From contig OZ001293.3 of assembly GCA_963921275.4 (NCBI GenBank), positions 4,416,001 through 4,480,000 on the forward strand: a DNA stretch of 64,000 nucleotides. The letters run 5' to 3'. Position 1 is the first letter of the stretch. Every line of letters begins with the position of its first letter. Below are positions 1 through 64,000 of the stretch, piece after piece. The notes beneath the pieces are model-generated. The model ran no database searches. It was given only the letters and a program-made list of their open reading frames with translations, and was not told the origin of the DNA. Made by a program: the position numbers and the translations under genes. The stretch comes from an uncultured Hormoscilla sp. (GTDB lineage: Bacteria > Cyanobacteriota > Cyanobacteriia > Cyanobacteriales > Desertifilaceae).

Positions 1-225
1 CTGGATACGGAGTATATTATCCTGCCAGCTAAACCGGAAGGAGACCTGGAGGAACTGTCGGATGAAGAGTTGATGGCTGTTGCTGGGGGGAGCGAATTGA
101 TTAAGATTACCATAGTGGGATCTGCTTCGGTATGTCTGTCGGCAGCGCTGTCGGTACTGCTGTTGGGGAGCGCTGTCGGTACTGCTGTTGGGGCAATCAC
201 ATTCACTACCACAACCAATTGGTAG
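1..225 (+). CDS. NHLP (proteusin) RiPP precursor, 5'-partial, copy 1
   Basis: Frame 1 reads LDTEYIILPAKPEGDLEELSDEELMAVAGG-SELIKITIVGSASVCLSAALSVLLLGSAVGTAVGAITFTTTTNW*. It has the double-Gly leader motif and is a near-copy of 919-1122. Confidence 0.85.
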   Translation: MDTEYIILPAKPEGDLEELSDEELMAVAGGSELIKITIVGSASVCLSAALSVLLLGSAVGTAVGAITFTTTTNW

Positions 226-522
226 ACGAGTTTGCTGGTACAGGGTAAGGACATGGGAAATTTTTCTTGCCCTTGCCCTGTTTGCTGAGGGAGGAAAACT
301 CGGGCAGAAATCTGGCAGGGGGGAGTTTTCCCCCTCGTTATTGCCCTATAGTACTTTCCGCAGCGGAAAAGCGGAAACCATTGATTATAGGGCTCGGGGG
401 ACTTGCCGGGATGAGAAAGTTGCAGTTATTATCGGGAATAGGGGTGCTTCCAGAAGAGGTGGTTATTAGGGGGTGACCTTCACCGCTTCCAAGCAAGGGA
501 AAAGGTAAAAAGAGGAAAGAAA

Positions 523-1122
523 ATGATTCCAGAACTAGCGAGGCAACGAGGGAATTTGATTTCCAAGGCATGGAGGGATGAGGCATTCAGGCAGGTCTTT
601 CTAAGCAATCCCAAAGAGGCGATCGCCTCAGAGTTGGGCATCTCTATCCCCCCAGGGACGACGGTGCAGGTGCTGGAGGAAAAGGCCAACAGCCGCACGG
701 TAGTCATCCCCCGGGAAGCCATAGGGCCAGAGAAACTGGAGCAGGTGAAAAGCCAGTGGGGAGAAGGGGAACCGTACCAGATAGCCAAGCTACTAGCTAG
801 GGCGCAAGGAGAGGCGAAGTTCAAGCAGGAACTGCTGTCTAGCCCCAAGCAGGTTATATCTAAGGCCCTGGGGACGAAACTCCCCCAGGATCTGGAGATC
901 GCCATGGTTTCCTCACAATCGGATACGGAGTATATTATCCTGTCAGCTAAACCGGAAAAAGACCTGGAGGAACTGTCGGATGAAGAGTTGATGGCTGTTG
1001 CTGGGGGGAGCGAATTGATTAAGATTACCATATTGGCACTTACTATTATCAATATCGGCAGCGCTGTCGGTATTGCTGTTGGGGTTGGGGCAATCGCATC
1101 ATCTACCACAACCAATTGGTAG
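523..1122 (+). CDS. NHLP-leader RiPP precursor with tandem duplicated nitrile-hydratase-like leader
   Basis: Two AW.D..F...L..P-like blocks (KAWRDEAFRQVFLSNPK; RAQGEAKFKQELLSSPK), then ELSDEELMAVAGG, then core SELIKITILALTIINIGSAVGIAVGVGAIASSTTTNW. Confidence 0.88.
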   Translation: MIPELARQRGNLISKAWRDEAFRQVFLSNPKEAIASELGISIPPGTTVQVLEEKANSRTVVIPREAIGPEKLEQVKSQWGEGEPYQIAKLLARAQGEAKFKQELLSSPKQVISKALGTKLPQDLEIAMVSSQSDTEYIILSAKPEKDLEELSDEELMAVAGGSELIKITILALTIINIGSAVGIAVGVGAIASSTTTNW

Positions 1123-1424
1123 ACGAGTTTGCTGGTACAGGGTAAGGACATGGGAAATTTTTCTTGCCCTTGCCCTGTTTACTGAGGGAGGAAAACTCGG
1201 GCAGAAATCTGGCAGGGGAGAGTTTTCCCCCTCGTTATTGCCCTATAGTACTTTCCGCAGCGGAAAAGCGGAAACCATTGATTATAGGGCTCGGGGGACT
1301 TGCCGAGAAAAGAAAATTGCAGTTATCATCGGGAAATAGGGTACTTCCAGGTAAAGTAGTTATCACTAATGCGCGATCGAACTCGGTTCCCCCAAACTGC
1401 CGTTTATTGCCCTTGCGTGAGACG

Positions 1425-2684
1425 ATGATTCCTACCTTAGCAGAGGCGGTTTTAGCCGTCAGCCCTTACATCCCTGCTAAACTGATTTCCGGGAAAAACC
1501 TCCGGCATATGAGAGCGATCGCATCTCACCTGCCGGGGGCGATCGCCAGTTTTTGGGGATTTGAATGTCGCCTGGGAGAAGAAGCGCCCCTTGGGGACTT
1601 TCTCATATCCGTTAAAGCTGATGAAGGTCGGGTGATCGTTGCAGGGACCCACGATAGTATAGAATTATCGGAGTCCCTGAAAACAAATCCAGTGTGGAAC
1701 CTAGGGTGCAAGTTCAGCCAGCATTGGGCGGATTCAACCTCTCCTATTTATGAGAAAGTAGATAACATGTGGTTGGAGTTCGATGTGGATGGGGAACCTC
1801 CTGCCATTCCCATCCCCAGCTTGTTCTTTGGTTGCAGTCCCACCCAAGTGGAAAATACAGGCATCACCTTGGCCAAGGCCGAACCGTCCTCTCATGAATG
1901 GGTAACGGAAACGGCATTAAAAATCCTCCTGGGGGATAGTTTGTCTGGGGAGATAGTACAAAAATTACGGCAATGCTTGGGGGCATTACCCCCAGAGGCA
2001 TATGTTTTTCAAATTGGGCTCATGCTTGCCAGAAAAGCCGAGACAATCAGACTCTGTATTCGCAACATTTCCCCTCAAAATATTATCCTCTATCTGGAGA
2101 AAATCGGCTGGACTGGTGCAATTGACCTTCTGCAAGGGACAGTATCGGAACTCGCCAGTTTTACAGACCGCATCGACCTAGATTTAGATGTGGGTAATGC
2201 CGTGTTGCCGAAAATCGGTTTAGAATGCTATATTGAAGGGCAACCTCGCAGCGAACCGAAATGGCTGGCATTTTTGTCCTATCTGGTAGAGGGGGGTTTG
2301 TGCTACAAACCCGGGCCGCTTATCAACCAGCGAAATCGTCATAATCTTACCTTTTCTCTACCAACCAGTTTCGACCACACCCCAACCCTCAACCCTCCGC
2401 CCCCCACAAGCCCGTTAACAGCCTCGCCTTGGGAATTAGATCCGATACAGAAACTGACAATGTGCAAAAGAGCAGTCACGGAGTTGCGACTAAGTGCCCG
2501 AAAACCTACACATCTCTCACGCTTTGACGATAATTCAGTATCGTCGGGATTATTATCGGTAGCAAAACATTCTACTATTTCCGTATTATCGCGCTTTCCG
2601 GCAGGTCGGATTGTGTCTGTAATAAAGCTAATAAAGCTAATGCATTTAGCAAAAAACGAGCATTGGCTGCTCGCGAATAAATGA
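1425..2684 (+). pseudogene. RiPP-cluster-associated uncharacterised enzyme, C-terminally truncated after ~2303
   Basis: Ordered motifs FECRL, MWLEFD, PSLFF, QIGLMLAR, DLDVG, KIGLECY, then an abrupt switch to non-protein-like sequence after EGGLC, upstream of an IS607 remnant. Confidence 0.55.
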
Positions 2685-3435
2685 AACATGAGTATTATAG
2701 CCCAGCCCAAGCAGCTAACCTTTTGGGAGTGCATCCAGAGTCCGGAAGAAGGTGGGAAAGAGAAGGAAAAATCACGTCGTACAGGACGCCGAGTGGGCAG
2801 CGCCGCTTCCTCAAAAGGGAAATCGAGGGATTGCTCCTCATCGGGTTGCCAACTACAACTGTTTGTTATGCAAGGGTCTCAAGCTATTCCCAACGTGAAG
2901 ATGCAAGAGCCGACAACTTGAATACCTGCGCCTTCACTATCCAGAGGCGGAGTTCATTTCTGAAATTGGAGGGGGGCTTAATTTTAAGCGGCGGAAGTTC
3001 AAAGCCATTTTGGAACGAATTGTCGAGCAGGATATCCAGCGGCTTGTCGTTGCCCACCGCGACAGACTCTGCCGATTTGGATGGGAACTGGTTGAGTGGT
3101 TATGCAAATACAATGCAGTCCAACTCGTGGTTCTCAATGAACAACAACTCAGTCCAGAGCAAGAGCTTGTTCAGGATATGCTGTCCATCATCCATTGCTT
3201 CAGTTCTCGGCTCTACGGTCTCCGAAAGTACAGAAAAGAAATCAGCTCGAAAGTACGGGAAGAATCAATTCAAGAAAAGCCGGAATGTTCAGCCGAACAG
3301 TGTCCGAAAAATCCCGTTATTTCCCGATCGGGAACTTCACGCTATTTGGAAGCAATGACTAGCTGCTTATCGCTGGGTTTATAATCAGTGCGTTGAATTT
3401 TACAATAAGGGTCGCTCTCTGGCACCCAAGCAGTC
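2610..3435 (+). mobile_element. tnpA: Degenerate IS607 element (frameshifted serine-recombinase tnpA 2681-3384 plus tnpB 5' fragment)
   Basis: HTH start, YARVSS and VAHRDRLCRFG motifs in two frames. The overlapping tnpB stub (KIPLFPD...WKQ*LAAYRWVYN) has an in-frame TGA. TAATAAAGC repeats mark the left end. Confidence 0.85.
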
Positions 3436-3436
3436 G

Positions 3437-4031
3437 TTAGACCAAATCGAACTGCCTTTTTAGCTGCCGAAAAGCATTGTAAATCTCTTCTTCATAATAA
3501 CTGCAAAAATCAATATTTCTCCCAATTGTAAATCTCTTCTTCATAATGACTGCAAAAATCAATATTTCTCCCAAAGTTCTCTGCCTGGAGATATAGTTTA
3601 TAGCCGCCCTTCTTGGCCATATCGATAAAAGCCTTTTCCACCTGTAAGATCCGCCGATTACTCGCCCCGTCTCCCGTGCACATTCTGGACATGACTCCAA
3701 TGACCAGAAACGGTTCCGCTTGGGGATAGACCAAAGGCGGGTTGAACTGGAAGAAACGAATGAAATAATAATATCCCATGGGCGCGGCATTAAAAAAGGG
3801 ACCGGCCCATTCACCACCTTCAGGGATTATCTCATGGGGGTGAGCTTTGACGAACCTATAAAGGTCGATCCAGGCTTTCATTAACTCCTTTTGAGAAACT
3901 AATAAGCTGAACCCAAAAAGATTATTTTGCTTGCCATTTTTGGGAGGCCGATCGTTCTCTTTCGGATCGTCGGTTTGCCGCTTGACTATTTTCCCGGATG
4001 CACCCAGGAGCAACTCGCCCTTTTGGGGCAA
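3437..4031 (-). pseudogene. Probable C-terminal fragment of an FAD-binding oxidoreductase, frameshifted by a 49-bp tandem duplication
   Basis: C-terminus YEEEIYNAFRQLKRQFD resembles the F..LK..YDP end of VAO-type oxidases. Duplication at 3476-3524 and 3525-3573. Confidence 0.45.
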
Positions 4032-4135
4032 GGAAACGCCGTTAAAGGTTCGGAAACTATTTCGATGCCTAAATCTGAAAATAACTCCTCCAGGGCCCTA
4101 TTGTCTGCTGGTATTAGCTCCTTCATTTGCATACC

Positions 4136-5530
4136 TCAATCCAACCAGTGTAACCGATCTGGCGAAGGAACGAGATTGCCTTCTATAGCAGGTAAAGATT
4201 CCACCTGTTCCATCTGGGCGATCGCTGCGGTCAAGAGCATTTTCCCATTCAGCTGGCGTAGGGACTCAACCGAGGACATATTTTTGGGTAGGGGGCGTTT
4301 TTCGCGAATCAGACGATCTACATTTTGCTCGAATGGTTCCAAGCTAAAACTATTCGTATCTCTGAGCCATTTCCGCATCCAGGCATGGTAAGTCGGGCGT
4401 TCTTTTTTCATGTCATAAAGCCCTGACAACAATTGATAGAACCTGCTATACTCCAAGCGATAGCGCAGTTCAAATTCATGCAAGCAAACAGCTTCATCTA
4501 TCTCGCCCCGCAAAGTCGTGTTAATCGAGCGGGCGGCCAACAGGGCGCCATAGGTTGCCAAATGTACCCCCGAGGAAAACAGCACATCGATAAAGCAGGC
4601 AGCATCGCCAACCAGGAGAATACCTGGCTTCCAGAAATGGGAATGGCAGTAGGAAAATTCCTGACGCATGCGAATTTCCCCATAGGGAATTTCCCTTGCT
4701 GGCTGGGCCCCTGCCAAATATTCTGATATAATCGGACAAGCTGCAATATAATCTTGCAGAGTTCCGGCCAAATTTCCTCGATTCTCTTTGAGCTTGCCAG
4801 TCCGTTCTTCGGGCAATACAGCACCAACGCTAGTGAGAGTATCGTCAAGGGGGATGTACCACAACCACCCATCGTCAAATGCTTCAAATAGAACGTTTCC
4901 GCTGTCTGGTTGGGGCAGGCGTTTGCCGTTAACAAAATAGCCGTATATAGCGATATTGCGATAGAACTGGGAGTAGAGGCGATCGCCTACCTGCTGGGCC
5001 ATTTTGCTTTGATGTCCCGAAGCATCTACCACAAAACGGGCCGTTGCCCTTTCTTCACGACCGTTCCCATCGCCGAACACAACTCCCGTTACCCGATCGC
5101 CCGACCAAACCAAATTTTTCACTCGGTGTTGTTCGCGGACATCAACGCCCTTTTCTCTAGCATTATCCAGCAGAATGCGATCAAACTCCGCCCGTTTCAC
5201 TTGGTAGGCGTAGACTCTGCTATAGTCATTGGGGTCTCCTACAACTAGAGAGCTGCCAAAATTGAGAGTCCAAGCACCTGTTTCCTTGCCCCAAGAAAAA
5301 GTCCCACCCCTTTTCTTGATAAAACCCGCCTGCTTGACTGAGTCGCCAACACCAAGTAACTGCACAATACCATTGATTGTCGCTGGTAATAGGGACTCGC
5401 CAATTTGATAACGAGGGAAGCGTTCCCGTTCCAGCAAAAGCACCTTATGCCCCTGCATGGCTACCAGAGTGGCCGCTGTTGACCCTGCCGGTCCGCCTCC
5501 GATCGCAATCATATCGTATTCTTTGTCCAT
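4136..5530 (-). CDS. Flavin-dependent halogenase (CrpH/AerJ/VhaA-like)
   Basis: GGGPAG FAD motif, FPRYQIGESLL, KKRGG, WLWYIPL (WxWxIP), GDAACFIDVLFSSGVHLA. Confidence 0.92.
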   Translation of the reverse strand: MDKEYDMIAIGGGPAGSTAATLVAMQGHKVLLLERERFPRYQIGESLLPATINGIVQLLGVGDSVKQAGFIKKRGGTFSWGKETGAWTLNFGSSLVVGDPNDYSRVYAYQVKRAEFDRILLDNAREKGVDVREQHRVKNLVWSGDRVTGVVFGDGNGREERATARFVVDASGHQSKMAQQVGDRLYSQFYRNIAIYGYFVNGKRLPQPDSGNVLFEAFDDGWLWYIPLDDTLTSVGAVLPEERTGKLKENRGNLAGTLQDYIAACPIISEYLAGAQPAREIPYGEIRMRQEFSYCHSHFWKPGILLVGDAACFIDVLFSSGVHLATYGALLAARSINTTLRGEIDEAVCLHEFELRYRLEYSRFYQLLSGLYDMKKERPTYHAWMRKWLRDTNSFSLEPFEQNVDRLIREKRPLPKNMSSVESLRQLNGKMLLTAAIAQMEQVESLPAIEGNLVPSPDRLHWLD

Positions 5531-5662
5531 TTACACCATCCTGTTTGCGAGGGCCTATTTCTGAAGGAGCATCTCTTCATTGACTCCATACCCAGGATAG
5601 CATCCCCTGACCAAATCGTCAAGGGAGCGATCCTTTGCAAATAAGTTAGTTTTGACAATCTA

Positions 5663-5826
5663 ACTCAAGTTGCTACCTATAAAAATTGCGACCTCCCAGA
5701 CAGCCATTTTGGTAAATTTATTCGCCAAAATGCTGTTTTGGGGTAAATCACAAGGTAATTTTGGCTGATTTTGGCTGATTTTGGCGCTTTGCAAGGAGTT
5801 GAGGTTCTATAGGTAGCAACTTAGGT
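5663..5826. mobile_element. 164-bp MITE with IS982-type terminal inverted repeats
   Basis: Ends ACTCAAGTTGCTACCTAT and ATAGGTAGCAACTTAGGT match the IS982 ends at 58035 and 59046. A 7-bp TSD (CAATCTA) is present on both sides. Confidence 0.9.
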
Positions 5827-6026
5827 CAATCTAGTATAATAGAGGTTGACGTGGTTAGCAGAGCGAGGGTGTCAAAAAGAAAACATCGGTAAGCAATTAA
5901 GCATTAGTTAGCGATCGTCGATACCGTCGTCGCGTCCCCGAAGACATCGTACTCGCACTACCCCACTGTTCCAGAAAAATCGCCCATCGTCTTTGTTGTT
6001 GTACTTGGGAGTTAAAGGTTGAGAAA

Positions 6027-6653
6027 ATGGGATACAGTAGCTTTCAACTATCTGAGGTGGTAAAAAAGTTTGATTTACAAGTTAACCGAGAACAGAACCT
6101 ATTCTGCTTAATTACCGAAGTAACATACAGCGAGTATCTACAATTTGTCCTGGATAACTACCTACCTCTAGCCATTGATATTAATACGGAGAAAGCCCGT
6201 TCGGAAATGATAATCACACCTATCTTGCTAGAGTTAAAACAAGAAATCAAGCATAAAATTAGTCTGTTTTCGGGTAAAACCCTGACAGTAAATGCGGAAC
6301 AAGGACTAAACGGTGAATGTAACTATATCATCAGTCTTTCTCCCGAACAGTTATTTATTCGGGCTCCGATCGTTACCTTAGTAGAGGCGAAAAATGAAGA
6401 TATTATCGGAAGTTTAGGACAATGTGTAGCGCAAATGTTGGCGACACAAATATTTAACGAACGAGAGGAAAATCAAATTACTTCAGTTTATGGTTTTGTG
6501 ATGACAGGAACAGCTTGGCGCTTTTTGAGATTGACTGATAAGAGGGTTGATATTGATACCCAGGAATATTATATCAGTAACATTAGGAAAATTATGGGAA
6601 TTTTCCACAGCATCATTGACTCGGGACTAGGGGGTTCGCCTCATGGTTCGTAG
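6027..6653 (+). CDS. Cyanobacterial PD-(D/E)xK nuclease-like protein (HsdR_N-like family)
   Basis: TEKARSEMIITPILLE, LNGEC.Y, LVEAK, GQCVAQM, TG..WRFL motifs. Confidence 0.65.
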   Translation: MGYSSFQLSEVVKKFDLQVNREQNLFCLITEVTYSEYLQFVLDNYLPLAIDINTEKARSEMIITPILLELKQEIKHKISLFSGKTLTVNAEQGLNGECNYIISLSPEQLFIRAPIVTLVEAKNEDIIGSLGQCVAQMLATQIFNEREENQITSVYGFVMTGTAWRFLRLTDKRVDIDTQEYYISNIRKIMGIFHSIIDSGLGGSPHGS

Positions 6654-6739
6654 TCAGGACTTTGGTCCCTGCGATCGGGGAACACTCTTCCTGTTTACTA
6701 CGAAGCTTTAGCCATTGACATTCACCGCCAAACCCGGCA

Positions 6740-6915
6740 TCAGATGCAAAACCTAGGAGCATCAGCAAACAGGAATTGGTATTCGGGCAGGTTCAGCATT
6801 GGCGCTATTGGGGGCAAATCTTGCATATTGGCACCCCAACCATGTAAGCAGACCATTAACTTGCTTGGGTCTTGACCGTTGACTGGTGGAACAGTAATAA
6901 ATTGTAAAGACAAGG
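6740..6915 (-). pseudogene. Phospholipase/carboxylesterase N-terminal fragment
   Basis: LMVCLHGWGANMQDL...YQFLFADAP, then truncated. Confidence 0.65.
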
Positions 6916-7611
6916 CTTTTTCTCCAAATTCAGCTCCGGGTGTGGTTCTGGGACACCTAATAGTATGCAGGCAGAGCCGTGGGAACGAGGGGGGTGCGGC
7001 TACAAGAATCAAGCAATGTCCGGAGCGATTTTTCGCGCAGACGGAGTTTGCAGCCTGGTGCCAGATCCCCGGATAACGCCCCCCTCCGCTGCGAGGGCAA
7101 CCTTTCTCCGCGGGCTACAGTGCTTGCTAATTTAAGAATGAAATAGCCCTGCCAGCTTACCATACTCATGGTACCGATCTACAGGAGCATCTCAATGCAT
7201 GTATTTGGAAGGTCAAGGGGATTCTTGGGAATGGCAAATTACAAATCTGAGATGCATTCGGGATCGACTATTTTGGTTACTGAAAGTTCACATCACTGGG
7301 GTGGAGTTGGTGGAACCGGGCGGTAAATTTTCCTGGGGGACGTGCGGAACTACGGCAACAGATTGGTTTGCTGCCCGAGAACTTCGACCGAGCATCGACC
7401 CCGAGTTCTTCATCGCCCTAAAAGAGCATTTACTCCCAATCAGTCATGTAGAAATTTAACTCAGGGCGCTATCAAAACGAACCGACTTGCTTCTTTTACA
7501 ATGGAGACCAAACCTGAAGAAAAGTTTAAAAATCAACTTGGGAAGATGGTTTGGGACGATCGCCTTTATCCTGATGAAGGCACAATATGGATGATTCCTC
7601 ATAGTATAGCG

Positions 7612-9150
7612 ATGGCACCACTAGCACTGCTGAGTACCTCTGATAAAACTGGACTGATTGACTTGGCCCGCTCTCTCGTGCAAGAATTTGGTTTCGATCT
7701 GATTAGCAGTGGTGGCACAGCGGCTACCCTGAAAGAGGCTGGTTTACCGGTAACCAAAGTGGCTGACTACACCGGGTTTCCCGAAATTTTGGGCGGTCGC
7801 GTCAAAACCTTGCATCCCCGCATTCATGGTGGTATCCTAGCAAGGCGGGATCTGGAACGGGATCGGGCGGATTTGTCAAGTCACGAGATTCGCCCGCTTG
7901 ACTTGGTTGTGGTCAATCTCTATCCTTTTGCACGGACGATCGCCCAAGATCATGTTACATTAGCAGAGGCGATAGAGCAAATCGATATTGGCGGACCGAC
8001 TCTCCTGCGGGCAGCGGCGAAAAACTTCGCTCACCTGACTGTATTGTGTAATCCTGCCGATTATAATGCCTATTTGCAGGAGTTGCGCGACCATGGGGGA
8101 AAAGCTTCTCTGGAATTTCGCCAAGGACGGGCCCTACAGGTATTCTCCCATACGGCGGGGTACGATCGGGCGATCGCCTCCTACCTGGCGGGTCAAGCAG
8201 AAACCACAGTACCCGAACAATATACGCTTTCAGGGCAACAGCTGCAAGTGCTGCGCTACGGAGAGAACCCCCATCAACCGGCTGCTTGGTATGAAACTGG
8301 GACAAATAAGAGTGGTTGGGCGGCAGCGACCAAACTGCAAGGCAAGGAACTGAGTTATAACAACTTAGTAGACTTAGAGGCCGCCCGTCGTTTGATTAGT
8401 GAATTTACAGACAGCCCAGCAGCAGCCGTCCTCAAGCATAGCAATCCCTGTGGCGTCGCGTCGGGCAGTACGCTGTCAGAAGCTTACGAGAAAGCCTTCG
8501 CTGCTGACTCGGTATCCGCTTTTGGTGGTATCGTGGCTTTGAATCGGGCGATCGACGCCCCCACGGCCCAGATCATGGTCCAGACCTTTTTAGAATGCGT
8601 GGTCGCCCCGAACTGCGAACCAGAGGCCAAGTCAATTCTAGCAGCCAAATCTAAGTTGCGGGTCTTAACCTTGCCCCGTCTTGGTGATAGAGTAAACGAG
8701 ACTGTCAAAGCGATTGCGGGAGGTTTTCTGGTCCAGGGGTCGGACGAGGAGGCGGAGAACCCCCAGGAGTGGCAAGTCGCGACGGAGGCCAAACCCACCC
8801 CAGAGCAGATGTCAGAACTGCTGTTTGCCTGGAAAGTGGTCAAGCATGTAAAATCGAATGCGATCGTCGTCACGGGCGATCGGGTGACCCTGGGCATTGG
8901 GGCTGGTCAAATGAACCGCGTAGGTGCAGTAGAGATTGCCCTGAAACAGGCAGGGGACAAAGCCCAAGGGAGGATACTAGCCAGCGATGGCTTCTTTCCC
9001 TTCGACGACTCCGTGCGTGCCGCCGCAGCTGCTGGCATTAGCGCCATTATCCAGCCTGGAGGTAGCATCCGGGACAAAGATTCCATAACGGCAGCCAATG
9101 AATTAGGATTAGTAATGGTCTTGACTGGAACGAGACATTTTTGGCATTAG
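7612..9150 (+). CDS. purH: Bifunctional AICAR transformylase/IMP cyclohydrolase
   Basis: ALLSTSDKTG, SSGGTA, GRVKTLHP, IDIGGP, LRYGENPHQ, SDGFFPF, IIQPGGS, TGTRHF. Start set at MAPLALLS. Confidence 0.97.
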   Translation: MAPLALLSTSDKTGLIDLARSLVQEFGFDLISSGGTAATLKEAGLPVTKVADYTGFPEILGGRVKTLHPRIHGGILARRDLERDRADLSSHEIRPLDLVVVNLYPFARTIAQDHVTLAEAIEQIDIGGPTLLRAAAKNFAHLTVLCNPADYNAYLQELRDHGGKASLEFRQGRALQVFSHTAGYDRAIASYLAGQAETTVPEQYTLSGQQLQVLRYGENPHQPAAWYETGTNKSGWAAATKLQGKELSYNNLVDLEAARRLISEFTDSPAAAVLKHSNPCGVASGSTLSEAYEKAFAADSVSAFGGIVALNRAIDAPTAQIMVQTFLECVVAPNCEPEAKSILAAKSKLRVLTLPRLGDRVNETVKAIAGGFLVQGSDEEAENPQEWQVATEAKPTPEQMSELLFAWKVVKHVKSNAIVVTGDRVTLGIGAGQMNRVGAVEIALKQAGDKAQGRILASDGFFPFDDSVRAAAAAGISAIIQPGGSIRDKDSITAANELGLVMVLTGTRHFWH

Positions 9151-9335
9151 GACATATACATGGAAAGTACAACAACACCACCGCAAGCCGAATCCAGGGA
9201 TGTAAAAGTGACGATTCTCCTAGCGGGAGGACATCAGTATACTAGCCAAAATTTAATTGGGATAATCACGGAACCGCCGATGTTTATGCAACCGCAGCAA
9301 CAACAGCCTGCGGATGCTGCAAGTTAAACTGTTTC

Positions 9336-9432
9336 GGGGGTTCGTAGTAAACGCTTTAACGTTTGCTGGGGGGTTCATAGTAAACGCTTTAGCGTTTGCT
9401 GGGGGGTTCGTAGTAAACGCTTTAGCGTTTAC
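9336..9432. repeat. Three copies of a 33-bp palindromic REP-like unit
   Basis: GGGGGTTCGTAGTAAACGCTTTAGCGTTTGCT repeated three times, with internal hairpin AAACGCT-TT-AGCGTTT. Confidence 0.85.
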
Positions 9433-9650
9433 AGAGAAACAGGCGCTGCTACTGGTTCAATTTGTGCAGCTGAGACAGCAATCACTTCAAAACCATTCCT
9501 GTTTTCGTCCAATACCTCTAAAACGTAGCCATCTTCTTGTCCTTCTGGTCTCGGACAATAATCCACTATGATTGCCGAAATACCCTGAGGCAAATTATAC
9601 TCAGGAATATCTGAGAGCAGTTTAACTTCTGAAAACATTTCAAATTTCAT
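9429..9650 (-). CDS. DUF4926-like small protein
   Basis: MKFEMFSEVKLLSDIPEYNL..G....IVD......GYVLEV pattern. Confidence 0.65.
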   Translation of the reverse strand: MKFEMFSEVKLLSDIPEYNLPQGISAIIVDYCPRPEGQEDGYVLEVLDENRNGFEVIAVSAAQIEPVAAPVSL

Positions 9651-10079
9651 AGTTGACCTCTTTCTAGTTAATTAGGCAGGAGGGTCACGAACCTTGTCTC
9701 ATTAGATAATGAATAGACCTTTCCCAAATATAAATTTTTGCTATAATAAGATTTGAAAATTTAATTTTGAGTCTATAAATATGAGTTATATTGTCCAATA
9801 TTTTGCATGATAAAAAATTTATAAACGGGATATCATCTGCTGAAATTAAGAAACCCGGTTTCTAGGCTATATCCCGAGAATAGGGTCGCCAATGCAAAGG
9901 AGGGGCGATATGAGGGAAGTGAGAGCTGTTAAAGTACAATGATCGTGCTGTGTAAATTTTGAGCCAGAAGAGAAAGATGACTGCATGGGTTAAAGTGTGG
10001 GTACAGGGAAAACTGCATCTCGAAGCTTACTCTTAGTTTGCCTCAGCGCTTTAATCGCGATCGGACCGCAAGGGTAGAC

Positions 10080-10335
10080 TACCAGTTCTAGTCTAGTGGC
10101 CAAACAGAAACTAGGAGTGAGACCAACGGCACCGATCGCATTAGATTTCACGGCGATGTCTCCTGTGTGCCGTATGTCCCCTGGGACAAGAGATCTGGCA
10201 GAGATATCGAAACCCCCACCCTGTCATCGATCGGGAAAGCAGCTTCCCACGGTTGCGTCCGGATGCGGAATGAGGATGTCGTGGCTTTATTCGAGCAAGT
10301 GCAAGTGGGGACACCGGTAGTCATAGAACCGTAGG
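10080..10335 (+). pseudogene. L,D-transpeptidase (YkuD) C-terminal remnant with in-frame 57-bp insert
   Basis: Reads IRFHG-[insert][40 protein letters not shown]. Confidence 0.75.
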
Positions 10336-10678
10336 ACGGGCAGATCGTCTGTCCGAATCCCAGGATGGGCCGATCGGGAGTCAGAGCGCTGGTGGCTGAA
10401 AAGCCCACAGGATAAGGATTTTAGCCTCAGACGCCAAACAGGAGCATAAGGTAAAGCTATAGTGGTCAGTTCTCAGTGGTGGTCTTTGGTTGAGGCGATC
10501 GGTGTTGGTAAATTACCGCGTTCGCGTTGCGAATCAGGACAAACCCAAGGTTCAATTGCAGAAGTGACCACTTCGCGATCTAATCAACCGGGCTGCTATT
10601 TACATTGAATATATACAGAGGACAGCACAAAGGGCTCGTCCTAAACAGTCAAACTATAATAAAGAGAGGAAGCCCATT

Positions 10679-11344
10679 ATGAAATTAGTCACCACAGACA
10701 TATTTTTTGCAGGACTGGCCGCTGCTATTGGCGTGAGTATTACCCAAACCACCGATGTCAATCTGGCTGCTATTTACATTGAATATATACAGAGGACAGC
10801 ACAAAGGGCTCGTCCCAAACAGTCAAACTATAACAAAGAGAGGGAGGAAATTATGAGATTAATCACCACAAGCATATTTTTTGCAGGACTGGCCGCTGCT
10901 ATTGGCGTGAGTATTACCCAAACCACCGAAGGCGGCTGGAACATCAAAACTCCACCCATTCCGGCTATGAATATTACCATTAACACGGGGGAACAACCTA
11001 CTACTCCAGTCCAGGAGGTAATACCCATCTCCGAAAAATTATCCGAAAAAGTCTCAGAAGAACCTGAGTTTTATCAATCCTTGCCCAATCGGGATGTAGT
11101 ATTTGCCCCAGGAACCGACCATCTGGATGTTTCTGGTGAAGGCGCAACCCAGCTCAACTACAATATAATCGCCTTAGAAGGCCAGCAGATTGTAATTACC
11201 AGCTTGTCCGGTCAGGTAAAAACGGAGGTATTTACACCCAGCGGCGGTTTGTTGAGTGAAAATGAACCTTTACCGATAACCGGGAAATATACAATCAACG
11301 TTAGGGCTGCCAGTCCTTACACCCTCAGAATAAAAGTCAATTGA
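10679..11344 (+). CDS. Secreted hypothetical protein with C-terminal PPC-like beta domain; N-terminus duplicated in frame
   Basis: The signal-like segment occurs twice (174-bp offset, second ATG at 10853). C-terminus LPITGKYTINV...YTLRIKV. Confidence 0.55.
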   Translation: MKLVTTDIFFAGLAAAIGVSITQTTDVNLAAIYIEYIQRTAQRARPKQSNYNKEREEIMRLITTSIFFAGLAAAIGVSITQTTEGGWNIKTPPIPAMNITINTGEQPTTPVQEVIPISEKLSEKVSEEPEFYQSLPNRDVVFAPGTDHLDVSGEGATQLNYNIIALEGQQIVITSLSGQVKTEVFTPSGGLLSENEPLPITGKYTINVRAASPYTLRIKVN

Positions 11345-11813
11345 CGATCGACCGTCTCAATTGTCAGTACATCCCGACATAAGTAAATGAATTAAGAAAC
11401 CCGGTTTTTCCAAAAAACAGGGTTTCTGCGCTACTGATGACCGGGCCCTGTCTCCGGGGACAGGGTTTGGGTTTAAGCTGACTCATATCAAATCTACTGG
11501 ACAGTGCGAAGTTCTATAGGGAACTGCTTGAAAGGAAGCGGGTTTGGGCCCGATCGACCGACCATGAGCAATTCGCGAGCTCATAAAGGCTGTAAGCCTT
11601 TCGTCCCAAGGGGTTCAGCTTTTAGGATCGGTCCGATTTTCAGAGAACTTCGCACTCTCCAGTCAAATCGAGTTGAATGCCCATAATAAAAAATGAGCGC
11701 AACTGTAGGTTGGGTTGAAGCACGAAACCCAACCGCACCAAGGCATGTTGGGTTTCTTCCCGCTAAGCCCAACCTACAGTATTAAGATTATCCAGATGTG
11801 ATATCAGATACAT

Positions 11814-13505
11814 TTAACCCGAAAAAATCTTGTAATTGCCGGAAATTTCTGAGTATGGCACAATCTGGAATGAAGCTATCAGGCCAGATGCGGAGGTATC
11901 TCTCAAAGCCTTCAACAAAATGTTGAAAGCGCCATTAATATCACGACTAATAGTGTGACCACATGAGGGACAAATAAATCGTTTGTTGCCTCCTAACTTT
12001 ATGTGAATGTGCCCACATTTTGAGCAAGTTTTGCTGGTGTACTCTTCCGTCACGTCTACTACAACACAGCCGTATTTAGCTGCTTGATGCTTGAACGTTT
12101 GCTTAAAACGGTAATGAGACCATGTAACCATTTTACGTGCTGTCTTAGTTGACAACCGTCGCTTGCCTCGTTTGACCATATTTTTAACCTCAAATGTAGG
12201 CAAAAATATGACTTTGTACTTGGTGCATAGATAGTTGGCTGCTTTCTTATGCAGTTCATCAACCAAGTTACGAATCTTAACCCGAATCTTTTGTGCCGCC
12301 TTTCGCAGGCAGTGCCGTAGCCGCTTAAATTGGCGTCCTTTAGATAAGCCGATTCGAGACATTAGCCGATCGAGATGACTGGCTAACCGATAGATACGAC
12401 CCATATCAGACTTGCCAACCTCCCAAATTTCTTGACCGTCAAACCCAGTTAGAAATGTCCTGACACCTGGATCAAGGGCGATGGCTAGCTCACTGTTTAA
12501 TGGTTCCAGTTTAGGCACGTCTATGGCATAACAGATAAACCAACGTCCTCTGTCTAGTACCAATGTAGGCTCATGGTGCATTTTGTCTATAATTGGCTCA
12601 CTTGCTTTGAACCTTAATCCTTTGGTCTGTGTTGGATAAAAATTTCCTTTTTTCCAGTTATTTTTCTGAAACCGGATAGACTTAACAGATTCACGTACTG
12701 AGCGAAATTTAGCATCTCCTCCTGATTTTCTTGCTGCTTTGTGTGCCTCATAAGCCTGAAATACCGCCAATTGGCGTGGGCTATATGGGGTTTGACTTAC
12801 CCAAGATGGAGCCATATCTATGACCGTTTTGCGTAGGTCATATTTACCAATCTTCTGATTTTTGAGTATAGCAATGGCTTGATTGAAGCACCATCTGGCT
12901 GCTGATATCCATTGAAACCAGGTTTTAGCTAATGCCGTTTCTGGGTAAACTCGAATCTTCTTTGATAGCAGATTTGTACTTCCTGAGTCCATAGAGTCTG
13001 CAACTGAAGACATGGACGATGACAAGGATATCCTCAACCATTTCTCGTTCTGGAGATAGGTCACTTCGGTTGAGAACCACGAGTTGGCAATCTTTTTGTT
13101 GACAGAGCCACTCGATAAGGTCAAGTCCAAACCTGACAAGTCTGTCTTTGTGGCAGACCACAACTTCTTTGACATCTCCTGACATGACTTGTCCCAGAAT
13201 GGATAAAAACCCTTTGCGTTTGTAGTTGAGTCCTGATCCGATTTCCTTGACAAGTTTTCCGTCTGTGAACAAGGATTGCAAATAGTCGGCTTGCCGTTCA
13301 AGGTCTGACTTTTGCTTATATGAACTGACTCTGGCGTAGAGGATTCTGATTCTTGGGGAGCCGTCTGGATTAATGACGGAGTCGATGTCGTATCGTCGAT
13401 GACCAGCGGGAGTTCTAATTGTCTGTATTTTTCCGTCTCTATCCCAGTTTCGGAGTGTTTTTTCCGAGACCTGAAGGACTTGTGACGCTTCTCTCGGTGT
13501 GGCAT
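11814..13505 (-). CDS. tnpB: IS607 TnpB of pro-Fanzor type (true start uncertain)
   Basis: RuvC-I ALDPGVRTFLT; IFLPTF where the canonical Glu would be; VTEEYTSKTCSKCG; CPSCG...RDINGAFNI. Confidence 0.9.
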   Translation of the reverse strand: MPHREKRHKSFRSRKKHSETGIETEKYRQLELPLVIDDTTSTPSLIQTAPQESESSTPESVHISKSQTLNGKPTICNPCSQTENLSRKSDQDSTTNAKGFYPFWDKSCQEMSKKLWSATKTDLSGLDLTLSSGSVNKKIANSWFSTEVTYLQNEKWLRISLSSSMSSVADSMDSGSTNLLSKKIRVYPETALAKTWFQWISAARWCFNQAIAILKNQKIGKYDLRKTVIDMAPSWVSQTPYSPRQLAVFQAYEAHKAARKSGGDAKFRSVRESVKSIRFQKNNWKKGNFYPTQTKGLRFKASEPIIDKMHHEPTLVLDRGRWFICYAIDVPKLEPLNSELAIALDPGVRTFLTGFDGQEIWEVGKSDMGRIYRLASHLDRLMSRIGLSKGRQFKRLRHCLRKAAQKIRVKIRNLVDELHKKAANYLCTKYKVIFLPTFEVKNMVKRGKRRLSTKTARKMVTWSHYRFKQTFKHQAAKYGCVVVDVTEEYTSKTCSKCGHIHIKLGGNKRFICPSCGHTISRDINGAFNILLKALRDTSASGLIASFQIVPYSEISGNYKIFSG

Positions 13506-13512
13506 ATCTCAT
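12925..13512 (-). CDS. tnpA: IS607 serine-recombinase transposase
   Basis: MerR-like HTH (RTPAGHRRY), LYARVSS, EIGSGLNYKRKG, HKDRLVRFG. Confidence 0.93.
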   Translation of the reverse strand: MRYATPREASQVLQVSEKTLRNWDRDGKIQTIRTPAGHRRYDIDSVINPDGSPRIRILYARVSSYKQKSDLERQADYLQSLFTDGKLVKEIGSGLNYKRKGFLSILGQVMSGDVKEVVVCHKDRLVRFGLDLIEWLCQQKDCQLVVLNRSDLSPEREMVEDILVIVHVFSCRLYGLRKYKSAIKEDSSLPRNGIS

Positions 13513-13597
13513 GATGTTTTTGTTTGCACTATCAATATTATACCACACGCGAGAATATATTTCCGGAAAAATATATAAAATTCCTGGAAATCATACT

Positions 13598-14536
13598 TTA
13601 GTTATCAACACTCATTTCTTCGCACTGTTCCAGTCTGTGGGAGATCGCCACCAGACTATCTGCGGCGGTAGATGTACCCACACCATAACAAGCGCGTCGC
13701 CGCCAGGCGATCACGGGGAGATGTCCTTCCGGAGCATTAGCAGAGAAACTCAGTTCATCATAATTGAGCCAGTTTTCCTGCTGGCGCCAGCCCACCCGAT
13801 CGCAAAAATCCATATAATTGTTCTCCAGGCTGGATAATATTTGCCTCTGCACATTGAAGCCGAAGCGTCCACCGCTATACTCGGTCCAGAGTTGGTCGAT
13901 CGTCTGTAAGTCGGCACAAGGAAAATTTTCGATATCTTCCAAGCGCAGCCAGCCTTCAGCTTCTCGATCGACTACAATGAGCATTACTAGCCAGGTATAT
14001 TCATTAGCTTCTTGCCATCTTCCTGCGGCCAAGAACTGGTCTAGCTGACTATAGTCCATCCCTACCTCAGACTGCCAGCTAGTTTCTGTAGACCCAGGAC
14101 TGAAGAATTCCAGTTTTGTTAAGATCTCTTTGAGCATGGACATAAGTTCTACTCTTTGAGAACTTGCGAGTTCCAGTTCCTGTTTCAGTTCCTGGCGTTC
14201 GATCTCCCCCTGCTGCAAAGCGGCTTCCAACTTATTCAACCGGTTTTCCAGCCTCAAGACCGCCGACTGCAGAAACTCCTGCTGTGCTAAAGTCATACTA
14301 GACAATAGTATGTTGGGTGGTTCCGACTCCTGCAAGGGCTCCGCTGGTTGGTTGTCACGGTTTTTCGCACCAGACTTCTTGGTATCAGTATTCTTTACCG
14401 CCGAACTTTCCGCGTCAACGTTGATAATAATGGTGCCACTGGGCAACTGGTAACCGTTGAGGGCTCCTGACTTCCACCAGCGCCAAGCTGTTCTGTATGA
14501 GACGCCCACTTCACGGGCATAATCTGCTAGTTTCAC
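13598..14536 (-). CDS. IS607-like HTH + coiled coil + GUN4 domain protein
   Basis: N-terminus MKLADYAREVGVSYRTAWRWWKSG. GUN4 motifs DYSQLDQFLAAGRWQEAN, FPCADLQTIDQLW...SGGRFGF..Q, APEGHLP. Confidence 0.85.
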   Translation of the reverse strand: MKLADYAREVGVSYRTAWRWWKSGALNGYQLPSGTIIINVDAESSAVKNTDTKKSGAKNRDNQPAEPLQESEPPNILLSSMTLAQQEFLQSAVLRLENRLNKLEAALQQGEIERQELKQELELASSQRVELMSMLKEILTKLEFFSPGSTETSWQSEVGMDYSQLDQFLAAGRWQEANEYTWLVMLIVVDREAEGWLRLEDIENFPCADLQTIDQLWTEYSGGRFGFNVQRQILSSLENNYMDFCDRVGWRQQENWLNYDELSFSANAPEGHLPVIAWRRRACYGVGTSTAADSLVAISHRLEQCEEMSVDN

Positions 14537-14653
14537 TCTTCCGTTTTATTTTAACGACTGGCTACATATTAGTCCGTTTGACTATATATGAAAGTAAAGT
14601 TTTGCAAAGATTGTCTAGCGGTCAGTTGTTAGCAGTCAGTTGTTAGCGGTCAG

Positions 14654-16909
14654 TTGTCAGTACCATACCTAGGGGTCATGGCTAATTCCAGTTTACAACT
14701 CCCAGAGATAGTCGATCGGCAAAGGGCAGAGGATATTATCATTCACCTGGCCTATTTGCAATACCAGCAACAAGGGGCGATCGCCTCTCGGGAAGACTTA
14801 GCCCCGGACATACAAGCAGCTGCTTGTCAGCTAGTCTCGCGCCTCAAACAACTGGATGCCATTGCCTCCTGCTGCCAACAGAGTCCCATTGGCAAACTGC
14901 TACCAGGTGCTCTGTACGTCCATGTTACAGCAATAGAAGCCCTCGACCCCCTGCTGCGGCTCTACGAAAGATGCGCCCGGGACATTGCTGGGGATGTTTC
15001 GGAGGCCACGATCGTTAAATTCCACCTGGACAAACAGAAAATCTCCTATCTATTCTACCCGGACTTCGACAGGGACGCCCATCCTCTACTCGAAGCTAGT
15101 ATCCAGGTTGACTTTTGTCAAGCCCAAAACAACTACCGAGATTATAGCACTAGTAATAATCCTCCCATTCTCCACCGCAAAGATGCTTTTGTCACCCCAG
15201 ACTATCCCTATTATGAAGAATTTGCCCAGCTTACCCGAGAGGAAGAAGAGTTAGGACTCCTGGACAAGGGTCGGGGTTTTTCCATCGGGACGCTGCAAAG
15301 TTGGCTAGACTGCTTAGAAGCCCATGGCGTGAAAATCGAAAATCACCATGTTATCCAAGGACCAGATTTTGTCAGGGCATCAGTAGCGCCAAAAATCGAA
15401 CGCCACAAAGCTGCCATGGTCCGCAAGGATCTTTCTCGTCCTGTCCGTTTAGCTTTAGAAGCGGAACTCTTCACCCCAGATACGACTTTCTTTGACTACG
15501 GTTGTGGATATGAGGGGGATATCCAACGCATAGTCTTTCTCGGCTATGCCAGTTCCGGTTGGGACCCCTATTACTGCCCCGATCGCCCTTTAGTGAGTGC
15601 GGATATTGTCAACTTAGGTTATGTGATCAATGTAATCGAATGTCAGGAGGAACGTCGGGAAGCATTAATTAAAGCCTGGGAACTCACCCAGAAAGTTTTA
15701 CTGGTATCGGCGCAAGTTTTGATTAATGACCGGAAGGCCGGACAAGTCGCCTATGGTGATGGCATCATTACCAAGCGCAATACCTTTCAGAAATATTTTG
15801 AACAAGAAGAACTGAAAACTTATATTGACCAGATCCTGGGTGTAGATGCAGTTCCCGTGGCCCTGGGAATTTATTTTGTCTTCTCCGACGCAGCACAAGC
15901 TGAGAGTTTCCGCGCCTCTCGCTTTTATTCCCGGGCCAGAACCCCCAGAGTTCGCTTACTCGATAAGAAGTTTGCAGATTATCAAACCATGCTGACTCCT
16001 TTGATGGAGTTCTTTACTAAGCGGGGACGCCTTCCTGTCAGAGGAGAACTTGCTTCTGAGTCGGAAATATTAGCAGAGTTTAGAACTTTGCGTCGCGCTT
16101 TTAAGGTGATTTTACAGGTTACTGACCCAGAAGATTGGGATGCGATCGCTTCCAAGCGGAGTCAGGACTTGCTAGTCTACATCGCCCTCACACATTTTAG
16201 CGGTCGTCCTCAGGCGCGAAACCTCGCCCCCCTAGTAAAAAACGACATCAAAGCATTACTGGGCAGCTACAAATCTGCTTGCCTGCTTGCGGATAAAATG
16301 CTCTTCAGCATTGGCGACCTCAATTGTATCGCTAAATGTTGCGAACATTCCCCTGTGGGCAAGCAGGGCCCCCATGCTTTCTCCGTGCATGTCAATTATC
16401 TGCACCAACTCGACCCCCGACTGCGACTCTACGAAGGCTGTGCCAACCGCACCATTGGGCGCTTAGATGGAGCGACTGTCATCAAGTTCCATACTAACAT
16501 ACCGAAAATCTCTTATCTATTCTATCCCGACTTCGATACCGACCCCCATCCCATTTTACAGACCTGCATGCAGATTGACTTGCGGGATTTAAGCGTCAAT
16601 TATCAAGACTACAAGCATGTCCATAACCCTCCCATTCTACATCAAAAAGACCAGTTAGTAGGACCAGATTACCCGAATTATGAAAAATTCGCCCGACTCA
16701 GCCAACTGGAAGCAGACTGGGGACTTTTAGATGATTTATCTGCGATCGGCACCCGTCAGGGATGGCTGCAATGTCTGGAAGCACATTGTGCTACGATCGA
16801 TAATTATCGTCTCTATTGGCGCAAAGATGCCGATTATTATCGCCTCAGAGTTCTCAAGGCTGCTGTCAATAACCGCCGAGGAAAAAGAAGAAAGGCACGG
16901 ATGATATAA
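14654..16909 (+). CDS. DNA phosphorothioation-associated putative methyltransferase
   Basis: ERHKAAMVRKDLSRPV, FFDYGCG, GWDPYY, VNLGYVINVIEC, TFQKYFEQ, plus duplicated KISYLFYPDFD..PHP / NPPILH domains. Likely start at ATG 14678. Confidence 0.85.
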   Translation: MSVPYLGVMANSSLQLPEIVDRQRAEDIIIHLAYLQYQQQGAIASREDLAPDIQAAACQLVSRLKQLDAIASCCQQSPIGKLLPGALYVHVTAIEALDPLLRLYERCARDIAGDVSEATIVKFHLDKQKISYLFYPDFDRDAHPLLEASIQVDFCQAQNNYRDYSTSNNPPILHRKDAFVTPDYPYYEEFAQLTREEEELGLLDKGRGFSIGTLQSWLDCLEAHGVKIENHHVIQGPDFVRASVAPKIERHKAAMVRKDLSRPVRLALEAELFTPDTTFFDYGCGYEGDIQRIVFLGYASSGWDPYYCPDRPLVSADIVNLGYVINVIECQEERREALIKAWELTQKVLLVSAQVLINDRKAGQVAYGDGIITKRNTFQKYFEQEELKTYIDQILGVDAVPVALGIYFVFSDAAQAESFRASRFYSRARTPRVRLLDKKFADYQTMLTPLMEFFTKRGRLPVRGELASESEILAEFRTLRRAFKVILQVTDPEDWDAIASKRSQDLLVYIALTHFSGRPQARNLAPLVKNDIKALLGSYKSACLLADKMLFSIGDLNCIAKCCEHSPVGKQGPHAFSVHVNYLHQLDPRLRLYEGCANRTIGRLDGATVIKFHTNIPKISYLFYPDFDTDPHPILQTCMQIDLRDLSVNYQDYKHVHNPPILHQKDQLVGPDYPNYEKFARLSQLEADWGLLDDLSAIGTRQGWLQCLEAHCATIDNYRLYWRKDADYYRLRVLKAAVNNRRGKRRKARMI

Positions 16910-16947
16910 TCCGATGATCTAATCCGATCTTGAACCTATTTTCATTA

Positions 16948-17812
16948 GGGCGTGTCATCAATTAAGCCAGATGACAGCGGCAGCGAGGTGGATGGCACCT
17001 AAGAAATTGCGAGCCGTTTTATCGTAGCGTGTCGCAATCGCCCTGTATTGCTTGAGTTTTTGGAATAGATTTTCAATATCGTTGCCGCCACTTGTACATT
17101 TCTTCGTCGTATTCTCTGTGTTCTGTGCGGTTACTTTTTGGAGGAATAACAGCCTTACAATCGGCCTCTTTCAGGCGCTCGAGCACACCTTGTGCTGCAT
17201 CATAGGCAATATCTGCAAGCAGCGCACCAATCTCACGGATTTTATTCCTAAGCACGTCAGGGCCTTGTAAATCGTGGGCTTGGCCCGGGGTAAGATGAAA
17301 TCCTGTGGGATTGCCCAAGGCATCGCAAGTGGCATGAATCTTTGTCGATAGTCCTCCTTTGCTGCGGCCTATGGCTTGGGTTTCGCACGTATCATCGGGT
17401 GTTTTTTTTTCGTACCCGCACGCTCGTTGATGGGCACGCACAATGGTGGAATCAATGGCGGCGTATTCGTTGTCGGCCTCTTCGGTCAAAACATCGAGAA
17501 CCTGCTTCCAAACCCCCTTTTCAGACCAACGGGTATGAACAACTCGAAAATCCCTCTTAAGCTCCGGTAAATCCCGCTAGGGAATTCCGGCACGATAGCG
17601 ATATAAAACGGCAGAACACGAATAATCGATTGTCTTTAACCTCCGCACCTGGATCCTTTTCTTTACCTGGTAAGAGGTGTTCGATCCGTTCCCACTGGTC
17701 GTCTCGCAAGCCATAGCGTCTCATATCATGCCCACCTGATTGTTATTGCAGGATAAGTCCCCCTTACCCTATCCATCTACTTCTGTCAAGCAATTTGATT
17801 GATGACACGCCC
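16948..17812 (-). mobile_element. IS5-family (IS427-like) element, degraded
   Basis: TIRs GGGCGTGTCATCA / TGATGACACGCCC with TA flanks. Transposase fragments IDSTIVRAH, GRSKGGLSTKIH, with frameshifts. Confidence 0.9.
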
Positions 17813-17870
17813 TAATTTTTCCTCGTGCTGCACTATGGTAAAATATGAAACAGAAAAAAGAGGAAAGATC

Positions 17871-18047
17871 ATGTCACAATTAGATATTGCAGAAGCGAGG
17901 ACTAAACTGCCAGAATTACTCGAAATAGCCCTCAACGGTGAAGAAGTGGTCATAACCCAAGGCGATCGCTCGGTGGAACCTCGGGATTTTCTCATCAGAA
18001 AATATGGCTTCAATCGGCCAACGCATTCCATAATCGAGAGTTGGTAG
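17871..18047 (+). pseudogene. Phd/YefM-like antitoxin fragment
   Basis: IAEARTKLPELLEIALNGEEVVIT, diverging after a HIP1 site. Confidence 0.55.
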
Positions 18048-18249
18048 TGATAAATATGTAGTGACACAACATTATATCTCTCTATTGATCTGTATTTTTT
18101 AATGGGAAACAATATTGTTGTGAATTGATAATTAAGATTGATAATAAATCTAAGTAATTACTATAGATAGATTCTTGTCAAAATACTATACTTTTATTGG
18201 CAAAAAAAATCATAAAATCATGAAGACACCATCAGATTTATGCTGGCGA

Positions 18250-18940
18250 CCAAATTGCAGGCACTGTTAAAGTGAGCAAACAGTAAAAAACGGTAGCACT
18301 CATAATAAAAAGCAAAAATATAAGTGTAAAGAGTGTGGCAGGCAATTTGTTGAAAACCCTACCATTAAAGCGATATCTGAAAATAAAAAAACCAATATAG
18401 ATGGCCTTTTGCTTGAGAAAATTACTTTAGCTGGGATTGCTCGTCAAGTTAAAGTTTCAAAAACATGGCTTCAACAATATGTTAATAAAAAATCTGCCGA
18501 AACCCCCCGTAAAATCAAGGTTTCAGACAAGCCAAAAGGAAAATTAACAATTGAATGTGACGTTCCGGTGGTCTTTTGTGGGAAACAAAGAAAATAAACA
18601 ATGGATTTGGTTGGCGCTCGATATAAAAACAAGAGAAATCTTTGGAGTTTCTGTGGGCGATCGCAGTCGTTAATCGGCAAGTTGTGGAAATATTTACCTA
18701 CTCTCTATCGAAAATGTGCCGTTTTTTATACAGATTATTGGGAATATTATAACACAGTAATCCCGAAAAAGCGTTACTATTGCTGTAGGGAAAGAAACTG
18801 GAAAAACTAATCACATTGAAAGGTTAAATAACACTTTAAGACAAAGAATTAGTCGGTTGGTTCGGAAAAGGTTATCATTTTCCAAAAAGCTGGAAAATCA
18901 CATTGGGGCTATTTGGTACTTTGTGCATAATTACAATAAA
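18250..18940 (+). mobile_element. IS1-family transposase remnant
   Basis: YKCKECGRQFVENP, LAGIARQVKVSKTWLQ, FYTDYW, TNHIERLNNTLRQR...FSKKLENH spread across frameshifts. Confidence 0.8.
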
Positions 18941-19400
18941 TGTTTGTCGGGATAGATGGTGCATCACTACATGTTTATTACTACCCCACCCAACAACTGG
19001 ATGTCGAAGCTCGCCAACAATGGGTGGAGTGGGCGTGCTGGATATGTGCCAAATATCAACGCACATCTTCGGCCGTCGAAGGGCGCAATGGCACTTTGAG
19101 TCTCGTCTCCATCATGCTTCTCGCGGTTTGGATGGTCAAACCGAGCGCCGTGCTCACCGGAATCCACAATTTTGACCTTGATGTCTCCTGTGTGCCGTAT
19201 CCCTTGCGGGAGCGTAGCCATGTCCCCTGGGACAAGAGCAAGGAGCAGAGATATCGAAAGGCGAGGGGATGGTTCTACAGCAGCGAACCCGACTATTTGG
19301 ACAATCTTTCCCTAACTTATTTGAGTGGGTGGTAGACCATATGAGTGAACTCCCCCGGCCACGACAGTCATCTTCTATACAACCGTCCCATCCCTTACCC
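18940..19400 (+). mobile_element. DUF6399-type transposase 3' remnant
   Basis: YQRTSSAVEGRNG, IHNFDL..DGSTAA motifs. Confidence 0.65.
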
Positions 19401-19899
19401 CTACTGACTGTCCCGACTTAAGTTGGTAGCCCTTCGCCGTCAAAGCTGACGAGATGGGGACATCAGTACTGCTGGTCAGATAGGTCTTGCAGCAGCAACT
19501 CCTCAAAGAATAGCAGGCCCTGATTGAGAAGCAACAGAAAGAACTGGAGGCCCTCAACGAGGAAAACTTACAACTCCAGGACTCCCTGGACAAACTGAAA
19601 AACAGGTCGTCTCAAAACAGTTCCGTCCCAGGGCAACCCATCGAATTTTATATAACTGATAACAGAAAAAAATACACTTAGATGATTTTTTCTTAAAATT
19701 GTTGCATTATCACCCCAAAACAGTATTTTGATTGAGATTTTGCAGACTGGCCACGCTACTTTCAACAAAGGCCCAATTGGATCGTAAGATTATTGTGCAG
19801 ATTTTCATATTTTAGCTCCCGAGAAAGTAACCGGTTTATCTGTGTATTGATAAAGAACTGTTTGTATTGACAATTTTATAGAAAAATAATTTTTCAAAT

Positions 19900-20230
19900 T
19901 ATATTATCAGACTTGTGTCTGTAGTCAAGGATTAGAATTTAGATTCGTTTACCCTGGATAAGTAATTAAAAATTCATTTTATATTTATCCCCAAAGTCTC
20001 GAAATACATTTTCCACCGCTTTAACTAAACTGTTCCAACTCTCATATGTATCTATATCTAGCCACGAGTATTAAATTAGCGCCACAAAATTTCAATAATA
20101 TTTAAATCAGGAGAATAGGTGGGCAAGGAGAATATTTTTAACCCCTTTTTTCTCCATTCTTCTTGTTTATTTGGCACTGCCTTACTCCTATAATGGAAGC
20201 ATTATCCATTACTAATCCCGTTTTTTTCTA
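19900..20230 (-). mobile_element. IS630-family transposase 3' remnant
   Basis: Minus strand encodes VMDNASI and FSLPTYSPDLNIIEILW motifs. Confidence 0.6.
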
Positions 20231-20302
20231 GTGTAGATCGAAAATAACTGCCAAACTGCGCCAAAATAGATATAATGAATATTTGTCAAAAAATGGGGAA
20301 TA

Positions 20303-20923
20303 ATGTCATTAGATTTTTTATCACTGGAGACAATAAAGGAAATCGCCCATGAATATGGCTACTGGGCAGTTTTTCTGGGAATAATGCTAGAAAATACGGG
20401 AGTGCCTCTACCAGGGGAAACCATTACCCTCGTGGGTGGGTTTTTGGCCGGTAGCGGTGAGCTGAATTACTGGTGGGTGCTGTTCTTCGCGATCGCTGGT
20501 GCCATCCTGGGGGATAACTGTGGTTATTGGATCGGCAGATATGGCGGTTGGCCAGTGTTGCTGCGGGTGGGTAAGTTATTCCGGATTACCGAACAGCAGC
20601 TGTTAGAGGTAAAATACCAGTTCAGTCTCAACGCCGCCAAAGCAGTGTTTCTGGGGCGATTTGTGGCCTTGCTACGTATTTTTGCGGGACCGATCGCAGG
20701 CATAGCCCAAATGCCCTACGGGATATTTTTGCTGTGCAACGCGGCGGGGGCCACTATCTGGGCTAGTCTGATGGTGAGTCTGTCGTTCTTTGTCGGGCGA
20801 CTTGTGCCTCTCGAAGAATTGGCAGCTTGGGTGGCTGAATTTGGATTAGTCGCTTTATTGCTGGTGATTGCCTGGATAGTGGTTCCGATCTGGTGGGAGT
20901 CGAGAAAGGGGAAAGTTTCCTAA
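20303..20923 (+). CDS. dedA: DedA family membrane protein
   Basis: LENTGVPLPGE, GDNCGYWIGR, GRFVALLRIFAGPIAG. Confidence 0.92.
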   Translation: MSLDFLSLETIKEIAHEYGYWAVFLGIMLENTGVPLPGETITLVGGFLAGSGELNYWWVLFFAIAGAILGDNCGYWIGRYGGWPVLLRVGKLFRITEQQLLEVKYQFSLNAAKAVFLGRFVALLRIFAGPIAGIAQMPYGIFLLCNAAGATIWASLMVSLSFFVGRLVPLEELAAWVAEFGLVALLLVIAWIVVPIWWESRKGKVS

Positions 20924-22162
20924 CAAGTCCTAGCTACAACCGGCGCGCAGCGCCTAGGAAACTGACTCTGGTTGGGGAGATCTGGCGACTGGCGGTCTTT
21001 TTCTCCGGAAAGCCGAAAGGGCGATCGCTGCTGCGGTTGCCATATGATTTTCGACATTTTTTGCCGCATTGAGGGAGCAACCACAAATTTCTGCGATAAA
21101 GAGATCGGGAAAATGCTGGAAGTAATTCCATACAGCCCAAGGGTTGTCCGATATAGATACTTACCAGATTTCATAGTCGGGATGTTCCGTACACATAGCG
21201 AGTGCATCTGCCAATGGAACACAAGCCTTGCTTTCCCATCCACCAGCACACGCTTCGCTACTCTAATCCTCACTTAGTGCAACGGTAGACATCTACTAAG
21301 GAATCTGGATCTAGATTCACAACGTTTTTTGTATAGTTCAGCACGATCGAGTACCTCCTCCAAGCTCCACAATTTTAATACTTGCTTTAATTTATTATCA
21401 TGCACCAGCTAAGGTCTGTAATCGGTAAATTTATCCTTTTTCTATAATATGATATTTATAGTTCAAATGATTTTGTAAATTATGATAGTTATTGACCAAA
21501 TATCACCGCTCGGCAATTACAGCATTTTTCATGACAGTTGAATATCGGACTGAATACAAGACATAATGTTATAACCCTGGCGGACAAATAGTCCGATATG
21601 ATGTTTGTATTCTATCAACATGTTCATCGCTGTAATCCTAGCTTAATATCTGGTGTGTCATACTGCAAATATAAGGAAAAATCGGATTTTTCCGGAACGG
21701 TTCGCAACAATTTTTATTCTTGGCGACGAACGCCTAAAGGTTTTCAGAATCGAATAAAATCCACACAATTAGACGGGAAGGTAATAAGGGATTGTAGAAT
21801 ATACAATTACTGTTGTATACAGGTTTTGTAGCAGTCGTATAGCTAGAGTAAGTTATCGGTGAAATACTTTTTCCTAGCGGATGGATGGACAGTAGGTCGG
21901 GTGTGGGAGTTCGGGGGCTATGGAACGAAGTCGCCTGGAGACGCAAACCACAGATTGACAAAATGAATCTCGGGATCGTAGAACAGGGGCAAACCCTATG
22001 GCTTTACCGGGTTGAAGATGCCGTGTTAATGGTAGAGGTAAAACCCACACCAACAGCAGACCTCCATAACGCGATCGGTCAAGTGGTCCTCAAACGCTTA
22101 ATTAGCGCTGATCAAGCCATTGACCGATTACGTACAGCTGAAGCAACCATCAACTACCAAAT

Positions 22163-23899
22163 CTAGGGACTCTCAGAGGCAGAAATATTACTGATCGCCC
22201 GTTGGAGGTTAGCTAAAGCCCGATTATAGCCGAGTACCGCCTGCACCCGATTGAACTCAGCCTGTGTCAAATCAGTTTCCGAGTTGATCACGTCAGTTTG
22301 AGTACCCACACCCGCCTGAAAGCGTAACCGAGCCAGTCGCAGGGCTTCTGTGGCCTGTTCTAGAGCCGCAGAAGCCGTGCCAATATTCTCAAAACTGGAA
22401 ATCAAGTTGAAATAGGATTGTTCCACCTGCAAGCGGATCTCGTTGCGTTGGTCAGCAAAAGTCGTTTCCGCGATCGCCGTTTCTGCCTCTTCCTGAGCTG
22501 CTTGCGCCTTGGCCTGTCCCCCATCAAACAAATTCCAAACAACTCGCGCGCCAAAGGAGTAGCCATCACCAGCTCCCTGCTGATTATTCAAGTTCTCATC
22601 ACTGTCCAGCTTGAACACATTGTAGTTAGCAAACAGACTGATCTGAGGTCCGAAAGTTGCTAACCGGGCCAGACGTTGCTGCTGGTTCAGTTCCCGAGTT
22701 ACTAGCTGGGTCTCCAACTCCGCCCGGTTCTGAAAAGCCAATATAATGCTCTGGTCCAAAGGGATGTTCCAGGTGCTAGCAATCTCCACCGGATCTGCTG
22801 CCGAGACATCAATAAACTGGGGTAAACTCAGTTGCTCCACTAATATCCGGCGGGATAACCGCTGCTGAGAAATTGCTTCGGTCAGTCTTTGCTCTTCCTC
22901 CGCCAACTGCACCTGGGATTGCAGCACGGCAAATCTGGTGCCCACACCGACCCTTTCCAAAGCTTGGGCATCTCGCAGACTACTCTCGGCATTGCGCACG
23001 GCCTGCTCTCGGATCCGCACTTGTTCGTCACTTTGCTGAAGGTCGTAGTAGCTTTCCGTCACTGCTAGACGCACCTCCTCCTGCAAGCGCTCGATTTCCA
23101 GTTCGCTCAAGCGCACCTGCTTTTTCCCCACCCGGATGTTAGCAGACCTCAAACCGGAAGTATAGATGTCATAATTTAGTGCTAAGGTGCCAGTTAAGGT
23201 GGTGGTGGGAGCATCTTGATCTAGTACTAATGGAGGATTTTCGTTCGCCTCATTAATCTGACCTTGGGCACTCTGACTGCGAGTGATATCTCCCTGAGCT
23301 GTGAGCGTTGGATACTCAGCTGCCAGAGCTTCTCGCAATTGAGCTTTTGCCTGTTCCAGTTGCAGCTGAGCTACCTGTAGATCCCTATTGTTGCGCCATG
23401 CCAAATCCAGTACCTGTTGCAAGGTCAGGGGCTGGGTTCCCTGAATCTCCACTTCCTCCGGTGTGGTGGGCAATTGTAGCGGATTAGGACCCGGGTCAAG
23501 ATAGAGTTCTGGGGAATTTTCCAACTCCGGCCCTGAGAACAATCGGTCCCTAGACGCCGGAAGGTTCGCCCCTGGCTTTTGTACTGCCAATTCCACCATC
23601 TCGGAAGCTTGGGGCTGGGCTAAGTCGGTACTCTCTGAGAGCACATCTGCTACTTCTGGCTCCCAGGCTTTGATAGAGCGTACAGTGAAGGGAGCAAAGC
23701 GAAAACTGGTCCGACCCTGGTCGGATGCATCTTGGGTGGCCTCCGGAGTTGGGCTGGCCTGGGCAATGGTGTTAGGGCTAGGCCATGTCTGAGGGGTTTT
23801 TGCGATTTTTCCCGCAGCGTAGCATAAAGAAGGCATCGAAGCTCCCAGGGCGATCGCGGCGATCGCACTCACACCAATAAAATTAAGCTTTTTCGACAT
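22163..23899 (-). CDS. tolC: TolC-family outer-membrane efflux protein (HgdD-like)
   Basis: Two OEP repeats; ARLRFQAGVGTQTDVI; signal peptide. Confidence 0.92.
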   Translation of the reverse strand: MSKKLNFIGVSAIAAIALGASMPSLCYAAGKIAKTPQTWPSPNTIAQASPTPEATQDASDQGRTSFRFAPFTVRSIKAWEPEVADVLSESTDLAQPQASEMVELAVQKPGANLPASRDRLFSGPELENSPELYLDPGPNPLQLPTTPEEVEIQGTQPLTLQQVLDLAWRNNRDLQVAQLQLEQAKAQLREALAAEYPTLTAQGDITRSQSAQGQINEANENPPLVLDQDAPTTTLTGTLALNYDIYTSGLRSANIRVGKKQVRLSELEIERLQEEVRLAVTESYYDLQQSDEQVRIREQAVRNAESSLRDAQALERVGVGTRFAVLQSQVQLAEEEQRLTEAISQQRLSRRILVEQLSLPQFIDVSAADPVEIASTWNIPLDQSIILAFQNRAELETQLVTRELNQQQRLARLATFGPQISLFANYNVFKLDSDENLNNQQGAGDGYSFGARVVWNLFDGGQAKAQAAQEEAETAIAETTFADQRNEIRLQVEQSYFNLISSFENIGTASAALEQATEALRLARLRFQAGVGTQTDVINSETDLTQAEFNRVQAVLGYNRALANLQRAISNISASESP

Positions 23900-24111
23900 T
23901 TGTTTAAGATATCTGGGCAGTCAGGTAAATTTTCCCTCGATGCCTGAGGGGTTTTTGCGATTTTATGCGCTGCGCGCACGCTACGCGGACGCGCAGCGTA
24001 GCATAAAGAAGGCATCGAAACTGTCAGGCTTCCAACCAATAGCAGCATACTGGCTTGCTATTGGGCACGGGCTTAAGTTTTAGCATCTCTAGTAGGTTAG
24101 CAGTTTCCCTA

Positions 24112-25003
24112 GGGCGTGTCATCAGTTAAGCCAAACAACAGTAGCAGCCAGGTAGATAGCACCCAAGAAATTCTGAGCCCTCTTATCGTAACGGGTGGCA
24201 ATGGCTCGATATTGCTTGAGTTTGGCAAAAAAATTCTCAATCAAATGACGTGCTTTGTATAGATATTTGTCATAACGGCGTTGTTCTTTTCGATTGGATT
24301 TAGGCGGAATCACAGGTTCGCATTGCTGGGCTTCAAGACGTTTCAAAACCCGTTCGTCAGCATCAGAAGCTTTGTCTGCGAGTAACGCATCAGCCTTAAT
24401 ATTATCAAGTAACACATCAGCCCCTTCCAAATCGTGAGCTTGACCGGCTGTTAAATGAAAACCCGTTGGGTTCCCCAATGCGTCACAGGTCGCGTGAATT
24501 TTGGTACTCAAACCCCCTTTACGGCGTCCGATGGCTTGGTCGCAATCTTTTTTTTTGAGCACCTGCACTATGTTGATGAGCCCTTTATATCGTGGCATCA
24601 ATCATCGCATATTCGTTATCGGCATCGGACGCAAGTACCTTGAATACTCTTTCCCATACCCCGGATTTTGACCACCTACTATGGCGCGTATGAATTACCC
24701 TCAAGTCCCCAAATCGCTCGGGTCCCGCCAAGGTATCCCAGCTCTATATCGATACAAGACAGCATAGACAAATAAGCGGTTATCCTTAGCTGTCCCCCCC
24801 ACATAACCCTCCCGACCTGGCAATAGGTCCCTGATTCTCTCCCACTGGTCATCTCTTAAAGCATAGCGACGCATTTCTCAAATTCTCCTGCTCTAACCTT
24901 TACCCTCTTAGATCACACCAATATATCCTGGTTGTCAACTCAATCATCTTGTTATATATTTTTGGTGGGAACCCATATCGTTAATCTAACTGATGACACG
25001 CCC
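24112..25003 (-). mobile_element. IS5-family (IS427-like) element, frameshifted
   Basis: Same TIRs with CTAG context; RHLIENFFAKLKQYRAIATRYDK. Confidence 0.92.
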
Positions 25004-25066
25004 TAGAGTAAGGCTTTAGTTAAGATTCGATTGTATCAACTAAAATTATACCTGTAGTCTAGGCGA

Positions 25067-26233
25067 GTGAACAACATTCCCTCTGTTGACCTGAGCGGGC
25101 AGTACCTTCCCATTGCCGCAGAACTGGAAGCCGCTGTCAAAGAAGTCCTGGCTAGCGGTCGTTACATCGGTGGTCCGCTGGTGTCTGAATTTGAAGCTCA
25201 ATTTGCGGCCTATTTAAACGCTACTGAATGCGTGGCCTGCAATTCGGGTACCGACGCTCTGTATCTGGCCCTGCGTGCTTTGCAGATCGGGCCCTCTGAT
25301 GAAGTGATTACTACCCCTTTTACCTTTATTGCTACGGCTGAGGCCATCTCGGCGGTGGGAGCGAGGCCGGTGTTTGTTGATATTGACCCCCAAACTTTTA
25401 ATTTGGACCTGGAACAGTTGTCAGGGGCAGTCACTGGCCAGACTAGGGCGATTATACCAGTTCACCTGTTTGGCCAACCAGTTGATATGACCCGCTTAAT
25501 GGCGATCGCCAACTCTCACGGTCTAGCTGTGATTGAAGACTGCGCCCAGGCTACCGGAGGCGAATGGGCTGGCCAAAAGCTGGGGACGATCGGTCTAGTG
25601 GGCTGCTTTAGTTTCTACCCTACCAAGAACTTAGCCGCCTGTGGCGATGCCGGTGCTGTGATTACTAGAGATCGAGCGATCGCCTCCACTGTCCGGCAAC
25701 TGCGAGATCACGGTCGCCGCCAGAGCTACGATTTTTCCGGAACGGTGCACGTACATACTGGCATTAACTCTCGCCTCGACACCATACAAGCTGCCATTCT
25801 GAAAATCAAACTCAAGTATCTCGATCGCTGGAATGAACAGCGTCGCCAGATTGCCTCTCGCTACCATCTGCTGCTGCAAACTCTTCCAGATATCATTCGT
25901 CCCCAAGAGATCGAGGGCGGTCTTACTGTTTGGAATCAATACACAATTCGGGTGAAAAGTCAAGCAAAAAACTCCCCCATCTCGCAGCGGGACTGGATGC
26001 GTTCCCAGTTACGGCAGCATGGCGTGAGCACAATGGTTTACTATCCCTTGCCCTTGCATCTACAACCGGTCTACAAACATTTGGGTTATCAACCCGGTCA
26101 ACTGCCAGTTGCAGAGCAGGCTTGTCGGGAAGTCTTATCCTTGCCCATGTTCCCCGAACTGGACAGCCGGCAACAGGCTATTATGGTCGAGCGCTTGCTT
26201 GATTTATACTGCGAAGGGTCCCTTTGCCCTTAG
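25067..26233 (+). CDS. DegT/DnrJ/EryC1/StrS aminotransferase
   Basis: NSGTDAL, PVHLFGQ, IEDCAQA, SFYPTKNL, NSRLD. Confidence 0.93.
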   Translation: MNNIPSVDLSGQYLPIAAELEAAVKEVLASGRYIGGPLVSEFEAQFAAYLNATECVACNSGTDALYLALRALQIGPSDEVITTPFTFIATAEAISAVGARPVFVDIDPQTFNLDLEQLSGAVTGQTRAIIPVHLFGQPVDMTRLMAIANSHGLAVIEDCAQATGGEWAGQKLGTIGLVGCFSFYPTKNLAACGDAGAVITRDRAIASTVRQLRDHGRRQSYDFSGTVHVHTGINSRLDTIQAAILKIKLKYLDRWNEQRRQIASRYHLLLQTLPDIIRPQEIEGGLTVWNQYTIRVKSQAKNSPISQRDWMRSQLRQHGVSTMVYYPLPLHLQPVYKHLGYQPGQLPVAEQACREVLSLPMFPELDSRQQAIMVERLLDLYCEGSLCP

Positions 26234-26444
26234 GGCCGTAATTGTCTAAGCGGGGATAATTGAGATATCCTTGTGTGACGGAGTATTTGCAGCCAGAGTA
26301 TATATCCACATTGGATAGGCAACTGACAGTTGCTGGCAACCCTTATATCGAACAGTTCCTTTCGCAAGATAAGGCGATCGTCTGCTAGGAGCGTGTTCGC
26401 CGATCCACTGCTAGTTTCTCTAGCGCCAAGCGGGCATCAAATCC

Positions 26445-26680
26445 ATGTTAGCAATTAGAACTTCCGATGGCGAAAAACCCAATGGCATTATTGCCTTGCA
26501 TCAATGTATCGTCACCCCCAGCCGGATCTCCTGGGAGCACTATTCGTACTACCCAGGAGATCCGGCGATGAGATTGAGTTACTTGAAGCGATCGCCGACA
26601 AGTGAGCCCGATCGCCTTTTGGAGCAAGAAACAATGAAAAATTTGGCTTTAGAAAAAGCCCGACAGGCGGCGGAAGCTGG
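26445..26680 (+). pseudogene. GAF sensor-kinase fragment
   Basis: MLAIRTS...NGIIALHQC and LEKARQAAEA. Confidence 0.5.
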
Positions 26681-26866
26681 ACGCGATCTCGCTGCGCGCG
26701 CGCTGGACGCGATCTCGCTAGCAGGAGGTTTGAGTTTCGACGATTTGGCGATCGTCTCTCAGGGCCTAGATACGACAAAGTCATCGACGTATCTGACTAC
26801 TGTCAGTTCCCTTTGTTTGACGCCAAACCACCATCATCTATAAGTTGGTGCAGAGGATAATTACAG

Positions 26867-28432
26867 ATGAAAGATAGAGCAGCACAAATTCAACAAATAG
26901 CAGTAACTGCGGCCCAGATGCGGGAAATAGAAGAGAGGATCTTTGCCGCAGGCATGCCAGTGGCAGCATTGATGGAAAAGGTAGCGGGCCTGCTGGCCCG
27001 GCGCATAGAATCTCTATACCCAGGATCCCAGCGGGTAGGAGTCTTGGTCGGACCGGGTCATAATGGGGGAGATGCTTTAGTAGTGGCGCGGGAGTTGCAT
27101 TTCCACTCTTATGATGTTACTATCTATAAACCCTTATCTAAACTGAAGCAACTTACCAGTCAACATGCCGAGTATGCCGCAAGTTTGGGTATTCCCTTTC
27201 ACGAAGAGATTGCCCCGCTGCAAGATTGCCACCTGTTGATTGATGGTTTATTTGGATTTGGGTTAGAACGGACAATCTCCGAGGGACTGGCAGAGGCAGT
27301 AAACGAGCTGAATAGCTGGTCAAAACCGGTGCTAAGTATAGATATTCCTGCGGGCATCCACACGGATACAGGGGCAGTCCTGGGAACGGCAGTGCGGGCA
27401 ACTCGGACATTTTGTCTGGGTTTGTGGAAGCTGGCATTTTTGCAGGACCAAGCTTTAGAATATATCGGCAAGGCGGAACTGATTGATTTTGATATTCCCT
27501 GGGCAGATATCGAACCTGTAATTAATCAAACATCGAGAATATATCGGATTACAGCAGCTACGGCAGTGGCCCATCTGCCCATCCCTCGCCCGCGAGTTAC
27601 TCATAAATATAAGGAAGGACATTTGCTGTCCATCTGCGGTTCTCGTAAGTATGCAGGGGCAGCGATTTTAACGGGTTTGGGCGCGCAAGCAAGTGGAGTG
27701 GGGATGCTGTCAATCGCGGTGCCAGAGTCTTTGAAACAGTTGTTAGTGGCACAGTTACCCTCAGCATTGATTATCGGTTGTCCGGAGACGAAAACAGGCG
27801 CGATCGCCCAACTGCCAGTAAAATTGAGCAGCTATAGCGCGATCGCCTGCGGTCCGGGATTGACAACGGAGGCAGTAGAAGTAGTAGAAAAGGTATTGGA
27901 GAGCGATCGCCTGCTAGTGCTAGATGCCGACGGGTTAAATATCCTGGCATCTTTGGGCCCGATCGCCAGATTATCCCAGCGGCAAGTACCAACAGTGCTT
28001 ACCCCGCATACGGTCGAGTTTAAGCGTCTGTTTCCCCAAGCACCCGAGACCCAAGATAGAATCAAGGCAGTGCAAAATGTTTCCGGATTGGGAGGTGCTG
28101 TGGTATTGTTGAAAGGAGCATTAACCGCGATCGTCAATCATTACGGTTCTGTATGGATTATCCCCGAAAGCACCCCAGCATTAGCCCGTGGCGGCAGTGG
28201 GGACGTATTGACTGGACTGTTGGGTGGACTGTTAGCACAGGCCCCCTCCCGGGAGACTCCCATAGAAGGGGTAGTAGTAACAGCAGCATGGTGCCATGCC
28301 CAGGCAGGCATGTTGGCAGCATCCGAACGAACGGAGTTGGGCGTAGATGCCCTGACCTTGACCCAATATTTAATGGCAGCGGTGGGAAATTCTATAGTTG
28401 ATTATTCAGCTGACAAAAGCATCTACTGTTGA
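26867..28432 (+). CDS. nnr: Bifunctional NAD(P)H-hydrate epimerase/dehydratase
   Basis: GPGHNGGD, DGLFGFG, DADGLN, TPH..EF, LARGGSGDVL. Confidence 0.93.
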   Translation: MKDRAAQIQQIAVTAAQMREIEERIFAAGMPVAALMEKVAGLLARRIESLYPGSQRVGVLVGPGHNGGDALVVARELHFHSYDVTIYKPLSKLKQLTSQHAEYAASLGIPFHEEIAPLQDCHLLIDGLFGFGLERTISEGLAEAVNELNSWSKPVLSIDIPAGIHTDTGAVLGTAVRATRTFCLGLWKLAFLQDQALEYIGKAELIDFDIPWADIEPVINQTSRIYRITAATAVAHLPIPRPRVTHKYKEGHLLSICGSRKYAGAAILTGLGAQASGVGMLSIAVPESLKQLLVAQLPSALIIGCPETKTGAIAQLPVKLSSYSAIACGPGLTTEAVEVVEKVLESDRLLVLDADGLNILASLGPIARLSQRQVPTVLTPHTVEFKRLFPQAPETQDRIKAVQNVSGLGGAVVLLKGALTAIVNHYGSVWIIPESTPALARGGSGDVLTGLLGGLLAQAPSRETPIEGVVVTAAWCHAQAGMLAASERTELGVDALTLTQYLMAAVGNSIVDYSADKSIYC

Positions 28433-28461
28433 AAATCATAGTTGCAACTTCAGGAAATACC

Positions 28462-29019
28462 ATGAAATCAGCCCATCCTCTGGCAACAATTGTTGCGACA
28501 GCAATTACAACCTTGACAACCCTGAATCCGGCGATCGCTGCCATCTTCGGTCAACAAGAAGTGAACCAAAACAACTTTGTGGCAGTTGTGGTGCCCGTGG
28601 ACGGCGGGAACTCGCAACGGTTGGTGATTCTGGAGCAAAAAACAAATCGCCGTGCTTGTTGGAGTGAGTATGGTAGCGGTCCAGTGCGGATCTACCCCCT
28701 GCTGTTGAGTTTCGATTTTACAGGCATTTGTGGCAGGGCAGCAGACAGCAACGCCTACTCAATTCGAGTCGGGGGCCAAGACTTGGGACTGAAATACACT
28801 CTCTTTCTCGAAGTCAGAAATGGAGATATTTTTCTGATCGGCAAGGATCTACTCAATCCCAATGCACCGGTCCTGACAATTGGCAAGACTAATGGGATTA
28901 CCAATGAGTTTATGAAGATTAATCTGGAATCAGGTTGGTACTTTACTAAAAGAACCTATAATGGACGGACTTTGGGTCACATCTATCTGACTAATGATTC
29001 CCGGGCGATCGCACCTTAA
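28462..29019 (+). CDS. DUF3747 domain protein
   Basis: FGQQEVNQ, LLSFDFTGICGRAADSNAYSIR, KRTYNGRTLGHIY. Confidence 0.85.
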   Translation: MKSAHPLATIVATAITTLTTLNPAIAAIFGQQEVNQNNFVAVVVPVDGGNSQRLVILEQKTNRRACWSEYGSGPVRIYPLLLSFDFTGICGRAADSNAYSIRVGGQDLGLKYTLFLEVRNGDIFLIGKDLLNPNAPVLTIGKTNGITNEFMKINLESGWYFTKRTYNGRTLGHIYLTNDSRAIAP

Positions 29020-29078
29020 CTGGTTTCCCAGGCGACAGGCGATCGATCGCCTGGGAAACTAGCGCCATCAAAGGAGGT

Positions 29079-29459
29079 TTACCCCAGGGCTCGATCTAGA
29101 TCGGCAATTAGATCCTCTGGATGTTCTAAACCAACAGATATGCGCAGCAAATTGTCCGGAGTTGTCGAACCTGGTCCTTCAATGGAAGCGCGATGTTCGA
29201 TGAAACTTTCTACACCACCCAAACTGGTGGCCCGGGCGAACAGCTTCACGGCAGAGGTGACAGCAAAAGCCATTGGTTTTCCACCTTTCACCTGGAAAGA
29301 TAGCATACCTCCAAACAGTTGCATCTGCCTGGCAGCAATTTCATGTCCTGGATGTGCTTTAAGTCCCGGATAATGCACCGCTTCCACTTGAGGATGTGCC
29401 GCTAAAAAATCAGCCAGCCGTAGGGCATTTTCTGTCTGGGCCCGCAGGCGATAAGGCAT
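29079..29459 (-). pseudogene. Cystathionine gamma-synthase/lyase C-terminal fragment
   Basis: VHYPGL, ATSLGGVES, LLRISVGLEHPEDL. The PLP-binding N-terminal half is missing. Confidence 0.8.
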
Positions 29460-29461
29460 GT

Positions 29462-30760
29462 TTTACTGCGCACCAGAGGCAATAAAATTTCAAATTCCGT
29501 ACCCGACCCATACTGCGATCGCACCTGAAACTCACTGCCATGCTTAGCAGTGACAATTTGACAACTAACCGCTAAACTTGTTTCCTTTTATTCTCGTTTT
29601 TCCACCGAAAAATATTCCAGAATTTCCTTTAATTTATTAGGGGATAAACCGGGAAGATTATCAGCAATTTTAATGAAGACCCAGCGATTATCGCGAATAT
29701 CTTGCTTACTTCTCTTGATAGAAAAAACATGAGTTGTAATTTCAATCCGAGGCTGGCGGTTTGTCCTGCCTTCACCGCCCAATGAGCCAACAAACTCTCG
29801 AGTCACAGCCTGATTTAGTAAAGCATCAACCGCATTTGTGAGGATATTCATAAACACCTGGTTCATCTGACCCGCAAAGCATGACACTAGCGGCAGATAG
29901 CCGTAATTTTTAACAATTTCAATAGTAACAAAATCTTATCCAGACAAGCATGCAAATCAGCTGGCTTAGGATAAACCTCATCAATATGGCAGAAATTTTG
30001 CAAACCCGTCATCAGGATCTTTAACCCTTCGGCGCCCCTTTGAATGCTCTTAATTGCTCGCGGCAAGTCTATTTGTAAAAAATCCAAATCAATTTATGCT
30101 TTCAACTCGCTAATTTCGGTCGGGGAGAGCTTGTTTTCATAAGCCTCTAGCAATTTCATCATATACTGATTATAGATAGAAACAAAATTCAAGTTGCCCC
30201 AAATAAAATTCACCGGGTCTAAAACCTAATGAGCCACCCCATCCACCAGGCGTCCCAAACTAGCCATTTTCTCAGTTTGAATCATCTGGACCTGGGCCCG
30301 TTCGTAGCGCACCTGAGCTGCAGCCAAGCAGCCTGGTTTAATTGATTAATGTCCAATATCTGATAAGTCTGGGAGTCCCCCTTCACCACCACCGGTTCGC
30401 CTAAAAGTTCCGGCGATCGCCTGAAAGCCTGTCCCGCCGCCTCCAGGATCGGCATTGTATCGGGAAGCAGTAAAATTTACGTGTGCGCGTAGCTGTAGAT
30501 CACCTCCACCGATTGACTTAAAAACAGCTCTTTATCCCCTGAGGGCGGAGCAGCAGTTCTAGCAAAATCCGTCGGGATATCATAACCCGTGAATTCGCCC
30601 TGATATAGCAAGATCGCACCAGGGAGTTGAGGATTTCTCAAACATCCGGGCCACTTGCACGGCCAAGCAGCTCATATCCACCTGAAAACCATGTAGAGGT
30701 AAATCCCTCAGAGTCGATTCTAGAGAGAAAGCCCGATCGCTGCCCTCAGAGAAAGACGGT
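29462..30760 (-). pseudogene. Sensor histidine kinase, multiply disrupted
   Basis: Fragments EKMASLGRLVDGVAH*, DLPRAI, CFAGQMNQVFMNILTNAVDA, HGSEF...SQYGSGTEF. Confidence 0.8.
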
Positions 30761-30769
30761 GTTAGGCAA

Positions 30770-31370
30770 AATCACCGAAAATTCTTCGCCCCCGTAGCGA
30801 GCCACTAAATCCGTAGTACGGCGTACAGTCCAATAGATCGCGAAAGCGATCTATTGCAAACAGGCGTCACCAGCTTGATGACCATAGGTGTCGTTGTAGA
30901 GTTTGAAATAATCCACATCAGACATAATCAGGGACAATGGGGTTCGCGAACTAGCCAGGCCACGCCAGTTCTTGTCCAGGTAGGAGTTAAACTGGCGTCG
31001 GTTAGCCAGCTGAGTCAAGCCATCTAGAGAGGCAAGGCGTTGCAACTTTTCACTGGCCGACTCCAACAATTGAGGAACCAGACCCGACTTTCACCATTAC
31101 TGGTTTACGCCGGAACGAATCGCACAAACAATTCCAAGCCATAGGGACAGCTCATCTGTTCCCAAACCGGCGTCCGGAAATCATCCCTATATACTGTCCC
31201 AGTTCTGTCAAGATTACTCCAGGCAGCAACGGATTAGCATCCATTGCTCGAGCAACTTCCTGACCTGGGTGCTCCAATGATATTTGAAAATCATGAAGCC
31301 TCAGTTCCAGTACAATTGACTTTTGACTAAGGTTGTACATATCGATCTCAGACCGGGGTTGAACTAACAT
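30770..31370 (-). pseudogene. Diguanylate cyclase, deleted and interrupted by an intron stub
   Basis: LDGLTQLANRRQF, DVDYFKLYNDTYGHQAGDACL, VARYGGEEF. Confidence 0.8.
31075..31125 (-). mobile_element. Group II intron 5'-end remnant
   Basis: Minus strand reads GTGCGATTCGTTCCGGCGTAAACCAG..., like the 5' ends at 35120, 35358 and 38838. Confidence 0.6.
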
Positions 31371-31516
31371 AGAAGACTGCCAAGTCTCACGGCATAGCTA
31401 AAGTTACAGCTTGTCACTGCCAGATCCTCATCGGCGCTCTGGCAGACTTAAAATTGATAATTGATAATTGACAATTCACAACTAACAACTGACCATTAAC
31501 AACTGACCATTAAAAC

Positions 31517-31846
31517 CTACCCCTGTGAGAGAGGGGGTGTGCCGTCCGGCTCTGATGGGGAAGAGCCAGTCATATGCACCAAGATTTCGCGCAATTTCAT
31601 CCGATTGATATAGGGCCAGCCCCCTTGGGCTTCAATATCTTTCACCAGAGAGTAAAGATCCTGACGGTTATCTGGTAAAGACTCTTGAAACAGACCTTCC
31701 CGAATTTCTCGATGCAGAGCCTCCAAGCTCCGCAGCAGCTGTAGGAGAGCCAAAGTATCTCCCCGACAACCCGCAGCCTGAGCAGAGATCCTATCCGTAA
31801 TGGCTTGCAAATCCCGTTGTGAGTTATAATTACTGCCGCTATTCAT
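31517..31846 (-). CDS. Conserved cyanobacterial hypothetical protein
   Basis: LLRSLEALHREIREGLFQESLPDNRQ.LY.L..DIE..GGWPYI. Confidence 0.7.
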   Translation of the reverse strand: MNSGSNYNSQRDLQAITDRISAQAAGCRGDTLALLQLLRSLEALHREIREGLFQESLPDNRQDLYSLVKDIEAQGGWPYINRMKLREILVHMTGSSPSEPDGTPPLSQG

Positions 31847-32086
31847 GCTATAGTCTATTGTGCTTCATTGGGACAAATCCAATCTAACCCAGTCTCCTGC
31901 TGATGTAGGAGGGAAGTTGAATTGAAGCACCGGTGATAGATGATCGAGAAGAGGGAACTGATACTTCCTCCAGCCAGCATCCAAATCACCGCGCGATTGG
32001 ACAAGGGGGCACCCCCTTTGGTAAAATACACTTCTGTGTTCATCATCCATACAAACTGCGTACTTCATATATAGAGGTTGATTGTC

Positions 32087-32920
32087 ATGAGGTATCGTGC
32101 CTTAATTGTTGCCATTCTGGTATTGTGTTTGACTGCGATCGCGGCTTGTAGTGAAGGTCCTACAGCTGACAGTACAAAGCAACTTACCTACGACGATATC
32201 AAAAACACAGGTCTAGCCAATAACTGTCCAGAATTGCTGGGACCAGGCCGTGGTTCAATTGCCATCGATCGGGGCCAGACCTATATCATGAGCGATCTGT
32301 GCTTGCAGCCGACCAGCTTCTTCGTCAAGGAAGAAGCCTCTAATCCCCGGCAAGAGACAGAATTTGTTCCGGGCAAACTATTGACCCGCTACACTTCCAC
32401 CCTAACCCAGATCCTGGGCACGGTGACATCTAACCCCGACAATAGCCTGACCTTTGTCGAAGAAGATGGTATCGATTTCCAACCAGTTACTGTGCAACTG
32501 CCTGGTGGCGAGCAAGTGCCTTTCTTCTTCACGATTAAAGGACTCGTGGCCAAAAGCCAACCGGGTATGGAGAGCATCAATAGCTCGACTGACTTTGAAG
32601 GGGGATTTTACGTGCCTTCCTATCGGGGTGCTACATTTTTGGATCCCAAAGGTCGCGGCGTAGCCACCGGTTATGACAATGCCGTGGCTCTGCCAGCAGG
32701 TGCGGATGCTGAGGACTTAACTCTTGCCAATGTCAAGCGGGCTGAGATCCGCAATGGCAAGATTTCCCTAGGAATCAACAAGGTTGACAGCACCACTGGC
32801 GAAGTTGCGGGCACCTTCGAGAGCGAACAGCCCTCAGATACAGATTTGGGAGCCCAAGAACCTGTGGATGTGAAGATTCGCGGCAATTTTTACGCCATTG
32901 TGCAACCAGAAGAAGTGTAA
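32087..32920 (+). CDS. psbO: Photosystem II manganese-stabilising protein
   Basis: LTYDDIKNTGLANNCP, EEDGIDF, VPSYRGATFLDPKGRG, QPSDTDLG. Confidence 0.97.
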   Translation: MRYRALIVAILVLCLTAIAACSEGPTADSTKQLTYDDIKNTGLANNCPELLGPGRGSIAIDRGQTYIMSDLCLQPTSFFVKEEASNPRQETEFVPGKLLTRYTSTLTQILGTVTSNPDNSLTFVEEDGIDFQPVTVQLPGGEQVPFFFTIKGLVAKSQPGMESINSSTDFEGGFYVPSYRGATFLDPKGRGVATGYDNAVALPAGADAEDLTLANVKRAEIRNGKISLGINKVDSTTGEVAGTFESEQPSDTDLGAQEPVDVKIRGNFYAIVQPEEV

Positions 32921-32950
32921 ATCATCATCTATAACTCCCAAATAAGTAGG

Positions 32951-33078
32951 CAGGGCGAACGCATCTTATTCTTGAAATGCTTACAGGGCAAGGGTTTCAG
33001 GATTTAAAGTATTTATACTGATCAAATTCTCAAACCCTTGCTGGGAAAGGCTTCCGGAATTTAGATGCGTTTTCCCTG
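32951..33078. mobile_element. 128-bp MITE (Nezha/IS4-like)
   Basis: TIRs CAGGGCGAACGCATCT / AGATGCGTTTTCCCTG, with a 10-bp TSD AATAAGTAGG on both sides. Confidence 0.88.
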
Positions 33079-33175
33079 AATAAGTAGGTGAACCGACTTA
33101 TTTACACATTACTTTCTTGCAGGATATGGCGCTTCGCGCTACGCTAATTTTCAAGAAAATTTCGGGGGGCAGCAG

Positions 33176-33859
33176 ATGGAGAAAGTATCGGATATGATAT
33201 GGGTAGGGATACTGGCTGTGTTAATGGGTGGCTGCGGTTTGTTGGATGGTGGCGATCGCAAACTAGATGCAGCAAGCTCGCCAGCACTGGCTCCAAAGAA
33301 AGCAGCAGCAAAATCTGAGCCAGAGCCAGAACCAGAGGAGACTGTAGAGCCTTTGCCTTCAGCACCAGATTTGATTCAGTCCACAAATGCAGAACAGCGA
33401 ATTAGAGAGATAGAGCAGTCTGAAGGACAGCAACGGGACCCATTTAATGTCGTGAGCTTGCCGCCGATAGTCGAGCTTCCTGAAGCTCCTCCTACAACAA
33501 GAAACCCTGGTGAGGAAGTGCCGCCCAGACTGGAACCGATAATATTCCCCACTCTCCCGCAAATGGAACCACTGCCCCCGATCGGGAAGTTATCGATAGC
33601 ACCAGCAAAAGCGGAAATAGCGACGGCGGTGACGGTTTCGGGAGTGATGGAATTAGGGGGTGAAAGATCGGCAATTGTGACGGCACCGGATGAACCGAAC
33701 AGACTGGTGAAAGTTGGCGATCGGTTTGCTTCTGGAGCAGTCCTAGTTAAGCGCATAGAAATCAGCAGATTTGATAAGCCAGTGGTAATTATAGAGGAAA
33801 ATGGGTATGAGGTGGCAAGAGAATTGGGAGAAAAACCCTCATCCGAAGAGCAGCCATAG
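33176..33859 (+). CDS. Pro-rich putative lipoprotein (PilP-like C-terminus)
   Basis: Lipobox-like LMGGC, RDPF motif, V.VSGV......AIV..P....V.VGD. Confidence 0.6.
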   Translation: MEKVSDMIWVGILAVLMGGCGLLDGGDRKLDAASSPALAPKKAAAKSEPEPEPEETVEPLPSAPDLIQSTNAEQRIREIEQSEGQQRDPFNVVSLPPIVELPEAPPTTRNPGEEVPPRLEPIIFPTLPQMEPLPPIGKLSIAPAKAEIATAVTVSGVMELGGERSAIVTAPDEPNRLVKVGDRFASGAVLVKRIEISRFDKPVVIIEENGYEVARELGEKPSSEEQP

Positions 33860-33907
33860 GAGTTATGGGCTTGGAGGCAATTAGAAATGAACAATTATCG
33901 ATGAACA

Positions 33908-34634
33908 ATGAACAATTACCATCGAAAATTAGAGCTCGCCATATTGCTAGCTTTAAGTTGGGAGATTGCTAGCTATTTTACTAATGGGATGCCAGTTTGG
34001 GGGCAAGCAGGAACGGAAGAGTTGACCCCTACTTGTCAACCTAACATTCTTACGGGTAGGGTGAAATGCAATTATCCCATTGGCGACAATTTTGAGGGAG
34101 ACCTGGTGAATGGGATAATCGAGGGTAGGGGAGTGTATGTATACGCCAATGGGAACCGCTACGAGGGAGAGTTCCGCAATGGCAAGCTTCATGGCAGGGG
34201 ATTATTTATCAGTGCAGATGATGCCCGCTTCGAGGGACTGTTTGAGAATGGCACGATTAAAAACGGGACAGTTGTTTTTCCTAATGGCAACCGCTACGAG
34301 GGTGAATTCGTTCAAGAAGTTGGCACTGATATAATCATGAGTCAACCAAGTGGTAAGAGGAGATTTATATTTAACGATGGCAGTCGCTACGAGGGTGAAT
34401 TATTCGCTGGTCAAATTTTTGGCATGGGGGTACTCACGCGCCCAGATGGGACTAGCTGCACAGGACGGTTCTTTAATCAGAATCTGGACGCGAGAGTGGT
34501 TTGTACATTCGGAAACGGGAGTAGCTATGAAGGGGAGAGTTGCGCAGAGGACTACCTCATGGAGAAGGGACGATGATAGATGCCAATGGTCGGCGCTTTT
34601 CAGGATATTTTCGTGATGGTAAGTTGGTTGAGTA
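33908..34634 (+). CDS. MORN-repeat protein (frameshift near C-terminus)
   Basis: Repeated YEGEF..G..HG.G units; the last repeat continues in another frame. Confidence 0.75.
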
Positions 34635-34716
34635 AGATTACGGCCAAGTCAAGCTTGAGACAGTCTGAGGCTGTAAGCGCTAAGGTGGAAAAATACCTTG
34701 ATTAAGTGGTGATGCC

Positions 34717-39443
<4,727 letters not shown>

Positions 39444-39532
39444 CAAAACTTAAAATAGGGAATGCTCCCAGAGGTACCTTCGAGTAGTAGGCTGAAAAAC
39501 AAACCATCAAGTTCAATAAGGGAAAGGCACTC

Positions 39533-39757
39533 ATGGTTCAACGTGGTTCTAAGGTGAGGATTCTCCGGAAAGAATCTTACTGGTATCAGGATGTAGGCAC
39601 GGTGGCTTCGATCGACAAGAGCGGTATTAAGTATCCAGTGATTGTCCGGTTCGACAGGGTAAACTATACTGGCTTTAGTGGCAGCCCCTCTGGCGTGAAC
39701 ACTAATAACTTTGCGGAGAGCGAACTGGTTGAGGTTGCACCTCCGAAGAAGAAATAA
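39533..39757 (+). CDS. psaE: Photosystem I subunit IV
   Basis: [36 protein letters not shown]. Confidence 0.97.
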
Positions 39758-39772
39758 AGACGAGACGAAGTC

Positions 39773-40627
39773 GTGCCGGAACTGCCGGAGGTAGAAACGG
39801 TCCGCCAGGGCCTCAATCAGTTGACCCTGGCTCAGCTAGTATTGGGTGGGGAGGTTTTGCTCGATCGCGCGATCGCCCACCCAATTTCTGTGGCCAGTTT
39901 CCTGAATGGACTCCAAGGAGTGGCGATCGCTCATTGGCATAGGCGCGGCAAATATTTACTAGCAGAGTTAAAAATAGAACAGAATAATGGGGAAGAAGGA
40001 GGGTGGTTGGGGGTTCACCTGCGGATGACGGGTCAGCTGTTGTGGGTGGAGAGAACGGAACCGTTGCAGAAACATACGCGGGTGCGGCTGTTTTTTGCTT
40101 CGGAAAAGGAATTGCGGTTTGTGGATCAGCGTACTTTCGGTCAGCTGTGGTGGGTATCCCCGAGGGAAAAGCCGGAAACAATTATTACAGGACTGCAAAA
40201 GTTGGGACCAGAACCTTGGGCCGCAGAGTTCTCAGTAGCATATATGACAGAGAAATTGGGAAAGAGTCGGCGTCCGATTAAAACGATGCTGCTGGATCAA
40301 GGATTTGTGGCAGGTATTGGTAATATTTATGCAGATGAAGCTCTGTTCCTGAGTGGGATCCCACCCCTGAGGAGTTGCCAGGATTTGATTCCAGAGCAAA
40401 TTGAGGGCCTGAGAAGGGCGATCGTGCAGGTTTTGGAAGCAGCGATGGATGCTGGAGGCACTACTTTTAGTAATTTTCTCAATGTGCTGGGAGTGAATGG
40501 TAATTATGGGGGAGTGGCCTGGGTGTATAATCGGGCGGGAAAACCTTGTCGGGTCTGCGGAACGCTAATTCAGCGACAAAAGTTGGCGGGGAGATCGACT
40601 CATTTTTGTCCCCAATGTCAGAAATAG
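39773..40627 (+). CDS. mutM: Formamidopyrimidine-DNA glycosylase
   Basis: PELPEVET, RRGKYL, HLRMTG, GIGNIYADE, C-terminal zinc finger. Confidence 0.96.
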   Translation: MPELPEVETVRQGLNQLTLAQLVLGGEVLLDRAIAHPISVASFLNGLQGVAIAHWHRRGKYLLAELKIEQNNGEEGGWLGVHLRMTGQLLWVERTEPLQKHTRVRLFFASEKELRFVDQRTFGQLWWVSPREKPETIITGLQKLGPEPWAAEFSVAYMTEKLGKSRRPIKTMLLDQGFVAGIGNIYADEALFLSGIPPLRSCQDLIPEQIEGLRRAIVQVLEAAMDAGGTTFSNFLNVLGVNGNYGGVAWVYNRAGKPCRVCGTLIQRQKLAGRSTHFCPQCQK

Positions 40628-40719
40628 TCAGTGGTTAGTGGTTAGTGGTTAGTTGTATTGATGGTTGCAGTATGTCAAAATGCGTAAGTATAGTGATTTA
40701 GAGAATAGATCGAGAAGTA

Positions 40720-40941
40720 ATGGCAGATACAATCAAGAAGGGTTCGTTGGTTCGCGCCGTTCGCGAAAAGTTGGAAAATAGTCTGGAAGCTAAGGCTAGC
40801 GACTCGCGCTTCTCGTCTTATATCTTTAAAACTAAAGGCGAGGTGATGGATACGCGGGGAGACTATGCCTTGGTAAAGTTTGGGTTCGTGCCGACGCCGA
40901 ATATTTGGTTGCGCATCGACCAGTTGGAAATATTTGAGTAA
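40720..40941 (+). CDS. ndhO: NDH-1 subunit O
   Basis: [32 protein letters not shown]. Confidence 0.92.
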
Positions 40942-41110
40942 ATTTATGGCCAAAGCCCACAGACAGCAAGTCTGGGGCTAGGGGCCAATCGGGCCTGGGA
41001 AGCACTATTCGTGCTTACTACGAACGGTTTTGAGACTTGACTCAGTTCACAAACCAGTTCAGATGGATTATGATTAGTTTATACTAAAACAATCAAGCAA
41101 GAAAATTGAT

Positions 41111-41800
41111 ATGGCATCAACGACAGGTCTACAAGGCACTGAATTACAAGCCAAAACCCGCGTCCTGCTGACATTGTGGCAGATGGGAGGGGCTGAGGAG
41201 AAAGTGAAGAAAAGTGAACTGACGACTCGAAGTAAGCGGAGTAGGGAGAAGGCTGGAGATTATAAGGACATTTTTAACGATTTACAGGAAGCTGGGGCGA
41301 TCGCGATCGTCACGGAAAAGCGAGTGGCGAAGGTGTCCCTGACAGAGAAAGGTAAGCAAATTCTCGGGGAAGGACTGAAAAACCCTGATTTGAGCTTTGA
41401 TGGCAATAAAGTTGGCTCAAAGGTGGTGAATGCGAGGGTGGTGAATGCGTTGCTGAACTGGCATCGCCAGTCCGATGCTAATGTACCGACTGCGCTGGTG
41501 ACAGAGAAAGAGGGGGCGATCGCCTCTTATGAAGACTTCAAGTCGAAAGTCCTGGCCCTGTTCGAGAAACTGGACAAAGGCTACAACTACGGCGGTCTTG
41601 TCCCCATCTGGCATCTGCGTCGGGAAATAGGAGAGGGCGTCGGTCGCGAGCAATTTAACGAATGGATGATGGAAATGCAGGCACAGAAGTTGTTCTATCT
41701 GCAAAGCGGCGAGGCCCGTGGAGCTACTGATGACCAGAAACAAGATTCAATTACCAGTGAAGTTCGAGGACTTTTGTTTTACGCTAGCCAACCATCTTGA
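41111..41800 (+). CDS. Two-domain winged-helix-like protein
   Basis: LTEKG wing; C-terminal YNYGGLVPIWHLRREIG...F..W...Q domain. Confidence 0.6.
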   Translation: MASTTGLQGTELQAKTRVLLTLWQMGGAEEKVKKSELTTRSKRSREKAGDYKDIFNDLQEAGAIAIVTEKRVAKVSLTEKGKQILGEGLKNPDLSFDGNKVGSKVVNARVVNALLNWHRQSDANVPTALVTEKEGAIASYEDFKSKVLALFEKLDKGYNYGGLVPIWHLRREIGEGVGREQFNEWMMEMQAQKLFYLQSGEARGATDDQKQDSITSEVRGLLFYASQPS

Positions 41801-41816
41801 ACTACGGAGAGAAAAC

Positions 41817-43630
41817 ATGACTGAACCCTATCAGTTGTTTGCAGAGGCCCGTCAGCAAGGACCAAATCCTTTCAGACTGGAAACGGTTATCTCCGATCAA
41901 GAGGTTTGGGGTAAGGTGTTGACGGACCTTCCCAACCTAAATCAGCATATTGATGAAACGATATACCAGGCAATTTCTGAGGTTCGCCAAAAGGATTCCC
42001 GCAAGATTGGCATTGCCATTGAGGGCGATCGCGGAACGGGAAAAAGCCATGCAATCCATCGGATATGGAAAAATATTGAAGGGGAAGGCGGGGCAGTATT
42101 TGCCTACATACCTCCCTATACAAATCCCCGTTTCATTAACTCTCATGTCCGGTTTTATCTGTGCGAGAGTTTCAAGCATCAAGACCGACAGGGTGCCAGT
42201 CAATGGCAGAAGCTGTCTACCGCAGTCATCGCTACCTTAAAAGACACGGACTTTGAACAAGAGTATCAAGAGTACTTGGAAATTGTCGATCGACCAGAAA
42301 ACCTCAGAAAATACATTAAGAAAAAGATCGCCAAGGACAATTTGCTGAATTGGATAATGGATCTGGTTGATATTGTATTGTGGAAATAAAACCGGAACTG
42401 GATCCTGATTTTGTCAAGGCAGTCTTGTTCTTGCTGTTCAAGAACGATCGCCACGGCACGGCAGCGTTAGCATGGATTAAAGGGGAAGATCACCCCAATA
42501 TTAAAGATTTACTGGGTTTGCCCGAATATTCGGTACAAGATGAAAGGTCTATCTGGATGATGGAGCAGATTTGCAAAGTTGCTGAAGTTGCTGCACTACC
42601 TGTACTGATTTGCTTTGACCAGTTAGATAGTGCCCAACCAGATGCTGAAACTGGGGATAGTCCGGCATAAACAGTGGCTAGGTGTATCGATCGCATTTAT
42701 ATGCAGTGCAGTAATTTGATTGTCATCTGTTGCGTCATCAGCGATACCTGGAGGGAAATTAAGCAAATGGGAAGTGGTATCCCCGATCGGGTGGGTCAAC
42801 GGTCGGTAATGGCCAAACCTCCGACAGACGAACAGATAATAGAGATTGTCCAAAGCAGGTTGAATTGGTTTTACCTAAAGCACAATCTTCAGGCCGAAGA
42901 CTATCCGGATTTATATCCTTTAGAGTCAAGTCAAATTAGGAATCTTGCCCGGGAAAGTGCCAGCGTTCGCTCTCTGCTGGAAAAGTGCGCCCAAATATTT
43001 GAGGCAGTCGAAGTTGATAAGCAAAGCCAAGTCAGAAATGAAGGAGAAAATAGACAGCAAAAATTAATGGATATTTATCACGATCTCCTCGATAGAGTTG
43101 ATGATTGCCAGCTAAATGATGACAATTTAGCAGCAATTATCGCTCAAAACATCAGAATGCTGCCGGAAGGAGGAACGGCCTTCGTGGTCGTCGATCGAGT
43201 TGAAGAGGTTAATAATTCATCCCACGATATCCAGTTCACTATATCTGGGTACGATCAATTTCGTCAAAAGGAAGTAAAAATTGGGGTGAAAGTTTGTGAG
43301 GCGGAAAATGGGAAGACCTTTAATGCAGTCATGAAGCGACTGCTGAACTACGAAAAACATCAGATGACCCGTGGTTGCTTAGTGCGTTATCATGAAGTGC
43401 CGAAAAACTGGAAGAAAGGTAAACAGCTAGAGCAGGAACTGGTGGCGGAAAAAGGCGGAAAAGTGGTTCTTTGGGAACAAGAAGGAATCTTGCCTTTAGT
43501 TGCGCTCAAGAGAATCTACGATGAAGCAGAGGAATATGGCTTTGCAAAAGAGGAGGTAAGCAATCTCGTCAAGGATTTAAAATTAGAGGTTGACAATCAA
43601 CTAATTCATCAGATTCTCAGGGATGGGTAA
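41817..43630 (+). pseudogene. P-loop AAA ATPase with one frameshift and one nonsense codon
   Basis: Walker A GDRGTGKS and Walker B LICFDQLD. ATTGT tandem duplication at ~42372-42381 and in-frame TAA at 42668. Confidence 0.8.
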
Positions 43631-43632
43631 AG

Positions 43633-45090
43633 ATGAGTATCCAAATCAGCAGAGGAATTCAACTGTCAGCTTTTGATGTGGAAATGCTGACCTCGGGCCA
43701 GCTAATTGCTGTGCCGTTCAAACAGTACAGGCAGAATGGCGAAATATTCTGGCTTTATCCCAGTCATCAACTACCAGATGCTCTCAGTTTGGAGCAATAC
43801 TATCAGCCGGAATATTTAATTAAGGTTGAGATGTCATTAGCAAAATGTCAAACCTATCCCCTCCAAATTGAGGTTTGGGGACGTTGCGAAGAACATTGGC
43901 ATGTTACGCCAGAGCAAAGGCATCTTTTACCTCAGATTGCTGCGTCAACGGTCTGGAATTTGAGTGCCTTGGAATATATGTTTGAACAGCATCAAGTTCT
44001 CAAGCTGTTGTTTTTGCGAGTCTATCGTTTGTCCAGTCCTTGTCTGGTTAATGTGCCGCCTAAACCAGCTCCTTTCTTCTTCCCTCAGTCGGAGGATGTA
44101 ATGACGATCGCAAATACTACGGATATTCCAGTGGTCTCGGAAGCCAGTTTTAACAGGCGTAAAGCTCTTTTGTTGGCGGGAGAGGTTCATCCCGATCGGG
44201 ACTTGGAGATGTTGCAACTGCAAGTTTCGGAAATTAACTGTGATAACTCGGCTGCTGGACAGCTACAGTCGGATATTAATGTATTTTTGGGATGGACTGG
44301 GGAGGCGGTAACCTTGAAACCCGATCGGGATTTAGATTGGATTAAGCAAATTGCTGCTGTGGGCAATTCTAGCGATGGCAATGAGTTTGAAAAGCTAGTC
44401 CGCAAAGGTTTGATTCTGCTGGGATTTTCTAATGATAACAGTAATCCCCAAATCAGTCTGGACCCAGAGGCAACGGGGGGCGCTGGGGGTTTAGACTTTT
44501 ATTGTGCATCTCCTTATCCTGTGGTGGGAGAATGTAAAGCAACGAAAACGGAAAAGGTGCCGGATGGAACGGCTGCACAGTTAATTAAGCTGGGCTATAA
44601 GCACCTTCAGGAAAGGTATGATGATTGTGTTAAGTTAATTATCGCCGCTGGGGAACTAACGCCAGCGGCTCGCCAAACTGCTGAGGGGAACAAAATAAGC
44701 GTGATTAGTCCGGAAATTCTGCAACGTATGGTAGAAATGCAAGCTAAGTATCCAGGTTGTATTGATTTGATGAAGCTTAAGGAATGCTTGCAAGGTGCTT
44801 ATGGTTTGGCTGACGAACAGGTGGCACAATATCTGCAACAGGTGCGCGGCGAAATTGAGTTGCGATCGCGCATTGTGGACTTAGTGAAAAACTACCTGGA
44901 AAACTCAAAGTCTGATAGTGCGGGTGTAGAAAGTTTACATGGTGCTTATTTTAGTTCTAACCCGCCTCAGTCATTAACCCCAGAACAACTGCAGGAAATT
45001 TTGATTGAACTTTCGTCCCCGCTGACCGGTTATTTGGGTAGGAAGGGCGATCGCTTTTATTTCCTGCGCCCTTTGCTGATGGATGCTTGA
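43633..45090 (+). CDS. DUF1802-like N-terminal domain fused to a restriction-endonuclease-like PD-(D/E)xK domain
   Basis: FWLYP, LFLRVYRL, PVVSEASF; then FEKLVRKGLILLGF, GAGGLDFYC...VGECKA. Confidence 0.72.
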   Translation: MSIQISRGIQLSAFDVEMLTSGQLIAVPFKQYRQNGEIFWLYPSHQLPDALSLEQYYQPEYLIKVEMSLAKCQTYPLQIEVWGRCEEHWHVTPEQRHLLPQIAASTVWNLSALEYMFEQHQVLKLLFLRVYRLSSPCLVNVPPKPAPFFFPQSEDVMTIANTTDIPVVSEASFNRRKALLLAGEVHPDRDLEMLQLQVSEINCDNSAAGQLQSDINVFLGWTGEAVTLKPDRDLDWIKQIAAVGNSSDGNEFEKLVRKGLILLGFSNDNSNPQISLDPEATGGAGGLDFYCASPYPVVGECKATKTEKVPDGTAAQLIKLGYKHLQERYDDCVKLIIAAGELTPAARQTAEGNKISVISPEILQRMVEMQAKYPGCIDLMKLKECLQGAYGLADEQVAQYLQQVRGEIELRSRIVDLVKNYLENSKSDSAGVESLHGAYFSSNPPQSLTPEQLQEILIELSSPLTGYLGRKGDRFYFLRPLLMDA

Positions 45091-45099
45091 GGGCGACGA

Positions 45100-46160
45100 T
45101 CTAATGGCGCGACCCAGAAACCGGGTTTCTTAATTCAACATCGAGATGCTAACAGGCGATCGCCCCCCATAACAGAAATTATCAAATATCTTGACCTGAC
45201 CAGTATTGTAGGGGCACAGCGCCAGCGTATCCATAACATAACTATATTAACCAAAAGATATCTATTGCCATGCCCCGGCTGGACATTGGCGATCGCATCC
45301 CGGCAGTTCCGAAGCGATCGCCTCCTGGCCGGGGCACGGCGGGGTTTGAGTAACTGTCACTCCTCACGTTGGGATAAGCGTAGAAATCCGGTTTCTTCGA
45401 TCGCCTCTACCACTCTCGCTAGTACCCCCCTGTGAAGGTGTGGTCATGCGTCAGTTGGGGGTCAGAAACCGGGTAAGGGAAGTTTATGGCTGCTTTTTGC
45501 CCCTAATTTGATATCGAAGAAACCCGGTTTCTTGTCTGCTGACTATCAACTACTTGTGACCACCCTCGCACATGGGGTGGCGATCGCATGTGGCCGGGGC
45601 ACAGCAAGCTTGGCAACAAAAACTTTCTGAGGTTCTTATCCTCAACCGTGTCCTCAACCGCGACCTCAACCGCGACCTCAACCGCGACCTCAACCGCGAC
45701 CTCAACCAGAAAATTGAAGCAGACAAGGCTAGTGATTTACTCTTGATCTACTTTCGTTTACTGTTCGTGATTGTCATCTATCATCTGCTATCAGAAATTT
45801 TCGAACAGGTATCTAAAAATAGAAAGGCACGCAAATCTATTAATTTAGATAGTAGAGAATGCAAAGCTATCCGTATTAAGTATGCAGATAGGATAAATGA
45901 AGTTTTCCCGCTTTATGCTTTCTTGGCTTTGCTAGATGAGCGACAGCAAGGGCGAATGCCAGCGTGGGAGGGTATTCGGATAGTTCGGGAGAGGGTGGAA
46001 TGACAGTGACCAGTTATCAGTTACCAGTTACCCGGGAGTGGGGAATATAAACGTGAGAGTCCTGGAACATCGGTCGCGTGAGGGCTAGAAACCGGGTTTT
46101 TCGTCAGGCGATCAACGAGAGATCAATGCTTTTACCAGAGAAACCCGGTTTCTTTACCGA
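45100..46160. repeat. Cluster of AGAAACCGGGTTT/AAACCCGGTTTCT REP-like palindromes
   Basis: Copies near 45117, 45464, 45517, 46088 and 46140, with further copies near 9850 and 11395. Confidence 0.7.
45572..46003 (+). pseudogene. NACHT-type protein C-terminal fragment with 12-bp LNRD repeats
   Basis: CTCAACCGCGAC repeats; ending LLDERQQGRMPAWEGIRIVRER. Confidence 0.55.
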
Positions 46161-46190
46161 CGTTCTAGGTTCGGTTTTGATTGAGGAGGG

Positions 46191-46403
46191 ATGATGATAG
46201 AGAAAGGAGACTCTTGGCAGGCGGGGATTGAGATATTGAAGCAAAATCGAGATAAACTAGAAGCTCAACTAGGGAAAAATCAAGTAGAGCGACTACTGTT
46301 TAATCTGGAAGAAATTGTAGGTTGGGTTGAGGCACGAAACCCAACAGCACCAACAGGTTGGGTTAAGCGCCAGCGAAACCCAACCTACGGGGATAAGGGA
46401 TGA
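46191..46403 (+). pseudogene. Truncated paralogue of 46897-47226
   Basis: First ~42 codons nearly identical, then replaced by GTAGGTTGGGTT...CCCAACCTAC repeats. Confidence 0.7.
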
Positions 46404-46490
46404 TGGGGCCCGATCGCCTCTTCCCAAAGTGAGAATGGCAGGCGATCACGCTTTATGCTATGCTATAATTAAGGAGAAATAAAAACCAAC

Positions 46491-46880
46491 ATGATTAGCA
46501 GATTCACATTAGAGATTCCGGTTCACTGGCAGGTTTGCTATAATCTGCTCAGCCTTGTGAGCACTGTATTCAAGCTTGCTCAGCGGGTCAAGAAAAAAGT
46601 CAAAGCACTTTTTGAAGAAATGACCGTGCATCTGGCGAGGCTACTGGGAGAGACGGTTGCCGGAGAACCCCCCGATCATCAAGATAATCGCGATCAGGAT
46701 CTTTCCCACTGGTGGAAGGAAATTAAAAACTTTGCTATGCAAATCAAAAGAGAAAGTCTTTCTGAAGCTCAACTACGGAAAATTATTGAAGACCGTTCAG
46801 AAGATGTAGATGCCGTTATAGAAGCTTTAGAGAAAGCATCTGAGATAATGGAAGAGTCTACACCAACTTTGTTTAAGTAA
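46491..46880 (+). CDS. Hypothetical protein
   Basis: Good RBS (AAGGAG); acidic helical ORF with HWWKEI. Confidence 0.55.
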   Translation: MISRFTLEIPVHWQVCYNLLSLVSTVFKLAQRVKKKVKALFEEMTVHLARLLGETVAGEPPDHQDNRDQDLSHWWKEIKNFAMQIKRESLSEAQLRKIIEDRSEDVDAVIEALEKASEIMEESTPTLFK

Positions 46881-46896
46881 AATTGATTAAAGAGGG

Positions 46897-47226
46897 ATGA
46901 TGATGGAGAAAGGAGACTCTTGGAGAGCCGGAATTGAGATGTTGAAGCAAAATCGAGATAAACTAGAAGCTCAACTAGGAAAAAATCAAGTAGAGCGACT
47001 ACTGTTTAATCTGGAAGAAATTAGCTTAGACATGACAAAATGCGTTAACCGCCTAATAAATTGTGCTAGTCAGGATGCTAAGTTAGAGGAGCTGTCAGAA
47101 ATATTTGACTGGTTTCAATATGGTTCTATTCCTCATATTTTAGGACATCTGGAAACCATTGAGGAAATCCTCGATCGTCATCGGGTTGGCGAAGATCCTG
47201 AAAGTATGGTTCAGTTGAAAAATTAG
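46897..47226 (+). CDS. Hypothetical protein
   Basis: RBS GAGGG; conserved in a duplicate upstream. Confidence 0.6.
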   Translation: MMMEKGDSWRAGIEMLKQNRDKLEAQLGKNQVERLLFNLEEISLDMTKCVNRLINCASQDAKLEELSEIFDWFQYGSIPHILGHLETIEEILDRHRVGEDPESMVQLKN

Positions 47227-47281
47227 GGATGATGGGGCCCGATCGCCTCTTCCCAAAGGGGGAATAACAGGCGATCGCCTC

Positions 47282-47926
47282 TTACAAAGCCTGAAATTGT
47301 TGCCACAACCAAGTCCCCACTTGAGATTGATCCTGTTCTCGACTGCGGCGTAAAGCTTCTGCCAACAACTCGACGGACAACCCAGGCAAAACCTGAGACT
47401 CAGTAATGCTTCGACTGCCACCACCAGCAACTGCAAATGCCCTCAACTGCGCCGACTCCACATCCACCACCCAGTATTCTCCCACTGAGACTTCTTCATA
47501 TAGTAGCCGCTTATTGCCTAAATCGTGAGAAAGGGTAGTATCGGCAACTTCGATCGCCAAAGAAGGCGGCGGATATTGGTTTAAGTCTACAACCTTAGTC
47601 CCTCTAGGAACTACCCGGGCAAGTTCGCCAATATAATAAGAAACATCTGGCTGACATTCCAGCACCCCAGCCTGACGAAAGCTACAGTTAATTAGCCCAT
47701 TGAGAGGAATGCCTTTAATCGTACCAAACAAGTTGACAGCCAAAAAAATTATGCCTTTATCGCACGAACGATCGTATCCTGTAGCCATGGTTTCAATCAG
47801 CATCCGTCCTTTGTAATAATAACCACGAGCCTTTTCATAAGCCCGATCGTTAATCAACTCTATATACTCTTCCCAACTTGCGATCGCCCATATGTCTGTG
47901 GGTAATTGTGTGGACGTGGTTTTCAT
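47282..47926 (-). CDS. Uma2 family endonuclease
   Basis: ASWEEY, QPDVSYY, PSLAIEVA, K..LYE....EYWVVD, SQVLPGL. Confidence 0.9.
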   Translation of the reverse strand: MKTTSTQLPTDIWAIASWEEYIELINDRAYEKARGYYYKGRMLIETMATGYDRSCDKGIIFLAVNLFGTIKGIPLNGLINCSFRQAGVLECQPDVSYYIGELARVVPRGTKVVDLNQYPPPSLAIEVADTTLSHDLGNKRLLYEEVSVGEYWVVDVESAQLRAFAVAGGGSRSITESQVLPGLSVELLAEALRRSREQDQSQVGTWLWQQFQAL

Positions 47927-48184
47927 GTACTACCTCCTCCTGGTTCTTTGACTGACTCCCTTCGCTGTTAGCCCGCAGGGGGTTCAAACTGCTAATAGCT
48001 AAAGTCGGTTAAAAACCGACTAAAAATAATATAGAACAATATTGCGATCGCTCTCAATCAATTATATGATTTATCCAGGGGGGGAATGCGATCGCCTCTT
48101 TTTTATGATTCCCCCGATCGCCCGGACTGGATATTTTTGTTGAGTCATACTTCAACTTTATCCTGTCGATCGAGCAGAACACAA

Positions 48185-48838
48185 TTATAGCAAACCCGGA
48201 GGTGGCGCTATCTCCATTCTCCGATTGTCCAAGTCTACTACCGGCACAATTTCCTTGACAAAGGGAATCAAAACCGTAACTGGTTTCCCTGGTTTTTGCC
48301 GCTTTTTTTTAATTTTACTCTTTCTATTCGGAATGGGGGCATTTGATTTATCCGACTGCGATATCTTCTGGGTAGTGCGGGTAGCGCTCCCAGAAGATAT
48401 CGCAGGTTCTGGTTGTTTGTGCCACTGCACTTCTAGGAGATCGTTCCCCGCTGGTATTATATCTACTACAACCCCGATCGCCTCTCCTGTCAGTTGGTTA
48501 AATACTTCCAGCTTCAGCAAGTCTCTCACGTGATATTCGTCCTCTTTTAGCAGGGGGCGATCGCTATCTGGCACCAACAGTTTTGCATCTCGCAAAGCTT
48601 CTGCTTGGTCCCGATATTCTATCCCTGCCAATTCTACCACATATAAACCCTTCCCCGGAATATAGCGTCCCCCCAGCAATTCTACCGGTTCCGGTTCCCG
48701 ATCGCCCTGTTGTAGCCATCTCCTGCCGGGTTCGAGAAACCGTTCGGGAAAGTCAGTATTAGGATAAACTCGCACTTCCCCATCCAGGGCGTGGGGCGCA
48801 ACTATTGTACCAATTTCTATCCATTCTTCATTGCTCAT
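48185..48838 (-). CDS. rimM: Ribosome maturation factor RimM
   Basis: IGTIVAPH.L.GEVRV, TDFPERF, AGNDLLEV, LIPFVKEIVP. Confidence 0.95.
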   Translation of the reverse strand: MSNEEWIEIGTIVAPHALDGEVRVYPNTDFPERFLEPGRRWLQQGDREPEPVELLGGRYIPGKGLYVVELAGIEYRDQAEALRDAKLLVPDSDRPLLKEDEYHVRDLLKLEVFNQLTGEAIGVVVDIIPAGNDLLEVQWHKQPEPAISSGSATRTTQKISQSDKSNAPIPNRKSKIKKKRQKPGKPVTVLIPFVKEIVPVVDLDNRRMEIAPPPGLL

Positions 48839-48924
48839 TTGTTAATTCCGTTTGTAGTGAGGACTTTAGTCCTCATCCGCGAGTTAGGGAGATAAGGACT
48901 AAAGTCCTTACTACGAACCTTTAT

Positions 48925-50190
48925 TTACGAACCTTTATTATTATACACTTCTTCTACGACTTTTGCCAAGCGACCCATTCCCGTTACAATTTCATCATTC
49001 GTCGCTGTCAGGCTAATTCTCATGCACTCTTGCTTGTGTTGCCATTCTGACCGCAAACCTGGGAAAAATGGACTCCCTGGCACTACTATCACTCCTACTT
49101 TCTTCAGCTTTTGGTAAAATTTCCAATCAGTTATTGGTAAATCTTGCAACCACAACCATGCAAATATTGCCCCTTCGCCCCGATGCAGGAACCAGGGTAA
49201 TTCTTTGGGCATTACTTCATCCAATGTCGATTCTAAAACATCGAACTTTTTATGGTAAAATGGACGAATTACCTCATCTGATATCTTCCCGAGTTTACCA
49301 GACTTAATCGCCCTTGCCGCGATCGCCTGTCCGTAGCGCGAGGAATGGATGCACAAATTTGTCTGAAATGACTCCAACACTCGCAGCACTTTCGACGGTC
49401 CGATCGCCACTCCAATCCGTTCTCCTGGCAGTCCCGCCTTTGATAAACTCAGACAATGGACGATATTATCTCCAAATACTGGCGTCATACCCCTGAAGTT
49501 CAGGGCCGGATAGGGCGGGCCATAGGCCGAGTCGATGAACACTGGTACATTAGAGGCGATCGCGCCAATTTTTTTCACCTCATCATCTGTCAAAACATTT
49601 CCCGTAGGGTTGCAGGGGCGAGAGAAGATAACGCAACCCGTATTTTCGGTAATTTGCAGTTGACTGAAGTCTGGGCGATACTTGAACCGATGGGATGTCA
49701 TTTCTATAGTTGGTTTATAGGCATATACTACATCTGGGGTCAAGCTAATCGATCCGTATCCCGTGTAATCTGGACTCAAAGGTAACACAATTTCCTTGAG
49801 AGTGCCATCAGGAGTATAGCCGCCAAAGACATTCGCCGCAAAAAAATAGATTGATTGACTTCCAGGCGTAATCAGGATATTGCGATCGCCCAGTTGCCAC
49901 CCGTAGCGCTGGTTAAAATCATCCTTGACCGCCTCAATCAAAGGCTGATATCCTTGAGATAGGCCGTAGCGACAAACCACCTCACCGTATTCCTGACTAG
50001 ATAGCAGTTCTGCCGTACAATCACGCCACAACTGCTCTACTTCTGGTAATATAACTGGATTTCCCGCACTCAGATTAATAAAATTCTGCCCCTTCCCAGC
50101 TTGTAAAGTTTCGATGATATCTTTCATAATTGCCCGCACCCCGCTGAGGTGGGACATGTTCACGCCAAATTGAGTCAGTACAGGTTCCAT
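48925..50190 (-). CDS. avtA: Valine-pyruvate aminotransferase
   Basis: NLSAGNP, SRPCNPTGN, DSAY, SLSKAGLPGERIG, EGAIF.WLW. Confidence 0.9.
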   Translation of the reverse strand: MEPVLTQFGVNMSHLSGVRAIMKDIIETLQAGKGQNFINLSAGNPVILPEVEQLWRDCTAELLSSQEYGEVVCRYGLSQGYQPLIEAVKDDFNQRYGWQLGDRNILITPGSQSIYFFAANVFGGYTPDGTLKEIVLPLSPDYTGYGSISLTPDVVYAYKPTIEMTSHRFKYRPDFSQLQITENTGCVIFSRPCNPTGNVLTDDEVKKIGAIASNVPVFIDSAYGPPYPALNFRGMTPVFGDNIVHCLSLSKAGLPGERIGVAIGPSKVLRVLESFQTNLCIHSSRYGQAIAARAIKSGKLGKISDEVIRPFYHKKFDVLESTLDEVMPKELPWFLHRGEGAIFAWLWLQDLPITDWKFYQKLKKVGVIVVPGSPFFPGLRSEWQHKQECMRISLTATNDEIVTGMGRLAKVVEEVYNNKGS

Positions 50191-50819
50191 AGGCATAAGT
50201 AGTTCGTAGTTTGTAGTTCGTAGTTAGTTTTTAAGTCCTCTGATGCCGATGGCGCTACGCTGGCAGCCATGTGCCAGAATGTTTCACCATTTTTGGCAAA
50301 ATTGACCGAATAGGCAATTTAAATGCACGACAGCTTATTTTTTTATAGCACCGGTTCTTTGAGCTGAGTTTTCCCAACTCTTTCTCCATTCTAGTATCTG
50401 CTGAGTACATCATCCCAATATTTGAGGAAACCTGAGCTATGATGGTGTTATAGTAACATAACGTCGCAATAACCCGCAGAGGGTTAAAACCGGAGGCTAA
50501 AAGCTCAAGTCCACAAAGCTTGGACTAAACACTTTCTCTATCAGGCTTTCAGTCGGTATAACACCGACTTTAGCTATTAGCCGGGGGTTTGAAGATACTG
50601 TGGGGTAATTAACTGGGGGGTATGACCCCTTATCAGCTTCAAATGCTGATTGCGCTTGACTTTCCCCCCCCTCCCCCCCTCACCCCCTCAGAACGCCTTG
50701 AATTGGTAATTCGCCCACAGCATCTTTGAACCCCCGGCGGGTCATGAGGCAAATCGAGAAGGATAATGCTGCAAAATATCATTGTCAAATATCCACATTA
50801 TATTGGCTGAGTCTACTTT

Positions 50820-51722
50820 ATGCAACCGATAGCTACTGAATTTTACTCTTGGCAGAATTATCGCTGTGCCTACTCCGTGCATTACCCAACTGCCCCCACT
50901 GCTGCTACCGGCATTCCCCTACTGTTAATTCATCCCATCGGGGTGGGATTATCGGGGCAGTTTTGGCGCAGATTCTGCTCCCAATGGTATCATCAAGGTC
51001 ACCGCAATCCCATTTACAATCCGGACTTACTAGGATGCGGTCAAAGCGATATGCCCCGCCTAGCTTACGATCCTACCGATTGGGCAGCTCAGTTGCAACA
51101 TTTTTTGCAGACTGTCATCCAAAAACCCGCCATTGTCTTCGTCCAAGGTGCCCTCTTACCAGTGGCGATCGCCTTAACCCAAAGCCAACCTAATTTGATT
51201 CGAGGACTGGTTTTATCTGGTCCTCCAGGTTGGCCGATAATGACCAAAAAGTCAAGCCCTTGGCAGCAACTACTTCTCTGGAATCTATTCTTTGATTCTC
51301 CTCTTGGTAATGCTTTCTATCGCTACGCCCGCCGTCGGCAATTCCTTGAATCTTTTTCTATACGCCAACTGTTTGCTGAGGTCTCCGGAGTCGATGGGTC
51401 CTGGTTAGATACCTTGGAAGCAGGTGCAGAAAATCCTGCTAGTCGCTATGCCGTGTTTTCCTTTCTCGCTGGGTTTTGGCGACAGGACTACGAAAGCGCG
51501 ATCGCCGCTATTTCTCAACCTACGTTGGTAGTTATCGGAGAGATAGCATCAAATATTAGCCCAGAAGGTAAGACAGAAACACCCGCTCTACGTCTAGCTG
51601 CTTATTTGCAATGCTTGCCAAATGGTCGCGGGGTGAAAATTCCCGGTCGGAACGTGTTACCTTATGAATCTACTGCGAAATTTGTGCGCGCGATCGCCCC
51701 ATTTGTCGCGGAGTTAAACTAA
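50820..51722 (+). CDS. Alpha/beta-fold hydrolase
   Basis: LLLIHPIGVG, PDLLGCGQSD, GRNVLPYE. Confidence 0.85.
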   Translation: MQPIATEFYSWQNYRCAYSVHYPTAPTAATGIPLLLIHPIGVGLSGQFWRRFCSQWYHQGHRNPIYNPDLLGCGQSDMPRLAYDPTDWAAQLQHFLQTVIQKPAIVFVQGALLPVAIALTQSQPNLIRGLVLSGPPGWPIMTKKSSPWQQLLLWNLFFDSPLGNAFYRYARRRQFLESFSIRQLFAEVSGVDGSWLDTLEAGAENPASRYAVFSFLAGFWRQDYESAIAAISQPTLVVIGEIASNISPEGKTETPALRLAAYLQCLPNGRGVKIPGRNVLPYESTAKFVRAIAPFVAELN

Positions 51723-52060
51723 CTCCCGGGAGGAGTATCCTGCTGAAAGTAAAGAGAGGATTTATAAAGCACTTGTTCTTGGTGAGTCAGCAGGGTACAA
51801 TCAGATAAAGGATAAGCTACGCATGTGACAATGTATCCTGCTGCCATCTCCGATGGACGGAGAAATTTTTGTTCCCTTTGATTCACTTCCCCACTCAAAA
51901 GCTGGGCAACACAAGCAGAACATTCTCCTTGCTTGCATCCAGAGGGTAAGCGGATCCCCGCCGACTCTGCTATGTCGAGGATATACTCGTTCTCGGGAAC
52001 CTCGATCGCGCGATCGAGATTAATTTTCTCATTCACGAGACGCACTTGATAAGCTGCCAT
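51719..52060 (-). CDS. 2Fe-2S plant-type ferredoxin
   Basis: LPSGCKQGECSAC...VTCVAYP. Confidence 0.92.
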   Translation of the reverse strand: MAAYQVRLVNEKINLDRAIEVPENEYILDIAESAGIRLPSGCKQGECSACVAQLLSGEVNQREQKFLRPSEMAAGYIVTCVAYPLSDCTLLTHQEQVLYKSSLYFQQDTPPGS

Positions 52061-52399
52061 ATTAGATCTCCAGCGGATTTAATTTATCGGGCGATCGCCC
52101 AGAAAACTATTCAAACATAGATGGGAAATCTTATCAATGGCAAATGGCGCGATAATTCTCAATTCTCAATTCTCCATTCTCCATTAGCAATTAGCAAACT
52201 TAAACTATGCTACTCTCAGGCTACCACCAATGACACAGATAGCCGCCCGAGTGCGATCGTCTGAATAATCAACTATATCGAGTGTTAATTAGCACATTAA
52301 TTAGGCGAAAATCGCCGAGGATGTTAAATTTTGTAACGATTTTGTAACGAGCGTTCATCCTAGAGACAATAAATTTAGTAGAATGAAGATCCAGAGACG

Positions 52400-52664
52400 A
52401 TCCATCCCCTGGGCTCGGCATGGTTCAGTCGAAATCTTTGTGGTTATGTTAATGTAACCAATGAAATTCTGATTGCTCAGATTACGAATATTCCCGGTTG
52501 GTACTTTGAGCGGGTTGTGTTCCCCAAGGAATATCTGTTGTTTGAAGCGCCCAGAAGCGACTCTGGAAATAGATCATGGGGAAATAAGCGGTGTTACCCT
52601 CCTGGATAAAATAGCCTGCGATCGCCTGCAAGTTGCGGAAGCATCAGAGCCAGTATTGGCATAA
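52400..52664 (+). pseudogene. DUF1830-like protein, frameshifted
   Basis: Fragments ILIAQITNIPGWYFERVVFP, LLFEAP..ATLEI and DKIACDRLQV. Confidence 0.55.
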
Positions 52665-52711
52665 GATAGGGAAAATTGTTAATTGGCAATTAACAATTTT
52701 CCAGTGGGAAA

Positions 52712-53188
52712 CTAGCAGTTAGTACCAACCGCTTCACAAGCTCCAATACTCACCCAACTGCTGGAACCATCGGCCCAATGTTCCTTTTTCCAGATGGGAG
52801 CGTTGTGCTTCAAAGTATCGATCGCGTACTGACAAGCTGCAAAAGCTTCGGCCCGGTGGGGACAACCCACAGCTACCAGGACGCTAATTTCTCCAAGCTG
52901 CAAGCGTCCCGTGCGATGGTGGATCGCCACCCGATTCACATCAGGCCAAGTCTCGCGAATCTGGGCGGCAATGTTACGAAATATCTGAATTGCCATTGGT
53001 TCGTAAGCCTGATATTCCAAGGCTACTACGGGTTTACCATCCGTCTGATTCCGTACCGTGCCACTCATCACGACTACCGCCCCGTTGGCCAGATCGTCTG
53101 CCAAGGCGTAGACTTCCTCTAGGGACAAGGGGGCAAAAGTAATGGCAAAACTGTCTTGAGAATGCGGTTGACTGGGGGCTACGATCAC
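52712..53188 (-). CDS. moaE: Molybdopterin synthase catalytic subunit
   Basis: GAVVVMSGTVR, LEYQAYEPMA, HRTGRL, PHRAEAF, PIWKKE. Confidence 0.95.
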   Translation of the reverse strand: MIVAPSQPHSQDSFAITFAPLSLEEVYALADDLANGAVVVMSGTVRNQTDGKPVVALEYQAYEPMAIQIFRNIAAQIRETWPDVNRVAIHHRTGRLQLGEISVLVAVGCPHRAEAFAACQYAIDTLKHNAPIWKKEHWADGSSSWVSIGACEAVGTNC

Positions 53189-53225
53189 GGTTGTGACTCC
53201 TTAATTCATCACTGCCATTTTCTAA

Positions 53226-55916
53226 TCATATCTCCAGTCCAGCACGACGGGCTAGAGATAAAACCTTAGCGCGACCAGCATTCTGGGTAAATTTTAATCC
53301 AAAACGATAGATTTCAGCCAGATAATACTCATCTCCTTCGCGAAGGATGGCACCGTGAGCTGACAATGTCTTGATTTCTGCTAAAGTTAATTCAGCATCT
53401 TCCTGCGTGAATGGGATTTTGCGATTTTCTACTGGCAGGTTAACCAGTTTAGTAAAGATATTTTCCAAGGCTGTGTTTTCGATCTCAATTTCCTCTATTT
53501 TCTTGTGGCTACATTCAGGTAACGCTTCCCTCATTGCTGTAGGAACGAGGAGCCGATCTTGCCAATAAGTATCATCGATAGACTTCTTTGCTGCTATATG
53601 TAAAAACCGTACCAAGTCCCGCGACTGAATTTGTCCATTGTAATCAGAAAGTGCGGCAATAACAAACCGATCGGACATAGCTTCACGAGAGCGATCGCTA
53701 CCCAATTTCTTCCCCCATAAAGGTACTAGAGCTTTACTCAGTTTTTCTTTACTCATATCGGTAAGTTTGGCAGCATTATCAATGCTTGGCATAATACCGG
53801 CCTGTTTCATTATCCAAGCAACCAATCGCAGTGCTTCTTCCCGATTCCATTTTAAGGCATAAGACTGATAACGAGCCATCATTTGGGCAGCATTTTGGTG
53901 AATAGCAGCCAGCACCATATCTTGCCGCACAAAAATCAAAATTCCCAAAGGACGCCCCGGTTGCTGGGACAACCACTCCGGTACTTCCTGAAGTAAAGCC
54001 CGTAAAGCTGTCTGTTCAGTTTCCTGACTAGCAAAGTTTTGAAACAGGTCTTCGAGACCATCAAGGACCACAACCAATTGCTGTTGCTTCTTAACCAGAT
54101 GAGCAGTCAAATCTTTACCAGCACCTTCTGTGTTAGGTTGAAACCCAACATTCCAAGCAATTAAATCTAGCCAGCGATCGCGCCATTGCCCTTCATGCAG
54201 ATTTTCCTGATAACGATCTCTAATATAATCCCGAATCGTGCTAGCTGCTTGCGGCTCGTCAAACCCCAAGTCCTTTGATGTCTTGCTGCGAACTTTTTCC
54301 ACTATATTCTGAGCGTTATCCCCAAGGTTTTTTGATGACATCATTGGCGATATCACAGCCTTTACCTGAACGTTTATGACCAGAGCAGCATTAGCAAAAG
54401 TCTGCCAATTGTATCGGCGCACTATCTGTAAGAAGCTGTAAGTCTTGCCCGCACCTTTCGCACCCACAATTACCGCGATCGGGACTTGTAGTCGGTAATC
54501 GGATGCCAAGTTACGTAAGGGCATGGTAGCCAAAAAATTATCAACTTCTGCCCCCTCTGCATACACCAGTTTTTCAGATAGTTCGGCGAGCTTTTCTCTT
54601 TGAGACCTTAAACTCGGAATATTTTCACGATCGGGTTCAACTCCCAGACTTGGCAACCACTCCATTACAGGTCGTATAGCATCCACAATTCCCGCACGTT
54701 GGATCCGCATAATTACATCTTTCCAACTGGAAGGTAAAACCACCAAACTCCCATCGAAGGGAGTGGTTACTCTCAGAATGTCACGGTCTTCCTCTAGAAA
54801 TGGCTGGGCGGCTTCTAGCAGTTTATTTTCTTGTGACACTATATTGTGTTGTTCATCTTCTGGCACTTGGGCGAAAATTAAGGCAGGTAGTGGATCTTTT
54901 TCACGAAGGAAAGGCGATCGCTCTGAGAGCAGTTCTAAGAGTTTAATCGTGCCAGAAACAGACTGTGCGCTCAAAGTAGTAACAAAAATCCGGTAGACTC
55001 GCGGGTCTAAAATTAGACCAGAGGCAAGTTCCGAGAGTCCAGCCCGCAAATCGATCAATACCACATCTACACCGAGAGCTTTCCCCAGACTGGCTAAGAT
55101 GTTTGTCAAAATAAACGCATCTTTAGAACCCTGGATTAGGTGTTCTGGTTTGATTGCCAACAAACTAAATCCAGCCTTGGAGGTAACTCCAGCGCTGGAA
55201 CGGAATGAAGGCAAAACATAAATTCCGTCAATTCGGGTATTGGCCAGTCGATCGGCTACCAATTCAATCGCCGACTCTGCTTCCGGAGAAAAATCTCCAT
55301 GAGCGAGGGCGATCAGGTCGGCAAACGATACCGGTGGTAAGGGAAATCTCTGCTCAAACAACCAACTAATTCCCGGTGCCTCTAAGTCTCCATCTACCAG
55401 CAGAACTCGCGGTTTTTCCGTGAGGGAAAAATCAGCAGCGATCGCTTGTGCCAAAGCCAGAGCGTGAGTTGTCCTGCCCACGCCTCCCTTGAAGGAATGG
55501 AAAGCAACTACTGGCGGACAATCTGCCGGTAAAACTTCTGGAGGTTCCATATCTTGACGGGGAGGCCAAAGGACTGTTGGTCTGGACAAACTGGGGCTCA
55601 GTCTGGGAGTATAGGGTTCTTCGTCTGTTTCTTCAAAACGTACTGCCAGAGTCCGTTGATTGACTGAGACAGCTTCTAAAATAATTAAACCTTCTGGCAT
55701 TTCCTGTTCGGAATCAATTTGGAACCGAGGATCGTATACTTCCCCCAGCCACTTGAGTGCCGCCTCTTGAGTGCCGGGACGAATTCCCATCGTTACTTCA
55801 TCCCAATAGGCTCTCACCCAAACTAACCATTCTGGCCACTCACCTTGCTGTTGCTTCCGGAGCAACACCTCTTCTACGTCAACCCACGTGTACAGACGAA
55901 TATCTGATGGAATCAT
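53226..55916 (-). CDS. KGGVGR-variant ParA-like ATPase fused to a second P-loop NTPase
   Basis: FHSFKGGVGRTT, VDGDLEAPG, IDLRAG; second Walker A GAKGAGKT and Walker B VVLDGLED. Confidence 0.85.
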   Translation of the reverse strand: MIPSDIRLYTWVDVEEVLLRKQQQGEWPEWLVWVRAYWDEVTMGIRPGTQEAALKWLGEVYDPRFQIDSEQEMPEGLIILEAVSVNQRTLAVRFEETDEEPYTPRLSPSLSRPTVLWPPRQDMEPPEVLPADCPPVVAFHSFKGGVGRTTHALALAQAIAADFSLTEKPRVLLVDGDLEAPGISWLFEQRFPLPPVSFADLIALAHGDFSPEAESAIELVADRLANTRIDGIYVLPSFRSSAGVTSKAGFSLLAIKPEHLIQGSKDAFILTNILASLGKALGVDVVLIDLRAGLSELASGLILDPRVYRIFVTTLSAQSVSGTIKLLELLSERSPFLREKDPLPALIFAQVPEDEQHNIVSQENKLLEAAQPFLEEDRDILRVTTPFDGSLVVLPSSWKDVIMRIQRAGIVDAIRPVMEWLPSLGVEPDRENIPSLRSQREKLAELSEKLVYAEGAEVDNFLATMPLRNLASDYRLQVPIAVIVGAKGAGKTYSFLQIVRRYNWQTFANAALVINVQVKAVISPMMSSKNLGDNAQNIVEKVRSKTSKDLGFDEPQAASTIRDYIRDRYQENLHEGQWRDRWLDLIAWNVGFQPNTEGAGKDLTAHLVKKQQQLVVVLDGLEDLFQNFASQETEQTALRALLQEVPEWLSQQPGRPLGILIFVRQDMVLAAIHQNAAQMMARYQSYALKWNREEALRLVAWIMKQAGIMPSIDNAAKLTDMSKEKLSKALVPLWGKKLGSDRSREAMSDRFVIAALSDYNGQIQSRDLVRFLHIAAKKSIDDTYWQDRLLVPTAMREALPECSHKKIEEIEIENTALENIFTKLVNLPVENRKIPFTQEDAELTLAEIKTLSAHGAILREGDEYYLAEIYRFGLKFTQNAGRAKVLSLARRAGLEI

Positions 55917-56329
55917 CGCTTTATGTTCTCCTTAATCCAATTACAAACATTTTTTAACCATCCTACCACTACTTTTTCATCCTCTGACTTCATCCCAATG
56001 CCATAACGCCACGCCTGATGAGCTTTTTCTATATCTAAATTTGCACCCCCACCGGCTAAATATAAGTTGGGAGTATTACAACTTATACTTGGAGCTACCT
56101 TGAGTTTTTTTACCCATTTATCTAAATTGTGACCGTATTTTGAAAGAAAACTTTTGTCTTTTACTTGATTAGTATTTCGGAGATTTTTCCTCTGTAACCA
56201 GATACTCTTTAGACCACATTCTACAGCATAAAACAGCAGCCAGTAATCTGAAATACTTTTTTCTTCTCTAATTGCATCCTTATGAGCATTAAATGCTTTT
56301 CGTAGTTCACTGACACCAGCATGGAGCAT
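55913..56329 (-). CDS. HEPN-like protein (in frame with the tail of a truncated upstream gene reaching 56554)
   Basis: LLFYAVECGLK, GHNL, HQAWRY. RBS GGAGA before ATG 56329; ATGA overlap with the next gene. Confidence 0.6.
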   Translation of the reverse strand: MLHAGVSELRKAFNAHKDAIREEKSISDYWLLFYAVECGLKSIWLQRKNLRNTNQVKDKSFLSKYGHNLDKWVKKLKVAPSISCNTPNLYLAGGGANLDIEKAHQAWRYGIGMKSEDEKVVVGWLKNVCNWIKENIKR

Positions 56330-56619
56330 CCCATCTCCCAGCTTTTTTTGACTTTTGAGTTTGATTATCTCATTTTTGAGCTTGATTATCTCATTTATCT
56401 CATTTTTGAGCTTGTATAAAGACGCGATCGCTGCCGGTTCCTGGCTGGGGTCGATCCTAGACTCAATGTAATCGAGCAGTTGCTCGAAGGATTTCAGGGT
56501 TTGCAGGTCCGGTTGCACTCCCGAAAGGTCGATATTTGGAAAATCTGCCGTCATCTTGGCTTCAGCAATACAAGTTAAGACAAAGGGTTGCCTTTCTTCC
56601 AGATCTTTAAGCCATTTTA

Positions 56620-57481
56620 GGGCGTGTCATCAGTTAGAAGAAGAGAGGATAGAATAGATGAACTGAAGAAAAGGAAAGAGACAGAAAAATAGATATGCAC
56701 CCTTGAATGACCAGTGGGAAAAAATCAAGGATTTCCTACCGGGAAGAGAAGGCCATGTAGTCCGAACAGCAAAAAATAATCGACTATTTGTGGAAGCAGT
56801 GCTGTATCGGTACAAAGCGAGAATCCCGTGTCCAGACTTACCCGAGAGATTTGGAGACTAACGAGATGTACATACGAGGTTTAGCCGAGGGAACAAAAAC
56901 AGAGTGTGGGAAAAGATCTTCTTTGTGTTGGCGGAAGATGCAGATAACGAGTATGGAATGATTGATGCCACAATAGTCAGAGCCTATCAACACAGTGCCG
57001 GTGCGCCAAAAAAAAGAATCCTCTGTCGCCAGGAGTCTGAACACAATAACGACCAAGCCATTGGTAGAAGTCTCCTCCGATTAAGTACTTTGATTCATAC
57101 CACTTATGACGCTCTTTTTAATCCGGAGGGCTTCTTTTTGACAGTCCGACAAGCCCACGAGCTCGATAGCGCAGATGTCCTGCGCCATCGAGCTTGAAGC
57201 TTCCGCCATGTTGGCTTCTAAGGCTGATGATGCTGATGAACGAGTCCGTCAGAAACTTCACCCTCTTTGTTCCATAGCGGTTATTCCCTCTCAGGGGAAC
57301 CGGAAAGAACCTCACTCCTACGATCGGCATCTCTACAAAGCTCGCCATCTGCGCCAAAAACTTTTTTGCCAATCTTATGCTGTATCTTGCTATTGCCACC
57401 CGTTACGATCAAACCGCTCGCAATTTTTTAGGGGCGATTTATCTGGTGGCTTGTGTCATCTGGCTTAACTGATGACACGCC
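56620..57481 (+). mobile_element. IS5-family (IS427-like) element, heavily degraded
   Basis: Same TIRs; frameshifted transposase fragments (MIDATIVRAYQH, YDRHLYKARH). Confidence 0.88.
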
Positions 57482-58034
57482 TTAGATATCGAAGGGGACG
57501 AAACTGGACAACAGTTGGTCGGGCGTCACTTTACTCACGATGCCTAAGATGCGATCGGACTCAGCAATCCCAATTATAGTATTAGTGCCCCGAGCCGACA
57601 AAGTCAAATCATAAACAGTTAATCCTCCCGTCAGTCCTATCCGATCTTCACCAACTACCAAGTCTACGACTACATCTGCTTGTCTCCTGTCAACTACATC
57701 TGCTGATGCTGACAACACAAACAGATCGCTACCATCACCGCCCAGGAGAATATCCCGACCAGCATCTCCACTAAGGGTATCGTCTCCTGCATCTCCTCGC
57801 AGCAGGTCATCTCCCCGACTGCCAAACATAATGTCACTCCCCATGCCCCCAGTCAAGGTGTCAGCACCGAGATCGGCAAAGAGGATGTCATCGCCCTGGG
57901 TACCCGTCAGATTATCATCAGAGTACGAGCCAAGGATCAGAGTCACTGTTTGTGGGGGCGCTGGCGGACCCGCGATCGCCACCGTTACGGTAGCACTGGA
58001 TGTACTACCATTAGCATCAGAAATACTATAAGTA

Positions 58035-59046
58035 ACTCAAGTTGCGACCTATAAAAATTGGATACAAAAAGCTATGATAAAGAGAATTATTTTCAACTCT
58101 AATCCCTTAGATGTAACAGCATGAATTGACTTGGGAAACAAATTGGTGATTCGACTAAAACAGGTTTCAACTTGTTTTCTTGTTACTTTTTGTATATATT
58201 CAAAACAAGAATATTCTTTTCTTTTTGAGTTCTTTTTTCGCAAAGGTTTTAACATTATACTTGACGACTCTTTTAGTAAATCCTCTAATTGATAATCATT
58301 ATAAGCTTTATCTCCATAAACTATTGAATTTGATGGTAAGTCAAAGCCAAAAGATTGCAAAACTTTAAAATCATTATAACTACCAGGATCTAGATAAAAT
58401 TCTATTGGCTTTCCATTTTTGTTTACCAACATATGAACTCTTAATCCATAAAAATAACGTTTTTTACTGGCAATATACCCTCGATATTCTTCCTTGTTAT
58501 AAATTTGGCATCTATCAATCCTAATATTATCACATACTGGCACCGGGAAACTATCAAGAATATATTCTTGACCCGGATTGAGCTCTTTAAATGTTTGAGC
58601 TATAACTTGGAAGAAAAACATCCAAATTGGTTCGTCAATATTGTGTAATCGACGATTGAACCTACTTTTACTTAACAGATTTTTTATATACTTGTGTTGG
58701 ACCATAAATTGACAAGAGCGATCGTGGTGTCCTCCGAAAAAATATGCAGCAACTAATCCGACTGTCATCACTTCGGCATTGTTCATTTTTACTTGTGGAT
58801 CTTCTTTTATATTTAACGCTTTTAGTAGCTCGTCACAAAGAACAAAAATTGTTGTAATTATATCTTCCATCATCTACATCCCCCAGCAATTAACTATTAT
58901 TTTAGTACATTATAACCTATAAACAGCCAACCCGCCGTCTAGCACAAAAAAAATATAATTTTGTATCAAAAGCTACGAAATATCCCAAATATCTGTAAAG
59001 TATAAGTGGGTAATTCATATTTTTTTTAATAGGTCGCAACTTAGGT
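58035..59046 (-). mobile_element. IS982-family element with intact 274-aa transposase (58049-58873)
   Basis: TIRs; 8-bp TSD TATAAGTA; motifs ILDSFP, YFYGLRVH, GDKAY, RKQVET. Confidence 0.93.
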
Positions 59047-60726
59047 TATAAGTAAAGCGGTCAAACCCAATGAATTCCGCTTCTGGAGTGTAAATTACCG
59101 CCGTACCACTATCATCAAGAGTGACAGTACCATTGCTAGGTTGAGTAAAGTCTTGCAGTAGGATATCCTCGTTATTGGTATCGCTGTCGTTCCCAAGCAC
59201 ATCAATGGTAATGGATTGATTTTGCTCGGTAGTAACCCGATCGGCGATCGCCAGAGGAGGGATGTTACCGAAGACAGTACTGCCGAACACCACATAGCTA
59301 GAGCCTGCACCATATGCCCCGATAATCAGGTCAGAGATGCCATCGCCGTTTACATCTCCACCACCGCTAACTAAGCTGCCAGAGAAGTCAAACGCTCCAA
59401 CACCATTGAGGACGAAGCCATTCAATCCGTTTAGTTCGCTCAAAGATAGGGTCGCTGGAAATCGATCTGCGCTCCCAAATACCACATAGCTCTTGCCCGC
59501 ATCAACAACATCTGCTCTTGATGCCCCGACGATCAAGTCATCAATGCCATCACCATTAATATCTCCCACACCGCTAACTGAGTCGCCAGAGTAGTCAAAT
59601 GCCTCAGCACCATTCAGGACGAAGCCATTGTTGCCGTCTAGGTCACTCAAAGATAGGGTTGCTGGAAATTCTTCTGACGTCCCGAATACCACATAGCTAG
59701 AGCCAGCATTGTTGCCACCTGTATCAACACCAACAGCCCCCACAATCAGATCATCTATCTCATCACCGTTGATATCTCCCGCACTACTGACTGAGCTACC
59801 TGATAAGTCATACTCATTAATGCCGTTGATGACAAAGCCATTGCTGCCGTCCAGTTCGCTCAAAGACAGCGTCCCTGGAAATCCTTCAGAACTGCCAAAC
59901 AACACATAGCTAGAGCCTACATCAAAAATCTCGCCTGCGTCAGCAAAGGGTGCCCCAATAATTAGGTCATCAATGCCATCGCTATTAATGTCTCCGGCAC
60001 TGCTAACCGCCAAACCTGATAAGTCAGAACTATTAATCCCATTCACGACGAAGCCGTTGCTGCCGTCCAGATCACTGACAGAAAGCGTCGCTAGAAATTC
60101 CTCTGAGCTGCCGAACAATATATAGCTAGCACCTGCATCAATGTTATCACCTGCTTCAGCAAAAATAGCTCCGATAATCAGGTCATCAATGCCATCGCCG
60201 TTAATATCCCCGGCACTGCTAGTTGAGAAACCTGATAAGTCACCTTCATTAATGCCAGCGATCGCGAACCCGTTGCTGCCATCCAGGTCATTCAGGTCAA
60301 GGGTCGCATCAAATACCTCATTTGAGCCAAACAGCACATAACTAGAGCCTGTATTATATATGCCGTTGGCGTCAACTCTTGGGGCCCCGATAATCAGGTC
60401 ATTGAAGCCATCGCCGTTGATATCCCCCGCACCACTAACTGAGCTGCCTAAGTTGTCACCTGCATTGATGCCAGAGATCGCGAACCCATTGCTGCCATCC
60501 AGGTTATCCAGGTCAAAGCTGGGAGGGTATTCCGACTGAGTGCCGAACAATACATAACTAGAGCCTGCCTGATAATTGCCGTTGGGGCTAGCGCCGTCTG
60601 CTCCAACAATCAAGTCATCAATGCCATCGCCGTTGATGTCTCCGGCAATGCTGACCGGGTCATAAGCATTGATGCCGGAGATAGCGAAACCATTGCTACC
60701 ATTTAAGTCAGAGAGATTGATAGATA

Positions 60727-61737
60727 ACCTAAGTTGCGACCTATTAAAAAAAATATGAATTACCCACTTAGACTTTACAGATATTTGGGATATTTCGTAG
60801 CTTTTAATACAAAATTATATTTTTTTTGTGCTAGACGGCGGGTTGGCTGTTTATAGGTTATAATGTACTAAAATAATAGTTAATTGCTGGGGGATGTAGA
60901 TGATGGAAGATATGATTACAACAATTTTTGTTCTTTGTGACGAGCTACTAAAAGCGTTAAATATAAAAGAAGATCCACAAGTAAAAATGAACAATGCCGA
61001 AGTGATGACAGTCGGATTAGTTGCTGCATATTTTTTCGGAGGACACCACGATCGCTCTTGTCAATTTATGGTCCAACACAAGTATATAAAAAATCTGTTA
61101 AGTAAAAGTAGGTTCAATCGTCGATTACACAATATTGAGGAACCAATTTGGATGTTTTTCTTTCAAGTTATAGCTCAAACATTTAAAGAGCTCAATCCGG
61201 GTCAAGAATATATTCTTGATAGTTTCCCGGTGCCAGTATGTGATAATATTAGGATTGATAGATGCCAAATTTATAACAAGGAAGAATATCGAGGCTATAT
61301 TGCCAGTAAAAAACGTTATTTTTATGGATTAAGAGTTCATATGTTGGTAAACAAAAATGGAAAGCCAATAGAATTTATCTAGATCCTGGTAGTTATAATG
61401 ATTTTAAAGTTTTGCAATCTTTTGGCTTTGACTTACCATCAAATTCAATAGTTTATGGAGATAAAGCTTATAATGATTATCAATTAGAGGATTTACTAAA
61501 AGAGTCGTCAAGTATAATGTTAAAACCTTTGCGAAAAAAAAACTCAAAAAGAAAAGAATATTCTTGTTTTGAATATATACAAAAAGTAACAAGAAAACAA
61601 GTTGAAACCTGTTTTAGTCAAATCACCAATTTGTTTCCCAAGTCAATTCATGCTGTTACATTTAAAAGATTAGAGTTGAAAATAATTCTCTTTATCATAG
61701 CTTTTTGTATCCAATTTTTATAGGTCGCAACTTGAGT
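60727..61737 (+). mobile_element. IS982-family element, transposase with 1-bp frameshift
   Basis: Near-identical inverted copy; 6-bp TSD TAGATA; one T missing at ~61376. Confidence 0.93.
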
Positions 61738-62368
61738 TAGATACTGGCGCTACGGTTACGTTGACATTCACTGTCGCAGTAGCAGTGTCACTCCCGTCCG
61801 AGATCGAGTAAGTAAAGCTGTCATCGCCAAGGAAACCAATGTCCGGGGTGTAAATCAACTTGTCATCGGTCAGATCGTCCGGGGTGCCGCCGTCATCGCG
61901 CGTCACCGTACCGTTGCTAGCAGTGCCAAAGTCTACAAGTAAGATGGGGTCGCTATTGTCATCTCCGTCGTTGATGAGAACGTCGATCGTCACAGGCGTA
62001 TTTTGTGTGGGGTTGGCACGATCGGTCATCCAGGCGATCGCCATTTATATCCCCAGCACCACTGACTGCGAACCCTGAGTTATCGCGCTCATTAATACCG
62101 TTAATAGCGAAGCCATTGCTGCCATCTAGTTCTGAAAGATTTAGAGATATGATGCCCATTGCGAATTTTTCCTTGCTAATCTTTGCTATTATCCTACAAA
62201 AACTAATTTACCACACGCTGCGCTGTTTTTGGGAAGTTACCTGAGTAACGATACCCAAGATTATATCAGACTCAGCAATGCGGATCCCAATTCCAGAATC
62301 AGATATTCCTCAACACCGGTAATATCTACGACCGATCTACTCACAATTATCATAGAAACGGAAGAGTC

Positions 62369-62726
62369 GTGCTCAGACACAGAGTATTCGTACTCAGACT
62401 TCGTGCTCAGGCATAGAGTATTCGTGCTCAGACACAGAATATTCGTACTCAGACACAGAGTATTCGTGCTCAGACACAGAATATTCGTGCTCAGACACAG
62501 AGTATTCGTGCTCAGACACAGAATATTCGTACTCAGACACAGAATATTCGTGCTCAGACACAGAGTATTCGTGCTCAGACACAGAGTATTCGTGCTCAGA
62601 CACAGAGTATTCGTGCTCAGACACAGAGTATTCGTGCTCAGACACAGAGTATTCGTGCTCAGACACAGAGTATTCGTGCTCAGACACAGAGTATTTGTGC
62701 TCAGACACAGAGTATTCGTGCTCAGG
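62369..62726. repeat. 21-bp tandem array (15 contiguous units, plus one full and two partial units)
   Basis: Unit GTGCTCAGACACAGAGTATTC; no spacers. Confidence 0.95.
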
Positions 62727-63091
62727 CGTCGTGTAGGGCCGGTAGATATAAAAGACCGCTTTTCAGCAAGTGATTCATTTCGTATACGAATCGTAGACGA
62801 AGAAAGCCAGCGTCGGAGGAAACCTGCTGGGGTATGAGGTTGCGAAATATGGGTTAAATTGAAAGACACCCAACTCCGACGGTATAGTAGCAAATAAATT
62901 TGATAATTTCCGTAAAATATGTTTTAATGACTGTAGTTAAAGCAGGAAATGTTACCAATGTCGCCGGTAACCAACACTTGAGTTATAATAGACAAACGTG
63001 CGACTCGTTCCCGCGTAAGTCGGAAATATGACGATAGTCGGGCTAGTATTACACCAGCATTTTTACAGAAAAATACAAGAGAAACCAAAAA

Positions 63092-64000
63092 ATGAAGCAT
63101 AATACCAATGCCAACACCATGGTATTAGTGGATGCCTCCCTAGAAAACTACCAGCAGCTTATAGACGGCATCCGGCCTGGGGCCAAATCTTTCCTCTTAG
63201 ACCTTCGGTCCGATGGCATCAAACAGATCGGCGAACTTCTCCGCCTCTACCCTGCAGAAGTGGAAAGTAAAACAACTCCTACTCTACGGCTGTAACGTCG
63301 CCGCCGGAGATGCAGGAAAGGAGTTGATGACTAAGCTACAGGCCCTGACCGGGGCATCCCTCGCCGCCTCTACTACCCGGACAGGGGCAGCAGCCCGGGG
63401 CGGAAATTGGAAGTTGGAGTGGCGAACTCCGGGGATGAAAACTCCCTTAGCATTGTCCGCAGAAGCTCAGATGGCCTATGGGGGCATATTGACCATCTCC
63501 CAGCAGGAGTATCAGGCCTTAAGGGCTCTCTATCAAAGCACCAATGGGGCTTTTTGGAGTAACAATACAGGCTGGCGGGACTGGAATTTCAACAGCCCAA
63601 CTCCCCCCGATGCTTCTGTTGTTAATGGTTGGCATGGAGTGACGGTAACTAACAACAGGGTGATTAGGCTCCGGCTGGACTTCAACGGACTGACTGACAG
63701 CATCCCGACGGAGTTAGGGAATCTTTCCAATTTGGTGCAGCTCTTCCTGAACTCCAACCAACTGACTGGCAGCATCCCGACGGAGTTAGGGAATCTTTTC
63801 AATTTGGAGGAGCTCGAGCTGTACTCCAACCAACTGACTGGCAGCATTCCGAAGGAGTTAGGAAATCTTTCCAATTTGGAGGAGCTCTGGCTGGACTCCA
63901 ACCAACTGACTGGCAGCATCCCGAAGGAGCTAGGGAATCTTTCTAATTTGCAACTTCTCTTGCTGAACTCTAACCAACTGACTGGCAGCATCCCGAAGGA
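63092..64000 (+). CDS. DUF4347 + plant-type LRR protein, 3'-partial, with internal deletion/frameshift in DUF4347
   Basis: VLVDASLENYQQL...DGIKQI; LLYGCNVAAG...GGNWKLE; ALRALYQSTNG..W; 72-bp repeats LTGSIPTELGNLSNL..L.L..NQ. Confidence 0.85.

Follow-up and report, generated by a model that had tools for sequence, protein, structure and literature searches.

We consider it highly probable that the 64,000-nucleotide stretch of DNA analyzed here (the window; contig OZ001293.3 of an uncultured Hormoscilla sp.) holds a recently spread IS607 element in which the tnpB frame runs over most of tnpA, encoding a likely RNA-guided pro-Fanzor nuclease with a Fanzor2-type N-terminal domain that was likely overprinted on the transposase gene. 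Nucleases of this kind are known, but the architecture with an overprinted N-terminal domain is apparently not in print. The features of the element are collected in Table 1.

Table 1. Features of the IS607 element in window coordinates; residue numbers are those of the 563-aa ORF at 11814..13505 (-).
Feature	Position	Strand	Basis
IS607-family element, counted with both terminal TG crossover dinucleotides	11805..13610	(-)	Empty alleles, 5 full copies
tnpA, IS607 serine transposase (MerR-type HTH + resolvase), 195 aa	12925..13512	(-)	Pfam PF00376, PF00239
Full tnpB (pro-Fanzor) ORF, 563 aa	11814..13505	(-)	ORF listing; frame +1 relative to tnpA over 581 nt
Residues 1-99, predicted disordered leader	13209..13505	(-)	pLDDT <50; dN/dS 1.1-1.45
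Residues 100-177, Fanzor2-like N-terminal domain (likely) over TnpA resolvase domain	12975..13208	(-)	Motifs, conservation, fold range
RuvC-I D345-P346-G347	12465..12473	(-)	Sequence, alignment
Relocated RuvC-II E487	12045..12047	(-)	Aligned with ApmFz2 E467; invariant among homologues
C4 zinc finger C494/C497/C512/C515	11961..12026	(-)	PF07282
RuvC-III D522	11940..11942	(-)	Sequence; invariant among homologues
Predicted omegaRNA scaffold	11805..11945	(-)	Covariation; 5' bound approximate
Predicted guide	11785..11804	(-)	Equals sequence after TG in empty allele; length by analogy with ISXfa1
Target bases TGAG ahead of TG crossover; jointly predicted TAM (R)RSTG	13611..13614	(-)	Left junctions
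Left end, imperfect TTTCC(A/G)G repeats	13560..13608	(-)	Seen by eye

The TnpB protein and its relatives

Judged from its sequence, the TnpB is a pro-Fanzor and a member of a group already described, a membership that is ordinary in itself. The first-pass annotation had reached the same identity, pointing to a DPG, a Pro in IFLPTF, and a Glu in VTEEYTSKTC, to a linked IS607 transposase, and to two intact ORFs, and all of this holds: the three motifs are present and are placed by alignment, the upstream TnpA matches NF033518 at 194 bits (cutoff, 110), and the tnpA and tnpB frames are both open. P436 of IFLPTF (12200) aligns with the Glu of the ISDra2 TnpB "IIGTEH," the canonical Glu being absent, and E487 within VTEEYTSKTC (12047) stands six residues ahead of zinc-finger residue C494 (E487-x6-C494). 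Across 75 aligned homologues, P436, E487, and D522 are invariant and D345 is kept in at least 90%. Because the combination of DPG and a shifted Glu occurs in <1% of 140,000 TnpBs (accessible text of bioRxiv 10.1101/2023.08.09.552727) and is nearly invariant in the 75 homologues, it is not due to chance. Many homologues of 540 to 600 aa span 95 to 100% of the 563-aa ORF.

The best PDB sequence match of the TnpB protein is ApmFz2 (9B0L; E = 1.8e-26 versus 1e-10 for ISDra2), which is also the best fold match of the modeled protein (Z = 27.2 versus 25.2 for ISDra2). In a quick tree of 57 proteins, midpoint-rooted only, a phylogeny being among the checks that the first-pass annotation had proposed, the TnpB joins bacterial, phage, and giant-virus proteins with DPG and a shifted Glu (SH-aLRT 99), apart from canonical TnpBs, represented by seven IS607 proteins and no IS605 rows. 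Near relatives from Laspinema and Coleofasciculus are labeled pro-Fanzor in Table S5 of Yoon et al. (PMC10711439, as accessible), where WP_263012505.1 and WP_052307456.1 are visibly close relatives of the window TnpB; together with the shifted Glu and DPG, the IS607 TnpA, and the match to 9B0L, these uphold the pro-Fanzor identity. The closest loci, 86 to 92% alike, belong to the cyanobacterial hosts Prochloron, Hormoscilla, Phormidium, Laspinema, and Coleofasciculus. The element is hosted by a bacterial chromosome and hence lacks the eukaryotic or eukaryotic-virus host of Fanzor2 proper. RNA-guided DNA cutting by the TnpB is a prediction.

The tnpB frame overlaps tnpA

The first-pass annotation had started tnpB near 13000 and described a compact protein of 392 aa. 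We observe instead that the frame is open 171 codons further upstream, to an ATG at 13505 that lies seven bases past the tnpA ATG; of the 588 nt of tnpA, 581 are covered by this +1 frame. The protein is likely longer, with tnpA also encoding its Fanzor2-like N-terminal domain. The motifs of this region are PFW..S..LW at residues 102 to 116 and NSWF at 141 to 144.

With respect to the conservation of the overlap, counts were taken from 74 intact TnpAs dereplicated at 90%, a set whose identity to the window copy goes down to about 40% and which includes GVMAG-labeled giant-virus contigs; 45 of these then carry a TnpB with the full pro-Fanzor pattern. The +1 frame is stop-free across the last 95 tnpA codons in 45/45 pro-Fanzor elements (0.04 expected under uniform synonymous recoding) and across the whole gene in 39/45 (about 1 expected), with leader stops in the other 6, while the +2 frame is open in 0/45 (mean, 13.4 stops); these elements are kin, and the counts overstate their independence. 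Since most loci had been ranked with the long protein (L030 to L188 against the full-length protein, which favors elements with the N-terminal domain), a control set was drawn by TnpA family alone. Among its 15 dereplicated loci, the 13 that are not pro-Fanzors (5 with a canonical TnpB and 8 with none found) have 3 to 14 stops, and the 2 pro-Fanzors have 0. One IS607 element (L107:1406-3068), in which the Glu is shifted and RuvC-I reads DLG, has neither the overlap nor the N-terminal domain and is a possible outgroup for dating the overlap.

An alternative that we regard as unlikely is that the domain is real but is reached through an internal GTG/TTG start or a +1 ribosomal frameshift from tnpA, giving an HTH-TnpB fusion, and not from ATG 13505. 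This ATG is formed by Tyr3 of tnpA and the next base and coincides with a conserved TnpA codon, with no obvious ribosome-binding site; in-frame GTG/TTG codons lie at 69 and 85, residues 1 to 99 are unconstrained, and frameshifts in two relatives (L004 and L014) make the TnpB frame continuous with the TnpA HTH. Leader residues 2 to 91 have a dN/dS of 1.1 to 1.45, their amino acids being unconstrained though the frame is usually stop-free. However, a leader that is stop-free in 39/45 elements, where about 1 is expected, is what translation from the 5' end predicts, and the elements with a leader stop carry an ATG between that stop and the domain.

Purifying selection on the second frame

The TnpB frame stays under purifying selection after the death of tnpA. 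Six non-autonomous elements on viral contigs keep only the tnpA stretch under residues 98 to 177, and in these the TnpB frame has a dN/dS of 0.24 (core, 0.20) and 0 stops, versus 0.69 and 20 stops for the TnpA frame; most of the six have gained an ATG right ahead of the domain motif. In three cyanobacterial non-autonomous elements, the same comparison gives 0 versus 3 stops but no contrast in dN/dS (0.68 versus 0.72). In intact elements, TnpA synonymous codons are fixed under W104, S112, L115, S142, W143, and F144; the Val codon under W143 is GTG in 38/41 cases, against 33/354 in the background, and W143 is found in 55/60 elements versus 0/14 controls. Furthermore, viral homologues without a TnpA, including the GVMAG-labeled L052, L059, and L064, have the P(F/W)W..S motif at or near their N terminus, and the domain profile is matched by 101/115 distant representatives with at least 75 residues before the core.

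Likely correspondence to the N-terminal domain of ApmFz2

Residues 100 to 177 likely correspond, in the model and by their motifs, to the extra N-terminal domain of Fanzor2. According to the accessible text of PMC11832414, this domain comprises residues 53 to 130 of ApmFz2, is absent from other TnpB structures, and touches the omegaRNA pseudoknot through N82 and S83. The ApmFz2 segments ISKWIPT and N82-S83-W84-Y85 are matched here by MSKKLWSAT and N141-S142-W143-F144. AlphaFold with a deep alignment gives a pLDDT of 86 to 87 at residues 107 to 116 and 137 to 146, and the part that matches the thumb is modeled poorly (<50 at 156 to 173). VIA places model residues 100 to 539 on ApmFz2 53 to 518 (Z = 27.2; rmsd, 4.3; 398 aligned); ApmFz2 is the sole match beginning before residue 135 among the VIA matches listed, and TnpB and Cas12f chains align to the model only from about residue 176.

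When the N-terminal region was used by itself as an HMM, no PDB chain matched at E up to 10, ApmFz2 included, and hhalign with an ApmFz2-like viral protein (L254) was weak (probability, 16.7%; 29 columns). The link to the ApmFz2 domain therefore depends on short motifs, on where they lie, and on a structural alignment given only as residue ranges. The RuvC-R part of the Fanzor2 N-terminal domain is likewise matched in motif and fold range, with a weak profile match and a low-confidence thumb. L254, the sole ApmFz2-like viral locus retrieved, has no tnpA ORF and so offers no instance of the overlap in the ApmFz2-like subgroup.

The tnpA frame is older than the frame overlapping it, given that non-overlapped IS607 TnpAs and a wider resolvase family exist, and for this reason the domain is best read as overprinted. 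This suggests that the Fanzor2 N-terminal domain was born inside another gene, tnpA. We think it probable that the N-terminal domain resolved by cryo-EM in Fanzor2 originated de novo, in an ancestor shared by pro-Fanzors and Fanzor2, from the +1 frame of an IS607 transposase gene, that pro-Fanzors are systematically under-annotated by 80 to 170 residues and need the domain to hold their guide RNA, and that the disordered Fanzor2 N terminus with its nuclear signal derives from the same overprinted leader.

It seems quite doubtful, by comparison, that the overprinted region is functional without being homologous to the ApmFz2 domain, or that the overlap arose in giant viruses and then reached cyanobacteria. 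The sequence-level match to ApmFz2 is weak, as nonhomology would have it, but the W.P and NSW motifs are common to both proteins, with order and location preserved, the structural range matches, and GVMAG elements with an intact tnpA (L033, L051, L056, L060, and L066) show the same overlap. A viral origin would agree with the position of the bacterial and phage group among viral lineages in the quick midpoint-rooted tree, and Supplementary Text 1 of PMC10711439, in its accessible part, likewise leaves the direction of transfer undecided; the tnpA frame is nevertheless older either way, non-overlapped IS607 TnpAs existing.

Element ends and copies

The IS607 element is recently spread, with five full copies in the genome (99.4 to 99.6% identity) in addition to one 3' half and one left-end remnant; the 563-aa ORF is kept in four of the full copies and is frameshifted in one. 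Full-length sister elements (89 to 91% identity) occupy other sites in same-genus genomes (L229, L230, and L233; G201 and G204).

Mapping the ends was a further check proposed by the first-pass annotation, and they are now fixed at the TG by empty alleles (...AATGA-GTG-ATA...) in three of the four same-genus genomes with the flanking gene (L220, L221, and L223); the fourth diverges at the insertion point. Comparison of the empty alleles with the filled site, TGAG-TG-TTGATAAC...TATC-TG-ATATCAC, thus indicates recombination at TG with a net insertion of 1804 bp and no target duplication. In-silico frame restoration did not distinguish a 0-base from a 3-base shared core, and the empty alleles decided. 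The dinucleotide crossover and the lack of a TIR and of a target duplication are IS607 traits evident from the empty alleles; the usual GG core is absent, and we treat the TG core as a variant within IS607 because the transposase is of the IS607 type. The repeats at the left end are likely TnpA binding sites; the repeat finder did not have them among its top families and returned nothing beyond chance-like pairs. In DNA runs X15, X17, X19, and X20, we found no joint skipping the element and hence no circle or excision. The element is also covered by assembled RNA-run contigs (X1 to X4) from relatives with about 90% similarity. Several of these contigs end at 11804-11805, although such contig ends are no sign of expression or of RNA ends.

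The private changes of the window copy are P162S, M229I, and L471F in TnpB and A164V in TnpA, and because of these three TnpB substitutions and one TnpA substitution its activity is less sure than that of the family. We nevertheless find it rather improbable that the family is active and the nuclease of this copy impaired: L471 is conserved in at least 90% and the sister copies are also gaining changes, with 1/5 frameshifted, but the catalytic triad, the zinc finger, the pseudoknot, and both ends are intact, and identity to the sisters is 99.4 to 99.6%.

Right-end RNA, guide, and TAM

A structured right-end RNA with a pseudoknot, a trait of TnpB/OMEGA systems, is predicted from the sequence. 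The right end at 11805 lies nine bases past the stop codon, and the predicted omegaRNA scaffold is therefore inside the coding sequence. A hairpin (11904-11893) displays the loop GAUAC (11900-11896), complementary to GUAUC (11811-11807), in a predicted pseudoknot of a type described for ISDra2, ISXfa1, and ApmFz2 in the accessible texts; with this right end and covarying pseudoknot, the earlier placement of an omegaRNA near 11800 to 11950 was about right. The pseudoknot complementarity is 5/5 in 63/67 loci, the other four probably having wrongly placed ends. The end rule for the groups of L169 and L053 was set by eye, and the independent compensatory cases are therefore L145, L186, and L212. 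In an alignment of 43 sequences (the window and 42 loci, 41 of them from the 63 full-pairing loci and none from the 4 misses), 43/43 form 5/5 pseudoknot pairs, with both-sided changes in four pairs and a covarying hairpin stem, and slid controls are only 27 to 45% paired. The single-sequence RNA fold (z = -2.0) is uninformative by itself, an Rfam scan of 11300-13900 gave two chance snoRNA matches and no omegaRNA family, and a promoter/terminator scan around the element gave signals at or below chance.

The guide of ISXfa1 is 17 nt (accessible text of bioRxiv 10.1101/2023.08.09.552727). For none of the six guides does the genome have another site at which the match extends past TG and 10 bases. 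The left junctions read RRS|TG in 12/12 credible cases, a 13th match (L156) being left out as a false pattern match, whereas ATC-TG stands at the right end of the element itself. If the window element behaves like ISXfa1, its TAM should be close to RRSTG, and the filled site would lack it. A GTG versus CTG contrast, as in ISXfa1, was dropped as the TAM, since relatives insert at C-TG in 7/12 junctions.

As in other IS607 systems, TnpA would excise and integrate a double-stranded DNA circle by serine recombination at TG, and TnpB would bind an RNA that combines the 3' end of its gene with about 17 bases of flanking sequence. TnpB might then recognize an RRSTG-like TAM, which only the empty site regains (the end of the element itself being ATCTG), and cut that site, with repair from the sister chromosome restoring the element; guide-directed cutting and restoration by recombination have been shown for an IS607 IStron, according to the accessible text of that work. 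Translation would begin at ATG 13505 or, failing that, at some point before codon 100, and residues 100 to 177 may pack on the RuvC domain, with N141/S142 contacting the pseudoknot as N82/S83 do in ApmFz2.

Comparison with known systems

The cyanobacterial IS607 pro-Fanzors of Yoon et al. (PMC10711439) have the same DPG, the same Glu six residues before the zinc finger, and an IS607 TnpA, whereas their entries begin just before the core and the window ORF is much longer upstream. In the accessible parts of that paper, Supplementary Text 1 describes pro-Fanzors as shorter and without the Fanzor2 N terminus, the IS607 TnpB tested (ISXfa1) has a typical active site, and the word "overlap" occurs nowhere in the main text and supplement. 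An N-terminal domain inside tnpA contradicts this published view. The reading that TnpB starts at M165/M172 as annotated, the long frame being a by-product of TnpA amino-acid and codon constraints, agrees with that text and with NCBI entries of relatives of about 390 to 400 aa but is largely refuted and, to our minds, most improbable: canonical IS607 TnpAs of about 40% identity have 3 to 14 stops in the same stretch, the frame outlasts tnpA under purifying selection, synonymous TnpA codons are fixed, and both Met residues are absent from many relatives (e.g., L005 and L015).

With the domain read as part of the protein, ApmFz2 (Acanthamoeba polyphaga mimivirus Fanzor2; PDB 9B0L; PMC11832414 and PMC10530073, accessible text) resembles the window TnpB in its D/E/D triad arrangement, its N-terminal ISKW..NSW motifs, its pseudoknot omegaRNA, and its IS607 context. 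Identity is about 24%, however, the window element has a bacterial host, its predicted omegaRNA lies inside the coding sequence and not 200 nt past it, and its predicted TAM is RRSTG and not GGG. The accessible text of PMC11832414 calls the N-terminal domain unique to Fanzor2 and has no occurrence of TnpA. Canonical IS607 elements (H. pylori IS607, ISXfa1, and CboIStron), as described in the accessible literature, share the serine transposase, the dinucleotide crossover without target duplication, and an omegaRNA overlapping the right end; their crossover is described as strictly GG (bioRxiv 10.1101/2023.11.20.567912; PMC13565253), in contrast to TG here, and their RuvC is not rearranged and the +1 frame of their tnpA is closed, the opposite of what we observe. 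Overlapping IS607 ORFs are mentioned only generally in the accessible text of PMC3673617 and PMC9956272. The ISDra2 TnpB (IS200/IS605; PDB 8H1J and 8EXA) has the same WED/REC/RuvC/ZnF fold (Z = 24.5 to 25.2) and a pseudoknotted right-end RNA but differs in its canonical Glu position, its Y1 transposase, and the lack of the N-terminal domain (alignment from residue 176-177).

A search of the open-access literature, covering article text and term look-ups in the main Fanzor papers, returned no report of a Fanzor or pro-Fanzor domain encoded inside tnpA. If our reading is true, a folded, RNA-contacting domain of a solved structure is traced to the alternative frame of a neighboring gene, which would be one of the few cases on record, outside RNA viruses, in which overprinting gave birth to a domain. 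The single distinction drawn by Yoon et al. between Fanzor2 and pro-Fanzors would then vanish, which bears on the entry of Fanzors into eukaryotes, and pro-Fanzors cloned from database annotations would be truncated proteins. For this locus, the ends are known exactly, an empty allele is available, and both a TAM and an omegaRNA structure are predicted.

Neighborhood and other loci

The element lies beside a host gene with a GUN4 domain (13598-14536, minus strand; PF05419, E = 5e-44), in which, by comparison with the empty allele, the insertion swapped the last five residues, DITSG, for VDN. The first 40 or so residues of this gene have no Pfam match, and by eye we take them to resemble an IS607-type HTH. 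The ORF at 14654-16909 (plus strand; 751 aa) contains a segment that is repeated internally; it has no Pfam match and may resemble DNA-phosphorothioation-associated putative methyltransferases. Three short dispersed repeats, each found at dozens of genomic places, adjoin the right end (11388-11440, 11496-11663, and 11665-11790), and another IS607 tnpA, 40 to 51% identical, matched in two pieces, and probably frameshifted, lies at about 2693-3243 (plus strand).

A second, distant pro-Fanzor (33% identity; G000 C1:3054903-3056375) has a tnpA remnant with five stops and an open overprinted domain. At L004:1913-3631 and L014:1955-3472, where frameshifts bring the TnpA HTH region into the TnpB frame, decay or assembly error may be the cause. 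In a number of DPG-type homologues on viral contigs (L053, L062, L097, L077, L079, L080, L087, L093, L102, L052, and L088), the C4 zinc-finger pattern was not found.
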